This document shows, piece by piece, positions 1-64,000 of a DNA stretch of 64,000 nucleotides. The DNA comes from Methylomonas sp. Lineage in GTDB: Bacteria > Pseudomonadota > Gammaproteobacteria > Methylococcales > Methylomonadaceae. Made by a program: the position numbers and the translations under genes. Below the pieces are notes generated by a model. The model made no database searches and was not told the origin of the DNA. It was given only the letters and a program-made list of their open reading frames with translations. The DNA lies in NCBI GenBank assembly GCA_002929135.1, contig PESC01000050.1, positions 1,805-65,804 on the forward strand, given 5' to 3'. The number at the start of each line of letters is the position of its first letter. The stretch's first letter is position 1.

Positions 1-56
1 GCCGCAATTGCCTCGGCCCGTGCACAGACCATGGTCACCGTCGAAAAACCACTCAT
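1..56 (-). CDS. Possible 5' end of a CDS running off the left edge (MSGFSTVTMVCARAEAIAA...)
   Basis: ATG at 56 on the minus strand, open to the window edge; too short to assign. Confidence 0.25.
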   Translation of the reverse strand, partial: MSGFSTVTMVCARAEAIA

Positions 57-322
57 ATTCCGCAACACCAAAAATTCCAAACCGTTTTTCAAGGCTTGAC
101 GCGCAGTGAAAAACACCGGCTGATCGGTGCAGGAACATGCGTTGCCCTTGGGTTTCCTCATGCCGTATGCAGCCAAACACCAGGCGGGGGGCATGGTTTG
201 ATGTTAAAATTTGCAGCCTTTTCAGTTAGTTGACGTGCCCGAACAGTCGAGCATGAATCGACAACGATATCTGTAACTATTCAGCGAAACCCACGGATGC
301 GTGATAAAGCGCTGGAAAAACC

Positions 323-349
323 GTTCTCGTTCCCATGCTCTGCGTCCCG
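323..349 (+). repeat. Internally deleted copy of the CCCACGC REP-like element
   Basis: gttctcgttcccatgctctgcgtcccg joins the left end and an internal hairpin end of the 6913-6994 element. Confidence 0.6.
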
Positions 350-434
350 AGCTTACGCCGCGCAGAGTGTGCGACTAAAACAGTTTACCGATATCTTTCC
401 AAGCCTTTACATCCCCAATATCTGGATTACAGCC

Positions 435-1331
435 ATGACTAGCCCCAACGCGCTTTACCAATCGTCCATTCCACACTTGACATTGCTGGGTCGAGGCAAA
501 GTGCGTGACATGTACGAAATCGACGACAGCCATTTGCTGATCGTCACCACCGATCGCATGTCGGCATTCGACGTGATTCTGCCCGATCCCATTCCCGGCA
601 AGGGGCGGGTATTGACGCAGGTGTCGAATTTCTGGTTCAAGCAGTTGCGATCTATCATCCCCAATCACCTCGCCGCTGAGCCGACGCTGGAGCAGGTGGT
701 GCCGGATGCGGCGCTACGCCAGCCGCTCGAAGGCAGAAGTATCATCGTCAAGCGTTTGCAACCATTGCCGATCGAGGCCATCGTTCGGGGCTATCTGATC
801 GGCTCCGGCTGGAAAGACTATCTGGCGACCGGTGCTGTCTGTGGTATTGAACTACCCGCCGGTTTGCAGCAGGCCCAGCAGTTGCCAGAACCGCTTTACA
901 CACCATCGAGCAAAGCCGAGGCGGGCATACACGACGAAAACATTTCATTTGACGACACGGTGGCACGGGTGGGCCGGGTGCTTGCCGAGCAAGTCCGCGA
1001 TGCCAGTCTGGCACTCTACAAACAGGCCGCCGACTACGCCCGGCAGCGCGGCATCATCATTGCCGACACCAAATTCGAATTCGGTATCGACGACAACGGC
1101 AAGCTGTATCTGATCGATGAAGCATTGACGCCCGATTCATCGCGTTTCTGGCCGGTGGATGACTACCGCGTCGGCATTAGCCCACCCAGCTTCGATAAAC
1201 AATATCTGCGCGATTATCTGGAAACCCTGGATTGGAATAAAACCGCGCCCGGCCCCAACCTGCCTGCCGATGTGGCTGAATGTTGCGCGGCCAAATACCG
1301 GCAGGCGCAATACCTGTTGACAGGGGAATGA
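435..1331 (+). CDS. purC: SAICAR synthetase
   Basis: [44 protein letters not shown] motifs; start taken at ATG 435 (MTSPN). Confidence 0.96.
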
Positions 1332-1386
1332 GTCTCGTTCTTACGCTGCAAACGGGTGCTGCGTGAGGATAAGTCTGTGTAGAAAA

Positions 1387-1422
1387 GTCGGTATGGGTTC
1401 CCACGGAGACCGTGGGAACCAG
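1387..1422. repeat. REP-like palindrome (GTTCCCACGG-N3-CCGTGGGAAC)
   Basis: 34/36 identical to the reverse complement of 49053-49088. Confidence 0.85.
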
Positions 1423-1446
1423 GGGAATCGGGGTTTTTCCTGTGTG

Positions 1447-1469
1447 GGGAGAAGGGTAGGGGGACGAGG
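1447..1469 (-). repeat. Half boxC-like repeat
   Basis: Reverse complement cctcgtccccctacccttctccc resembles the CCCTxACCCTCTCCC element at 56955. Confidence 0.45.
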
Positions 1470-1495
1470 CGTGTGGAATTGCCCGGCTTTATCGC

Positions 1496-3061
1496 TCAGC
1501 CGAGTAGCGATGGCGACTGCATCAAAATTACCGCTGCCAGCATCAGCGCACTGCCCAGTATCGCCAGCAGGCTACGCCGGTGATTGTGATGCAATTGTCG
1601 GCGCAGTTTTGCCATTTCCAGGTTGTGTTGCTGAAGTTGTTGTTGCATCGTAGCGCTGCTGCGCAAGGCATGCAGAATCAGGGATGGCATTTCCGGCAAA
1701 TGCTCGGAGACTTCAGGCAGTTTGCCGAATAACTCCTTGATCTTGGCCTGCGGCCCCATGCGTTGCTTGAACCAGTTTTCCAGGAAGGGCTTGGCGGTTT
1801 GCCAGAGGTCGAGTTCAGGGTATAGCTGACGTCCCAGGCCTTCGATATTGAGCAGGGTTTTCTGCAGCAGCACCAGTTGCGGTTGCACCACCATGTCGAA
1901 ACGGCGGGCGGTCTGGAACAGCCTGAGCAGCAACAGGCCGAACGAGATGTCTTTCAATGGCTTTTCGAAAATGGGTTCGCAAACGCTGCGTATCGCGGCT
2001 TCGAACTCCTCGACCCGTGTCGTGCTGGGCACCCAGCCCGATTCGATGTGCATCTGCGCCACGCGCCGGTAGTCATGATTGAAAAACGCCAGGAAATTTT
2101 CTGCCAGGTAGCGTTGATTGGAATCCGACAAACTGCCGACGATGCCGAAATCCACTGCCAGATACTTGTCGGGCAATTCCACGAAAATGTTGCCGGGGTG
2201 CATGTCGGCGTGAAAAAAATTGTCGCGGAATACCTGGGTGAAGAAAATTTCGACGCCGCGTTCGGCCAGGCGCTTGAAATCGGCACCGCCATCGCGCAAG
2301 GCCTGAATGTCGCCGACCGGGATGCCGTGGATGCGCTCCATCACCAGCACCTTGTGCCGACACAGCGGCCAGTGGATTTCCGGGATGTACAGCATTTCGG
2401 AGTTTTTGAAATTGTTGCGGATCGCGCTGGCATTGGCGGCTTCGCGCAGCAAGTCCAGTTCGTCGAGCAGGGTTTTCTCGAATTCGGCAACCACTTCCAT
2501 CATCCGCAAACGCCGGGCGTCGCTCCAGCATTTTTCGGCAATACGGGCCAGTTCGTACAGCAAGGCCAGGTCGGACTGGATTTTGCGTTCGATGTCGGGC
2601 CTGAGCACCTTGACGATAACCTCCTCGCCGGTGTTCAGCGTGGCCGTGTGCACCTGCGCCACCGAGGCCGAGGCCAGCGGTACCGGATCCAACTTCGAAA
2701 AAGCCACTTCGATGCGCTGCCCCAGTTGTTGCTCGATGATTTTTCGTGCGATTTCAAAGGAAAACGGCGGCACTCTATCCTGTAGCTTGACCAGTTCCTC
2801 GGCGATGTCTTCCGGCAGCAAATCGCGCCGCGTGGATAATGTCTGGCCGAATTTGACGTAAATCGGCCCCAGGTCTTCCAGGGTTTGCCGAATACGGACG
2901 CCACGCGGTTCTTTCTTGTGCAGCCAGAAACCGGGTACGAATACGGCAAGAAAACGAATTGGCCGAAACAGATGGGTTTTCAGAATGATTTCATCGAGAC
3001 CGTGCGACATCATCACCCAGTTGATATGGATGAGACGCATCAAGACTTTCAGGCGTAACAC
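1496..3061 (-). CDS. ubiB: Ubiquinone biosynthesis ABC1 kinase-like protein
   Basis: [41 protein letters not shown]. Confidence 0.96.
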
Positions 3062-3062
3062 G

Positions 3063-3710
3063 TCAGGATTCCTCGTCGGTGGCGGGTGCTGCGGATGGTG
3101 TCGTCAATGACTGAAACAAGCGTTGGACGCGGGCGGCTAGCCGGTCTTGATCCAGGCGCAGTTCGTCGATCTGCCGGAACACGATTTCGGCTTCTGGCCT
3201 AGCCGGTAAATTGCGGGTTTCTTCTTGCAGAAACTCTTGCAGATTCAGGCGGAAATTGCGCAGGCCGCGTTGCGTCCAGTTGCGGCCCCCACTGAAGATG
3301 TCGGCGATGTTACGGGCGACACGTTCACCGGTGTAACGCGCAAGCTGACCTTGCCAGTTGATCTCCAGTTTTTCGAACAGGCGTTGCAAACGGCGGGCAA
3401 CCTGGGTATCACCGGCTATGCGCACGTCGCCTTTGAGCAGTACGCGCATCGGCGTGGCGCTCAGTCCCATCAAGCCCAACGCCGCCAATGAACCGGTCAG
3501 GCTGGCGTCGGCCTGGCCCGGAAAATGCTCCAGGCATTGAATGCGTTCGGTTGACATGCACAAATACAGGGTTTGGTCGAACGGTGTGATGTGTATCGCC
3601 ACGACTTTGCCCGCCAGCGGCGCCAGCAGGGCAGGGTGTTGGTCGTCGAGGGCGAGGTAGGCATTGAGCGCCGCCTCGATGGTGGTCATCAACAGGGGTT
3701 TGATCGGCAT
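3063..3710 (-). CDS. ubiJ: Ubiquinone biosynthesis accessory factor (SCP2 domain)
   Basis: SCP2-like N-terminus, [15 protein letters not shown]-terminus, between ubiE and ubiB; start uncertain (3710 or 3725). Confidence 0.9.
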
Positions 3711-3735
3711 GAAATTCTGCGCCATTGACAACGTG

Positions 3736-4485
3736 CTAGAACTTGTAACCACGATGCACGGCAACGATGCCTTGCGTCATGTTGAAGTACTCGCAACGCG
3801 CCAGGCCCGCTTCTTCCATCATGCGTTTCAGCTCATCCTGTTTGGGGTGCATGCGGATGGATTCGGCCAGATAACGATAGCTGTCTTCATCCTTGGCCAC
3901 GACGGCGCCGATTTTTGGCAGCAGGTTGAAGGAGTAAAAATCGTAGACTTTTTCGGTGATTGGGTCGACAGGATGGGAGAACTCCAGCACGATGACGCGA
4001 CCGCCGGGTTTGAGTACACGGTACATCGAGCGCAAGGCGGCGTCCTTGTCGGTGACATTGCGCAGACCAAAACCGATGCAGACGCAATCGAAACTGTTGT
4101 CGGCAAACGGCAGAGATTCGGCGTTGACCTGGGCGTATTGGATGTTGCCGGCCAGGCCACGATCGATCAAACGATCACGGCCAGTACGCAGCATGGCGGC
4201 GTTGATGTCGGCCAGTACGACGCGCCCGCGTTTGCCGACACGCTTTTCGAATAGGGCGGTCAGGTCGCCGGTGCCGCCGGCCAGATCCAGCACCTGTTCG
4301 CCTTCGCGCACGTTGGCCAGTTGCACGGCCAGCCGTTTCCATAAACGATGGATGCCCAGCGACATCAGATCGTTCATCACGTCGTACTGACTGGCAACAG
4401 AATCGAAAACGCCACGCACCAGGGCGACTTTTTCGTGCTTGGGAACCTGTTTGAAACCGAAGTGAGTGGTGTTGTCTTGGCTCAT
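3736..4485 (-). CDS. ubiE: UbiE/MenG C-methyltransferase
   Basis: [49 protein letters not shown]. Confidence 0.97.
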
Positions 4486-4494
4486 GATGATCGA

Positions 4495-4884
4495 TCAATT
4501 GTGTGAAGAGGGCTTGCGGCTGATACCGGCGGTCTGGAGTCGTTGCAAATACTGCGACCACAGCAGGGGGAATTCGGCACCCAGTTTGTAGAGCAAGTCC
4601 CAGGAATAAATGCCGCTGTCGTGGCCGTCGCTGAAGGTCAGCGCCACGGCATAGTTGCCGACCGGGCGGATGGCGGTGATGCTGACGTCGTCCTTGCCGT
4701 GCTGCAAAACTTCCTGCCCCGGCCCGTGGCCGACGGCTTCGGCGGACTGGGTGTAAACCCTCAGGTACTCTGCGGGCAATTCGAACAGGCTGCCGTCATC
4801 GAAATGGATTTCGAGTAGGGCCGATAGCTGATGCAGCCTGATCTCGGTTGGCGTACAGCCGCAAGGCGATATTTTCAGGCGCAT
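4495..4884 (-). CDS. DUF971 (GBBH-like N-terminal domain) protein
   Basis: LPAEYLRVY, GHGPGQEVL, VGNYAV, FSDGHDSGIYSWDLL; usual hslU-ubiE synteny. Confidence 0.88.
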   Translation of the reverse strand: MRLKISPCGCTPTEIRLHQLSALLEIHFDDGSLFELPAEYLRVYTQSAEAVGHGPGQEVLQHGKDDVSITAIRPVGNYAVALTFSDGHDSGIYSWDLLYKLGAEFPLLWSQYLQRLQTAGISRKPSSHN

Positions 4885-4886
4885 GG

Positions 4887-6206
4887 TTACAGAATGTAGC
4901 GGCTGAGGTCTTCGTCGGCGGCTAGTTGTTGCAGGTGCGCATCGACATAAGCGGCGTCGATATGCACCTGTTTGTCGCTGAGGTCGGGTGCGTTGTAAGA
5001 CACGTCTTCCAGCAGCTTTTCCAGTATGGTGTGCAGGCGGCGGGCGCCGATGTTCTCGACGCTTTCGTTCACCTGCCAGCCCAGTTCGGCGATGCGCTGG
5101 ATGCCGCAGGCGCTGAATGTCAGCGTGACGCCTTCGGTGGTCAGCAAAGCCTGGTATTGCTCGGTCAACGAGGCATTGGGTTCGGTCAGGATGCGGACGA
5201 AATCCTCGGCGCTGAGCGCACTGAGTTCGACGCGAATCGGAAAGCGGCCCTGCAATTCCGGAATCAGGTCGGATGGCTTGGTCAAATGAAAGGCGCCCGA
5301 TGCAATGAACAGGATGTGATCGGTTTTTATCATGCCGTATTTGGTGCTGACCGTGCTGCCTTCGACCAGCGGCAACAAGTCGCGCTGTACGCCTTCGCGC
5401 GACACTTCGCCACCGCCCATCTCCGCACGTTTGCAGATTTTGTCGATTTCGTCGAGAAACACGATGCCGTGCTGTTCGACAGCATCCAGCGCGGTTTGCT
5501 TGATGTCGTCTTCATTGATCAGCTTGGCGGCTTCGTCTTCCTGCAACAGTTTCAGGGCATCGCTGATTTTCAGCTTGCGGCTTTTGGTGCGGCCGCTGTT
5601 CAGATTCTGGAACATGCCTTGCAACTGGCTGGTCATTTCTTCCATGCCGGGCGGTGCCATGATCTCGACGCCCATGGATGGCGCGGTGACGTCGATTTCG
5701 ATTTCCTTGTCGTTCAGATCGCCTTCGCGCAGACGCTTGCGCATTTTCTGCCGGGTGGTTGCCTCGCTGTCCGACAACATGCCGCCTTCGGCACGCGGCA
5801 ACAGAATATCCAGCACCTTGTCTTCGGCAGCATCGGCGGCGTGATTCTGCACTTTCTCCATCGCTGCCATGCGCGTCATTTTGACGGCGGTATCGATCAG
5901 ATCGCGGATGATGGATTCGACATCGCGACCGACATAACCGACTTCGGTGAACTTGGTGGCTTCGATTTTGATGAACGGCGCATGGGCCAGTCGGGCAAGG
6001 CGGCGGGCGATTTCGGTCTTGCCGACGCCGGTGGGGCCTATCATCAGTATGTTCTTCGGGGTGATTTCATCGCGCAGTTCCGCCGTAACCTGGCTGCGGC
6101 GCCAACGGTTGCGCAACGCGATGGCAACCGCGCGTTTGGCATCGGCCTGGCCGATGATGTGTTTGTCCAGTTCGCTGACGATTTCTCTTGGGGTCATTTG
6201 ACTCAT
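4887..6206 (-). CDS. hslU: HslU ATPase
   Basis: [35 protein letters not shown]. Confidence 0.98.
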
Positions 6207-6218
6207 GGTTGGATTTGC

Positions 6219-6776
6219 TCAGTGGCTGGCGTCAGAAGCGTCCAGCTCTTCGATGCGCAGATTGTGGTTGGTGTAAATGCAGATGTCGGCGGCGATGTTC
6301 AGCGATTTTTCGACGATATCGCGTGCGCTCAAATCGGTGTTTTCGATCAGGGCGCGGGCTGCGCTCTGGGCAAAGGCGCCGCCGGAGCCGATGGCGACGA
6401 AATCGTGCTCGGGTTCGATGACGTCGCCATTGCCGGACAGGGTTAGCAAAGTTTTGCCATCGGCAATGATCAGCAAGGCCTCCAGGCGGCGCAAGGCGCG
6501 GTCGGTACGCCAGTCTTTCGCCATTTCCACCGCCGCCCGCATCAGGTTGCCGCGATGTTTTTCCAGCTTGCCCTCGAAATGTTCGAACAGGGTGAAGGCA
6601 TCGGCGGTAGCACCGGCAAATCCGGCGATAACCTTATCGTGATACAAACGTCTGACCTTGCGGGCATTGCCTTTCATGACGGTGTTGCCCAGCGTGACCT
6701 GGCCATCGCCACCGATCACGACCTTGCTGCCTCGGCGCACCGCCAGGATGGTAGTACCTCTCAATTCCATGCTCAT
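6219..6776 (-). CDS. hslV: HslV protease
   Basis: [22 protein letters not shown]. Confidence 0.98.
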
Positions 6777-6912
6777 CGACTGTTTGGGTTAGAAAGCGAA
6801 AGATGGCGGATTCTACATGAGCCAGCCCTAAAACCCCAGTCTGCTTGCGCGGAGCTGGCCGGTCTTCAGTTACCTGGGTCATCCGTTGTTGCGTCCGGTT
6901 CCGGCCTGTGTT

Positions 6913-6994
6913 CTCGTTCCCACGCTCCGCGTGGGGATGCAGGCCGGGACGCTCTGCGTCCCGCAGTTCACGCTGCACATAGCGTGGGAACGAG
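6913..6994. repeat. REP doublet / MITE-like element with 14-bp terminal inverted repeats
   Basis: ctcgttcccacgct ... agcgtgggaacgag is a perfect IR; internal hairpins cccacgc-tcc-gcgtggg and gggacgc-tct-gcgtccc. Confidence 0.88.
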
Positions 6995-7244
6995 GCGCGC
7001 TGAACAGTTGCTAGGGTTCAGTCAACGCAACGCGGATTGTTTAGCCAGCGCCCTCTGTTTTGCGCTAAATCGCAGCGGGCAACAGGATTTTCGTAATGGC
7101 GTGTCGGGAGGGTGTTGCGTACAAACAACTGATGTTGCGTTGCTCGGGACGGCCGGGTTGGCCAGCCCAAGGCTTGGTATACTCCGCCGGTCGATTCGGC
7201 AGGATCGATTGCTCGATTAAAACAATTTCAAGAGGAGGGCCACC

Positions 7245-7682
7245 ATGACACCATCCATTTGTTGGAAATACGCGATAGCGCTGGGCTTGATGATGCTATC
7301 GACAACTGCGTTCGCGATCACTCCGGAGGAGGATGAGCGCGAGAAAAAATGTATCAAACCCAAGTTCCGCGACTTCTTTCCCGCCGATAAAGCGGAAGTG
7401 GCGCCTGCATCGCCCATGAGTTTTCATGTGTCTCACCATGCCAATCCGGCCACCATCGCGGCCGAAGCCAAGGGGCAGAAAATCAAACTGAACGTACACG
7501 ACCGGAAAAATTTTTACGAAGTTTCCGGTACGTTGCCGCCTGAATTGCAGGGTACGTTTGCCCGCATCAGCCTGCATGCCAGGGCGGCAGAAGGTGATTG
7601 CATGGGGAGTGATGGCTGGTTGATCAAAATCAAAAGCACGTCCGATGTGGCTGCGCCAGCGGTGACTCAGCCAACAAATTGA
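7245..7682 (+). CDS. Exported hypothetical protein, possible Ig-like fold
   Basis: Strong SD (agaggagg), signal peptide ending AFA, two Cys. Confidence 0.8.
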   Translation: MTPSICWKYAIALGLMMLSTTAFAITPEEDEREKKCIKPKFRDFFPADKAEVAPASPMSFHVSHHANPATIAAEAKGQKIKLNVHDRKNFYEVSGTLPPELQGTFARISLHARAAEGDCMGSDGWLIKIKSTSDVAAPAVTQPTN

Positions 7683-7720
7683 GGGTCTGCTCTGCAGCCA
7701 GCAGCCATTTTTTACAGTTG

Positions 7721-7771
7721 ACGCCAGCCGTGCCGACTGACAAGTCATCAGTCGACACGGCTGGCGTTTTG
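7721..7771 (+). terminator. Long-stem intrinsic terminator
   Basis: acgccagccgtg-c-cgactga / tcagtcg-a-cacggctggcgt followed by a T tract. Confidence 0.65.
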
Positions 7772-7820
7772 TTGACGGCAGACGTCATGGTTTGTCGTCG
7801 TTACCATACAGGACACTTCC

Positions 7821-8585
7821 ATGCCCATCAGTCTTGCAACGCTCGAAACCATCGTCCGCACCGCTGGTGCGGTTGCGATGGGCTATTTCAACGATATTGA
7901 AAATCTGGCCGTCAACAAGAAGGCCGCCCGTGATTTGGTCACCGATGCCGATGTTGCCGTCGAGCATCATCTCAAACAAGCCCTGGCCGAACATTGCCCA
8001 AGCTACGGCTTCTGGGGTGAGGAAAGCGGCCAAACCGACGATCAGACCAGCCGCTGGATCGTCGATCCTATCGACGGCACCCATTCGTTTTCGAAGGGCC
8101 AGTATTTTTGGGCTGTCAGCGTAGCGTTGGAAATTGACGGCGAGTTGGTCATGGGCGCCGTGTATGCCCCGGCACTCGATGATTATTACTGCGCCGAAAA
8201 AGGCCAGGGTGCCTGGAAAAATGGCAAACGCATTCATGTCTCCGGCGAAACCTGTCTGGCGGCCAGCATGGTTTCGACCGGTTTTGCCTGTTTGCGGCAG
8301 TATTTGGAGGATAACAATCTCGAACGTTTCTGCCGTATCGCGCAGGCGACGACGGGGCAGCGGCGCATGGGTTCGGCAGCGCTGGATTTATGCACGGTGG
8401 CCGATGGTCAGGTCGATGCGTTCTGGGAGCAGGAACTGAATTTGTACGATGTCGCAGGCGGCGCGCTGGTGGTGATGGAAGCGGGCGGCACAATGACCGA
8501 TTTCAACGGCAGACCCGGTGTGTTTCCCAAGCAGATTTTGGCCACCAATGGTGGTTTGTTGGCGCAAATCCTGCCATTGATGTAA
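7821..8585 (+). CDS. suhB: Inositol monophosphatase family protein
   Basis: DLVTDAD, GEESG, WIVDPIDGT, RRMGSAALDL, LYDVAGG. Confidence 0.88.
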   Translation: MPISLATLETIVRTAGAVAMGYFNDIENLAVNKKAARDLVTDADVAVEHHLKQALAEHCPSYGFWGEESGQTDDQTSRWIVDPIDGTHSFSKGQYFWAVSVALEIDGELVMGAVYAPALDDYYCAEKGQGAWKNGKRIHVSGETCLAASMVSTGFACLRQYLEDNNLERFCRIAQATTGQRRMGSAALDLCTVADGQVDAFWEQELNLYDVAGGALVVMEAGGTMTDFNGRPGVFPKQILATNGGLLAQILPLM

Positions 8586-8608
8586 GGCGTAACGCATGAC
8601 GCCTTACA
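8581..8608. terminator. Perfect 10-bp hairpin between convergent genes
   Basis: tgtaaggcgt-N8-acgccttaca. Confidence 0.5.
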
Positions 8609-8647
8609 GCGCCACTTCTCTTGGTGATGGCTACAGGCCAGATTGCT

Positions 8648-9157
8648 TCAGTAAGTACTCTCTGAATTGACCATCTCGGGTTGTTCGTCGTCGAACAGCC
8701 TTTCGTCCGAATCAATCAAACCGTATTTGTGCCTGAGGTAGGCCTTCATCCAGACACCGGTGTCGGCTCGTTTGAAGGGGGCGGCTTCCGGCAGCATTTG
8801 CAGGCGCTGGCGCAGGGCATAGTCCGGCATCAGCAGCAGTTCGATGTCGGTCATGGCCACGAATTTTTCCGGCCGCAGATTTTTGCCATTGAGTATCTTG
8901 AAAACCTGATGTTTCTTCAGTTCCAGTTCGGTCGACAATTCGCCCTTGAATTCCAGAAACATCATCAGCAGGTCGCTGCCGCTCAGGCTGTCATCGTGCA
9001 AGGCATCAAGACGGTTGAGCAGGTGGTGAATGGCAAAGCGATACAGCTTTGATTCCCTGATGAATAATCGGGTGGCCATCGAGCGTACGGCAATGCGGTC
9101 TTCATTGCTCAGACGCATCGATACGATGTACTTGCGATCCAAATCCTTGTCGTTCAA
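8648..9157 (-). CDS. Hypothetical protein with an N-terminal ribbon-helix-helix-like domain
   Basis: YIVSMRL strand, SNEDRIAVRSMATRL helix, RESKLYRFAIHHLL helix; TTG start with SD (aaaggt). Confidence 0.7.
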   Translation of the reverse strand: MNDKDLDRKYIVSMRLSNEDRIAVRSMATRLFIRESKLYRFAIHHLLNRLDALHDDSLSGSDLLMMFLEFKGELSTELELKKHQVFKILNGKNLRPEKFVAMTDIELLLMPDYALRQRLQMLPEAAPFKRADTGVWMKAYLRHKYGLIDSDERLFDDEQPEMVNSESTY

Positions 9158-9312
9158 CGTTGATTACCTTTTTATTATGCCCCCACCATCACCCTCATTC
9201 GGTAGGAGGGGATAGGCTGAACGGTTACGTCGTGTCGGCTTTTTGATGATATTCGGGCAGAGATAACAACGGTATCGCCTACCCGGACAGTCGCAGAAGC
9301 ATAAGGCGATAA

Positions 9313-9330
9313 TGTTACAGATTTGTAACA
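9313..9330. promoter_or_regulatory. Perfect palindromic operator candidate TGTTACA-N4-TGTAACA
   Basis: 7-bp inverted repeat in the divergent intergenic region. Confidence 0.5.
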
Positions 9331-9440
9331 GTTTGATTACAGGTGAGGCTCTGAGTATCCATGTCGGCATGAGGTGATGCGTCTGTGAGTTTTTGACTGC
9401 CTGTCCGTCTGAGCATTGTGACGGCAGGTGTCATAAACAA

Positions 9441-9474
9441 ATGTCATAAAACAGTCATATTGCCTTCGCATAAT
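9441..9474 (+). promoter_or_regulatory. Pho box plus -10 element (PhoB-type promoter)
   Basis: ATGTCAT-AAAA-CAGTCAT (16/18 to CTGTCATAAAACTGTCAT), 10-nt spacer, CATAAT. Confidence 0.75.
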
Positions 9475-9480
9475 CTGGCC

Positions 9481-10053
9481 ATGAGTGACCTGACGCCGCG
9501 ATTTGCCATTCAACAGCCCGGGGCGAAATTCGCCAGGTATCTGCCCAAGTCGCTCCGTCTGTCGTCGCTGGCAACGATTGCCGCCAGCGTTTATTGCCTG
9601 CTGGCCCTGTCATCGTTTCTGCTGAGTGATAGCGGTGACACACGGATTGCCGAGCCAGTGTCTGCCGATGCCGCAGCGCTTCCGCAAGGCGCTGTTGTCG
9701 ATTACGCCGACATAGCAAACTGGAGCTTGTTTGCACCGCCCGGCGATGCTGCGCTGGCGGCCACCGCTGAGCAGCAAGCCACCACAGAAAATGGCGTGAC
9801 CGAATCACTGCCTGCTACGCCATTGCCGCTCACGCTGCTGGGAACTTGGGTGTTTTCGGCGCAGGAACACAACCGCTACGCCATCATTCAAAGTGCTACT
9901 GACAGCCCGCGCCGTTATCGCATTGGCGACGACATCGGCGACGGTGCGCAATTGCAGGCCGTGGAATTGCGCCGCGTCATCATCCGTCGGGGTGCGGTGA
10001 GTGAATATCTGGCCTTTCCGCCCAACCCCGTTACCTTGTCGGTCAACGACTGA
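9481..10053 (+). CDS. gspC: Type II secretion protein C (short, no PDZ)
   Basis: One N-terminal TM, WSLF, LTLLGT..AIIQ..YRIGD..L.AV...RVII HR-domain pattern; precedes gspD. Confidence 0.8.
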   Translation: MSDLTPRFAIQQPGAKFARYLPKSLRLSSLATIAASVYCLLALSSFLLSDSGDTRIAEPVSADAAALPQGAVVDYADIANWSLFAPPGDAALAATAEQQATTENGVTESLPATPLPLTLLGTWVFSAQEHNRYAIIQSATDSPRRYRIGDDIGDGAQLQAVELRRVIIRRGAVSEYLAFPPNPVTLSVND

Positions 10054-10080
10054 GCTTCTTTTTCAAACACTTTCGCTGTC

Positions 10081-11967
10081 ATGAACAAACGACCGATACG
10101 GCTGATGGTTCTGCTTTGGCTGTTACTCAGCTTCGCCCAAACAGCCAGATCCGAAGAAGCCAAGCTGTTTTCGCTGAATTTCAAGGATGTCGATATCCGA
10201 GCCTTGATCGAAACCGTTGCCGATGCTACCGGCAAGAACTTCGTCATCGATCCGCGCATCACCGGCAACATTACTGTGGTGACGTCAACGCCGATGCGGG
10301 CGTCGCAGGTTTATGACGTGTTTCTGTCCATCCTGAAAGTGCACGGTTTCGCGGCGGTGACGACTGGCGGCATCATCAAGATCGTGCCCACCCAGTCGGC
10401 CAAGCAGGATGGCGACCCTGGCGAACTCAAGCAGATCATTCGTGGCGGCGACGAACAGCAGACGCGCATCGTTCAGCTACATCATGTCGATGCCGGCCAG
10501 CTCGTGCAAACCCTGTTGCCGTTGATGCCGCAATACGCTTTTCTGGCGGCGGTGCCTGAAAGCAACAATCTCATCATTTCCGATACCGCCGCCAATGTCG
10601 CCCGCCTGGAAGCCATGGTGAGCCAGGTCGATAAAAGCGATGCCCAGGTTCTGGAGGTGATTCAACTGCAACATGCCAGCGCCGCCGATTTGATTCAACC
10701 GATCAACAACCTGATTGCAACCATCAATGCTGGTAAAGCCACCGCCACCGCACCGCCGATGGTGGCTGACGAGCGTACCAACAGCATTATCATCGGTGGC
10801 CACCCTGACACGCGCTTGCAGATGCGCACCCTGATTGCCAGTCTCGATGGGCCGATCGAGAAAGACGGCAATACCGAAGTCATTTACCTGCGTTTTGCCA
10901 AAGCCAAGGAAATGGTCGAAACCCTGACCGGCGTCGGCTCGGCAAAAGACGACAAGGCCGAAAAGCCCAAAACCAAGGCCAGTACCGACAAGAATTTCGA
11001 CATTCGCGCTGATGAAGCCATCAATGCCTTGATCATCACCGCACCGTCCGACGTGATGCGCAACTTGAAGCAGGTCATCCGTCAGCTCGATATCCGCCGT
11101 GCCCAGGTGCATATCGAAGCCATCATCGCCGAGGTTACCTACGACAAGTTGCAACAATTGGGTGTCGAATGGCAGACCGACATCGATGGCCCGGGTGGCA
11201 TCGTTGCTGGTCGCACCCGGGGTGGGCGCGATTCGCTCGATCTGGCGGCCTTCGCCACGTCGCTCGGCAAGGGTATGAATATTGGTTATTTGGCAGGTAG
11301 CGAGCTGAAAGCCCTCATCAATGCCTTCGCCTCCAATACCAATGTCAACATTTTGTCGACGCCGTCGCTGGTAACGCTGGACAACGAAGAAGCCAGCATC
11401 ATGGTTGGTGAGAACATCCCGTTGACTACCGGGCAATTCGCGCCGGCGCCGGGCATCAATCAACCGTTCAACACCATTCAGCGCCAGGATGTCGGCATCA
11501 AGCTGAAAGTGTTGCCGCAGATCAATGAGGGCGATGCTGTCAAACTCAAGGTAACGCAGGAGGTTTCCAGTGTCACGGGGCCTGAGCGTTTCACCAAGCG
11601 CCAGATCGAAACTTCGGTACTGGTCGATGACGGCAGGATATTGGTGATGGGCGGGTTGATCGAGGACAAAGTCAACGAAACCGTCGATTCGGTGCCGTTG
11701 CTGGGCGATATTCCACTGTTGGGCTATCTGTTCAGAACCACCAATACCAGTGTCAAAAAGACCAACCTGATGGTATTCCTCAGGCCGCAAATCATTCGCG
11801 ACACACGCCAGTCTGGCGAAGTCACCCAAGACAAATACCATGCCATTCGGGAAAAGCAGCAAAAATTCATTGAAGAAGGTCTGCATCTGATGCCGGATGA
11901 GCCGCAACCTTTGCTGGAATCGTTACCGGATGCCGGTGGCGATGAGGCCTCCGTTGGCCAGCCTTGA
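10081..11967 (+). CDS. gspD: Type II secretion secretin
   Basis: Signal peptide, LNFKDVDIRALI, QLDIRRAQVHIEAII, STPSLVTLDNEEA, VPLLGDIPLLGYLFR. Confidence 0.96.
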   Translation: MNKRPIRLMVLLWLLLSFAQTARSEEAKLFSLNFKDVDIRALIETVADATGKNFVIDPRITGNITVVTSTPMRASQVYDVFLSILKVHGFAAVTTGGIIKIVPTQSAKQDGDPGELKQIIRGGDEQQTRIVQLHHVDAGQLVQTLLPLMPQYAFLAAVPESNNLIISDTAANVARLEAMVSQVDKSDAQVLEVIQLQHASAADLIQPINNLIATINAGKATATAPPMVADERTNSIIIGGHPDTRLQMRTLIASLDGPIEKDGNTEVIYLRFAKAKEMVETLTGVGSAKDDKAEKPKTKASTDKNFDIRADEAINALIITAPSDVMRNLKQVIRQLDIRRAQVHIEAIIAEVTYDKLQQLGVEWQTDIDGPGGIVAGRTRGGRDSLDLAAFATSLGKGMNIGYLAGSELKALINAFASNTNVNILSTPSLVTLDNEEASIMVGENIPLTTGQFAPAPGINQPFNTIQRQDVGIKLKVLPQINEGDAVKLKVTQEVSSVTGPERFTKRQIETSVLVDDGRILVMGGLIEDKVNETVDSVPLLGDIPLLGYLFRTTNTSVKKTNLMVFLRPQIIRDTRQSGEVTQDKYHAIREKQQKFIEEGLHLMPDEPQPLLESLPDAGGDEASVGQP

Positions 11968-13478
11968 GCATGGTTGCCTTGTCTGTCGAGCCTGATGTCG
12001 AGGCGGTCGGCTTGCCGCAATACGGCTTTGCCAAACGTCATGGTGTTGTCGTGATGTCTGAAGAAGACGGTGGCGAGCTGCTGGTGTGTCACCGCCAGGA
12101 CACGCCGCTGACCGCCTTGCTGGAAGTCCGTCGCTGGCTGGGGCGATCAGCCCGCTTCCAGGGGGTGTCGGATGCTGAATTCGAGCAGCGTTTGCAGGCG
12201 GTTTACGAGCACAAAACCGGTCAGTCGCGCGACATGGTCGATCAGTTGCACGAGCAGGTCGATTTGTCTGACATGGCTTTGCATTTGCCCAAGCCGGAAG
12301 ATTTGCTGGAAAGCGAGGACGAGGCACCCATCATCCGGTTAATTAACGCGCTGCTGGCCGAGGCGATCAAGGAAAATGCCTCGGACATTCATATCGAACC
12401 CTACGAATCGCGCATGGTGGTGCGCTTCCGTGTCGATGGCGTGTTGCGCGAGATCATCGAGCCGCAGCGTGAATTCGCGCCCATGGTGATTTCGCGGCTG
12501 AAAGTCATGGCCAAGCTCGATATTGCCGAAAAACGTTTGCCGCAGGATGGCCGGATTTCGTTGATCATCGGCGGACGCACCGTCGATGTGCGGGTGTCAA
12601 CCTTGCCGTCCGGTCATGGCGAGCGTGTGGTTTTGCGCCTTCTCGACAAGCAGGCCAATCAGCTTAGTCTGAAGCAGGTGGGCATGGCGTCAGACGAGCT
12701 GGCACGCATTCAGGCCATGATCGCCCGGCCACACGGCATCATTCTGGTCACCGGGCCGACGGGTTCCGGCAAAACCACTAGCTTGTACGCTATTGTCAAT
12801 CAGCTCAACGAGCGGACACGCAACATTCTCACCGTCGAAGATCCGATCGAATATTACCTCGACGGTATAGGTCAAACCCAAGTCAATGCCAAGGTCGAGA
12901 TGACCTTCGCCAAAGGCTTGCGTGCCATTTTGCGCCAAGACCCGGATGTGGTAATGGTGGGCGAGATTCGTGACCGCGAAACCGCCGAAATTGCGGTACA
13001 GGCCAGTCTGACCGGTCATTTAGTGCTATCAACACTGCATACCAACACGGCGGTGGGTGCCATTACCCGTTTGCGCGACATGGGCGTCGAGCCGTTTTTG
13101 CTGGCATCCAGTCTGGTGGGGGTGATAGCCCAGCGCCTGGTGCGGGTGTTGTGTCCACGCTGCAAGCAAACCACGCGAGTACCGGCGACTGATCTGCTGT
13201 GCCTGGGATTGGTCGCCGATGACGTAGAGGTCGAGGTTTGTGTGCCGGTCGGCTGTGCGCATTGCCAGGGCCGGGGTTACAAGGGCAGGGCGGGTATTTT
13301 CGAAATCATTCCGATCGATTCGGCGATGGCGCATCTGATACACGATGGTGCGGGCGACAGAGAGCTGGAAGCGCACGCCCGCCTGCTGGCGCCGAGCATA
13401 CAGCACAGCGCGTTAAGTAAGGTGCTGGCCGGGGATACCAGTATCGATGAAGCCTTACGCATGACGCTGAAAGAGTAG
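11964..13478 (+). CDS. gspE: Type II secretion ATPase
   Basis: ASDIHIEP, GPTGSGKT, LRQDPDVVMVGEIRD, CPRC/CAHC. Confidence 0.96.
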   Translation: MSMVALSVEPDVEAVGLPQYGFAKRHGVVVMSEEDGGELLVCHRQDTPLTALLEVRRWLGRSARFQGVSDAEFEQRLQAVYEHKTGQSRDMVDQLHEQVDLSDMALHLPKPEDLLESEDEAPIIRLINALLAEAIKENASDIHIEPYESRMVVRFRVDGVLREIIEPQREFAPMVISRLKVMAKLDIAEKRLPQDGRISLIIGGRTVDVRVSTLPSGHGERVVLRLLDKQANQLSLKQVGMASDELARIQAMIARPHGIILVTGPTGSGKTTSLYAIVNQLNERTRNILTVEDPIEYYLDGIGQTQVNAKVEMTFAKGLRAILRQDPDVVMVGEIRDRETAEIAVQASLTGHLVLSTLHTNTAVGAITRLRDMGVEPFLLASSLVGVIAQRLVRVLCPRCKQTTRVPATDLLCLGLVADDVEVEVCVPVGCAHCQGRGYKGRAGIFEIIPIDSAMAHLIHDGAGDRELEAHARLLAPSIQHSALSKVLAGDTSIDEALRMTLKE

Positions 13479-13481
13479 GGC

Positions 13482-14693
13482 ATGGCGGCATTCGAATATC
13501 AAGCCATCGACGGTCGGGGGCGCACGGTTAAAGGCACACTGGAGAGCGACAGCGCCAAATCGGCGCGTCAGCAATTGAAGGTGACCGGGCTGACCTTGCT
13601 CGCCATTCAGGAAATCCACAAACAGGAAAACCGGCAGCGGGCGTCGCTGTGGACGCAACGCATCGGGATGCGGGCGCTGACCCATATCACCCGGCAGTTG
13701 GCCGCTTTGCTGAAGTCAGGGCTGGCAATCGATGAGGCACTGGCCATCGTGGCCCGGCAGTCGGAATCGGCTAAGGCCAGGCGTATCGTCACGGCGATCA
13801 GAACCCGCGTCGTCGAAGGCCAGAGTCTGGCGCAGGCTTGTCAGGGCTTTCCCAGCAGCTTTCCGCCCATGTATCGTGCCACGGTCGAGGCTGGGGAGTC
13901 GTCGGGCAAGCTGGATCAGGTGCTGGAAAAACTTGCGGACTATCTCAGCGACAAGGGCCAACTGCATCGCAAGCTGCAAATGGCGATGATTTATCCGGTG
14001 CTGCTGACGGGGGTGTCGCTGTTGGTGGTCATCGGTTTGCTGACCTATGTCGTGCCGGAAATCACCGGGGTATTCGACAAGATGGGCCAGCAATTGCCCG
14101 CAATTACCCGTGGCCTGATCGCGAGCAGCGATTTTTTCAAGGATTACGGTTTGATGCTGGTGGTTTTGCTTATTGTGCTGACGATGGCTTTCAAATGGCT
14201 GATGCGCCGTGACGAGCCGCGTATGCGTTTTCACCGCTGGCTGCTGCGCTGGCCACTGACGGCGAAGTTTTCGCGTGGTCTCAATACCGCACGGTTCACC
14301 CGCACGCTGGCGATTCTGACCAACAGCGGCGTCGAATTGTTGACGGCTTTGCGCATCGCCAGTCAGGTGCTGGGTAACGATGCCATGCGCAAGGCCGTCG
14401 AAACCGCCGCCTTGCGGGTTCGTGAAGGCCAGAGCCTGAACCGGGCACTGGAAAGCAGCCGTTTTTTTCCGCCCGTGACCATACATCTGATTGCCAGCGG
14501 CGAGGCCAGTGGTCAGTTGCCGCGCATGCTGGAAAGCGCCGCCGACGACCAGGAGCGTGACATTCAGGCGCTGACCGAGTTGACGATGGGCTTGTTCGAA
14601 CCGGCCCTGATTCTGACCATGGGCTTGCTGGTTTTGGTTATCGTGCTGGCCATACTGCTGCCGATTTTCGAGATGAACCAGTTGATACGCTGA
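13482..14693 (+). CDS. gspF: Type II secretion inner-membrane platform protein
   Basis: MAAFEYQA, GESSGKLDQVL, AMIYP, GEASGQL, FEPALI..PIFEMNQL. Confidence 0.95.
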   Translation: MAAFEYQAIDGRGRTVKGTLESDSAKSARQQLKVTGLTLLAIQEIHKQENRQRASLWTQRIGMRALTHITRQLAALLKSGLAIDEALAIVARQSESAKARRIVTAIRTRVVEGQSLAQACQGFPSSFPPMYRATVEAGESSGKLDQVLEKLADYLSDKGQLHRKLQMAMIYPVLLTGVSLLVVIGLLTYVVPEITGVFDKMGQQLPAITRGLIASSDFFKDYGLMLVVLLIVLTMAFKWLMRRDEPRMRFHRWLLRWPLTAKFSRGLNTARFTRTLAILTNSGVELLTALRIASQVLGNDAMRKAVETAALRVREGQSLNRALESSRFFPPVTIHLIASGEASGQLPRMLESAADDQERDIQALTELTMGLFEPALILTMGLLVLVIVLAILLPIFEMNQLIR

Positions 14694-14739
14694 TGCTGCC
14701 CGTGTGTCGGCTGCTTGTATGGCGAAATGTCATGATTGA

Positions 14740-14781
14740 TTGATGTAAATCAAAAAAAGCTTCGTGCGCTGTCACGACAAT
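14740..14781 (+). promoter_or_regulatory. FNR/Anr box and class II promoter
   Basis: Perfect TTGAT-GTAA-ATCAA at 14740-14753; GACAAT at 14776-14781 puts the box at -41.5. Confidence 0.8.
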
Positions 14782-14818
14782 GCGATCTCCATAACTAAAA
14801 ACAATTTGGAGGTATGCA

Positions 14819-15214
14819 ATGGCTTTAATTACCTGGACTGCCGAGCAATACGGCACCGATGTCGGGTTTGCCGATCAAGAGCATCAAACACTGTTTGGCC
14901 TGCTGAACAAACTGTACGACGAGGCCACCGGCGGCGCGGCGCGTTCGACTATCGGCGGGTCACTTGATGCGCTGATTGCCTATGTTGTGGATCATTTTGC
15001 CCACGAAGAACGAGAGATGTTGGCAAAAGGATTCGCCGGTTACGATGTTCACAAGGCAGAGCACGATGCGCTGGTTGGCATTTGCGCCGATTTGCAGAAA
15101 AAATTTCATGCCGGGGAAGCCGACGTGACTGATGATGTCGGTCAGATGGTGAAAGGCTGGCTGGATAGTCACATACCCAAGTTCGACAAAGGCTATTCCG
15201 CAGCGCTGAAGTAA
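14819..15214 (+). CDS. Single-domain bacteriohemerythrin (McHr-like)
   Basis: 131 aa; di-iron ligand motifs DQEH, HFAHE, HKAEH, HIPKFD; MALITWTAE start. Confidence 0.93.
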   Translation: MALITWTAEQYGTDVGFADQEHQTLFGLLNKLYDEATGGAARSTIGGSLDALIAYVVDHFAHEEREMLAKGFAGYDVHKAEHDALVGICADLQKKFHAGEADVTDDVGQMVKGWLDSHIPKFDKGYSAALK

Positions 15215-15234
15215 GTTTGATATGGAATGACAAG

Positions 15235-15266
15235 GCCTGCGGGCGTCATTGCTCGCGGGCTTTTTT
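15235..15266 (+). terminator. Intrinsic terminator after hemerythrin
   Basis: 10-bp GC stem plus T6. Confidence 0.8.
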
Positions 15267-15450
15267 ATGGCTGGATTTTACGGTCGGGAAAAGCTCTTGT
15301 GGTTTGGCCAGGATTGATAGGTTAGAATTACTAGGTTAATTGCCACACTTGGTTGGTAAGCAAAAGGACATGTTGGTTGCTTTATTGCAGGCCACAAACA
15401 CAAAAACTAAAGCGCATACAAGTTTACAAACACAATCGGGAGGCTGCTCC

Positions 15451-16674
15451 GTGAAGAAAACAAAGCAATTGCTCGCGTGTTCGGTTCTACTGGCCTCTGG
15501 CCTAGAATCTGCCCACGCGGACTACACACTCAACCTGGTCAAAGGGGTGACACAGCTTAGCCACAGGCTGTATGACTTGCACATGCTCATCCTGTGGGTT
15601 TGTGTGGCCATTGGTGTCGGCGTGTTTGGCACGATGTTTTACTCAATCTATCACCACCGCAAATCCAAAGGCCATCAGGCAGCACAATTTCACGAAAGTA
15701 CCACGGTCGAGATTATCTGGACCATCATTCCCACACTGATTCTGATCGGCATGGCCGTGCCCGCAACCTACGCGGTCATGGATATCGACAAGGTCGAAGA
15801 GTCCGAAATGTCCATCAAGGTTACCGGTAAACAGTGGTATTGGGATTACGAATACCTCGATAACGGCATTCATTTCGAAAGCCATCTTGATGAAGCCAGT
15901 GAAAAGACGCATCGGGTAAGCACCATGGATCCGCGTTCAGTGCCCAATTACCTGTTGAACGTCGATAAGCCGCTGGTCATTCCGACCAAAACCAAAATTC
16001 GTTTTCTGTTCACATCGTCGGACGTCATCCACTCATGGTGGGTGCCTGACTTGGGCTGGAAGAAAGACGCCAACCCTGGTTTCGTCAACGAAGCCTGGAC
16101 CTATGTCGAAAAACCCGGCACCTATCGAGGTCAATGTACCGAACTCTGCGGTCGCGACCATGGCTTCATGCCTGTCGTCGTCATTGCCATGGAACAGGAA
16201 CAATACGATGCCTGGGTTAAAACCACGCTCGAAAAACAAAGCCAAGGGCCTGATTTGAGCAAGCAAAGCCGCGCCTCATTGCTGGCGAAAGGCGAATCGG
16301 TCTATCTGAAAAACTGCGTTGCATGTCATCAGATTGATGGTAAAGGCATCAGCGGCTGGTATCCGGCGCTGCGCGATAGTGGCAAAGTCATCGGCAATGT
16401 CGATCAACTGATAGGCTTTGTCCAGGCTGGTACCAGCAAAATGCCCGCATTCAAAAAATTGCCTGCCAATGAGCTTGCGGAACTGGTTACCTACATAAGG
16501 AATTCAGCGGACATCGGCAACAATGTCAACGATGAGTTTCAGCCCTGCCAGGCACTGACGCTTGATGATTTGGATGAGTTGTTCCCGGATAACGATGATG
16601 CCGGTCAGCAGTGCAAAGAACACGGCGAGGTCAAACCGACCGCCAAAACCGCCAGTGCAGCGGCAGGGTCTTGA
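15451..16674 (+). CDS. coxB: Cytochrome c oxidase subunit II fused to cytochrome c
   Basis: QWYWDYEY, HSWWVP, CTELCGRDHGFM (CuA), CVACH heme c motif; GTG start at 15451 after gggagg. Confidence 0.95.
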   Translation: MKKTKQLLACSVLLASGLESAHADYTLNLVKGVTQLSHRLYDLHMLILWVCVAIGVGVFGTMFYSIYHHRKSKGHQAAQFHESTTVEIIWTIIPTLILIGMAVPATYAVMDIDKVEESEMSIKVTGKQWYWDYEYLDNGIHFESHLDEASEKTHRVSTMDPRSVPNYLLNVDKPLVIPTKTKIRFLFTSSDVIHSWWVPDLGWKKDANPGFVNEAWTYVEKPGTYRGQCTELCGRDHGFMPVVVIAMEQEQYDAWVKTTLEKQSQGPDLSKQSRASLLAKGESVYLKNCVACHQIDGKGISGWYPALRDSGKVIGNVDQLIGFVQAGTSKMPAFKKLPANELAELVTYIRNSADIGNNVNDEFQPCQALTLDDLDELFPDNDDAGQQCKEHGEVKPTAKTASAAAGS

Positions 16675-16727
16675 TGCGATCTGTCGTCGGATGAACACAG
16701 TTTCCACTTTTTGTTGAGGTATTTAGT

Positions 16728-18350
16728 ATGTCTGCTGTCGTAGCTGAGCACGATGATCATCACGATCATCACGATCATGGCCCGGAAAAGGGCATTCTAA
16801 GGTGGGTGTTTACCACCAATCATAAGGACATCGGCACCTTGTATCTGGTGTTTGCGCTGGTGATGTTCTTCGTGGGTGGCACCATGGCGTTGATTATTCG
16901 CGCGGAGCTTTTCGAACCGGGCTTGCAATTCGTCGATCCCAATTTTTTCAATTCGATGACCACCATGCATGCGCTGGTAATGGTATTCGGCGCCGTCATG
17001 CCCGCGTTTGTGGGTTTGGCCAACTGGATGATTCCGATGATGGTTGGTGCGCCTGATATGGCATTGCCGCGCATGAACAACATGAGCTTCTGGATGCTGG
17101 TTGCCGGTGTTTTATTGCTGGCCAGCACCTTGTTCATGGAGGGCGGTGCGCCCGCGTCAGGTTGGACACTGTATCCACCGCTGGTGTTACAAACCGGTAA
17201 AGCCTTTCCATTTGCCATTTTTTCGGTGCACTTGTTGGGTGTCTCGTCCATCATGGGAGCTATCAACGTCATTGCAACCATTTTTAACATGCGCGCACCC
17301 GGAATGACGCTGATGAAAATGCCGCTGTTCGTCTGGACCTGGTTGATAACAGCCTTTTTGTTGATTGCGATCATGCCGGTATTCGCAGGTGCGGTTACCA
17401 TGTTACTGACCGACAAGTTCTTCGCAACCAGCTTTTTCGATGCCGCAGGTGGCGGTGATCCGGTTCTGTATCAGCACATCTTCTGGTTCTTCGGTCATCC
17501 GGAAGTCTACGTGATGATACTGCCAACCTTTGGCGTGGCTTCGACCATCATTCCGGTGTTTGCGCGCAAACCGCTGTTCGGTTATGCCTCTATGGTCTAC
17601 GCGACCGGTGCGATTGCGTTTTTGTCATTCATAGTCTGGGCACACCACATGTTCACCGTGGGTTTGCCGATTGCCGGTGAACTGTACTTCATGTATGCCA
17701 CCATGCTGATTGCCATTCCAACTGGGGTGAAGGTGTTCAACTGGACAGCTACGATGTGGAAGGGTGCGATGACATTTGAAACCCCGATGCTGTTCTCGAT
17801 TGCCTTCGTTGTGTTGTTCACCATGGGCGGCTTCACCGGTTTGATGATGTCGGTTGCTCCGGTTGACTTTCAATACCACGATACCTATTTCATCGTTGCC
17901 CATTTTCACTACACCCTGGTGCCCGCTTCAATCTTCATCCTGATGGCGGCTGGCTACTACTGGCTGCCGAAATGGACGGGGAATATGTACAACGAGAAAA
18001 TCGGTCAACTGCATTTCTGGTTGTCGGCTATATCTGTCAACATCCTGTTCTTCCCGCAGCATTTCCTGGGTCTGGCCGGTATGCCGCGCCGGATTCCTGA
18101 CTATGCCATTCAATTTGCCGACTGGAACATGGTGTCCAGTGTGGGTGCGTTCATCTACGGTTTCAGTCAATTGTTATTCGTTTACATCGTGATCGATACC
18201 ATTCGTGGCGGTACTGGCAAGGTGACGGCCGAGGTTTGGGAAGATGCGGCCAAGCATGGCCTGGAATGGACTGTGCCTTCACCTGCGCCGTATCACACGT
18301 TTTCGACACCGCCAACGATCATTCCGACCGAGCACATCGTCGACCATTAA
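16728..18350 (+). CDS. coxA: Cytochrome c oxidase subunit I (A1 type)
   Basis: TNHKDIG, GHPEVY, WAHHM, AHFHY, GMPRRIPDY. Confidence 0.98.
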   Translation: MSAVVAEHDDHHDHHDHGPEKGILRWVFTTNHKDIGTLYLVFALVMFFVGGTMALIIRAELFEPGLQFVDPNFFNSMTTMHALVMVFGAVMPAFVGLANWMIPMMVGAPDMALPRMNNMSFWMLVAGVLLLASTLFMEGGAPASGWTLYPPLVLQTGKAFPFAIFSVHLLGVSSIMGAINVIATIFNMRAPGMTLMKMPLFVWTWLITAFLLIAIMPVFAGAVTMLLTDKFFATSFFDAAGGGDPVLYQHIFWFFGHPEVYVMILPTFGVASTIIPVFARKPLFGYASMVYATGAIAFLSFIVWAHHMFTVGLPIAGELYFMYATMLIAIPTGVKVFNWTATMWKGAMTFETPMLFSIAFVVLFTMGGFTGLMMSVAPVDFQYHDTYFIVAHFHYTLVPASIFILMAAGYYWLPKWTGNMYNEKIGQLHFWLSAISVNILFFPQHFLGLAGMPRRIPDYAIQFADWNMVSSVGAFIYGFSQLLFVYIVIDTIRGGTGKVTAEVWEDAAKHGLEWTVPSPAPYHTFSTPPTIIPTEHIVDH

Positions 18351-18398
18351 CGATAAGCCTGCCATTGCTGTCGAGTGGCAGGCGCCAAGGCAAACCGA

Positions 18399-18497
18399 AT
18401 GGATACCAGGAAGAAAAACATACTGACTGCGGTGATACTGATCGTTGTGGCTTTCACAATCTATGTGTTTGCGGTCATGAAGGCGATGTCGCAATGA
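18399..18497 (+). CDS. 32-aa single-TM small protein in the cox operon (MDTRKKNILTAVILIVVAFTIYVFAVMKAMSQ)
   Basis: Basic N-terminus plus hydrophobic helix; stop overlaps the ctaG start (ATGA). Confidence 0.72.
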   Translation: MDTRKKNILTAVILIVVAFTIYVFAVMKAMSQ

Positions 18498-19036
18498 CTG
18501 ATGAACGTCAACAGAAAAACAGCAAACTGGCCGTCAAACTGGTGGTTGTTGCACTGTTGATGTTCGGATTCGGCTATGCCTTGGTGCCGCTATACAACGT
18601 GCTATGTGATCTGGCTGGACAAAACACTAGAGTAGACTCGGTGGCAAAAACCGAAACATCGTTCACAGTGGATGCTTCGCGAGAGGTGAGTGTCGAGTTA
18701 CTAACCGCGCTCAACAAATCGATACCGCTGGAGTTCAAGGTAGAAACGCCTATCGTCAAACTGCATCCCGGCGAATATCGAACGGTCAAATTTTTTGCAA
18801 AGAATATTTCGAAAGATCGCCTGAAAGCACGCGCTGTGGCGACGTTTTCGCCTGGGCTGGTCAAGGATTTCGTGATCAAGACCATTTGTTTTTGCGAACT
18901 GGAACAGATATTCGAGCCAAACGAAACTAAAGACATGTCGGTTCGTTTCGTAGTTGATCCGGCGTTACCGGAAAAATACAAAACCATTACGCTGTCGTAC
19001 ACATTTTTTGATATTACTCAGACTGAAACTCAATGA
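18494..19036 (+). CDS. ctaG: Cox11/CtaG copper chaperone
   Basis: MFGFGYALVPLYNVLC, KTICFCELEQ, TITLSYTFF. Confidence 0.93.
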   Translation: MTDERQQKNSKLAVKLVVVALLMFGFGYALVPLYNVLCDLAGQNTRVDSVAKTETSFTVDASREVSVELLTALNKSIPLEFKVETPIVKLHPGEYRTVKFFAKNISKDRLKARAVATFSPGLVKDFVIKTICFCELEQIFEPNETKDMSVRFVVDPALPEKYKTITLSYTFFDITQTETQ

Positions 19037-19048
19037 AAGGGGAAGGTT

Positions 19049-19927
19049 ATGTCTACTAACGAAGGTTACTATATTCCGCACAAAGCGGTTTGGCCGGTCA
19101 TGGCAACAGCCGGATTGATGACCATGCTTGCCGGATTTGCCAACTACCTCAACGGATCATCGGCTGGCTCAAGCGTCATGCTATTTGGCTTGGTGGTATT
19201 TTTAATCATGTTGGGTTTCTGGTTCGCCTTGCAATCCACTGAAAGCGAGTCAGGCATGTATAACCATGGCGTCGGTATCTCCTACCGCATGGGCATGATG
19301 TGGTTTATTTTCTCCGAGGTGATGTTTTTTGCCGTGTTCTTTGGCGCGCTTTGGTTCACGCGCAATCTGTCCGTGCCCTGGCTGGGCGCTGTCGATGGGG
19401 CATTCGACAGCGGCCCCGGTCGTGCAACCTTCACCCTGTGGCCGGATTACAGCGCGACATGGCCGACCAACGGCCCTGGCAATGTCGGCGGCCATTTCGA
19501 ACCGATGGGCGCATTCGGTTTGCCGTTTCTGAATACACTCATTCTGTTGACTAGCGGTGTGACATGCACATGGGCACATCATGGTCTGCTGGCAAAAAAT
19601 CGTGGTCAACTGATTAAAGGTCTTATCGCGACAGTGGCTTTGGGCTTCCTGTTTGTTGCATTTCAGGCCATCGAATATCATGAAGCCTACACCGAAATGG
19701 GCCTGACTCTGGGTTCTGGTATTTATGGCTCGACATTCTTCATGCTGACCGGCTTCCATGGCCTTCACGTCTGCGTGGGTGCGATCATGTTGTCGGTGGT
19801 TCTGTTCAGAAGCTGGAAAGGCCATTTCAAACCGGAAAATCATTTCGCATTTGAAGCAGCGGCATGGTATTGGCACTTCGTCGACGTAGTCTGGCTGGGC
19901 TTGTTCGTGTTTGTTTACATCATGTAA
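19049..19927 (+). CDS. coxC: Cytochrome c oxidase subunit III
   Basis: WFIFSEVMFF, YGSTFFMLTGFHGLHV, AWYWHFVDVVW. Confidence 0.97.
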   Translation: MSTNEGYYIPHKAVWPVMATAGLMTMLAGFANYLNGSSAGSSVMLFGLVVFLIMLGFWFALQSTESESGMYNHGVGISYRMGMMWFIFSEVMFFAVFFGALWFTRNLSVPWLGAVDGAFDSGPGRATFTLWPDYSATWPTNGPGNVGGHFEPMGAFGLPFLNTLILLTSGVTCTWAHHGLLAKNRGQLIKGLIATVALGFLFVAFQAIEYHEAYTEMGLTLGSGIYGSTFFMLTGFHGLHVCVGAIMLSVVLFRSWKGHFKPENHFAFEAAAWYWHFVDVVWLGLFVFVYIM

Positions 19928-19948
19928 TTCCCTCCTGCAACCCAGAAC

Positions 19949-19986
19949 AAAAAGCGCGACTCTTTTTAGAGGACGCGCTTTTTTTT
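19949..19986. terminator. Bidirectional intrinsic terminator between coxC and pnp
   Basis: A tract, gcgcg..cgcgc stem, T tract. Confidence 0.75.
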
Positions 19987-20188
19987 GTCAGTTTGACGGT
20001 ATTCAGGCTGGGTTTATTTTCCCCTTCGACCTCAGCCGACGGCTGGTACCTAGATTACTCAGGATTGAGGAGGGTTTTTAAGATGCCAAAGGAACGGCTA
20101 TTCAGTCTTGTTGGATGTGTTTCTGGAAGGGGCACGGGTTTCCGTGGGAAGGTTCTGCTAAGCGAGTAGCGAGCCTTCGAAAACCAGG

Positions 20189-20220
20189 TCGCATTCCCAC
20201 ACAGGCGTGCGGAAATGCGA
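20189..20220. repeat. Degenerate CCCACGC REP-like palindrome
   Basis: tcgcattcccacacaggcgtgcggaaatgcga. Confidence 0.55.
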
Positions 20221-20244
20221 TTTTCGAAGATATACGTAAGATTT

Positions 20245-22317
20245 TTATTCGACGTCTTTCATACTCAATCTTACACGGCCCTGGCGGTCGATCTCCAACA
20301 CCTTGACGCGCACGATGTCGCCTTCGGTCAATTTATCGCTGACTTTTTCCACACGCTCGTCAGAGATTTGCGAGATGTGCACCAAACCGTCTTTGCCGGG
20401 CAGAATGGTAACGAAAGCACCGAAGTCCATCAGGCGGGCGACTTTGCCTTCGTAGGTTTTACCGACTTCGACTTCGGCAGTGATTTCTTCGATCATGCGG
20501 CGAGCTTCTTCGCCAGCCGCTTTGTCGACAGAGGCAATGTTGACCACGCCGTCGTCTGTCAAATCGATGCTGGTGCCGGTTTGTTCGGTGATAGCTCGGA
20601 TGGTGACGCCGCCTTTGCCAATGACTTCGCGGATTTTGCTGGGGTCGATTTTGAACGAGATGATGCGTGGCGCGAAGTCGGACATCTGTTCCCGCGAGCT
20701 GGACAAGGCCTTGTTCATCTCGCCCAGAATGTGTAAACGCCCTTGTTTAGCCTGGTCGAGCGCGACTTTCATGATGTCGGGCGTGATGCCGTCGATCTTG
20801 ATGTCCATTTGCAAGGCGGTGATGCCATTTTCGGAACCGGCAACCTTGAAATCCATATCGCCTAGATGGTCTTCATCACCCAGGATGTCGGACAGGACGG
20901 CAAATTCGTCGCCCTCTTTAATCAAGCCCATGGCAATGCCGGCAACCGGTGCTTTCAACGGTACGCCAGCGTCCATCAATGCCAGGCTGCTGCCACAGAC
21001 CGATGCCATCGAGCTGGAGCCATTGGACTCGGTGATTTCCGATACCACACGAATGACGTAGGGGAATTCGCTGATGTTGGGTGTTACGGCCTGGATGCCA
21101 CGTTTGGCCAAGCGCCCGTGGCCGATTTCGCGGCGTTTAGGCGAGCCGGTACGTCCGGTTTCACCGACGCTGAATGGTGGGAAGTTGTAGTGGAACAGGA
21201 AGGTGTCTTTGTATTCGCCTGCCAGCGCGTCGATGATTTGCGCATCGCGCTCGGTGCCCAGTGTGGCAACGACCAAGGCTTGGGTTTCACCACGGGTGAA
21301 CAGGGCCGAGCCGTGCGTTCTGGGCAGTACACCCGTGCGGATGTTGATCGGGCGCACGGTGGTCAAGTCGCGACCGTCGATACGTATGCGATCGTTGAGG
21401 ATCGCACCACGGACGATGTTGTATTCCAGGGTTTCGATGAGGTTGCGGACATCACCCGCACTGTGTTGGTCATCAGCAGTCAGTTTTTCCACGACAGCGC
21501 GACGGATCGCACTCAGAGTATCCTGTCTGACCCGTTTTTCGGCGACTTGATACGCCGCTTTGATTTGACCTTCAGCCTCGGCGACGACGGCAGCTTTCAA
21601 GGTTTCGTTGTCGGCAGGTGGTGTCCAGGCTATAGGCGGCGTAGCGACTTCGGCAGCGAATGCATTGATGGCATTAATCGCGACCTGCATGTGCTCGTGG
21701 CCGAACAATACGGCGCCCAGCATGACATCTTCCGATAGCAGTTTGGCTTCCGACTCGACCATCAGTACCGCTTTCTGGGTGCCTGCAACGGCTAGGCGCA
21801 AATCCGATTCCTTTAACTGGGGCAGGGTAGGGTTCAGTACGTACTGACCATCGATGTAACCTACACAGGCGGCGCCCAATGGCCCGTTGAATGGCAGGCC
21901 GGAAATTGCCAGTGCGGCAGATGCGCCAATGATGGCGGGCACTTCGGTATCAATGTCCGGGTTCAACGACAAAACCGTGGCAATGATCTGGACTTCGTGG
22001 GTGTAGCCTTCAGGAAACAGTGGCCGGATGGGGCGGTCGATCAGGCGTGAGATCAGGGTTTCGTTTTCGCTCGGGCGGCCTTCGCGTTTGAAAAAACCGC
22101 CAGGGATTTTGCCCGCAGCAAAGGCTTTTTCCTGGTAGTCCACCGTCAACGGAAAAAAGTCGCCACCGCTGCTTTCTTTTTTGCCGACGACAGTGACCAG
22201 CAATGACGTGCCTTCGATGTCGATCATGACCGCGCCATTGGCCTGGCGGGCAATTTCGCCGGTTTCTAATGTGACGAGACGATCGCCGTACTGAAATTGT
22301 TTCCTAATAGGATTCAC
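20245..22317 (-). CDS. pnp: Polynucleotide phosphorylase
   Basis: [23 protein letters not shown]-type motif, [11 protein letters not shown] and S1 domains. Confidence 0.98.
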
Positions 22318-22370
22318 TATGAGGTTCCTTTGGGTTTACTTGGGTTGTTTTGAAAATTTGCCCTAAAGCA

Positions 22371-22395
22371 GAAACGGCACATTTCGTGCCGTTTC
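22371..22395 (-). terminator. rpsO terminator / rpsO-pnp hairpin
   Basis: gaaacggcac-N5-gtgccgtttc perfect 10-bp stem. Confidence 0.7.
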
Positions 22396-22405
22396 CAAAA
22401 GCCGA

Positions 22406-22675
22406 CTACTTGCGAATGCCTAGGCGGTCGATCAGGGTGCGATAACGCGCAATGTCTTTGCCTTTCAGATAATCAAGCAGTTTTCGGCGTTGATTGACCA
22501 TGCGCAACAAACCGCGACGCGAATGATTGTCTTTTTTGTGGGCTGCGAAGTGAGGCGTCAGTTGATTGATGTTGGCAGTCAACAAAGCGACTTGAACTTC
22601 GGTGGAGCCGGTGTCTGAATCGGACAAACGGTATTCTTCGACGATGGTTTGTTTTTGTGCTGGAGTTAAAGCCAT
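22406..22675 (-). CDS. rpsO: 30S ribosomal protein S15
   Basis: [28 protein letters not shown]. Confidence 0.98.
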
Positions 22676-22785
22676 TTTTTAATCCCTATGGATGGAATGG
22701 ATGAATAAAAATAAAGCCATCGTGATGATGGCCGTTGTACAACGCTGCCGCTATAGGGTGCAGGAGCGTATGTTGCTCAAGAACA

Positions 22786-22908
22786 TGTTTTAAAAGCTGC
22801 TACGCAGCCGATTGCTGCGTTGCTCGAAATCCTCATGTACGTTCGTACACTCCGGTTTCTGCGCTCCGTGCGCCTTGCACTCGAACCGCACGCAACGCTT
22901 TTAAAACA
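22786..22908. repeat. 123-bp palindromic element with 12-bp terminal inverted repeats (RPE-like)
   Basis: tgttttaaaagc ... gcttttaaaaca; central tgtacg-tt-cgtaca hairpin. Confidence 0.75.
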
Positions 22909-22913
22909 CGTTA

Positions 22914-23837
22914 TTACTCTGACGATGCGTCATCCGCAGCCTTCAGGTTGAATAGTTTTTTCGGTGCCAGTTTACCATTTAACGATAGCTCACCCAACCC
23001 TAAAAAATGTTGGTGGCAGTAAATGCGAACCCGGCCCGTACCCGAAGCCTCGATCATAACCTGCTGACCTTGCTGGATTTTTAGTGCATCGCCGTTTCTG
23101 ACTTCGACGGCTGGCAGGTCGGCCAGTGGTGTATCGACGGCTATCATGAGTGCCAGGCGTTGCGCGTCACTCATGGCCTTTAACTGCTCCATTGTATGGG
23201 CGTGTTCGATGCTGAACAGACCCGCGCTAATCCGTCGTAAGGCGGTCACGGTGGCGCAGCTTCCCAGTGCATGACCGATGTCTTCCGCCAGGGAGCGAAT
23301 GTAGGTGCCTTTCGAGCAGGCAACGTCCAGAGTAATGTCTGCACCGGAAAATCCAAGTAATTCGATGTGGTCGATTCTGACCTGACGTGCAGCGCGGTCT
23401 ATGGTTTTGCCTTCGCGAGCCAGTTCATACAGTTTACGGCCCTGAAATTTCAGTGCCGAATACATTGGCGGCACCTGCAAAATGTCTCCCGTGAACTGTG
23501 ACAGACAGTGTTGCAGGCTTGCCTGGTCGAATTCGGGAACCATCATGGTCTTGATGACCTGGCCCTCGGCGTCACCGGTATCGGTCATGATGCCCAGACG
23601 AAATGTTACCTGGTAACGCTTGTCGTCATCCAGCATCAGGCCTGACACTTTGGTTGCTTCGCCGAAACATAGAGGCAAAAGGCCGGTTGCCAAGGGATCA
23701 AGCGCACCGGTGTGACCAGCCTTGTTGGCATTGAACAGGCGGCGTACTGCCTGCAAGGCCTGATTGGACGAAACGCCCTGGCCTTTATCGAGCAGCACGA
23801 TGCCATCCACATCGCGCCCTGACTTAGATTTTGCCAT
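22914..23837 (-). CDS. truB: tRNA pseudouridine 55 synthase
   Basis: KAGHTGALDPLATG, YSALK, CSKGTYIRSL. Confidence 0.97.
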   Translation of the reverse strand: MAKSKSGRDVDGIVLLDKGQGVSSNQALQAVRRLFNANKAGHTGALDPLATGLLPLCFGEATKVSGLMLDDDKRYQVTFRLGIMTDTGDAEGQVIKTMMVPEFDQASLQHCLSQFTGDILQVPPMYSALKFQGRKLYELAREGKTIDRAARQVRIDHIELLGFSGADITLDVACSKGTYIRSLAEDIGHALGSCATVTALRRISAGLFSIEHAHTMEQLKAMSDAQRLALMIAVDTPLADLPAVEVRNGDALKIQQGQQVMIEASGTGRVRIYCHQHFLGLGELSLNGKLAPKKLFNLKAADDASSE

Positions 23838-23849
23838 CAATTGCTACCA

Positions 23850-24215
23850 TCAATCGTCCTGTTGGGTTTTGTGGATGTCTTGCAACAAGGCTTCGACCCG
23901 CATACCGTTATCCAGGGAATGGTCGTACAGAAAATGCAGTTCCGAAATATGGCGCAAACGCATGCGTTTGGCGAGTTCGTGGCGAATGAAAGGCGCCATG
24001 TCGTTCAATATGCCGACATGGGCCTGTTTGCTGGCATCGTCGCCGTTCAGCACGGTGAAATAGACTTTGGCGATGGCGAGATCGCGCGTCAGCTCGACGT
24101 CGTTGATGGTCACGAAGCCCAGACGGGCATCGTGAACGTCGCGTTGCAGAATGGCGGCCAACTCCTTTTGCATTTCCGACGCCACGCGCTGGCTACGCCC
24201 GAACTCACGCGCCAT
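23850..24215 (-). CDS. rbfA: Ribosome-binding factor A
   Basis: RSQRVASE, DLAIAKVY, LRHISELHF. Confidence 0.96.
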   Translation of the reverse strand: MAREFGRSQRVASEMQKELAAILQRDVHDARLGFVTINDVELTRDLAIAKVYFTVLNGDDASKQAHVGILNDMAPFIRHELAKRMRLRHISELHFLYDHSLDNGMRVEALLQDIHKTQQDD

Positions 24216-24217
24216 GG

Positions 24218-26878
24218 TCAGATTTCCCGCTTGACTTCGATGCGTTCGAAGACTTCGATCTGGTCACCGGTCTTGACGTCGTTGTAGTTCTTGACGCCGA
24301 TGCCGCACTCCATACCCATCTTGACTTCGTTGACATCATCTTTGAAGCGGCGCAGCGATTCGAGCTGACCTTCAAAAATGACGACGTTGTTACGCAGCAC
24401 ACGAATGGGCAGGTTGCGCTTGACGAAGCCGTCGATGACCATACAACCGGCGATGGCGCCGAACTTCGGTGAACGGAACACATCGCGCACCTCGGCCAGA
24501 CCGACGATTTTTTCCTGGATGTCGGGAGCCAGCATGCCGCTGATCGCGCGTTTCACCTCATCGATGGCCTCGTAAATGATGCTGTAGTAGTGCAGGTCGA
24601 TGTCTTTTTCTTCGATCAGCTTGCGGGCGACCGCATCGGCGCGGACGTTGAAGCCGATCAGAATCGCGCTGGATGCCAGCGCCAGGTTGGCATCGCCTTC
24701 GTTGATGCCGCCGACACCACCGTAAATACATTTGACCTGAACTTCGTCGGTCGACAGGTTCACCAGCGATTCGCGCAGGGCTTCGAGGCTGCCTTGTACG
24801 TCGGTTTTGATGACGACATTCAATGTCGAGGTTTCACCGGCTGTCATGCGTGAGAACACATCGTCCAGTTTCGATGCACCCATGGCAGCATGACGGCTGG
24901 ATTTTTTGCGATCCTCACGGTGGGCCGCCAGTTCACGGGCCACGCGCTCGTTTTGTACGACGAGGAATTCGTCACCCGCATTCGGTGTGCCGGACAGGCC
25001 GAGAATCTCGACCGGCGTACTGGGGCCTGCCAGTTTGATTGAGTGGGCATTTTCGTCGAACATGGCGCGAATGCGACCGTATTCATGACCGCAAAGTACG
25101 AAATCACCTTTGTTGAGGCTACCTTTTTGTACCAGTATCGTGGCCACGGCGCCCCGGCCTTTGTCCAGTCGTGATTCGATACAGACGCCCTGCGCCGTAC
25201 CGTCTTTCGGCGCTTTCAGTTCCAGAACCTCGGCCAGTACGATCAGGGCTTCGATCAGATCATCGATACCTGTGCCGGTTTTCGCCGATACTTTCAAAAA
25301 CTGCACGTCGCCACCCCATTCTTCGGGCACGACATTCAGTGTGGCCAGTTCCTGCATGACGCGATCAGGGTTGGCTTCCGGCTTGTCGATTTTATTCAGC
25401 GCGACGATCATCGGCACGTTGGCGGCACGGGCGTGCTCTATCGCCTCTTTGGTTTGCGGCATCACACCGTCATCGGCAGCGACGACGACGATGACGATGT
25501 CGGTGACTTCGGCGCCGCGTGCCCGCATGGCGGTAAAGGCGGCGTGACCCGGTGTGTCGAGGAAGGTGACGGAGCCGTGATCGGTTTTGACCTGGTAGGC
25601 GCCAATGTGCTGGGTAATGCCGCCCGCTTCGCCAGCGGCGACCCGGGTTTTGCGGATGTAGTCCAGCAGCGATGTCTTGCCGTGGTCAACGTGGCCCATG
25701 ATGGTGACGATGGGTGCGCGCGCCAGCAGTTTGCGCTGATCGGCTTCGCCAAGCGCTTCGGCCAGCATTTCCTGTTCGAAGTCGTCCTCGCTTTGCATGA
25801 TGGGAGTGTGCCCCATTTCTTCGACCAGAATCACCGCCGTTTCCTGATCGATCGGCTGGTTGATGGTGGTCATGATGCCGAGTTTCATCAATTGTTTGAT
25901 GACTTCGGCTGCCTTGACGTTCATCTTGGCCGCCAGATCGGACACCACGATGGTTTCAGGGATGGTGACATCCATCTTTGTCGGCAGCGCAGGTTTTTCG
26001 AACTTGTGACGGGCTTGCAATTCGATTTCGAATTCCGGTTTTTCCCGGCGCGATGCCTGTTTCTTTTTGCCTTTGCCGGGTGGTGGGCCGCTGCGGCGGG
26101 CGCCATCGCCTGCGTCGGCGCCTGCGGTCGGCGCAGCCGGACGACTGGGTTTGAATTCCGGTTTTTTCTTGTGCAAGGTTTGCTGTTTGGCGGCTGCGGC
26201 CTGGCGGACTTTTTCCGCGTTTTTTTCGACCGCAGCTTCCAGTCGACGTTTTTTCTCTATTTCTTCCAGTTGCTCCGCAGTCAGTTCCGGGGCTTCAGGC
26301 TTGGATGGTTCCTGTTTGGCAACCGTTTCAGTCTGTACATCCGCCGGTGTTTTTGCTGCGCGCTCGGGTTCCGGGGTTGTATCTGCAAGCGGTTTGGCGG
26401 TGTCTGATTCGAAGGTTTTGCCGGATTCTTCGGTTTTAGTTTCTGCAGGTGGAAGGCTGGTTTCTGCTGTGACAACCTGTTTTTGACGGCTGGCTTCAAC
26501 GGCTTCCGCCGCTTGTTTGGCGCGTTCGGTTTCTTTCAACTCGTCGCTGCTCGGCGCTTCGCTACGTTTGATGTAGGTTTTTTGTTTGCGAACTTCGACA
26601 CTGACGGTTTTGGCAGCAGTGCCAGGTGCGGTTTGCACTTTCAGTTCCGTGCGAGTGCTGCGCTTCAGCGTAATGCGTTTCGGCGCGCCGATTTGCTGGT
26701 CGGTATCGGATTTTCCGTGCAGACGGCGAAGATGGGCCAGCAGCTTGCCTTTTTCGTCTTCGGTGATGATGTCGTCGGGATGCCGGGCGTCGAGACCGGC
26801 GTCTTTCAATTGTTCCAGAAACCGGTCGAGTGGCGTGTTGACGGCACTGGCTAATTCCTTGACTGTTTTATCGCTCAT
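24218..26878 (-). CDS. infB: Translation initiation factor 2
   Basis: [29 protein letters not shown]. Confidence 0.98.
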
Positions 26879-26892
26879 TTCGTCCTCCTGTC

Positions 26893-28404
26893 TTAGCCCA
26901 TGTTCTCGGCGAACCAGGATTCGCGAGCTTTCATGATGAGTTTGCCGGCGCGTTCTTCGGTCATGCCGGTGAAACCGAGAATGTCGTCGATTGCCAGTTC
27001 GGCTAAATCGTCGCGGGTGACGATGCCTTTTGCCGCCATTTCGTGGGCGAGTTTGTCGTCCATGCCGTCCAGCGTTAGCAAGTCGTCGCTGGGTTGTGAG
27101 GTTTCGATTTGCTCTTCGGATGCAATGGCCTTGATTAACAGGGCGTCTTTGGCCCGGCTGCGCAAGGCTTCCACCAGTTCTTCGTCGAAACCTTCGATCT
27201 CCAGCATTTCATCGACCGGGATGTAGGCGATTTCCTCGATGTTGGTCAAGCCGACATCGACCAGAACATCAGCGATTTCTTCATCGACATCCAGTAATTC
27301 CATGAATTCTTTTCTGGCTTTGGCGGTGATTTCGTCCTGATTTTTATCGACTTTCGAGGCATCGAGAATGTTGAGTTCCCAGCCGGTCAGTTCCGAGGCC
27401 AGACGCACGTTCTGGCCGCCGCGACCGATGGCTTGCGACAGGCTGTCGGTGGTGACGGCAACATCCATGCTGTGCTTGTCTTCATCGACCACGATGGACT
27501 GTATCTCGGCCGGTGACATGGCGTTGATGACGAATTGCGCTTCGTTGGGATTCCAAAGAATGATGTCGACGCGCTCGCCGGCCAGTTCGTTGGAGATGGC
27601 TTGTACGCGCGAGCCGCGCATGCCGACGCAGGCACCGACCGGGTCGAGGCGCGGGTCGTTGGTCTTGACGGCAATTTTGGCGCGCGAGCCAGGGTCGCGT
27701 GCGGCACCCATGATGCCGACCATGCCTTCGCCCACTTCGGGTACTTCCAGGCGAAACAGGGCGATCAGCAATTCCGCCGCGGTGCGGCTGACAAACAATT
27801 GCGGGCCGCGTGGTTCGGAGCGAACGGCTTTCAGGTAGCCGCGTACACGGTCGCCCATGCGAACCGGTTCTTTCGGGATCATGTCCTCGCGGGCAATGTA
27901 GGCTTCGACATGGCCACCCAAGTCCAGGTAGACGCTGCCTTTTTCGATGCGTTTGACGATGCCGGTGACGAGTTCGCCGACGCGATCCTGGTAGGCTTCG
28001 ACGATTTTACGGCGCTCGGCTTCGCGTACTTTCTGGATGATGACTTGTTTCGCGGTTTGTGCGGCAATGCGGCAAAATTCGACCGATTCGATTTCTTCCT
28101 CGGCGAAGTCGCCGACCTGCGCGTCGGGGTTGTCGATGTGCGCCACTTCCAGCAGTATTTGCCAGCTTGGGTGTTCGACATCGCCGTTGATGTCGGGGTT
28201 GGCGTCCACGATGAGCCAGCGGCGATAGGTTGTGTATTCGCCGGTTTGACGGTTGATGGCGACGCGGGCTTTGATAGGATTATCGTAACGTTTGATGGTC
28301 GCCGCTTCCAGGGCGGATTCGATGGCCTGAAAAATAATTTCTTTACTGATGTCTTTTTCGTTGGCAAAAACATCAGCAACCAACAGAATTTCTTTATTTG
28401 CCAT
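26893..28404 (-). CDS. nusA: Transcription factor NusA
   Basis: [34 protein letters not shown], duplicated acidic C-terminal domains. Confidence 0.98.
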
Positions 28405-28879
28405 TGCGTCCTCCTTTTTTGATTTGATAGTCCGGCACCAGTCGAGCCTTGCTCATGGATTGAAACGGTACTTTGACGGTTTGTTCGGCGTCTTGCAGAA
28501 CGATGGCATTGTCTTCGATTGCCTGAATGACACCGACGATTTTGCGGCGTTTTTCAATGGGCTTGAACAGGCTGATGTTGACGGTGTTGCCAATGAATCG
28601 CTGGAATTGACTGAGCTTGAAGAAGGGTCTGTCTTCACCGGGTGAGGAGATTTCCAGTTGGTATTCGCCTTGTATCGGGTCTTCGACGTCGAGTACGCCG
28701 CTGATTTGATGACTGACTTTGGTGCAGTCATCCAGCAAAATGCCATTAGGGCTGTCGATGTAGATGCGCAGCATGCCATGCTGTGGGTGCGGGTTGTATT
28801 CGATGCCGACGCATTCGTAGCCGAGTCCTTCGACCAGGGGTTCGATCAAGTTCACCAGATGCTCTGGAGCCTGTTTCAT
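28394..28879 (-). CDS. rimP: Ribosome maturation factor RimP
   Basis: LRIYID, LDDC..VS, YQLEISSPGEDR; ATG start chosen at 28879. Confidence 0.95.
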   Translation of the reverse strand: MKQAPEHLVNLIEPLVEGLGYECVGIEYNPHPQHGMLRIYIDSPNGILLDDCTKVSHQISGVLDVEDPIQGEYQLEISSPGEDRPFFKLSQFQRFIGNTVNISLFKPIEKRRKIVGVIQAIEDNAIVLQDAEQTVKVPFQSMSKARLVPDYQIKKGGRNGK

Positions 28880-28904
28880 GTTTTGTGTTCGCCTTACTTC
28901 AAAC

Positions 28905-28928
28905 AAAAAAAAAGAGCCTCAGGCTCTT
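28905..28928 (-). terminator. Terminator in the rimP leader
   Basis: Minus strand aagagcc-tga-ggctctt followed by a long T run. Confidence 0.7.
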
Positions 28929-28970
28929 CCATAAACAACCTAAAAATATCCCACGCCTGATAAATCCCAT

Positions 28971-29000
28971 AAAACAAAAAACCCCATGAATGGGGCTGTT
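28971..29000 (-). terminator. Terminator after tRNA-Phe
   Basis: Minus strand gcccca-ttca-tggggt followed by T tracts. Confidence 0.7.
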
Positions 29001-29018
29001 TGACACACCGGACAAGCA

Positions 29019-29094
<76 letters not shown>

Positions 29095-29135
29095 GTTCAA
29101 AACTTTTCGATAACCTGGCGGCTAACGACTTGGGC

Positions 29136-29164
29136 ATTCTATCCAACGAATTGGGATTAGGCAA
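29136..29164 (-). promoter_or_regulatory. Sigma70 promoter for tRNA-Phe
   Basis: TTGCCT-N17-TAGAAT on the minus strand. Confidence 0.7.
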
Positions 29165-29280
29165 TCAGTTTTTCCCGTATTTTCTCGGAACTGTTGAATC
29201 GAGAGGGGTTTTTGTCGGCAGGAATGTGCAGCGTGCTGCAACAAGTTGCCCGGATTGCTCCGGGCAATGATGATTGGCGG

Positions 29281-30141
29281 CTATTTACAATCGAATTGTC
29301 GGGGCCAATCGCGGTAATTGAAGACCTGGCCTTCTTTGCGTACCTGGGCGACGGCGTTGAGATCGAGATCGGCGTACACCCATTGGGTCTTGTTGTAGTC
29401 GCCGATGGCCAGAATGCCATTGTTGGGGAATCCTCGGTCGACAGCTGTGTAAATCGCCGCTGCGCCGCAGTTGACGTCGACTGCTTCCGACCACTCGGCA
29501 TTGCCTACCAGGGATGCCTGTACGACATAGCACTGGTTTTCCAACGCCCGCGACTGGCAGCCAATGCGCACCCGGTAATAACCGGCTTCGGTGTCGGTGC
29601 AGCTTGGTACCAGAATCAGGGTGGCTCCGCGCTCGGCTTGCTGGCGGGCGTAGTGCGGAAATTCGCTGTCATAGCAGATGTTGATTGCCACCTTGCCGAA
29701 TGCCGTGTCGAAAACCTTGATATCGAAGCCCCGGGAAATATGCCATTGCTCGTTTTCGAAGCGGGTCATGGTCAGCTTTTCCTGGTAATCGATATCGCCT
29801 TGCGGTGTGAAGAAGTAGGCGTGATTGCGGAATTCGCCGCTGCCGTGCTTGACCGGGTAGGTTCCGGCCTGGATGTAAACCTGATGCATCATTGCCAGCG
29901 ACTTGAATAAATCGAGGTACCGCGGCAGCAGGGTTTGCAGGGCGTCCAGTTGGCCGGACAGGGACGAGTAAACAGTTTTGGGAAACAGGGATGCCAGTTC
30001 CATGCAGGCGTATTCTGGAAATAGCAGGATGTCGGCCTTGTTGTTGGTGGCTTCTTCGGTCCATTGGCGAGTTTTGGTTTCGAAGTTTTCCCAGGTTTCC
30101 AGGAAGCTGACGTCGTATTGAGCGCTGGCAATTCTAGGCAT
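29281..30141 (-). CDS. Carbon-nitrogen hydrolase (nitrilase family)
   Basis: Catalytic triad motifs FPEY, QEKL, ICYD; RALENQCYV. Confidence 0.92.
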   Translation of the reverse strand: MPRIASAQYDVSFLETWENFETKTRQWTEEATNNKADILLFPEYACMELASLFPKTVYSSLSGQLDALQTLLPRYLDLFKSLAMMHQVYIQAGTYPVKHGSGEFRNHAYFFTPQGDIDYQEKLTMTRFENEQWHISRGFDIKVFDTAFGKVAINICYDSEFPHYARQQAERGATLILVPSCTDTEAGYYRVRIGCQSRALENQCYVVQASLVGNAEWSEAVDVNCGAAAIYTAVDRGFPNNGILAIGDYNKTQWVYADLDLNAVAQVRKEGQVFNYRDWPRQFDCK

Positions 30142-30739
30142 TGCTGTCCTCCTTCAGCCAGAACGTCATGGGTTTGGGCGTTTCTGCCTCGTCGTCCAGA
30201 TCTTTCCAGGTGTAAGTGGTTTTCAATTCCGGGTGCTTGACGTAGCCGCGTTTGCGCCAGAATGCATCCAGCGGCACGTAATCCGCTGGGCGGCGCGGGT
30301 GGTCGGCGGGGCGCTCGACGCAGCAGAAGGTGATATGTTGAAAGCCGCCCAGGTCTTCGGCGTGGGCTTCGCGTTGCTCGAAGAATTTCACGCCTATGCC
30401 TAAGCCGCGATAGTTCTTGTTCAGCACCGATTCACCGCAGTAGAACACTTGATCGGGATCGTATTTGCGTTCGATGAACGCTCTTTTGACGTCGTCGGTT
30501 TCGTATTTCAGTGGAATCGCCGTCGACGCACCGACGATTTTGTCGTCGTCGAATGCCAGCACGATCACGCTGTCCGGGCAATCGATATAGGTTTGCAAGT
30601 ATTTTTTCTCGTACTCGTAGTCGCCGTCATACAGGTAAGGAAAGTCACGAAATACTTCGATACGCAGGCGTGCCAGTTCAGGAATGTACTGAATCAGCGA
30701 TTCGCCGCTCAAACGTTGGATGCGGATGTCTTTGTTCAT
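30134..30739 (-). CDS. GNAT family N-acetyltransferase
   Basis: GESVL..YRGLGIG acetyl-CoA motif A; 8-nt overlap with the nitrilase gene. Confidence 0.88.
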   Translation of the reverse strand: MNKDIRIQRLSGESLIQYIPELARLRIEVFRDFPYLYDGDYEYEKKYLQTYIDCPDSVIVLAFDDDKIVGASTAIPLKYETDDVKRAFIERKYDPDQVFYCGESVLNKNYRGLGIGVKFFEQREAHAEDLGGFQHITFCCVERPADHPRRPADYVPLDAFWRKRGYVKHPELKTTYTWKDLDDEAETPKPMTFWLKEDSNA

Positions 30740-30845
30740 TTGAATGGTCTGCCAGAAAGAGGGATGTCAAGTGAGTTGTAACGAATAACCTGGGGTTATT
30801 GTATTTCAGGTCGGCCTAGATTGTCGGTGCTGTGCGGGATAAGCT

Positions 30846-30884
30846 GAGTGCTTTACTCTGAAATTAAATAAGACTAAAATAGTA
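30846..30884 (+). promoter_or_regulatory. IscR/Rrf2-type operator candidates
   Basis: GACTAAAATAGTA (30872-30884) matches the IscR type-1 core GACTRWWWYAGTC at 12/13; second palindrome GAGT-N5-ACTC at 30846-30858. Confidence 0.6.
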
Positions 30885-30902
30885 CCAATTCTGAGATCAT
30901 CC

Positions 30903-31352
30903 ATGTTGAGACTGAGCAAATTAACCGACTATGCCACCGTGATTCTGAGTGTGCTGGCCAAAGAGCCACGGCGCTTGCATGGCGCGGTCGAGTTGGCCGA
31001 AAGCACCGGGATTGCGCTGCCTACCGTCAGCAAAATTCTGAAAATCCTGGCTAAAGCAGGCGTGTTGTCGTCGATGCGTGGCGCCAAAGGCGGGTATGTG
31101 CTGGCGCATGCGCCGGAGCATATCACCGTCGCCGCAGTCATCAAGGCGCTGGAAGGCCCTATTGCCCTGACGGAATGTGCGGTGTCACACAAAGGTTGCG
31201 ATCAGGCCAGCGGCTGCCGCATTCAAGGTAGTTGGCATTTAATCAATCAAAAAGTTACCCGTGCCTTGGAGTCGGTGACTCTGGCCGACATGGTCGCACC
31301 GTTTAAACAGCCGGATGAAGTCCGTATTCCGGTCAGCCGTTTGTATCGCTAG
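30903..31352 (+). CDS. Rrf2-family SUF Fe-S regulator
   Basis: MLRLSKLTDYA, SMRGAKGGYVLA, C-X6-C-X5-C; directly before sufB. Confidence 0.92.
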   Translation: MLRLSKLTDYATVILSVLAKEPRRLHGAVELAESTGIALPTVSKILKILAKAGVLSSMRGAKGGYVLAHAPEHITVAAVIKALEGPIALTECAVSHKGCDQASGCRIQGSWHLINQKVTRALESVTLADMVAPFKQPDEVRIPVSRLYR

Positions 31353-31370
31353 AAAATCATTCAAGAGCCT

Positions 31371-32819
<1,449 letters not shown>

Positions 32820-32943
32820 GCGGCAATATTCTCAGCCTATTGCAAAAACGCCTTCGAATCATGGCATTGATGTTCGTCAGGCTATTGATTAGAGTGAGGC
32901 CGTTTTTTGCATTCTGACAACATAACAACAATATGGGGGGGAT

Positions 32944-33225
32944 ATGTTATTTCTGGCTAAGTTGTTCGGCATATTGATATTGGTCTGGTTTTACATGGCG
33001 GCTAAAGAGCATAACGGGCCAGTGATCAATTGGCCGGTCATCGGTTTTATCGGGTATTGGCTGACCTGGTGGTTGGCGAAAATGCTGTTCGTATTGCCGC
33101 TGGCGAATGTGGTGCCCAAGCATTCGGTGGTTGAATTTTTGCTGACGCAGATGCCTGTGGTTTTTGCGGTGGCGGTTTGTTATGTCATCAGAAAGAAGTT
33201 GATTGCCAGCGTTTCGGCTTCTTGA
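32944..33225 (+). CDS. Small hypothetical membrane protein (about 3 TM)
   Basis: Three hydrophobic segments, SD ggggga, ends 4 nt before folM. Confidence 0.7.
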   Translation: MLFLAKLFGILILVWFYMAAKEHNGPVINWPVIGFIGYWLTWWLAKMLFVLPLANVVPKHSVVEFLLTQMPVVFAVAVCYVIRKKLIASVSAS

Positions 33226-33229
33226 TTTC

Positions 33230-33961
33230 ATGCTCAGGGTTGCGGTGATTACTGGGGCAGCAAGGCGTTTGGGCGCAGCGACTGCCCGCATGTTGCACCG
33301 CGAGGGTTTTAACGTCGTGGTGCATTGCCGGGCATCACTTGCCCAAGCTGAATCCTTGGTTGCTACGCTGAATGCCGATCGTGCGCATTCAGCCGTGGTG
33401 CTACAGACCGATCTTTCATCACCGTCGGCGTTGCAGTCTTTTGCCGGGCAGGCTGCGGGCTGTTGGGGGCGCGTCGATGTGCTGGTCAACAACGCATCGA
33501 CGTTTTATCCCGGATCTATCGAAAACGTAACGAGCGAGGATTGGGAGGCATTGACCGCCAGTAATCTGCGTACGCCATTTTTTTTGGTGCAGGCTTTGCT
33601 GCCATCGTTGCGGGCGGCGCGCGGTTGTGTCGTCAACATGGCCGATATTCACGGCGAGCGAGGCTTGCCGGGCTATCCGGTTTACAGCATCGCCAAGGCC
33701 GGTTTGGTTGCTATGACCAAGATTCTGGCAAGAGAGCTGGCGCCGCTCGTTCGCGTCAATGCCGTGGCGCCAGGCGCCATACTCTGGCCCGAGGGTGATA
33801 TGGGCGATACGGAGAAGCAGGCTGTCTTGCAAAAAGTGGCTTTGCAGCGTTGCGGACGGGAAGATGATATTGCCAAGGCCATTCGTTATTTGGTGCTGGA
33901 TGCTGATTATGTGACCGGGCAGATATTGACAGTCGACGGCGGGCGATTGCTATTTTCCTGA
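33230..33961 (+). CDS. folM: Pteridine reductase (FolM-like SDR)
   Basis: ITGAARRLG, LVNNASTF, YSIAK, next to folK/folB. Confidence 0.85.
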   Translation: MLRVAVITGAARRLGAATARMLHREGFNVVVHCRASLAQAESLVATLNADRAHSAVVLQTDLSSPSALQSFAGQAAGCWGRVDVLVNNASTFYPGSIENVTSEDWEALTASNLRTPFFLVQALLPSLRAARGCVVNMADIHGERGLPGYPVYSIAKAGLVAMTKILARELAPLVRVNAVAPGAILWPEGDMGDTEKQAVLQKVALQRCGREDDIAKAIRYLVLDADYVTGQILTVDGGRLLFS

Positions 33962-34450
33962 TAGCTTGTCCGGGTTGAATTTCATACGCTTCAACCCGGT
34001 TTTGTCGAATGCCTCCCAAAGCTCAGCATAAGTTTTGCCACTGACCGGGTGTTTTTCCGTGCCTGCAATTTCCGTCAGCGGTTCCAGAACGAATGCGTAG
34101 CGTTCAATGTCGTCGCGTGGAATTTGCAAACGACCTTCATCGATGATTTCGTCGCCGTAAAGAATCAAATCCAAATCCAGCGTGCGCGGCGAGAATTTCT
34201 GCGAATGATGGTGTCGGCCATGTTCCAGCTCGATCTGTTTGAGTTGCTTGGCGACTTGTTTGGCAGGCAGGCTGGATTGAAATCGCACGACCAGATTGTA
34301 AAAACTTTCACCCATAAAGCCGACGGCATCGGTTTCATAAATGCTCGACAATGCAATGCTGCCAAAAACGGCTTGCAGGGCGTTAATACTGGAGCGGATG
34401 TTATTGGCCTTGTCGATATTGCTGCCAATACTGATGTAACCCGCAGGCAT
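33950..34450 (-). CDS. folK: HPPK
   Basis: YISIGSN, FYNLV, PRTLDLDL. Confidence 0.95.
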   Translation of the reverse strand: MPAGYISIGSNIDKANNIRSSINALQAVFGSIALSSIYETDAVGFMGESFYNLVVRFQSSLPAKQVAKQLKQIELEHGRHHHSQKFSPRTLDLDLILYGDEIIDEGRLQIPRDDIERYAFVLEPLTEIAGTEKHPVSGKTYAELWEAFDKTGLKRMKFNPDKLSGK

Positions 34451-34803
34451 TATCTGTTGCCGCGTTCAATGAGGATGCCCACGTCGCGTGCGCGACTGAT
34501 GGCACCGATTTTATTGAGTTTGACCCGAACCCAGGGTGTGGGAAATTCGGTCAGTAATAAATCTGCAATTTTTTCGATCAAGGTTTCCACCAGCAAAAAT
34601 TCGCTGTTTTCGACGAAATATGCCACTCGGTCGGTCACATCTTTGTAATCGAGTGTGTGGGCAATGTCATCGGTCGCGGCGGCTTGGCGAATGTCAAATG
34701 CCATATCGATGTCCAATACGACTTTTTGTTTGATCCGCCGCTCCCAGTCATAAATGCCAATGACGGTTTCGAGTTCGAGACCACCTAAAAAGATGATGTC
34801 CAT
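34450..34803 (-). CDS. folB: Dihydroneopterin aldolase
   Basis: TVIGIYDWE, LDYKDV, LLVETL. Confidence 0.96.
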   Translation of the reverse strand: MDIIFLGGLELETVIGIYDWERRIKQKVVLDIDMAFDIRQAAATDDIAHTLDYKDVTDRVAYFVENSEFLLVETLIEKIADLLLTEFPTPWVRVKLNKIGAISRARDVGILIERGNR

Positions 34804-34888
34804 TAGGGCTTTCCGTTATCATTGATCGGCTAATCAGTATCGAGTAATTCACTCGTTTGTACAAGTCATTGATCTATGAGGTTATGGA

Positions 34889-35461
34889 ATGATGGAATGG
34901 TTATTGGTGCCTGCGGCCTATCTGGTTGGGTCGGTTTCGAGTGCAGTCATCGTATGCAGGATGATGGGTTTGGTCGACCCCCGTGAGAATGGCTCGGGTA
35001 ATCCGGGGGCGACCAATGTCATGCGAATCGGTGGCAAAAAGGCAGCAGCCATTACGTTGGCGGGCGATGCATTAAAAGGTCTGCTGCCGGTTGTGCTGGC
35101 CAGGATGCTCGGCGCCGACAGCCTGCTATTGGCTACCGTGGTGTTTGCCGCATTTCTGGGGCATTTGTATCCGGTTTTCTTTGATTTCAAGGGCGGCAAA
35201 GGGGTTGCGACCTCATTCGGCGTGACTTTGGGCCTTGATGGCTTATTGGGAATTGTCGTATCGGGCACCTGGTTGCTGGCTTACAAAATCGGCAAAATTT
35301 CGTCGCTGTCGGCACTGGTTGCCGCCGTGTTGACGCCGTTTTATGTCTGGCTCATCGTGCGGGATGTCTATCTGGTGACGGTGTTCGTCGTGATCTCAAT
35401 CATTCTCTTATGGCGGCACCGCAGCAATATCCGGCGCTTGTTGTCCGGCGAAGAGGATTAG
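34889..35461 (+). CDS. plsY: Glycerol-3-phosphate acyltransferase
   Basis: GSGNPGATN, DALKG, FKGGKGVAT, HRSNIRRL. Confidence 0.96.
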   Translation: MMEWLLVPAAYLVGSVSSAVIVCRMMGLVDPRENGSGNPGATNVMRIGGKKAAAITLAGDALKGLLPVVLARMLGADSLLLATVVFAAFLGHLYPVFFDFKGGKGVATSFGVTLGLDGLLGIVVSGTWLLAYKIGKISSLSALVAAVLTPFYVWLIVRDVYLVTVFVVISIILLWRHRSNIRRLLSGEED

Positions 35462-35462
35462 C

Positions 35463-36473
35463 TCACACGCTGAGCAACTGGGCCATCGGCCAGCGCGGCC
35501 GGGCGAACAGGGTCAAGTCCTGCGATTGCCCGGCCTTTAGGCGCTGATAGCCTGCGTAGGCAATCATGGCGCCGTTATCGGTGCAAAATTCCGGCCTCGG
35601 AAAATAGATGCGGGCATGTTCTGCGGTGGTCATGGTGCCGAGCTGCTGGCGGATTGCGGTATTGGCGCTGACGCCGCCGGCGACCACCAGTGTTTTCAAA
35701 CCGGTTTGCTGCAAAGCGCGGTGGCATTTGATGGTCAGCGTCTCTGCAATGGCTTGTTGAAAGGCAAAGGCAATGTCGGCCTTGTCTTGGGTGGTTTGTT
35801 TGCTGTTGTTGAATGTATTGAGTACCGATGTTTTCAAGCCGCTGAAGCTGAAATCCAGACCGGGCCGATCGGTCATCGGTCGCGGAAATTGAAAGCGTGG
35901 TTTGCCTGTTTCGGCCAGCCTGGATAACGCGGGGCCGCCCGGATAACTCAGGCCGAGCAGTTTTGCGGTTTTATCGAAGGCTTCGCCTGCTGCATCGTCC
36001 AGTGTTTCGCCGAGCAGCCGATAGCGACCAATAGCGCTGACTTCGATGAGCAGAGTATGGCCTCCGGAAATCAGCAGGGCGACGAACGGCAGGGCAGGCG
36101 CATCGTCTTCCAGCATGGGGGCGAGCAGATGCCCCTCCATGTGGTGAACGGCAATGGCAGGAATGTTCCAGGCCCAGGCCAGTGAACGGGCCGTGGCGGC
36201 ACCAACCAGTAATGCGCCCATCAGACCAGGGCCTGCGGTGTAGGCAATGCCGTCGATGTCGGCACCCGTCAGTTTGCCATCTTGCAAAACCCGCCCGATC
36301 AAGGGCAGCAGCTTGCGGACGTGGTCTCGGGATGCCAGTTCCGGCACTACGCCGCCGTATTCGTTGTGCGTGGCAATCTGGCTGTGGAGTACGTGAGCCA
36401 TCAAGCCTTTCTGAGGGTGGTAAATGGCAACTGCGGTCTCGTCGCAGGAGGTTTCTATCCCCAGAACGTGCAT
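35463..36473 (-). CDS. tsaD: t6A synthase subunit
   Basis: [32 protein letters not shown]. Confidence 0.97.
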
Positions 36474-36480
36474 TGAGCTT

Positions 36481-36515
36481 TTGAATAAAATTGAATTGTG
36501 AGTATAATCGCGCGG
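36481..36515 (+). promoter_or_regulatory. Sigma70 promoter of the rpsU operon
   Basis: TTGAAT-N16-TATAAT followed by a GC-rich discriminator cgcgcgg. Confidence 0.65.
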
Positions 36516-36573
36516 TTTTACTGGCTCTGTTATTGAGCCGCACTCAAAATACTAACACAACTCGGATTAGAGA

Positions 36574-36807
36574 ATGCCTTCAGTCAAAGTCAAAGAGAAC
36601 GAACATTTCGATATTGCCATTCGCCGTTTCAAGCGTGCGTGTGAAAAGGCCGGTGTACTGGCTGAAGTTCGCCGTCGCGAGTTTTATGAAAAACCAACAA
36701 CCGAACGTAAGCGCAAAGGCGCTGCCGCCATCAAGCGGCATTTGAAAAAGCTGGCGCGTGAGCGTTATGCACTGAAAAATTTGCGTCGCGGACGTCCGCA
36801 AATCTGA
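36574..36807 (+). CDS. rpsU: 30S ribosomal protein S21
   Basis: [21 protein letters not shown]. Confidence 0.98.
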
Positions 36808-36817
36808 GGCCGTTGCT

Positions 36818-37270
36818 GTGGATTCTTTGAACACGCGCATCAGGGACGACATGAAGGCCTCGATGAAGGCTGGCAACAAGGATCGCTTGGGCGTCATCCG
36901 CATGATTATGGCGGCAGTCAAGCAGGTCGAAGTTGATGAGCGCATCGAAGTCGACGATGCACGAACCCTGGTCATTCTCGACAAAATGCTCAAGCAGCGT
37001 CGTGAGTCCATTAAACAGTTTCGCGATGCCGGGCGCATCGATTTGGCCGAGGTTGAAGAGGCTGAAATCGTTGTCATTCAGGACTTTCTGCCGCAAGCCT
37101 TGACCGAAGACGAAATCGATCGAATGGTGGCTGCTGCTATTGCTCAAACCGGTGCTACGTCGGTCAAGGACATGGGTGCGGTCATGGCGGCTCTCAAGCC
37201 GCAAATGCAGGGTCGCGCCGATATGGCTGTCGTCAGCGCCCGAATCAAGGCAGGATTTTCTGCTGAATGA
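36818..37270 (+). CDS. GatB/YqeY domain protein
   Basis: MKASMKAG, KQRRESI..F..AGR.DL, KDMGAVM, GRADM. Confidence 0.92.
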   Translation: MDSLNTRIRDDMKASMKAGNKDRLGVIRMIMAAVKQVEVDERIEVDDARTLVILDKMLKQRRESIKQFRDAGRIDLAEVEEAEIVVIQDFLPQALTEDEIDRMVAAAIAQTGATSVKDMGAVMAALKPQMQGRADMAVVSARIKAGFSAE

Positions 37271-37286
37271 TTGACGTTCGTCGGCC

Positions 37287-39020
37287 TTGATGTCCGGCAG
37301 AATTCCGCGTCAGTTCATCGATGATCTTTTGGTGCGAGTCGATATTGTCGATCTGATCGACTCGCACGTCCCCCTCAAGAAAAAAGGCAGCGAGTATTCT
37401 GCGTGCTGTCCTTTTCATAACGAAAAAACTCCTAGTTTTCACGTCAATCGCCAGAAACAGGTTTATCTGTGTCGTGGCTGCGGCCAAAGCGGCAATGCCA
37501 TCAGCTTTCTGATGGCGTTCAATCGCCTTGATTTTGTCGAGGCGGTCGAAGACCTTGCCACGTTTGTGGGTGTCGATGTGCCGCGCGAGCAAATTCACGA
37601 TGCCGATACCGTGCAGAAGCGAGATGCTTCCGGTCTCTATGACATCCTGTCCAACGTGGCCGGGTTTTACGTTGAACAATTGCACTTGCCCAAGGCTAGG
37701 GCGGCTATCGATTATTTGAAAAAACGCGGCGTCAGTGACGATGTCATTCGCGAATTCGGTTTGGGGTTTGCGCCAGAGGCTTGGGATGTTTTGTCGAATC
37801 GTTTCGAGCGTTCGCAGTTGATTGAGGCGGGTCTTGTTGTCACCCGCGACGATGGGCGGGTTTACGATCGCTTTCGTGGGCGTCTGATGTTTCCCATTCG
37901 AGACAAGCGTCGCCGGGTCGTGGGGTTCGGTGGTCGTGTGCTGGATGATACGTTGCCGAAGTATTTGAATTCGCCGGAAACCCCGGTTTTTTCGAAAAGC
38001 CAGGCGCTTTACGGGCTTTGCGAATTGCTTGAGCGACAATCTCGGCCCAAGCAGGTACTGGTTGTGGAAGGTTACATGGATGTCATTGCGCTGACGCAAT
38101 TTGGCATCGGTAACGCGGTTGCAACACTGGGCACCGCAACCTCGAAGGCGCAGATCGATCTTCTGTTTCGTTTTGCCTCCGAGCTGGTGTTCTGCTTCGA
38201 CGGCGACAATGCCGGACGCCAAGCGGCATGGAAAGCGGTTGAGGCTGCATTACCGGCTTTGCGCGATGGCCGTCAGGTCAGAATCATGCTGCTGGCGCAG
38301 GGGCATGATCCGGATTCATTGGTGCGCGCAGAGGGTGCCGAAGCGTTTCAGGCTAGGATAAATTCTGCCCAGGTTTTGTCGGATTACGTTTTCGATACAC
38401 TTTCGGCTCAGGGTGGACTGGTATCCGCCGAAGGGCGGGCGCGTTTACTGGCCGATGCCAAGCCCTTGCTGGAAAAACTGCCAGCGGGTTTTTTTCGCGA
38501 CATGATGTTCGAGCGGCTACATGCCTTGGCAGGTCTCAGGCTGGCTGTGTCTACCGAAAAACCTGGTAATTTGCTTGGAGCACCCGCTCAGCGGGCGCGA
38601 AGCGACCGGCTCAGGCCCAGTTTGCTCAGGCGGGTGATTGCGCTGCTGATTCAATACCCGCATCTGGCTGCCATGGTCGACCGACAAGCGCTGCCGTTTG
38701 AGGGTATGCAATTGCCAGGGCAGACTGTATTGCACGAGGTGTTGCGAACGATCGCTCTTGAAAAACCGGAAAATACAGCAATTCTATTGGAAGCCTGTCG
38801 TGCATCGTCTCATGAGAAAGTGCTCAGGACGTTGGCGGTCATGGAATTGAACGTGCCGGATGGTGGCGAAGTCGAGGAGTTCAAAGGCGCGTTAGCGCAA
38901 TTGATGAAGCAGGCAAGGCAGGAGAGCCTGACCCAATTGCTGGCCAAGGAAAAGCATGAAGGGCTTGATGAGGGTGAGAAACAGATGTTGCGCGAGTTAT
39001 TGAAAAAACGGGCGCAATGA
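37287..39020 (+). CDS. dnaG: DNA primase
   Basis: CPFHNEKTPSF, KYLNSPET, VEGYMDV, FDGDNAG. Confidence 0.97.
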   Translation: MMSGRIPRQFIDDLLVRVDIVDLIDSHVPLKKKGSEYSACCPFHNEKTPSFHVNRQKQVYLCRGCGQSGNAISFLMAFNRLDFVEAVEDLATFVGVDVPREQIHDADTVQKRDASGLYDILSNVAGFYVEQLHLPKARAAIDYLKKRGVSDDVIREFGLGFAPEAWDVLSNRFERSQLIEAGLVVTRDDGRVYDRFRGRLMFPIRDKRRRVVGFGGRVLDDTLPKYLNSPETPVFSKSQALYGLCELLERQSRPKQVLVVEGYMDVIALTQFGIGNAVATLGTATSKAQIDLLFRFASELVFCFDGDNAGRQAAWKAVEAALPALRDGRQVRIMLLAQGHDPDSLVRAEGAEAFQARINSAQVLSDYVFDTLSAQGGLVSAEGRARLLADAKPLLEKLPAGFFRDMMFERLHALAGLRLAVSTEKPGNLLGAPAQRARSDRLRPSLLRRVIALLIQYPHLAAMVDRQALPFEGMQLPGQTVLHEVLRTIALEKPENTAILLEACRASSHEKVLRTLAVMELNVPDGGEVEEFKGALAQLMKQARQESLTQLLAKEKHEGLDEGEKQMLRELLKKRAQ

Positions 39021-39092
39021 TTTTTCAATGTGTTTTTTGGTAGAATGCCCGGTTCTCTGGTGTGTGGTGATCAATCCTATTGTGGGTAGACA

Positions 39093-40904
39093 ATGAATCA
39101 AGAACAACAGCAATCCCAACTCAAACAACTGATCGCCAAAGGCAAGGCCCAAGGCTATTTGACCTATGCCGAGGTCAACGATCATTTGCCCAGCGACATC
39201 ATGGATCCCGAGCAGATAGACGATATCATCGGCATGATAAACGACATGGGGATTCAGGTTTATGAGGTCGCACCGGACGATGATGATTCATTGATTTCAG
39301 GTGATGCCGTCGTGACGGCTGATGACGAGGAAGAAGTCGCCGAAGTTGCCGCACTGGCATCGGTCGACAGTGAGTTTGGACGTACTACGGATCCGGTGCG
39401 CTTATACATGCGTGAAATGGGATCTGTCGAGCTATTGACGCGCGAACAAGAGTTGAAAATCGCCATGCGTATTGAGGATGGTCAGCGGCAGGTGATTGGC
39501 GCCATTGCGCGCTCGGGGTTCATCGTCGAGGCCTTTATTCGAGACTTCGAGGATGTGGCCAACGAAGAATCCCCAATCCGCTTGAGTGACCTGATGCAGG
39601 GCTTCGTCGATCTGTCGGAAATGGTCGCTATTGAAGTCGATGCGATCGAGATGGAAACGCCCGCAGACGACGCCGAAGAGGAAGAAAGTAAAACGCTTGA
39701 TTACAACGAGGTCAAGGAAAAGGTTGTTTTACTCAAAAAAGCCTTGAAAAGCGCCAACACGGCAATCAAGAAGCATGGTTACGGCCATGAGAAAACCGCG
39801 AAATTTTTTACCGCACTCGGTGATATTTTTGCCGAAATCAAATGGACGCCACCGTACTTCAAAAAAATGGTGTCGATGTCGGAAGCCGTGATTGCCGAAA
39901 TTCGTGATCAGGAAAAAATCGTGCTGGATGTGTGTATCAAGAAGGCCAAAGTGCCACGGCGCGATTTTATTGCCAGTTTCTCGGGTAACGAAACCAACTT
40001 GCAATGGCTGGATGATTTCATCTCGGCTCAGCCAAAGTATCATGATGTCATCGAGGCAAATCGCGAGCGCATTCTGGTTGCCCAGCAACGTCTGGCAGCC
40101 ATCGAGACCCGGCTGGGGCTGACGATAGGCAATCTGCGGGAAATATGCCGCAACATTTCACTGGGTGAAGCCAAGGCGCGGCGGGCCAAAAAAGAAATGA
40201 TCGAAGCCAACTTGCGTCTCGTCATTTCGATTGCCAAAAAATACACCAATCGGGGCCTGCAATTCCTGGACTTGATCCAGGAGGGCAATATTGGCTTGAT
40301 GAAGGCGGTCGACAAGTTTGAATATCGTCGCGGCTACAAGTTTTCCACCTATGCAACCTGGTGGATACGCCAGGCCATCACCCGGTCGATTGCCGACCAG
40401 GCGCGCACCATACGCATACCGGTGCACATGATCGAAACCATCAACAAGCTCAATCGGGTTTCGCGGCAAATCCTGCAAGAACAGGGGCGGGAAGCCACGC
40501 CGGAAGAACTGGCCGAGCGCATGGAAATGCCGGAAGACAAAATACGCAAGGTCTTGAAAATCGCCAAGGAACCGATTTCCATGGAAACCCCGATCGGTGA
40601 CGATGAAGACTCGCACTTGGGTGACTTCATCGAAGACTCCAAGATGTTATCGCCGGTTGAATCTGCTACAATCGCCGGCCTTCGTGAGTCCACCCAGAAT
40701 GTTTTGGCTGGATTGACTGCAAGAGAGGCGAAAGTGCTTCGTATGCGTTTTGGCATCAACATGAATACCGACCACACCTTGGAAGAGGTCGGCAAGCAAT
40801 TTGATGTCACCCGTGAGCGGATACGGCAGATCGAAGCCAAAGCATTGAGAAAACTGCGGCATCCATCGCGTTCCGAGCAATTGCGCTGTTTCCTCGATGA
40901 CTGA
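39093..40904 (+). CDS. rpoD: RNA polymerase sigma-70
   Basis: [37 protein letters not shown]. Confidence 0.98.
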
Positions 40905-40909
40905 TTTTC

Positions 40910-40986
40910 GGGCCCTTAGCTCAGTTGGTCAGAGCTTCCGACTCATAATCGGCAGGTCGTAGGTTCAAGTCCTACAGGGCCCACCA
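40910..40986 (+). tRNA. tRNA with CAT anticodon, most likely tRNA-Ile2 (lysidine)
   Basis: 77-nt cloverleaf, G1-C72 paired (not an initiator), CT CAT AA loop, ileX-like sequence and position after rpoD. Confidence 0.9.
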
Positions 40987-40997
40987 TGTTTTATCCC

Positions 40998-41022
40998 AAG
41001 GCCGTCGTAGACGGCCTTTTTT
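40998..41022 (+). terminator. Intrinsic terminator
   Basis: aaggccgtc-gta-gacggcctt followed by a T run. Confidence 0.85.
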
Positions 41023-41058
41023 ATATTTACACTACTTATTGCTGCGAGGTGTGTCACC

Positions 41059-42219
41059 GTGAATAAGAATTATCTATTTACTTCTGAATCCGTATCCGAA
41101 GGCCACCCCGACAAGGTTGCCGACCAGATTTCCGATGCGGTTGTCGATGCGCTGCTGGCACAAGACCCGCGTTCTCGGGTTGCCTGCGAAACCCTGGTAA
41201 AAACCGGAATGGTCATTCTGGCCGGAGAAATAACCACCAACGCCTGGGTTGATATGGAAGAACTGGTGCGCAAAGTGGTCTGCGAAATCGGTTACGACCA
41301 CGGCGACATTGGTTTCGACGGCAATAGCTGCTCTGTCTTGAACGCAATCGGCAAGCAGTCGGCGGACATCGCGATGGGCGTCGATGAAACCGAAGGCCAC
41401 GAACAGGGTGCGGGCGACCAGGGCCTGATGTTTGGCTACGCCACCAACGAAACCGATGTGTTCATGCCGGCGGCGATCACATTTTCCCACCGCCTGGTCG
41501 AAAGACAGGCTAAATTGCGTAAAAACAAAACCTTGCCCTGGCTACGCCCCGATGCCAAAAGCCAGATCACCTTCCGTTACGAAAACAACAAGCCGGTTGC
41601 GATCGATGCTGTCGTGCTGTCGACGCAACATTCGCCCGAGATTGGCGGCAAGCAACTGCAAGAAGCGGTTATGGATGAAATCATCCTGCCTATCCTGCCC
41701 AGGGAATGGCTGCACAAAGACACCCAATATTTCATCAATCCGACCGGCCAGTTCATCATCGGTGGCCCGGTGGGTGATTGCGGTCTGACCGGTCGCAAGA
41801 TCATCGTCGACACCTACGGCGGCATGGCCAGACACGGTGGCGGTGCGTTTTCAGGCAAAGACCCGTCAAAAGTCGATCGTTCAGCCGCCTACATGGCACG
41901 TTACGTGGCGAAAAACATCGTCGCGGCGGGTTTGGCCGAACGCTGCGAGATACAGGTGTCGTATGCCATCGGTGTGGCCGAACCCACCTCGATCACCGTC
42001 GAAACTTTCGGCACCGGCAAAATCGACGAAGAACGCTTGGTCAAAATTATCCGCGAGCACTTTGACCTGCGCCCTAAAGGCCTGATCGCACAACTAGGAT
42101 TGTTGAGACCGATTTACCGGCCAACCGCAGCTTACGGCCATTTCGGACGTAACGAAGCGTCATTCAGTTGGGAAAAAACCGACAAAGCCGAGGCGCTGAA
42201 AGATGCGGCCGGCATTTAA
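41059..42219 (+). CDS. metK: S-adenosylmethionine synthetase
   Basis: [26 protein letters not shown]. Confidence 0.98.
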
Positions 42220-42238
42220 TCAACATCAGGGGATGAAC

Positions 42239-43531
42239 ATGACACAAGTCGATTACAAAGTTGCCGATATGGCACTGGCCGATTGGGGCCGCAAGGAAAT
42301 CAACATCGCTGAAACCGAAATGCCGGGCTTGATGGCGTTGCGTGTCGAATACGGCGCATCGCAACCGCTGAAAGGTGCCCGCATTGCCGGTTGCTTGCAC
42401 ATGACCATACAAACCGCCGTTTTGATCGAGACACTGACTGCCTTGGGTGCCGAAGTGCGCTGGTCATCGTGCAACATTTTCTCGACGCAAGACCACGCTG
42501 CCGCTGCGATGGCCGCCGCCGGTATTCCGGTGTTCGCCTGGAAAGGCGAAACCGAGGAAGAAGCCGAATGGTGCATCGAGCAAACCATTCTGGGGCTTAA
42601 CGGCTGGCGCCCTAACATGATTCTCGATGACGGTGGCGATCTCACCAACATGATGCACGACAAGTTCCCCGAACTGATGACCGATGTCAAAGGCCTGTCG
42701 GAAGAAACCACCACCGGTGTCTTGCGCCTGACCGAGCGGGTTGCAGGCGGCACGCTGAAAGTGCCAGCCTTCAACGTCAACGACTCGGTCACCAAATCCA
42801 AATTCGACAATCTCTATGGTTGCCGTGAATCGTTGGTCGATGGCATCAAACGCGCTACCGACGTCATGGTCGCAGGCAAAATTGCCGTAGTGTGTGGTTA
42901 TGGCGATGTCGGCAAAGGCTGTGCGCAATCGCTGCGTGGCTTGGGCGCGACGGTGTGGATCACCGAAATCGACCCGATCTGCGCCCTGCAAGCAGCAATG
43001 GAAGGTTATCGCGTGGTGAACATGGACGAAGCGGCTGCCGTTGCCAACATCTTCGTCACTGCAACCGGCAACGTCCACGTCATCAGCCATGAGCACATGA
43101 AAGCCATGCGCGATCAGGCCATCGTCTGCAATATCGGTCACTTCGATTCCGAAATCGACATTGCCTCCCTGCGTCAATACACCTGGGAAACCATCAAGCC
43201 ACAAGTCGACCACGTCATTTTCCCGGACGGCAAACGCATCATCGTGCTGGCAGAAGGTCGCCTGGTGAATCTGGGCTGCGGCACCGGGCACCCCAGCTTC
43301 GTCATGTCCAATTCGTTTTGCAACCAGGTTCTGGCGCAAATCGAACTCTGGAGCAACGCATCGGCTTACGAGAACAAGGTCTACGTGTTGCCAAAACAAC
43401 TCGATGAAAAAGTAGCCAGGCTGCATTTAGGACAAATCGGCGTGAATTTGACCGAGTTGACTGCAGAACAGGCCGCTTATATCAACGTGCCGGTGCAAGG
43501 GCCTTACAAGCCCGCTCATTATCGTTACTGA
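42239..43531 (+). CDS. ahcY: S-adenosylhomocysteine hydrolase
   Basis: [33 protein letters not shown]. Confidence 0.97.
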
Positions 43532-43546
43532 GGCTATTGCCGTGTC

Positions 43547-43576
43547 GTAGGATGCGGTGAGGCACGAACCGCATCC
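43547..43576 (+). repeat. GTAG-type REP palindrome
   Basis: GTAG then ggatgcggt-N9-accgcatcc. Confidence 0.7.
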
Positions 43577-43584
43577 ACGGTAAT

Positions 43585-43870
43585 GACGACGGGCGGGTGA
43601 CCGAGGTCGTCGCGACTGGGTGGAGTCGCTGGAAAATTGAGCACGAAAACAACAATATCCTGAAAACCAAAGGTCACCACTTCGAGCGCAACTATGGCCA
43701 TGGCAAACGGCATTTGACCGCTTTGCTGGATACCCTCCTCATTCTGGCCTTCCTGATCCATACCATGCTGGAATGGATGGACGGCGCGTATCAATTGCTC
43801 CGCAAGCCGCTGCCTTCAAGAAAGCGTCTGTTCTACGGAATCCGGTCTTATCCGTGTATTCAGTGGGAAC
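43585..43870 (+). pseudogene. C-terminal fragment of a DDE transposase (ISNCY/IS4-like)
   Basis: SRWKIEHENNNILKTKGHHFERNYGHG resembles RARWKIENE-type DDE C-termini; no N-terminus. Confidence 0.7.
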
Positions 43871-43880
43871 GAGGGAAGCG

Positions 43881-45377
43881 TCAAAACAATTCGACATCGC
43901 TTGGCTTAGCGCCAGCCGCCGGGGCTTCGAATGTCTGTTTTTCACCTACGATGGCATTGAGATAGCCTGCAACCTCCAGGCTGTAGTGTTCCGCCCACTT
44001 GAAGTCTTCGACCATTTTGCCCTGCAATTCCGGCGAGGTTTGCCAATTTTTCTGTAAACAGGCCATGGCCGCCTGAATGTGGCTGTGGGCTTGGTGGTGA
44101 GGTTGGTCGATGCGGGTGTACGACGGCAGATGACTGTACTGGCTGGCACCCGCACCTCGATGCAGCCATTTACCCAGTTCGGTCGCTTGGTAATCGACCA
44201 TCACTGCGTCGGCTTCGTTGGAATTCAAATCGGTTTCCACCACCCGGTAGCCGTTTTGCAGATAGATGAGTTGATTGAGTTTCGCTAGCGCGATTTCGCC
44301 CACCATTTGCGCGAAGGTGACGTTGCCATAGCTTTCCAGCGATATGGTGCTGACTTCGGCGATGGCCCGCTCAAACTCGGCAATGGCTACTTTCGACTCG
44401 TCGGTCATGCTCGCCATGTTGTCGGTATCGGCCACGATGGCCTGGGTAGCGTGTGTGAATTTCTGCACGGTTTGATTGATGCGCGTCGTAGCATGTTTGG
44501 TGTTTTCCGCCAGTTTGCGTACTTCATCGGCCACCACGGCAAACCCCCGGCCATGCTCGCCAGCCCTGGCCGCCTCGATGGCGGCATTCAACGCCAGCAG
44601 ATTGGTTTGATCGGCGATGCTGGCGATCAGTGTGGTGACATCGGTGATTTCCCGACTGTTGCTGCGCAACTCCAGCGACGAGTCTTTCATGATGTCGATC
44701 TTCGAAATGATACCGGTCAATTTGGCTATGACGGCACCCAGAGAAACCCGGCTGTCGCTGATGATGGTCGAGGCGCGGCTCGATGTTTGTTCAACCTGGC
44801 GCATTTGCTCGGTGATGACCGACAAATCGTGTTGGCTGCGTTTCAGGCTGGCCAGCAGGTTCTGGGTTTTCATCTGCCCCAGTTGCGAGAACAACGATTC
44901 GCGCAGATTGTGCAGATAATTTTTCTCCATGGTGTCAATGGAGGCTTCGATATTGCTCAGGCTTTTGGCAAAGCTGCCTTGAATGCCGACCGGGTTGGGG
45001 CGGCGATGAAACTGGTGCTTGCGGGCTGCCTGGAAACAGCCGGAAACTTCCCGCATATAGGTTTCGACCTGATCCAGTGCACTGTTGAAATGCCAGGCGA
45101 CCGGCGCCAGTTCGGCGCTGGGCGGTATCTGGGTTATCCGGTATTCCAGCAGGCCTTGCTCGATCTGGTGGGTCATGTATTTCAACTTGGCCAGCAAGGC
45201 CGATTCTTGGCGTTGCCTGCGATAAAACACGATGGCCAGCCCGATGCCGAGCAAACAGGGTATCGCCACGGCTGCGATGGGAACCTGAAACAGCAAGGCC
45301 TCAAAGCCCAGTATGCCAAGCAACAGCAGCAAACCAAAGACGGCGGTTTGGGCATCAAAGCGTAAGAATGAATTCAT
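43881..45377 (-). CDS. Methyl-accepting chemotaxis protein with a C-terminal CZB-like domain
   Basis: TM hairpin, HAMP-like segment, [47 protein letters not shown]. Confidence 0.92.
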
Positions 45378-45900
45378 GGTAGCCCTTTCCGGTTGTGTGT
45401 AGTGCCTGGTTCAGTACCTCGGTACCGGCGGCAACGGCATCGTGCCGGTTTCTACGGCGTTCGGCAGTCAGTATGTCGCGGTACAGATCTTCGATGATGG
45501 CGAGTTTGTCGCGGTCGGGTTTGCGACGTACCGAAAAGTAACCAACGATGTCGTCGACCGTATTGCCGCGTGGCGAAAAACTCGGTGTGACCGTGGCGAA
45601 CACCCAGTAGAAGGCGCCATTCTTGCTGTGGTTTTTGACATAGCCGAAAAACTCGTCACCGGCTTTGATGGTGTTCCACAACAGATCGAACACGCTACGC
45701 GGCATATCCGGGTGACGCACGATGTTGTGCGGCTGGCCGAGCAATTCCTGTTCACTGTAACCGGAAAACTCGATGAAGATGGGGTTGGCATAGGTGATCT
45801 TGCCCGCCCGGTCGGTTTTGGTGACGATGAAGGCATCGTCCCGCATCAGAATTTCATTGTTCTGAGGCACTATCGGTTTCGATATTACCGATTTCGACAT
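45355..45900 (-). CDS. Stand-alone Aer-type PAS protein (CetB-like)
   Basis: [30 protein letters not shown]; start ATG 45900 after SD agggag. Confidence 0.88.
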
Positions 45901-46122
45901 TGCTGTTCTCCCTAATTTGTTGAATCGAAAGCCTGTTTCAAACTCACTGCAAGGCTGACGAACCGAGGTGCAGCCCGGTTTCGGCCCGTTTTTTCTGAGC
46001 GGACGTGATGCGTCTGGCTCAGCGTGGCGGCGTATCGAAATCCTTATGACTTTCTTAGCGCGGCGCAATTTATCATGTTTTTCAGCTTGTTTGCGTCATG
46101 TTGGCGGCGGGACTGTGATCGT

Positions 46123-46152
46123 CTGCATTGCTTTGCTGCGCGTGGGAACGAG
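46123..46152. repeat. Degenerate right end of the CCCACGC REP-like element
   Basis: ctgcattgctttgctgcgcgtgggaacgag. Confidence 0.55.
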
Positions 46153-46175
46153 GATTGACGGGCACGATGGCCTGG

Positions 46176-48992
<2,817 letters not shown>

Positions 48993-49052
48993 TTGGGGTC
49001 GAATCCTGTTAGGTCAAATCCTGAAATTTTGAAAAGTTTCCAGTGGGTTTTT

Positions 49053-49154
49053 CTGGTTCCCACGGTCGCCGTGGGAACCCATACCAACCGTTCTACGCAG
49101 ACTTACCCTCTATGCAGCGTCCGTCTGCATTCCCACGCGGAGCGTGGGAATGAG
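49053..49154. repeat. REP-like doublet
   Basis: gttcccacgg-tcg-ccgtgggaac and cattcccacgc-gga-gcgtgggaatg. Confidence 0.85.
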
Positions 49155-49174
49155 GAACAGGGCGGAATTTCGGC

Positions 49175-50080
49175 TCAGTCGCAAGACCTCGGCCAGCGCG
49201 ATAACAAGGTTTGCAAATCCATCGCGTTCGGCATACCCGGCCTTGCACCTATTACCGTGCAGCAGAACGCGCCTGCCGCGCTGGCATAGGCCAGGGTGTC
49301 TTGCCAGGACATGCCGGTGGTGAGTGCGGCGGCAAATGCACCATGAAAGGCATCGCCCGCGCCCGTGGTATCTACGGCCCCGATCGGCGGTGCATCCAGA
49401 CGACCGGTTTCCACGCCGCGTTGCCAGACCAGGCCGCGCTCGCCCAGGGTGATGACCACAACCGGCGCCAGCCCTGCCAGCGACGACAAGGCCGCGTCGA
49501 TCGCGTTTGCGTATTGCAGTGCGAATTTCTCCGAACAGACCAGGTAATCCACTTTGTCGAGCAAGGTGCGAGTACCGTCATGCAAGGAACCGGCATCGAG
49601 CACACTGAGCGGCTTTTGCGACCAGCGGTGTTGCAGCAATGCCAATGCGACATGCGGCTCGTGACCATCGAACAGCAGCACTTTGGCGCTTGCGTGGCTG
49701 AAGTCGATGGCATCGGCGGCCAGCGCCCGTGTGTCGCCCTTATGGTTTATCAATGCGCGTTGACCGTCGGGCTTTACCAGAATGGCCGATACCGGCGTCG
49801 GTGTATCGCCCCGGACGATGTAGCGATCGTCGACGCCTTCGGTTTTCAGTTCGTCGAGATGATGCTGGCCATAAATGTCCCAGCCCAGATATCCGGCAAA
49901 CGCAGCGCGAAAGTCCAGACGTGCAACGGTGACGGCAGCATTGGCCGCCGGGCCGCCGCCACAGCCCTGCAATCGGTTGGCGACCATTTTTTCATCGGCA
50001 GCCGGATGATGCGGCACTGAAAATGTCAGATCGTAACTGGCATGACCCGCACATAAGACATCGATGACAAATTCGTTCAT
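49175..50080 (-). CDS. PfkB-family carbohydrate kinase
   Basis: GGGPAANAA, DTTGAGDAFHG. Confidence 0.92.
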   Translation of the reverse strand: MNEFVIDVLCAGHASYDLTFSVPHHPAADEKMVANRLQGCGGGPAANAAVTVARLDFRAAFAGYLGWDIYGQHHLDELKTEGVDDRYIVRGDTPTPVSAILVKPDGQRALINHKGDTRALAADAIDFSHASAKVLLFDGHEPHVALALLQHRWSQKPLSVLDAGSLHDGTRTLLDKVDYLVCSEKFALQYANAIDAALSSLAGLAPVVVITLGERGLVWQRGVETGRLDAPPIGAVDTTGAGDAFHGAFAAALTTGMSWQDTLAYASAAGAFCCTVIGARPGMPNAMDLQTLLSRWPRSCD

Positions 50081-50267
50081 GGTTGTTGTTCCTGCGGGTG
50101 TTGTAATGTTCGCTCCATCGTTCTACGCGGGAACGGGCATAGCATTATAAGTAATCAGCCCCTTTCAGCCTCGCCCAGAGTCATCTGTCATCGCGCAAGC
50201 ATTCATGAACGATGGCCAGCTTTCAAGGTAAAATCGACGCCATTTCCACCTGTTGCCCCGAATTCTC

Positions 50268-52442
50268 ATGCATCACACTTATCAGTTCACGTCAGGGAAA
50301 CCTTATCCCCATGGTGCCCGATTGTCCGATGGCGGTGTCAATTTTTCCATTCCCAGCCGTTATGCGACCTCGGTCGATTTGTTGTTGTTTACCCACAGCG
50401 ACAGTGCCGAACCTTTCCAGGTCATCCGGCTGGATAAAAACCGCCACCATACGTTTTTCTCCTGGCATGTGTTCGTCGAGGCTCTGCCCGCAAACACCTG
50501 GTATGCGTGGCGGGTCGATGGGTTTCGCATGGAACGCGAAGCCGGTTTGTGTTTCGACCCCGACAAGGTGTTGCTCGACCCATGGGCACGCGCGGTGAGC
50601 CATAAGGTGTGGTCGCGCGGCGAGGCCTGTCGCCCTGGCAGCAATCTGGCGCATTCGATGCGGGCGGCGGTGGTAGCCGATAACCACTACGACTGGGAAG
50701 GCGATACGCCGCTGGCGATACGCAGCGAACGCGCCATCATTTACGAGCTGCATGTCGGCGGATTTACCCGTCACTCGTCGGCGCAGGCGCAGCACCCCGG
50801 CACGTTTTCCGCTTTGATCGGAAAAATTCCGTATTTGCAATCACTGGGCATCACCCACGTCGAGCTGCTGCCGGTGATGGCGTTCGATGAGCAGGACGTG
50901 CCACGTCATACCGCCGAACTGGGCCTGAAAAACTACTGGGGCTACAGTACCCACAGTTTTTTCAGTCCGCATCCGGGGTATTGCACCGCGCCCGAACAGG
51001 CAAGCCACGTCCGCGAGTTCCGCGATTTGGTCAAGGCGCTGCACAAAGCCGGTATCGGCGTCATCATGGATGTGGTGTTCAACCATACCTCTGAGGCCGG
51101 TGTCGATGGGCCGATGATCAACTTCAAGGGCATCACCGGCAACAGCTTTTATCTGACCGACAGATATGACAAACGCATCTTTCACGATTACACCGGCTGC
51201 GGCAACACGGTGAATGCCAATCACCCGCTGGTGACCAATTTCATCGTCACCTGCCTGGAGTATTGGGTCAGGGAAATGCACATCGACGGTTTCCGCTTCG
51301 ACCTGGCCAGCGCACTGGCGCGGGGGGAAGATGGCCAGGTCATGGATGATCCGCCGTTGGTCTGGGGTATCGAGCTGTCGGAACAACTGGCCCGAACCAA
51401 ACTGATCGCCGAAGCCTGGGATGCTTCCGGCCTGTATCAGGTGGGTAATTTTCCCGGCTATCGTTGGGCAGAATGGAACGGCATGTACCGCGATACCATG
51501 CGGCGCTTTCTGCGCGGTGATGGCGGCGTTGCCGGTGAAGTGGCCACCCGGCTTTGCGGCAGCAGCGACCTGTATCAACACGAGAACCGTTTGCCGATCA
51601 GCGGCATCAATTTCATCACCTGCCACGACGGCTTCACGCTCAACGACCTATTCAGCTACAACGGCAAGCACAATCTGGCCAACGGCGAAGACAACCGCGA
51701 CGGCTGCAACAACAACCTCAGTTGGAACTGCGGAGTGGAAGGCCCGACGCCGGACAAAGCCATCAATGCCTTGCGCCGCAAACAAGTGAAAAATGCCTTC
51801 GCGTTGCTGCTGTTGAGTCACGGTGTGCCGATGATCCTAGCTGGCGACGAGTTCATGCACAGCCAGAAAGGCAACAACAACGGCTATTGCCAGGACAACG
51901 AAATCAGTTGGCTGAACTGGAACGATGCTCGCAAGAATGCCGACGTATTGCGTTTCGTACAGGAGATGATCCGTCTGCGCAAGCGCCACGATGCATTGAT
52001 GCGCAGGCGGTTTCTGACCGGCGGCATCGTCGAGCACAGAGGCATAGCCGACATCACCTGGCATGGTCTGACCCTCGACCAACCAATTGATTGGAGCGCC
52101 CCTGAAAATCGTATTCTGGCATTCACGCTGGCAGGCATGACGCCGGAAGAAGCCGATCTGCACGTCGTGCTCAATATGTCGCACACCCGGCATCACGCCG
52201 CTTTGCCAGAGTTGGTGGGCCGCACCTGGTGCCTGGCGGTCGATACCTCGCTGAAATCGCCCCGCGACATCATCCCGCCCGATGAACAAAAGCCGCTGCC
52301 CAGCTTGCGCTATGAAGTCGATGCCCATTCAATAGTCGTGTTCGAAAACATCGATGCCGAGGAATTTCAGCGCAAGAAATCCAGTGGTTTTTTCAGCAAG
52401 CTGGCGCACTTCAGGCTGTTCGAAAGCAGTGAGGGTGTTTAG
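50268..52442 (+). CDS. glgX: Glycogen debranching enzyme
   Basis: IYELHV, NYWGY, DVVFNH, DGFRFDL, LIAEAW, NFITCHDGFT; start uncertain (50253 or 50268). Confidence 0.93.
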   Translation: MHHTYQFTSGKPYPHGARLSDGGVNFSIPSRYATSVDLLLFTHSDSAEPFQVIRLDKNRHHTFFSWHVFVEALPANTWYAWRVDGFRMEREAGLCFDPDKVLLDPWARAVSHKVWSRGEACRPGSNLAHSMRAAVVADNHYDWEGDTPLAIRSERAIIYELHVGGFTRHSSAQAQHPGTFSALIGKIPYLQSLGITHVELLPVMAFDEQDVPRHTAELGLKNYWGYSTHSFFSPHPGYCTAPEQASHVREFRDLVKALHKAGIGVIMDVVFNHTSEAGVDGPMINFKGITGNSFYLTDRYDKRIFHDYTGCGNTVNANHPLVTNFIVTCLEYWVREMHIDGFRFDLASALARGEDGQVMDDPPLVWGIELSEQLARTKLIAEAWDASGLYQVGNFPGYRWAEWNGMYRDTMRRFLRGDGGVAGEVATRLCGSSDLYQHENRLPISGINFITCHDGFTLNDLFSYNGKHNLANGEDNRDGCNNNLSWNCGVEGPTPDKAINALRRKQVKNAFALLLLSHGVPMILAGDEFMHSQKGNNNGYCQDNEISWLNWNDARKNADVLRFVQEMIRLRKRHDALMRRRFLTGGIVEHRGIADITWHGLTLDQPIDWSAPENRILAFTLAGMTPEEADLHVVLNMSHTRHHAALPELVGRTWCLAVDTSLKSPRDIIPPDEQKPLPSLRYEVDAHSIVVFENIDAEEFQRKKSSGFFSKLAHFRLFESSEGV

Positions 52443-52487
52443 GAACTGGCGCTAAATTTGAGCCAAATCGATGGACAAGGCGAGTTT

Positions 52488-52553
52488 TTGCGTTGCCATG
52501 CATCAGATGCGATAATGCCGCCACTGTTGGCACTCGCCCTGTTTGAGTGCTAG
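52488..52553 (+). promoter_or_regulatory. Sigma70 promoter and CIRCE operator
   Basis: TTGCGT-N17-GATAAT, then TTGGCACTC-N9-GAGTGCTAG (52527-52553). Confidence 0.88.
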
Positions 52554-52572
52554 CGTTTTTGGATGGGGTGTC

Positions 52573-53628
52573 GTGAACAATCAGGTTCTCAATGAAAGAT
52601 CGCTTTACTTGCTGAAGGCGTTGGTCGAGCGTTACATCAGTGATGGCCAGCCTGTCGGTTCCCGTGCGTTGTCGAAAGACACCAACCTGAAACTGAGTCC
52701 GGCAACGATACGCAACGTCATGGCCGATCTGGAAGATTTGGGACTGATCCATTCGCCGCACACCTCCGCCGGTCGAGTACCAACCGTTAGCGGTTACCGC
52801 TTGTTCGTCAACAGCTTGTTGACCGTCAAGCCGCTGGAATCCAGCCAACTGGCGCAACTGGAAAGCCAATTGCTGGCCGAAGCGGAAAATGCCAGCGATG
52901 TCGTCAGCAAAACATCCAGATTGCTGTCCGATGTCACCCAGATGGCCGGCGTCGTGACGCTGCCGCGCCGGGAGTCCGTGACCTTGCGCCACATCGAGTT
53001 TCTGCCCTTATCCAACAACCGGCTTCTGGTGATTTTCGTCACCGACGGCCAGGAAGTACACAACAAGATCATCCATGGCGGCAAACAGTATTCGCCTGCG
53101 GAATTACAGCAGGCAGCCAATTATTTGACGTCGGTGTATGCCGGCAGCAGTTTGTCGCGCATCCGCGAACTGATCCTGCGTGACATGGAAAACGACCGCG
53201 ACCAGGTCAATCAAGGTATGCGAGACGCCATCGGCATGGCGCAACTGACCTTCACCGAACAACCCGGCGACGATTACGTGCTGAGCGGCGAAACCAATCT
53301 GATGGGCTTTTCCGAACTGGCCGACATGGACAGGCTGAAGCAGTTATTTGAAGCCTTCAGCCAGAAACAAGGCGTCATCCATTTGCTCGACCAATGCCTG
53401 CAAGCCGACGGTGTGCAGATTTTCATCGGCGAAGAGTCCGGTTATCGCGCATTCGACCATTGCAGTCTGGTTACCAAAGCCTATTCGGTCAACGATCAGG
53501 TCGTGGGTGTGCTGGGCGTGATCGGCCCCACCCGCATGGCGTATGAACGCGTGATTCCCTACGTCGATGTCACTGCCAAATTATTGGGCGCAGCCTTGAA
53601 TAGCCAGCAAACGCCCTCACCGTCATGA
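52573..53628 (+). CDS. hrcA: Heat-inducible repressor HrcA
   Basis: GQPVGSR, SPATIRNVM, PHTSAGRVPT.SGYR, GVIGPTRM.Y. Confidence 0.96.
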   Translation: MNNQVLNERSLYLLKALVERYISDGQPVGSRALSKDTNLKLSPATIRNVMADLEDLGLIHSPHTSAGRVPTVSGYRLFVNSLLTVKPLESSQLAQLESQLLAEAENASDVVSKTSRLLSDVTQMAGVVTLPRRESVTLRHIEFLPLSNNRLLVIFVTDGQEVHNKIIHGGKQYSPAELQQAANYLTSVYAGSSLSRIRELILRDMENDRDQVNQGMRDAIGMAQLTFTEQPGDDYVLSGETNLMGFSELADMDRLKQLFEAFSQKQGVIHLLDQCLQADGVQIFIGEESGYRAFDHCSLVTKAYSVNDQVVGVLGVIGPTRMAYERVIPYVDVTAKLLGAALNSQQTPSPS

Positions 53629-53665
53629 CTTTGAGTTGATAGCAAACATCTTTTAAGGAGCAACC

Positions 53666-54316
53666 ATGAATCAACCCACCTCAAGCCAGCCGTCGCAGTC
53701 CGATGCCGATTTGATTGCCGAAGTGCTTGAACAAACCCAGGAAGCTGCCGCAACACCTGCCGAACCTAGCGAACCAGCCGTCGAGTTGTCTGCGTCGAAC
53801 GTCGATATCCAGGCGTTGCAGAGCGAACTGGAACAAACCAAGGAACAGGCCGCTGCTCACTGGGACAAAGCCGTTCGCATCCAGGCCGAAATGGAAAACC
53901 TGAAAAAGCGTGTGCAAAAAGACCTGGACGACGAACGCAAATACGGTCTGACAAAGTTCGCCAAGGAATTGCTGACGGTAGTCGACAGCCTGGAACTGGG
54001 GCTTCAGGCCGCAACCGGCGACAACCCGGAACTGGCCCGATTGCGCGAGGGCAGCGAACTGACCCTCAAACAATTCGAAGCCGTGTTCGCCAAATTCAAC
54101 ATCGAAGCCGTCAACCCTCTTGGTCAACCATTCAACCCCGAATTGCACCAAGCCATGGCGATGCAGCCAGCGTCTGGCGCTGAACCCAACACCGTGCTCA
54201 ACGTATTTCAAAAAGGCTATGTCATCAATGGCCGACTGCTACGGCCCGCCATGGTCGTAGTCGCCAAAGCGGAAGACAAACCTGCGGACAGTATAAAAAT
54301 TGATGAACAGGCTTGA
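53666..54316 (+). CDS. grpE: GrpE
   Basis: AEMENLKKR, FNPELHQA, QKGY..GRLLRPAMV. Confidence 0.96.
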   Translation: MNQPTSSQPSQSDADLIAEVLEQTQEAAATPAEPSEPAVELSASNVDIQALQSELEQTKEQAAAHWDKAVRIQAEMENLKKRVQKDLDDERKYGLTKFAKELLTVVDSLELGLQAATGDNPELARLREGSELTLKQFEAVFAKFNIEAVNPLGQPFNPELHQAMAMQPASGAEPNTVLNVFQKGYVINGRLLRPAMVVVAKAEDKPADSIKIDEQA

Positions 54317-54339
54317 AATTTCATTCAGCACCTGCATAT
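54312..54339 (+). promoter_or_regulatory. Sigma32-type promoter for dnaK
   Basis: CTTGAAA-N13-CTGCATAT versus consensus CTTGAAA..CCCCATNT. Confidence 0.6.
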
Positions 54340-54386
54340 CGCTAACAAACTCTTAATTCATACCTTTTCAAGTCTGGAGACATTCA

Positions 54387-56327
54387 ATGGGCAAAATGAT
54401 CGGCATCGATTTGGGCACCACCAATTCCTGCGTGGCCGTGCTGGAAAACGGCACCGCGCGGGTAATCGAAAACAGCGAAGGCGCACGCACCACGCCGTCC
54501 ATCATCGCTTTCACCGGCGATAACGAAGTCCTGGTCGGCCAATCCGCCAAACGCCAGGCAGTCACCAACCCGGAAAACACCTTGTTTGCCATCAAACGTT
54601 TGATCGGCCGCCGCTTCAAAGAAGATGCGGTGCAAAAAGACATCAAAATGGTGCCGTACAAAATCATGGAAGCCAACAATGGCGACGCCTGGGTGGAATG
54701 CCACGGCAAGAAAATGGCGCCGCCTGAAGTGTCGTCGCGCGTCTTGATGAAACTGAAAAAAGACGCCGAAGCTTTTTTGGGTGAAGAAGTCACCGAAGCC
54801 GTCATCACCGTACCGGCTTATTTCAACGATTCGCAGCGCCAGGCCACCAAAGACGCTGGCCGCATCGCCGGTCTGGACGTCAAACGCATCATCAACGAAC
54901 CCACCGCCGCCGCGCTGGCCTTCGGCATGGACAAGCCCAAGGGCGACACCACCATCGCGGTGTACGACCTCGGCGGCGGCACCTTCGATATTTCCATCAT
55001 CGAAATAGCCGAAGTCGAAGGCGAGCACCAGTTCGAAGTACTGGCCACCAACGGCGACACCTTCCTCGGTGGTGAGGACTTCGATCTGCGCATCATCGAT
55101 TTCCTGGCGGGCGAGTTCAAAAAAGGCAGCGGCATCGACCTGCACAACGACCCACTGGCTTTGCAACGCCTGAAAGAGGCCGCGGAAAAAGCCAAAATCG
55201 AATTGTCATCGGCTGAACAAACCGACATCAACCTGCCGTACATCACCGCCGATGCCAGCGGCCCTAAACATTTGAACGTCAAACTGACCCGCGCCAAGCT
55301 GGAATCGCTGGTCGACGAACTGATCGAGCGCACCAAAGGCCCCTGTCTGCAAGCGATCAAGGATGCCGGTGTTGCAACCTCGAAAATCAACGACGTGATC
55401 CTGGTGGGTGGCCAAACCCGCATGCCGAAAGTGCAAGCCTTCGTCAAGGAGCTGTTCGGCAAAGAACCGCGCAAAGACGTCAACCCGGATGAAGCCGTAG
55501 CCTTAGGCGCCGCGATTCAGGCCGGCGTACTGGGCGGCGATGTCAAAGACGTGTTGTTACTGGACGTAACCCCGCTGTCGTTGGGCATCGAAACCCTGGG
55601 CGGCGTGATGACCAAGCTGATCGAAAAAAACACCACCATTCCGACCAACGCCTCGCAAGTGTTCTCGACTGCCGACGACAATCAAACCGCCGTCACCGTC
55701 CATGTATTGCAAGGCGAACGCGAAATGGCAGCAGGCAACAAATCACTGGGTCGTTTCGACCTGCAAGACATTCCGCCGGCACCGCGCGGCATTCCGCAAA
55801 TCGAAGTCTCGTTCGATATCGACGCCAACGGCATCCTCAACGTCTCGGCCAAAGACAAAGCTACCGGCAAGAAACAATCCATCGTCATCAAAGCCTCCAG
55901 CGGCTTGTCGGACGATGAAGTCGAACGCATGATAAAAGACGCCGAAGCCCACGCCGACGAAGACCGCAAGCTGAAAGAACTGGTGTCGGCACGCAACTCG
56001 GCGGAAGGGATGATACACGCCACCGAAAAATCGCTGCACGAATTGGGCGACCAGGTTTCCGGCGAGGAAAAATCGGCCATTGAATCGGCCATCAAAGACC
56101 TGCAAGCCGTAATCAAATCCGACGACAAAGACGCCATCGAAGCCAAAACCCATGCCTTGACCGAATTGTCGGGCAAACTGGCCGAGCGGGTTTATGCGCA
56201 AAAAGGCAGCGCGGAAGCCGGTTCGGCGGCTGGTCACGAACATGCGGCAGGCGGCCAGCAGCAAACCGAAGCCGACAGCAACGTGCTTGATGCCGAGTTT
56301 GAGGAAGTCAAAGACGACAAGAAGTGA
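54387..56327 (+). CDS. dnaK: DnaK
   Basis: [24 protein letters not shown]. Confidence 0.98.
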
Positions 56328-56405
56328 TGCTTGATGTGGATGGCGAAAGCCATCCACCATTGCAAGCGTTCACGCCATTTGCTTTAGTATTTTGAGGTAG
56401 AAATA

Positions 56406-56615
56406 ATGGATAGCGCGGCACTTCATCTTCCTGTCTCGGAGCGTGCCAAACTTGCTCATAGATTGTTGTTAAGTCTGGAAAATCTATCTGACACCGAATT
56501 GCAGGAAGTTTGGCTGGACGAAGCACAAAGACGTGCCGACGAAATAGACCAGGGCTTGGTCGAGTTGATTTCCGCCGAGGAAGTCAGCGCCAAAGCGCGT
56601 TTATTACTGAAATGA
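56406..56615 (+). CDS. Putative addiction-module antitoxin (TIGR02574-like)
   Basis: LPVSERAKLA..LL.SL, W..EAQRR..EI..G; ATGA overlap with the toxin. Confidence 0.8.
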   Translation: MDSAALHLPVSERAKLAHRLLLSLENLSDTELQEVWLDEAQRRADEIDQGLVELISAEEVSAKARLLLK

Positions 56616-56906
56616 GTTATCGGTTTCATCCTGGTGCTGAACATGAGCATTTTGAAATTATCAGGTTCTACGAATCGCAGCAGGCCGGGTTGGGTGCCGT
56701 CTATCTGACAGAGTTTGAAACCTTAATGGCGCGGGTTGCCAGAATGCCAGAAATTTATCGGATATATAGGCTCCCTAATATCCGAACGGTTACACTGATT
56801 AAGCTTCCATAGCGGGTTGTTTTTAGGAAAAACCCTTCTGGCGCCCAGGTTTTTGGCAATTTCACATAAGAAAAGAAAACCCGATTATTGGTTAAGCCGA
56901 CTATAA
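56612..56906 (+). pseudogene. RelE/ParE toxin pseudogene
   Basis: YRFHPGAE..FYE..GLG..F N-terminus; in-frame TAG at 56810-56812; extra T near 56850-56854 hides LAISHKKRKPDYWLSRL. Confidence 0.8.
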
Positions 56907-56954
56907 CCAAACCAACTAACAAAACGTAATCATTCAGTCCTGCGTCTATTTTAT

Positions 56955-56984
56955 ACCCTAACCCTCTCCCACAGGGAGAGGGGG
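56955..56984 (+). repeat. BoxC-like palindromic repeat
   Basis: accctaaccctctccc-aca-gggagaggg. Confidence 0.7.
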
Positions 56985-57037
56985 TTTAAGGTGGAGGACT
57001 AAACGGTTACAACAAAACAGATATTCACAAAAAATAA

Positions 57038-58165
57038 ATGGCCGCAAAAGAAGATTTTTACAAACTGCTGGAAGTAGATAAAAACGCCAGTGAAGCCGAA
57101 ATCAAGAAAAGCTATCGGCGTATGGCGATGAAATATCATCCTGACAGAAATAGCGACAATCCGGATGAAGCCGAAAAGAAGTTCAAGCAAATCAAAGAAG
57201 CTTACGAGGTTTTGTCAGACCCGAAAAAGCGTGCGGCCTACGATCAGTTTGGCCGTGCCGGTGTCGATCCTGCCATGGGCGGTCGTGGTGCTGGCGCAGA
57301 TTTCAGCGATATTTTCGGTGATGTATTCGGCGACATTTTCGGCGGCGGTCGCCAGCAGCGCAGCAGTGTGCAGCGCGGCGCCGATCTGCGATACAACCTC
57401 GAACTGACACTGGAAGAAGCTGTCGGCGGCACCGAAGCCACGGTCAAGGTGCCGGTGCTGGTGACCTGCGGCGAATGTAAAGGCAGCGGTGCTCGCAAAG
57501 GCTCGACACCGACAACCTGTCCTACCTGCCACGGCCATGGCCAGGTGCGGATGCAGCAAGGCTTTTTTTCGGTACAGCAGACCTGCCCCACCTGTCGCGG
57601 CACCGGCAAGCAGATCAAAGACCCCTGTCCTAAATGCTACGGCCAGGGCCGGGTACAGGAAACCAAAACCCTCAATGTCAAAGTACCCGCCGGTGTCGAT
57701 ACCGGCGACCGCATTCGTCTGGCGGGCGAAGGCGAGGCCGGCATCAATGGCGGGCCATCCGGCGACTTGTACGTTCAGGTTCAAGTCAAGGATCACCCGA
57801 TCTTCACCCGCGACGGCGCCAACTTGTACTGCGAAGTGCCGATTGGTTTCCCGACGGCTTGCTTGGGTGGGGAACTGGAAGTGCCCACGCTGGACGGCAA
57901 GGTCAAGCTGAAAATCCCGGCCGAAACCCAGACCGGCAAGCTGTTCCGCTTGCGTGGCAAAGGCGTCAAGCCGGTGCGCGGTGGCGTGGTGGGCGATTTA
58001 CTATGCCGCGTCGTGCTGGAAACCCCGGTAAATCTGACCAAGGAACAAAAAGAACTGCTCGAAAAGCTACAAACGTCGCTATCCGGCAGTGGTAAACATC
58101 ACAGCCCGCAAGAACATGGCTGGCTGGATGGCATGAAAAATTTCTTCGACAACCTGACGGGCTAG
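57038..58165 (+). CDS. dnaJ: DnaJ
   Basis: HPD motif, G/F region, four CxxCxGxG repeats. Confidence 0.98.
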
Positions 58166-58978
<813 letters not shown>

Positions 58979-59062
58979 TGGCCAAAATGGCATGACCGAA
59001 ACAACAGGGTTGTTTAGTCCCCCGGTGTTTCGTAAAATTGCACCAGTTTTAATCACTTTCGC

Positions 59063-59094
59063 AACGGGATCGGTCGCAAGACTCATCCCGTTTT
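59063..59094 (+). promoter_or_regulatory. Attenuator-like hairpin in the carA leader
   Basis: 12/13-bp stem, GCAA tetraloop, short T tract, downstream of TTGTTT-N17-TAAAAT. Confidence 0.5.
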
Positions 59095-59116
59095 CCATAT
59101 CTTGAGGTAGCTCATC

Positions 59117-60235
59117 TTGAATAAACCCGCATTACTGGTACTGGAAGATGGCACGGTGTTTCACGGCACGGCCATCGGTGCCGATGGCTGTTCTGTCGGT
59201 GAGGTGGTGTTCAACACAGCACTGACCGGCTATCAGGAAATTCTCAGCGACCCGTCCTATGCCCGCCAGATCGTCACCCTGACCTATCCGCACATAGGCA
59301 ATGTCGGCACCAATGCCGAAGATGACGAATCCGCCAAGGTGTATGCCAGTGGTCTGGTCGTGCGCGATCTGCCTTTGCTGGCCAGTAACTGGCGCATGGA
59401 CAAAACCTTGTCGGCTTATCTGCAAGACCACGGCGTGGTGGCCATTGCCGACATCGATACCCGCAAACTGACACGCATACTGCGCGACAAAGGCGCACAG
59501 CGCGGCTGCATCATGGCGGGCGCTGTGGATGTCGCAGCGGCCAAACAGGCCATCGACGGCTTCCCTGGCCTGCAAGGCATGGATTTGGCAAAGGTCGTAA
59601 GCACGTCGCAGATTTACCAATGGCACGAAGATGTCTGGACATTGGCCAACGGCTATCAACCCGCGGCTGAGCCGATCAAACACGTCGTTGCCTACGATTT
59701 CGGCATCAAACGCAACATTCTGCGTCTGCTGGCCAACCGTGGCTGCCGGGTAACCGTGGTACCTGCGACAACGCCTGCCGCCGATGTGCTGGCGATGAAG
59801 CCGGACGGCGTGTTTCTGTCCAACGGCCCCGGCGATCCTGAGCCTTGCGATTACGCAATTGCCGCCATCAAAACCCTTCTGGAGAGCAAAATACCGATAT
59901 TCGGCATCTGCCTGGGACATCAGTTACTGGCGCTGGCCAGTGGTGCCAAAACCGAAAAGATGAAATTCGGTCATCATGGCGCCAACCACCCGGTACAGGA
60001 GTTGTCCACTGGCAAAGTGATGATCAGCAGCCAGAATCACGGCTTCTCGGTCAATGCCGACTCGCTGCCCGCCCATTTGCAGGCTACCCATGTGTCGCTG
60101 TTCGACGGCAGCCTGCAAGGCATGGCCCGCACCGACCGGCCTGCATTCAGCTTTCAGGGCCATCCTGAAGCCAGCCCAGGGCCGCATGATGTGGAAGCCT
60201 TGTTTGATCGATTCAAAGCCATGATGCAGGCTTGA
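59117..60235 (+). CDS. carA: Carbamoyl-phosphate synthase small chain
   Basis: [28 protein letters not shown]. Confidence 0.98.
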
Positions 60236-60239
60236 CGCC

Positions 60240-60620
60240 ATGGGCAGCACCTACGCCGATATCGACATCGAAAACCTGTTTCAAAAGCAGCGCATGCGTG
60301 CAAAAGCTTTGGTCGATTCGGGATCGGTGTTTTTGACGGTGCCGACACATATCGCTTTGCAACTGGGTTTCGATACTACTGAAGTTTCTACTCGCGAAGT
60401 GGTTCTGGCCGATGGCACACGCAAGGCGGTACCGATGATAGGGCCACTGCGGGTGTGTTTTCTTGATCGCTACTGCGATTTATCGGCTTTGGTCATGGGC
60501 GACGAACCTTTATTCGGCGCAGTGCCCATGGACATGATGGACTTGGTATTGCACCCGGCGACGCAAACGCTGGGCGTCAATCCTCAAAGTCCGTTTGTGC
60601 CGGTGGCGCTGGCGAAGTGA
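60240..60620 (+). CDS. Single-domain clan AA (retropepsin-like) aspartic protease
   Basis: ALVDSGS catalytic motif, LADG flap, EPLFGA. Confidence 0.85.
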   Translation: MGSTYADIDIENLFQKQRMRAKALVDSGSVFLTVPTHIALQLGFDTTEVSTREVVLADGTRKAVPMIGPLRVCFLDRYCDLSALVMGDEPLFGAVPMDMMDLVLHPATQTLGVNPQSPFVPVALAK

Positions 60621-60724
60621 GCAAGTATTTCAGCAGGCGAGTGGTCGCTGAATAAAAAAGCCGTCATGCGGCGGTGGGTTCTGCTTTCGTAAACACCACC
60701 CCAGCCCAAGCACGAGGAAAACCA

Positions 60725-60946
60725 ATGACGTTACCTGAAATGATTTACCTGCACAGTTTGAAATTGCCCGATGCCGCTGCGCGTGAGGCTCTGGATTTCA
60801 TTGAATTTTTAGAACAGCGTTATGGCCTGGAACAAGTTGCCATTCAGCACAGAATCCAGCGCAAAGCAGGTAGTGCCAAAGGGGTGTTTCAGATTATCGA
60901 AGATGACGAAAACCATCTAACGGATTTCAAGGAGTATATGCCTTGA
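60725..60946 (+). CDS. DUF2281-like antitoxin
   Basis: LP....E.LDFIEFL..RY, RKAGSAKG..DFKEYM; overlaps the vapC start. Confidence 0.75.
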   Translation: MTLPEMIYLHSLKLPDAAAREALDFIEFLEQRYGLEQVAIQHRIQRKAGSAKGVFQIIEDDENHLTDFKEYMP

Positions 60947-61359
60947 GATTTTTGCTGGATACGCACACGTTATTATGGTTTTTGACGGATGACGCTGCGT
61001 TGAGCACAACAGCAAAAACCATTGTCGAATTGGCAGACAACACCATTCTGATTAGCCCGGCAAGTTACTGGGAAATTGCGATCAAAATCAGTCTTGGGGA
61101 ATACCGATTACCTGAGCCATTGTCCAGCTTCATGGCCCGCGAACTCTCGCGTAACGGCATGACGATTCTGCCGATCAGCATTGAACATGCCGAACACGTA
61201 GCCGCATTGCCGTTTCACCATCGCGACCCGTTCGACCGGCTGTTGATCGCGCAAGCCTTGGTGGAAAATGTCCAGGTAGTTAGTATCGATACTGCTTTTG
61301 ATGCCTATGACATCAAACGATGTCTGGTAGATCGTCAGGACAAAGCCCAGCGCCGTTAA
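60943..61359 (+). CDS. vapC: PIN-domain (VapC) toxin
   Basis: LLDTH, SPASYWEI, HRDPFDRLLIAQA, SID. Confidence 0.92.
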   Translation: MRFLLDTHTLLWFLTDDAALSTTAKTIVELADNTILISPASYWEIAIKISLGEYRLPEPLSSFMARELSRNGMTILPISIEHAEHVAALPFHHRDPFDRLLIAQALVENVQVVSIDTAFDAYDIKRCLVDRQDKAQRR

Positions 61360-61398
61360 AAACTTAGGCTATACAACTGATTAATAACGAAAAACATC

Positions 61399-64000
61399 AT
61401 GCCCAAAAGAACCGACCTAAAATCCATTCTGTTACTCGGCGCCGGGCCTATCGTCATCGGTCAGGCTTGCGAGTTCGACTACTCCGGCACCCAGGCTTGT
61501 AAAGCCTTGCGTGAAGAGGGCTACCGGGTGATCCTGGTCAACTCCAATCCGGCCACCATCATGACCGACCCGGACATGGCCGATGCGATTTACATCGAGC
61601 CTATCGATTGGCAAACCGTCGAGAAAATCATCGAGAAAGAACGCCCTGATGCCATCCTGCCGACCATGGGCGGCCAAACCGCGCTGAACTGTGCTTTGGC
61701 ACTGGACAAACACGGCGTGCTGGCAAAGTACGGTGTGGAAATGATAGGCGCCAGCAAAGACGCCATCAACAAGGCCGAAGACCGCGATTTGTTCAATCAG
61801 GCCATGCGCCGGATCGGCCTGGAGGTATCCAGGGCCAAAGTCGCGCATAACATGACCGAGGCTTTTGCCGCGCAGGAAGACGTCGGTTACCCGACGGTCA
61901 TCCGCCCCTCGTTCACCATGGGCGGCAGCGGTGGCGGCATCGCCTACAATCGTGAGGAATTCATCGAAATCTGCGAACGCGGCCTGGATTTGTCGCCCAG
62001 CAAGGAATTGTTGATCGAAGAATCCATTTTGGGCTGGAAGGAATTCGAGATGGAGGTGGTGCGTGATCGCAACGACAACTGCATCATCGTCTGCGCCATC
62101 GAAAACTTCGACCCGATGGGTGTGCATACTGGCGATTCGATCACCGTCGCCCCGGCGCAAACCCTGACCGACAAGGAATACCAGATCATGCGCAACGCAT
62201 CGTTGGCGGTATTGCGCGAAATTGGCGTCGATACCGGCGGCTCCAACGTGCAATTTGCGGTCAACCCTGACAATGGCCGTCTGATCGTCATCGAGATGAA
62301 CCCCAGGGTGTCGCGTTCGTCGGCGCTGGCATCGAAAGCCACCGGCTTTCCGATCGCCAAGGTTGCCGCCAAATTGGCCGTCGGCTTTACCCTGGACGAA
62401 TTGCAGAACGAAATCACCGGCGGCAAAACCCCGGCCTCGTTCGAACCGAGTATCGATTACGTGGTTACCAAAGTGCCACGCTTCGCTTTCGAGAAATTCC
62501 CGCAAGCCAACGATCGCTTGACTACACAAATGAAATCGGTCGGCGAGGTGATGGCCATAGGCCGCACCTTCCAGGAATCCCTGCAAAAAGCCTTGCGCGG
62601 CCTGGAAGTGGGCGTGGACGGGCTGGATGAAGTCGCCGACTTGAGCGACGCCAACGCTCAGGACACCATACTGCGCGAACTGCGTCACCCTGGCCCGCTC
62701 CGTTTGTGGTATCTGGCCGATGCCTTCCGCAGCCATTTGAGCTTTGATGACATTCACCGGGCATCACGCATCGATCCGTGGTTTCTGGCCCAGGTCGAGG
62801 ATATCATCGTCACCGAAAACACCCTGGCCAGCAAAACCCTGGCCACTCTGGAGCCAGGCGAGCTGCTGCGTCTGAAACGCAAGGGTTTTTCCGACAAGCG
62901 CCTGGCGAAACTGCTGGCAACCAAGGAATCGGAAGTCCGCAACGTCCGCCACAAACAAGGCGTGCGCCCAGTTTACAAACGCATCGATTCCTGCGCGGCG
63001 GAATTCGCATCGGATACCGCCTACCTGTACTCGACTTACGAGCAGGAATGCGAGGCCCAGCCGTCTGCCAAAGAAAAAATCGTTATCTTGGGTGGCGGTC
63101 CCAATCGTATCGGCCAAGGCATCGAGTTCGATTATTGCTGCGTCCATGCGGCGCTGGCGCTGCGTGAGGATGGCTACGAAACCATCATGGTCAACTGCAA
63201 CCCGGAAACCGTTTCCACCGACTTCGATACCTCCGATCGCCTGTATTTCGAACCGCTGACACTGGAAGACGTACTGGAAATCATCGACCTGGAAAAACCC
63301 AAAGGCGTGATCGTGCAATACGGCGGCCAAACGCCGCTGAAACTGGCCCGCGCCCTGGAAGCCGCCGGTGCACCTATCATAGGCACGTCGCCGGATTCCA
63401 TCGACCTGGCCGAAGACCGTGAGCGTTTCCAGAAATTGCTGGAGCGCTTGAACCTGAAACAACCGCCCAATGCCACCGCGCGTTCGGTGGAGCAAGCCGT
63501 CAGTTCCGCCAAGGACATCGGTTATCCGCTGGTGGTGCGTCCGTCCTACGTACTGGGTGGCCGGGCCATGGAAATCGTATTCAACGAAGACGGTCTGCGC
63601 CGCTACATGAAAGAGGCGGTTAGCGTGTCCAACGATTCGCCGGTGCTGCTGGATCGCTTCCTGGATGATGCGGTGGAAATGGACGTCGACGCGATTTACG
63701 ACGGCGAAACCTGCTTGATCGGCGGCTTGATGGAACACATCGAACAAGCCGGTGTGCATTCCGGCGACTCGGCCTGCTCGATTCCGCCCTACGATTTACC
63801 CATCCATCTTCAGGATCAGTTGCGGGCGCAAGTGGCGAAAATGGCGGAAGCCCTGGGCGTTTGCGGCTTGATGAACACTCAGTTTGCCATTCAGGGCGAG
63901 ACGGTTTACGTGCTGGAAGTCAATCCGCGCGCCTCGCGCACCGCGCCATTCGTATCCAAGGCCACAGGCTACCCGTTGGCCAAGATCGCCGCGCGCTGCA
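61399..64000 (+). CDS. carB: Carbamoyl-phosphate synthase large chain (3' truncated by the window edge; not in the ORF track)
   Basis: [59 protein letters not shown]. Confidence 0.97.

Follow-up and report, generated by a model that had tools for sequence, protein, structure and literature searches.

The window, by which we mean the whole 64-kb stretch of Methylomonas DNA analyzed here, encodes four components of a type II secretion system (T2SS) in a single forward-strand cluster. The first gene, gspC (9481..10053), encodes a 190-aa protein that possesses only the HR domain and no PDZ domain (PF11356, 59.7 bits). It is followed by the secretin gene gspD (10081..11967), whose 628-aa product is composed of N0, N1-N3 and secretin domains (TIGR02517, 526 bits) and begins with the N-terminal sequence MNKRPIRLMVLLWLLLSFAQTARSEE, a signal peptide containing no cysteine and no lipobox. 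The ATPase encoded by gspE (11964..13478) carries an N1E domain (PF22341), the domain that binds GspL, and its score of 681 bits with TIGR02533 exceeds the cut-off of 630; other assemblies start this gene two codons later, giving a 502-aa protein. The last gene of the unit, gspF (13482..14693), encodes the inner-membrane platform protein (TIGR02120, 489.6 bits). GspD, GspE and GspF are all above the cut-offs of the canonical Gsp equivalogs TIGR02517, TIGR02533 and TIGR02120. The cluster ends with gspF, as the initial annotation had stated, because the next genes are a hemerythrin gene, 125 bp downstream, and coxBA. At least seven independent assemblies share the identical gspF-hemerythrin junction, and the 5.2-kb gspCDEF region is without frameshifts or stops, the same intact sequence being present in several samples.

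Upstream of gspC lies the sequence ATGTCATAAAACAGTCAT (9441..9458, forward strand), which has the form of a Pho box, with direct repeats of 7 bp (ATGTCAT and CAGTCAT) that flank an AAAA spacer and stand in the place of a -35 element. Exactly 10 nt past the box (the spacer being ATTGCCTTCG) is a -10 hexamer, CATAAT (9469..9474, forward strand), and only CTGGCC separates that hexamer from the gspC ATG at 9481. This is the geometry originally claimed for the promoter, and it is confirmed in full, including an extra TGTCAT half-site (9429..9434, forward strand) 13 bp start-to-start upstream of the first repeat. The register between TGTCAT (9442) and AGTCAT (9453) is 11 bp, that of a Pho box, whose repeats approximate CTGTCAT. 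In the phoA and pstS promoters of Escherichia coli, the box likewise takes the place of the -35 element, 10 nt 5' of the -10. The E. coli Pho box is 18 bp in length and consists of two 7-bp repeats with a 4-bp A/T spacer (PMC4415409), and the gspC box agrees with 16 of the 18 positions of the consensus quoted in PMC2225411. It differs from the E. coli box in that the second repeat, CAGTCAT, has A for T, an A that is present in 13 of 14 orthologous promoters and replaced by G in the Methylomonas genome G014; the gspC promoter also differs from E. coli PhoB promoters in having the ATG only 6 nt past the -10. A sigma-70 scan found no match to a -35 element at the gspC promoter, as expected for an activator-dependent promoter. 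The extra TGTCAT was rejected as a third repeat: it is outside the 11-bp register and is found in none of the 14 orthologous gspC promoters. It is probably incidental, or else a weak auxiliary site.

The Pho-box reading withstood comparison with orthologous promoters, in which the box and the -10 are nearly invariant. All 14 orthologous Methylococcales gspC promoters keep nGTCATAAAACAGTCAT-N10-(C/T)ATAAT, and the box carries 1.65 bits per column compared to 0.2 in the flanks, which are unalignable; the -10 (C/T)ATAAT is invariant at 1.88 bits per column, and in 13 of the 14 the ATG is 6-7 nt past it. Divergent from gspC is a conserved 169-aa ORF (8648..9157, reverse strand) without a Pfam or NCBIfam match, which is syntenic with gspC in Methylomonas; its orthologs, 52-67% identical, adjoin gspC in L003, L034, L070 and G024. 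Between this ORF and gspC, a second conserved element of no assigned strand (9306..9340), AATGTTACAG-N4-TAACAGTTTGATTACA, is kept in the genome itself and in the same four relatives. The element shares part of its length with a weak sigma-70-like promoter match at 9284-9313.

Bare hexamers in the genome occur at chance frequency, and the significance of the gspC site comes instead from its geometry, position and conservation. The pattern TGTCAT-N5-TGTCAT with at most one mismatch is found 11 times genome-wide, about the chance number, and we rejected this count as evidence for a Pho box. The pattern GTCAY-N6-GTCAY-N11-ATAAT, again with at most one mismatch, has one match in the window compared to 0.01 expected. 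Genome-wide, the composite of box, 10 nt and -10 has 18 matches versus 4-11 in shuffled sequence and, at high score, seven matches versus none; the gspC site ties for the best composite score in the genome.

The layout is shared by the organism's own phosphate genes. Both pstS and phoB are preceded by the same box, 10-nt spacing and -10, and five further loci have this arrangement: an OprO/P porin, a PlcP-like metallophosphoesterase, a glycosyltransferase, a DUF2341-ExbB/ExbD/TonB/porin set and a choice-of-anchor-I protein. The gspC spacer ATTGCCTTCG resembles that of the pstS promoter, ATTGGCTTCA. Lipid-remodelling genes in the genome are likewise preceded by similar sites. The phoB-phoR genes are found at C2:68330-70302, with phoB assigned by similarity and phoR from position only; the encoded PhoB shares 54% identity with E. 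coli PhoB, and its TGTCA-reading recognition helix, RTVDVHIRRLRK, is the same as that of the E. coli protein. From this context and from the promoter architecture, we consider it likely that 9441-9474 is a genuine PhoB-dependent sigma-70 promoter driving gspCDEF. It is very improbable that the direct repeat is the operator of a different regulator, or part of a PhoB-independent promoter, with no response to phosphate. Such an explanation could draw on the second conserved element and the divergent 169-aa ORF that share the spacer, and on the hxcR gene of Pseudomonas fluorescens SBW25, which is not itself induced by inorganic phosphate (Pi) limitation (PMC2225411); reviews also mention that evident regulation by Pi is lacking for some predicted Pho boxes (PMC4415409). 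Against it are the identical layout in front of pstS and phoB of the same genome and the shared PhoB recognition helix.

On the basis of the promoter geometry, the gene identities, the conservation, the co-occurrence of the genes in relatives and the Pho-regulon context of the genome, we infer a mechanism in which, during Pi limitation, phosphorylated PhoB would bind the two 11-bp direct-repeat units in place of a -35 element and would then bring RNA polymerase to the CATAAT hexamer 10 nt further on. Transcription would begin at the A of the gspC ATG (start codon 9481..9483, forward strand), which is the seventh nucleotide after the -10 and the predicted transcription start site, and would generate a leaderless polycistronic gspC-gspD-gspE-gspF mRNA. 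The proximity of the ATG to the -10 leaves no room for a 5' UTR or a Shine-Dalgarno sequence, and before the GspC transmembrane segment there is no Shine-Dalgarno sequence and no other in-frame ATG, GTG or TTG. Against such a start, leaderless mRNAs are uncommon in Gammaproteobacteria. Box, -10 and predicted leaderless start are packed into 41 bp, and this compact promoter might be put to use in engineered methanotrophs as a Pi-responsive expression element.

One possibility raised by the initial annotation was that gspCDEF is part of the sole T2SS of the organism, merely split in two. This is not the case, because the genome encodes a second, separate T2SS of the Xps type. Its genes are arranged on contig C1 in the order F-G-H-I-J-K-L-M-N-D, with an orphan gspE on C12, an arrangement that resembles the xpsE-N, D order of Xanthomonas. 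The C1 GspM matches the XpsM equivalog NF040576 with 154 bits, and the C1 GspF scores 353 bits with the XpsF model compared to 237 bits for the window GspF, although both are below the 650-bit cut-off. The window cluster is not of the Xps type, its D, E and F proteins passing the canonical Gsp equivalogs. No Pho box was found upstream of the C1 cluster or of the C12 gspE.

The relatives of the cluster indicate what gspCDEF belongs to. In L004, L005, L006 and L034, gspG-K directly follow gspF, and throughout the relatives examined, a second Pho box stands 5' of gspG in contiguous and split clusters alike. Where the clusters of relatives are split, they break at the F|G boundary; in G014 the gspCDEF and gspG-M operons are 460 kb apart, and separate location of the two operons is therefore normal. 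The relatives carry canonical GspL (PF05134) and GspM (PF04612). Among same-genus genomes, 9 of 19 encode a gspD of the window type, and the eight relatives among them all possess a canonical gspG, seven of the eight also having GspL. Genomes without the window-type gspD have either an Xps-type gspG only (G008, G011 and G018) or no gspG (G010). In no relative among the same-genus genomes compared is there a CDEF-only arrangement. This accessory T2SS is present in about half of the Methylomonas sampled and in other Methylococcales. The proposal that gspCDEF is a stand-alone module, and as such a new system, is not borne out: relatives have a complete gspC-M set in two Pho-box operons. Judging from gene content and order, gspCDEF is probably the first of two Pho-box units which, together with gspGHIJKLM, would form one canonical accessory T2SS, apart from the Xps-type T2SS that lacks a Pho box. 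The two-operon design, with its break point between F and G, explains the partial gsp clusters in these genomes.

The second unit is missing from the metagenome-assembled genome (MAG) to which the window belongs. The assembly lacks the cognate pseudopilins GspG-K and the GspL and GspM of the canonical Gsp system: its sole gspG is the Xps-type gene on C1, no PF05134 GspL is found in it, and tblastn searches of the MAG with the canonical G-M proteins of Methylomonas sp. FW.007 gave only weak matches to Xps-type genes and no gspG-M fragments at contig ends. Several other loci were considered as the missing partner and rejected. By gene order and sizes, the GspE/GspF pair on C3 is taken to be pilBCD; the C24 cluster, a secretin with a TPR protein, fits an MSHA-like pilus; the C14 cluster, near a TpsB gene, has one N-methyl protein, and the C40 gene encodes a TfpB-type ATPase. 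Canonical GspG-M is supplied by none of these loci. We give a contig gap slightly less than an even chance and a true loss slightly more.

Of the individual explanations for the missing unit, the likeliest, with a probability a little short of one half, is that the organism has the complete two-operon system and that assembly or binning missed the contig with the approximately 5.5-kb gspG-M unit. The MAG is 2.57 Mb in 63 contigs and is 95.86% complete, and the consistent presence of canonical gspG alongside the window-type gspD in the genus and the distance between the two units in G014 both agree with a gap. Nothing is disrupted in the Pho box, the -10 or any of the four ORFs, and GspD is not accelerated relative to HslU (ratio of 2.63, compared to 3.43 in other pairs). 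Apart from the negative tblastn searches and the lack of contig-end fragments, two observations count against a gap. The choice-of-anchor-I gene, which in G024 has its own Pho box and is divergent from gspG (with the same pairing in G001 and G003), is here mid-contig, 101 bp from an ABC-F gene. A metagenome scan with a GspL profile, which used only two peptide patterns and had low sensitivity, detected a single canonical gspG-M contig, L162, in a sample where this organism also occurs; it was rejected as the missing unit and assigned to another organism, because its GC content is 50.6% versus 57.7% and it has no nucleotide match to this genome. If the binning gap is real, the partial cluster is an assembly artefact of an ordinary Pho-regulated Methylomonas T2SS.

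A rather unlikely explanation is that gspG-M and the gene for PhoA were deleted in a genome-reduced lineage, leaving gspCDEF as an intact but functionless relic with a Pho promoter. The genome is 2.57 Mb compared to 4.5-5.4 Mb in all same-genus carriers of the system, the whole system is gone from other small genomes of the genus (G007, G010, G011 and G017), PhoA is present in most of the genus and absent here, and the gspF-hemerythrin junction recurs unchanged in independent assemblies. The open reading frames, however, show no frameshift or stop over 5.2 kb and sit behind a perfectly conserved promoter; GspD is evolving at no greater rate than where the full system is present, and the same intact sequence recurs across several samples. 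When flanking synteny was compared in search of a clean deletion, the genes downstream of gspM in G024 and M. lenta, encoding 289-aa, 521-aa and TpsB proteins, proved to be scattered here, and the genes after gspF differ.

Less probable again is that gspG-M was truly lost and that the Pi-induced GspC, GspD, GspE and GspF employ the Xps-type pseudopilins and GspL/M in a hybrid machine, the use of pseudopilins encoded elsewhere being the idea of the initial annotation. The assembly encodes no other pseudopilins or GspL/M, gspCDEF is intact without relaxed evolution, and a pilD-like 291-aa ORF follows pilB-pilC (C3:19332-20207; PilD assigned by position). The Xps-type system, however, needs nothing from gspCDEF, since it has its own F, D and C/N and an orphan gspE that is above the GspE equivalog cut-off. 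The N1E domain of the window GspE normally docks on canonical GspL, whereas the assembly encodes a single GspL-like protein, which belongs to the PilM/PilN type and does not pass PF05134; the F and D paralogs of the two systems are only about 30-33% identical; and the CDEF-only arrangement is seen in no relative. Such a hybrid, if it existed, would make a naturally occurring chimeric T2SS that takes on an alternative secretin, ATPase and platform under Pi starvation, and would bear on the mutual specificity of T2SS subassemblies.

Methane oxidation is phosphorus-limited in many freshwaters and groundwaters. Our literature search found no description of a Pi-regulated accessory T2SS in methanotrophs and, for the Pi-starvation response of methanotrophs, only lipid remodelling in Methylosinus. 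The two-unit model predicts a secretion machine dedicated to low Pi in part of Methylomonas, Crenothrix and related Methylococcales, and the likely role of such an accessory T2SS would be to export phosphorus-scavenging proteins when Pi is low. In Methylomonas sp. FW.007, gspF is followed at a distance of 28 bp by a gene for an alkaline phosphatase of the PhoA family, a linkage seen in that relative only. No PhoA homolog is present in the genome analyzed here. Elsewhere in the genus, PhoA is found both where the window-type T2SS is encoded and where it is lacking, and PhoA as an obligatory cargo was rejected on these grounds.

Accessory T2SSs under phosphate control are not new as a kind of system, as the initial annotation had recognized, the precedent being Hxc of Pseudomonas aeruginosa, whose proteins, together with LapA and LapB, are ON/OFF under Pi limitation (PMC9769906). 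By analogy, the methanotroph cluster looks like a Pi-induced accessory T2SS of the Hxc kind, already known from Pseudomonas. Hxc-like systems are also found in P. fluorescens and P. putida. Hxc (hxc, PA0677-PA0687) is a second T2SS beside a housekeeping one, as here, and both show linkage to a phosphatase-type cargo, lapA/lapB at Hxc and phoA after gspF in FW.007, although the linked cargo in FW.007 is of the PhoA family and not of the LapA type. In P. aeruginosa, pdtA/pdtB and exbB2/exbD2 adjoin hxc; the two-partner-secretion TpsB gene found at the edge of the locus in both G024 and M. lenta, and the Pho-box ExbB/ExbD/TonB set of the present genome, parallel these neighbors. HxcQ is a self-piloting liposecretin, whereas the secretin of the window begins with a standard signal peptide that lacks a lipobox cysteine. 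The methanotroph system further differs from Hxc in its canonical gspC-M order, divided between two Pho-box units, and in its predicted leaderless transcript.

The gspC gene of the window is preceded by a Pho box, ATGTCATAAAACAGTCAT (9441-9458, forward strand), followed by a 10-nt spacer, ATTGCCTTCG, and the -10 hexamer CATAAT (9469-9474, forward strand), with an extra TGTCAT half-site at 9429-9434 on the same strand. Re-reading of the sequence bore out this promoter and its layout as proposed in the initial annotation, and the box agrees with the published Pho-box definition and consensus (PMC4415409; PMC2225411). The two hexamers are not significant by themselves: with at most one mismatch allowed, TGTCAT-N5-TGTCAT has 11 genomic matches, about the number expected by chance. 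The full box/-10 architecture of the gspC type is beyond chance. The composite pattern has one match in the window versus 0.01 expected; genome-wide, a box followed by exactly 10 nt and a -10-like hexamer has 18 matches versus 4-11 in local shuffles, and at high score there are seven sites versus none in shuffles, the gspC site being the joint best composite site of the genome. Because the gspC ATG (9481, forward strand) lies only six nt past CATAAT, and neither a Shine-Dalgarno sequence in the window upstream of gspC nor an alternative in-frame start before the transmembrane segment was found, the PhoB-dependent gspC transcript is predicted to be leaderless.

The nearest relatives of the window GspD are encoded by Methylomonas MAGs and isolates (66-74% identity), with GspD of Crenothrix and other Methylococcaceae at 57-59%, and these relationships place the window in the Methylococcales. 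Across 14 orthologous gspC loci, the upstream regions are unalignable save for nGTCATAAAACAGTCAT, 10 nt and (C/T)ATAAT, with an information content of 1.65 bits per column in the box and 1.88 in the -10 hexamer versus 0.2 in the flanks. A lack of conservation in orthologous promoters, raised in the initial annotation as an argument against the box, is therefore not what we find, since box and -10 are kept in all 14. The ATG lies 6-7 nt past the -10 hexamer in 13 of these loci; the sole exception is that of Methylococcaceae VK_bin-0278 (L006:5392-5470), where there is a tandem duplication in which ctaagaatatagtacaaatt is repeated, which may be a recent insertion that displaced the gspC start. 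The comparative evidence supports well the view that the predicted Pho promoter of gspCDEF is real.

The PhoB protein of this MAG is 54% identical to the E. coli PhoB sequence used as probe, and the recognition helix, RTVDVHIRRLRK, is identical. The other high-scoring composite sites precede typical Pho-regulon genes: pstS (PBP_like_2) in a pstSCAB-phoU cluster, phoB-phoR, an OprO/P phosphate porin, a lipid-remodelling pair of a PlcP-like metallophosphoesterase and a glycosyltransferase, a DUF2341-LamG-ExbB fusion with ExbD, TonB and a Porin_5 protein, and a choice-of-anchor-I protein gene. The predicted regulon sites are at C2:41083(-), C2:68267(+), C13:16593(-), C27:4443(-), C43:1177(-), C43:4578(-) and C8:11941(+) (contigs of the MAG). 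The glycosyltransferase has three to four repeats upstream in an 11-bp register, and the box-to--10 spacer of pstS (ATTGGCTTCA) is like that of gspC. A good composite Pho-box-like site at C8:18058(+), TGTCAT-ggatt-TGTAAT, 10 nt and TAGCAT, precedes a V/A-type ATPase B-subunit gene (449 aa), an unexpected Pho-regulon candidate.

Pfam and NCBIfam models identified gspC (190 aa, HR domain only), gspD (TIGR02517), gspE (TIGR02533, 681 bits with a cut-off of 630), which carries the GspL-binding N1E domain, and gspF (TIGR02120). Beyond gspF come a hemerythrin gene and then coxB/coxA, so the cluster ends there, as the initial annotation had it. Divergent from gspC is an ORF of 169 aa (8648-9157, reverse strand) that is syntenic with it in five Methylomonas-type genomes (52-67% identity), is not beside gspC in Crenothrix-type loci and has no Pfam or NCBIfam match. 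The spacer shared by this ORF and gspC contains a second conserved element, AATGTTACAG-N4-TAACAGTTTGATTACA (9306-9340), kept in this MAG, the closed genome G024, FW.007, OWC_0100 and M. lenta. This element sits ~110-130 bp ahead of the Pho box, and a weak sigma-70-like match (9284-9313) extends into it; it could serve either the divergent gene, as promoter or operator, or gspC, as a further regulatory input. Just past the ORF is an inositol-monophosphatase-family gene (PF00459; 7821-8585, forward strand) without a Pho box.

Canonical gspG-H-I-J-K directly follows gspF in Crenothrix, two other Methylococcales MAGs and Methylococcaceae OWC_0100. The gspG-M genes are located apart from gspF in Methylomonas sp. 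FW.007, M. lenta and the relative G014, and lie 7.3 kb downstream of gspF in G024, whose locus is syntenic with the hslVU flank of the window. In contiguous and separated clusters alike, gspG of each of these relatives has its own Pho box, 10 nt and -10 hexamer, which makes the ancestral arrangement a single canonical T2SS in two Pho-box transcription units; rearrangements fall at the F/G boundary. Co-occurrence within the genus supports this two-unit, one-system design. Of 19 genus genomes, 9 carry window-type gspD, and all eight relatives among these have canonical gspG (GspL in seven). Among four searched genomes without this gspD, three (G008, G011 and G018) have gspG of the Xps type alone, and G010 lacks gspG.

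A separate Xps-type system rules out the alternative that the window cluster is a detached part of the genome's only T2SS. Contig C1 encodes gspF-G-H-I-J-K-L-M-N(C)-D in Xps order, with a secretin of its own, a GspM matching the XpsM equivalog and a GspL of the PilM/PilN type, and C12 has an orphan gspE that scores above the GspE equivalog cut-off; a Pho box was found upstream of neither. The Xps-type system is therefore the housekeeping T2SS, and the window cluster is part of an accessory one. Two further GspE/GspF-type gene sets are present. That at C14:52500-63291 includes one N-methyl (pilin-like) protein of 391 aa and adjoins a ShlB/FhaC-type TpsB gene; in G024 and M. lenta the orthologue of this TpsB gene borders the accessory T2SS locus. 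The set at C24:3048-11493, with a secretin and a TPR protein, resembles an MSHA set.

Canonical G, H, I, J, K, L and M were not found in the assembly. We lean slightly toward true loss, in which case gspCDEF may be a recent relic. At least seven independent assemblies share the same gspF-hemerythrin junction; the choice-of-anchor-I gene, divergent from gspG in the relatives G001, G003 and G024, is here contig-internal and adjoins an ABC-F gene; and PhoA, too, is missing from this small genome (2.57 Mb). The sole canonical gspG-M contig recovered from a sample in which the organism is also present differs from this MAG in GC content and does not match it at the nucleotide level. A binning gap has a little under an even chance. 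The MAG is 95.9% complete, gspD and gspG co-occur in 8/8 relatives, operons hundreds of kb apart are normal (G014), and gspCDEF is intact; the GspD/HslU distance ratio of this lineage (2.63) does not exceed that of other pairs (3.43) and thus gives no indication of relaxed selection. A hybrid of gspCDEF with Xps-type parts, a variant of the loss reading, is disfavoured because the Xps-type system has every part of its own and the N1E domain of GspE normally needs canonical GspL.

The accessory system would most likely be a Pi-starvation-induced exporter of phosphorus-scavenging proteins, a reading that draws on genes linked to it in relatives. In FW.007 the position taken by gspG in other genomes is occupied by a gene for a PhoA-family alkaline phosphatase (L003:10639-12243; 534 aa, signal peptide), which runs in the same direction as gspF and begins 28 bp past it. 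In G024 the choice-of-anchor-I gene divergent from gspG is separated from it by a 250-bp spacer with a bidirectional Pho-box pair (L108:13810-14057), one box directed at each gene, and gspG carries a Pho box in G001 and G003; all three encode secreted proteins of ~260-290 and ~520 aa after gspM. PhoA, the choice-of-anchor-I protein and these secreted proteins are the candidate cargo. No cargo was identified in this MAG, and PhoA is not strictly coupled to the accessory T2SS. Downstream of the FW.007 phosphatase gene is one whose 242-aa product has a hydrophobic N-terminus and matches no family.

The claim of a new system is not supported, as Pi-induced accessory T2SSs are already known; for methanotrophs, our literature search found no description of a T2SS under Pho control. 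The nearest known counterpart is Hxc, a second T2SS of P. aeruginosa with components and phosphatase cargo that are seen only under Pi limitation (PMC9769906), although the homologous hxcR of P. fluorescens is not Pi-induced (PMC2225411), which is a caution for Pi induction here. In contrast to Hxc, the Methylomonas window encodes an ordinary secretin without a lipobox, and systems of this type have gspC-M in canonical order divided between two Pho-box units, a first gene predicted to be leaderless and, as linked cargo, a PhoA-family enzyme.

Follow-up and report, generated by a model that had tools for sequence, protein, structure and literature searches.

The closest known system to the locus described here is the Anr-activated mhr gene of Pseudomonas aeruginosa, and the promoter design itself is already known. 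In the mhr gene (PA1673 / PA14_42860), an Anr box, TTGATCGGCGTCAA, lies 81 bp from the start codon (Clay et al.; bioRxiv 10.1101/802934). The activity of the mhr promoter depends 64-fold on Anr, as proven by reporter, anr deletion and box mutations, and the gene is strongly induced at low O2, with a proposed role in aiding membrane O2 consumers (bioRxiv 10.1101/802934). Like mhr, the Methylomonas gene that we analyzed, bhr, encodes a single-domain hemerythrin with an H-HxxxE-HxxxH-HxxxxD site, and has an FNR-family box upstream. Unlike Bhr, however, P. aeruginosa Mhr has a C-terminal extension that is absent from McHr-type proteins, and its proposed partners are cbb3 oxidases, which the Methylomonas genome lacks. 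Control of mhr by Anr has been proven experimentally, whereas we infer control of bhr by FNR from the sequence.

Class II FNR promoters of E. coli have a TTGAT-N4-ATCAA dyad that overlaps the -35 position, together with a weak or absent -35 hexamer. In Vitreoscilla, FNR switches on the O2-carrier gene vgb, which encodes the haemoglobin, at low O2. Like vgb, bhr is an O2-carrier gene behind a probable FNR-type promoter, and like the E. coli promoters it has a perfect dyad over the -35 position, a weak or absent -35, and a -10 at a distance of 21-22 nt. It differs from the E. coli set in that its transcription start is predicted, and in belonging to an obligate aerobe-type methanotroph whose FNR regulon seems to be very small.

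Few proteins of gammaproteobacterial methanotrophs are induced as strongly by hypoxia, or are as abundant, as bacteriohemerythrin, which is routinely invoked for the activity of 'aerobic' methane consumers in O2-poor lakes, wetlands and sediments. In M. denitrificans FJG1, hypoxia raises bhr-00 by more than 2 log2 units whether the medium contains nitrate or ammonium, and the bhr-00 product makes up more than 1% of the proteome (PMC12607906). Expression of bhr in M. buryatense 5GB1C is up 9.9- to 391-fold under O2 limitation (PMC5652258), and a hemerythrin mutant of Methylomonas LW13 shows no growth in a methane-oxygen counter-gradient (PMC11072679). None of these three papers mentions FNR or a promoter, no regulator of bhr is named in any of the bhr or methanotroph papers that we consulted, and in the literature that we searched, which lay outside subscription journals, we found no report of either for a methanotroph bhr.

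Organization of the bhr locus

The window (the whole stretch of Methylomonas DNA that was analyzed, 64,000 nucleotides) contains the following features around bhr.

13482 to 14693, plus strand: gspF (Pfam T2SSF), an unrelated neighbor that ends the type II secretion operon lying upstream
14740 to 14753, plus strand, centre 14746.5: FNR/ANR-type dyad TTGAT-GTAA-ATCAA, TTGATGTAAATCAA, a perfect TTGAT-N4-ATCAA by sequence reading
14776 to 14781, plus strand: -10 hexamer GACAAT, 22 nt after the FNR box
14786 to 14790, plus strand: predicted transcription start zone, about 14788, placed from the -10 position alone
14787 to 14791, plus strand: conserved CTCCA just 3' of the -10, a possible anti-SD by its complementarity to the ribosome-binding site
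14808 to 14812, plus strand: Shine-Dalgarno (SD) sequence GGAGG, 6 nt before the ATG at 14819
14819 to 15214, plus strand: bhr, a 131-aa single-domain bacteriohemerythrin (PF01814, E 2.9e-14)
15227 to 15268, plus strand: intrinsic terminator, a G+C-rich hairpin with a run of six U at 15261-15266
15451 to 16674, plus strand: coxB, subunit II with a C-terminal cytochrome c domain (Pfam COX2, COX2_TM and cytochrome c domain)

The box begins 46 nt beyond the gspF stop at 14693, and its centre lies 72.5 nt from the ATG of bhr. The 22-nt distance to GACAAT would place the centre of the box at -41.5 if this hexamer occupies positions -12 to -7. The -35 position is taken up by AAAAAAG (14753-14759), with no -35 hexamer, and a sigma-70 scan found no complete promoter upstream of bhr. 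The predicted start zone consists of pyrimidines throughout, which is unusual.

Bhr matches the bacteriohemerythrin structures of Methylococcus capsulatus Bath (4XPW/4XPX) with an E value of 1.3e-47 over residues 1-130, and is 82-90% identical to its orthologues in other Methylomonas. Like the McHr-type proteins, it is a stand-alone protein of ~130 aa with an HHE domain and the H/HxxxE/HxxxH/HxxxxD ligand set. In the alignment to 4XPW/4XPX, all seven di-iron ligands, which we take to be H22, H59, E63, H78, H82, H118 and D123 on our assumption about McHr numbering, are kept. With the same numbering, L115 is presumably the equivalent of the tunnel-gating Leu114 of McHr. From similarity and gene neighborhood, we identify bhr as the orthologue of McHr and of M. 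denitrificans FJG1 bhr-00. The locus resembles those of McHr (4XPX) and bhr-00 in protein family, in the ligands and Leu114 equivalent, and in the order of bhr followed by cox, and it differs from the bhr-00 neighborhood in having gspF upstream in place of bio genes.

The fold of the terminator after bhr (-25.5 kcal/mol, z -3.5) was not equaled in stability by any of 200 shuffles. Of 79 orthologous loci, 70 have a hairpin followed by a T run downstream of bhr, and the stems vary in sequence from locus to locus. Because a run of A precedes the hairpin in the Methylomonas sequence, this terminator could act in both directions. A sequence-only reading of this DNA had described the dyad centred at 14746.5, the GACAAT -10 and the SD, followed by a 131-aa hemerythrin with all di-iron ligands, a strong terminator and then coxB; each of these elements was recovered where it had been placed.

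We consider it highly probable, on comparative sequence grounds, that a class II FNR-activated promoter drives a one-gene unit for a McHr-type bacteriohemerythrin. When O2 falls, the single FNR of this bacterium would retain its [4Fe-4S] cluster, dimerize and bind TTGAT-N4-ATCAA; bound ~41.5 bp upstream of the start, it would substitute for the missing -35 contact of sigma-70 polymerase. Transcription would then run from about 14788 to the terminator at 15227-15268, giving an mRNA of ~480 nt that encodes Bhr alone. Bhr would accumulate, and its di-iron site would bind O2 for membrane consumers, that is, pMMO and possibly also oxidases. The destination of the O2 bound by Bhr, for which we draw on the literature, is debated. 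For the source Methylomonas itself, we infer that FNR binds, where transcription starts and that expression depends on O2. Since the mechanism is of a well-known kind, its occurrence here would be a moderate surprise for a specialist. A conserved class II FNR promoter would offer a directly testable answer to how methanotrophs turn on their O2 carrier, and the bhr promoter could serve as a ready-made O2-responsive promoter for methanotroph engineering.

Relationship of bhr to the adjoining oxidase genes

The host genome (2.57 Mb in 63 contigs, 96% complete) contains pmoA. Its oxidases are one haem-copper oxidase, which adjoins bhr, and one cytochrome bd oxidase; no cbb3 oxidase was found in the genome. 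The gap between bhr and coxB is 236 nt, and coxB has a GTG start behind its own ribosome-binding site, GGGAGG, and encodes a signal peptide. It is the first gene of a separate coxBA-ctaG-coxC unit, with coxA, ctaG and coxC following it, and its product is 60-85% identical to CoxB of other Methylomonas. The neighborhood of bio genes, bhr-00 and cox-cta genes has already been published (PMC12607906).

The location of bhr had been suggested to link O2 carriage with the oxidase. The gene order behind this suggestion does recur: in 44 of the 71 loci with enough sequence, from many genera, coxB follows bhr at a distance of ~240-650 nt on the same strand. It is conceivable that this adjacency is functional, such that the aa3/caa3-type oxidase receives O2 from Bhr and the gene order mirrors the partnership, and the fact that the adjoining oxidase is the genome's only haem-copper oxidase is in keeping with this. 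So is the work of Nariya and Kalyuzhnaya (2020) on Methylotuvimicrobium alcaliphilum, in which, as cited in PMC12607906, Bhr overexpression supported respiration and not methane oxidation, as well as the finding that P. aeruginosa mhr is epistatic to the cbb3 oxidases (bioRxiv 10.1101/802934). However, we regard a functional adjacency as doubtful, as the strong and widely conserved terminator splits bhr from cox, and in hypoxic M. denitrificans cox mRNA goes down while bhr goes up (PMC12607906). The box and the synteny are also separable, with a box but no cox in 7 loci and cox but no box in 11, and four of five loci from other families (L028-L031) keep the box with no cox within 1.5 kb. The gene order may be mere inheritance within one family. 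With a strong terminator between the genes and opposite published expression, bhr and cox do not have the properties of an operon, and a regulatory or operonic tie beyond gene order is not supported; of the suggested link to the oxidase, only the adjacency stands.

Among 80 named loci, none has a same-strand GspF homologue adjoining bhr. Genes with bioH-, bioC- and bioD-type domains precede bhr in M. subterranea, where the box starts 8 nt after the bioD-type stop. The presence of gspF upstream in one case and of a bioD-type gene in the other indicates that the promoter travels with bhr.

The candidate regulator

Only two Crp/Fnr-type proteins in the genome score above the Pfam cutoff, one on contig C9 and one on contig C31. 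The C9 protein (G000:C9:59532-60236; HTH_Crp_2 E 2.6e-19) has an N-terminus, VSCSHCSLDSLC, with the pattern C-X2-C-X5-C, a fourth Cys in TMMFCILP, and a recognition helix, GLALETVSRLLKKF, in which LETVSRLL provides E--SR. As read from its sequence, these features are the defining marks of FNR/ANR. The CX2CX5C pattern is kept in every FNR-type homologue with an available N-terminus, and E--SR in all but one. In the C31 protein, the helix is of the CRP type (SREMAGRVL), and we would expect it to read TGTGA and not TTGAT. With only two family members, one of them with a CRP-type helix, FNR is by elimination the sole candidate for the dyad.

TTGAT-N4-ATCAA is a motif common to several Crp/Fnr subfamilies, so the dyad could in principle be bound by another regulator of this superfamily (an NO-sensing Dnr/NnrR, FixK or a CRP-like protein), in which case bhr would answer NO, nitrate or cAMP, and not O2 directly. 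Larger Methylomonas genomes do have extra FNR-like paralogues, such as a 30%-identical one in genome G041, which lends this some substance. Nevertheless, it appears very unlikely, given that the second of the two family members in this genome has the CRP-type helix, and that bhr-00 is hypoxia-induced in nitrate and ammonium media alike, which speaks against a nitrate or NO signal (PMC12607906).

Occurrence of the box in the genome

The motif TTGAT-N4-ATCAA occurs twice in the 64-kb window, compared to 0.09 expected, and nine times in the whole genome, compared to ~1.1 expected from base composition. Intergenic and coding positions were taken from a gene caller of our own making, which gave 2,388 genes and 89.5% coding sequence, and by these calls the bhr box is the sole perfect intergenic copy in the genome. 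A chance origin of the bhr box is unlikely. The other eight perfect copies were considered as FNR sites and rejected; they lie inside well-scoring coding regions (pheT, pqqB, bioA and others) and were taken as chance occurrences.

A search for a wider FNR regulon gave negative results. Sites with at most one mismatch were not enriched intergenically (24 of 188, compared to a 10.5% intergenic share of the genome), the genes downstream of such intergenic sites included no classical FNR targets, and no box was found before cydA/cydAB or before fnr itself. As no regulon is visible, the case for FNR rests on the bhr locus and its relatives.

Conservation and geometry of the box

A perfect box is present in 19 of the 20 Methylomonas species genomes with a bhr orthologue, at 69.5-73.5 nt before the ATG. 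In an alignment of 18 distinct Methylomonas sequences, all ten half-site positions are invariant (2.0 bits), compared to 0.86 bits for the central N4, 0.73 for the upstream flank and 0.45 for the spacer to the -10. Invariant half-sites among drifting flanks are, at the level of these aligned sequences, a clear phylogenetic footprint. Beyond the genus, the 80 named Methylococcales loci include 37 with a perfect box and 8 with a one-mismatch box in the same position, and the box is perfect in three and has one mismatch in two of the five loci from other families.

The distance from the box to the -10 varies little among 43 distinct promoters across Methylococcales, being 21 nt in 32 of them and 22 nt in 8. 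The -10 itself appears as GACAAT, CATAAT or CAAAAT, and lies anywhere from 25 to 44 nt before the ATG. The rigid spacing between box and -10, combined with the lack of a -35, is the hallmark of class II activation. It had been proposed that the box is the direct cis-element for hypoxic induction of bhr, and a role of this kind now receives strong comparative support from the dyad, the spacing, the lack of a -35, the presence of FNR, the co-occurrence of box and regulator described below, and the published induction of orthologues. Conservation of the box across Methylococcales, also anticipated, is confined to some members of this order; in about half of the genera sampled, a different promoter has taken its place.

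Co-occurrence of the box and FNR

The distribution of the box was compared with that of FNR by examining bhr upstream regions and searching for FNR in 74 further genomes from 29 other genera, with the following counts.

Box present: FNR present in 27 genomes, FNR absent in 1
Box absent: FNR present in 23 genomes, FNR absent in 23

The association gives a one-sided Fisher p of 1.4e-5 by genome and 0.026 by genus; it is inflated by the shared ancestry of these genomes, whose counts are not independent events. All twelve box-bearing genera have FNR in every sampled genome, and the six genera in which no FNR occurs all lack a genuine box. In an earlier sample of named genomes, FNR was present in 9 of 10 with the box and in 10 of 20 without it. 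Because the box occurs almost only together with FNR, while many genomes with FNR have no box, FNR is necessary, but not sufficient, for the box. Moreover, about half of the sampled genera have a box-less bhr, many of them still with FNR, indicating that FNR is not the universal route to control of bhr.

The lone genome with a box and no FNR (genus g36) probably belongs, from its promoter sequence, to a second promoter type. It has TTGACT 17 nt before a CATACT -10, followed by GCGGT.

A second type of bhr promoter

In the box-less genera, bhr is preceded by a consensus -35, TTGACn, a spacing of 17 nt, a CATAAT or CATACT -10, and then a conserved (T)GCGGT(W) 3-8 nt downstream. Among 127 distinct bhr upstream regions, the FNR box is the sole design in 57 and the second design the sole one in 54, with 5 that score for both and 11 for neither; of the five that score for both, at least L084 and L099 are the g36-type sequence. 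The lineages with the second type (type S) include Methylobacter, Methylovulum, Methylomicrobium and Methylicorpusculum, and a further group that we presume to be Methylotuvimicrobium. The occurrence of two designs upstream of one orthologous gene indicates promoter turnover, and may also point to a second regulator.

We give scarcely any credence to the notion that the palindrome is kept for a reason other than activation (as a repressor site, a remnant of an upstream terminator or a neutral hitch-hiker) while an unrecognized promoter drives bhr, since, even though the start site is only predicted and the lack of an evident terminator between gspF and the box would allow transcripts of the gsp operon to read through, the dyad, which is A+T-rich, is conserved irrespective of whether gspF (as here) or a bioD-type gene (as in relatives) lies upstream, the fixed 21-22 nt to the -10 and the absent -35 suit activation, and lineages lacking FNR have a consensus -35 promoter in place of the box.

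We put forward, tentatively, a broader scheme from the sequence comparisons. Methylococcales may have two near-exclusive bhr promoters: type F, a class II FNR promoter found only in FNR-encoding genomes, and type S, in lineages where FNR is absent or plays no part in bhr control. The GCGGT element would be the operator of a second, new O2-responsive regulator, and bhr would perhaps be the main reason that a streamlined, 2.57-Mb Methylomonas retains FNR. As many genera have swapped the promoter, the O2 response of bhr would be wired differently in, for example, Methylobacter, and such differences matter for the use of bhr transcripts as a field marker of O2 stress.

Other elements in the promoter region

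A terminator-like hairpin on the minus strand at 14762-14777, within the promoter spacer, was rejected as a chance feature; the spacer carries 0.45 bits and the hairpin is unconserved. Immediately after the -10, CTCC is kept in most box-type bhr promoters, and pairing between CTCC and GGAG of the ribosome-binding site could produce an anti-SD hairpin at bhr, which we regard as possible from the sequence. In the window, this hairpin is weak (-6.2 kcal/mol, z -0.26), and covariation between CTCC and GGAG in the box-type promoters was not above that in shuffles. The four core pairs between them hold in 85-95% of cells.

The bhr promoter and its upstream neighbourhood

In genera whose bhr upstream regions lack the FNR box, bhr has a different promoter, shared and conserved among them, made up of TTGACn, a 17-nt spacer and CATAAT or CATACT, with (T)GCGGT(W), likewise conserved, 3-8 nt further downstream (upstream regions L147-L150, L158-L165, L172-L189, L193-L196 and L202-L205). 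This promoter type and the FNR box were nearly mutually exclusive, with 57 cases carrying the box only, 54 the TTGACn type only, 11 neither, and 5 scoring for both. In one sampled genus (g36), the promoter's TTGACT overlaps a sequence that resembles an FNR box in decay. A candidate operator is the GCGGT element, which may be the binding site of some regulator.

The upstream neighbour of bhr in the source genome is gspF (window 13482-14760, compared with 3251-3937 of L037, the M. subterranea bhr locus), whereas in M. subterranea bhr is preceded by a series of genes that carry bioH-, bioC- and bioD-type domains, the FNR box starting 8 nt past the stop codon of the last of them. This difference in neighbours places a rearrangement breakpoint immediately 5' of the box; bhr has kept its promoter.

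Most FNR-type bhr promoters keep CTCC directly 3' of the -10 element (window 14787-14791), and its complementarity to the ribosome-binding site (window 14808-14812) suggests that the transcript could begin with a hairpin in which the two are paired. Both sides were altered jointly in a few lineages (TTCC/GGAA, CACCTC/GAGGTG), covariation tested against shuffles showed no excess, and the hairpin in the window is weak. The opposite strand also carries a hairpin in this promoter:

Window 14762-14777, minus strand: terminator-like hairpin with a T run, within the spacer between the FNR box and the -10

Relatives do not conserve it, and there is no minus-strand gene able to use it.

FNR-like sites and fnr in the source genome

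A second perfect match to the FNR dyad in the window and the best one-mismatch intergenic sites elsewhere in the source genome (G000) were as follows:

Window 7620-7633: TTGATCAAAATCAA, within the last 15% of a 145-aa ORF (7245-7682)
G000:C4:19979: TTGACGTGTATCAA, 79.5 nt upstream of a 120-aa lipoprotein-like ORF
G000:C26:16736: TTGATATACGTCAA, 94.5 nt upstream of a 67-aa membrane ORF
G000:C8:53700: TTGCTAAAAATCAA, 183.5 nt upstream of an NqrA-like gene, assigned by reading its sequence

The perfect TTGATCAAAATCAA at 7620-7633 is probably a chance occurrence; an inositol-monophosphatase-family gene lies 195 nt further on, with a hairpin in between. Pfam searches returned no match for the 145-aa ORF and no family for the 120-aa and 67-aa ORFs.

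The sole fnr gene lies 2 nt 3' of its neighbour:

G000:C9:59532-61264, both genes on one strand: fnr and a class 1 fructose-1,6-bisphosphatase-like gene, the latter assigned by reading its sequence

There was no sign of fnr autoregulation, since no FNR box was found upstream of either gene.

Genome size, oxidases and hemerythrin genes

The source genome is small for Methylomonas (2.57 Mb at 96% completeness, with most relatives at 4-5.7 Mb). It encodes one aa3/caa3-type oxidase and one cytochrome bd, and a search of it for a cbb3 oxidase found none. Only two hemerythrin-domain genes were present, compared with ten in M. denitrificans. One of them is located at a contig edge:

G000:C48:53-1801 (L005): 582-aa protein with an N-terminal hemerythrin domain

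PMC12607906 describes a sensor-type class, 'bhr-66', to which this protein probably belongs.
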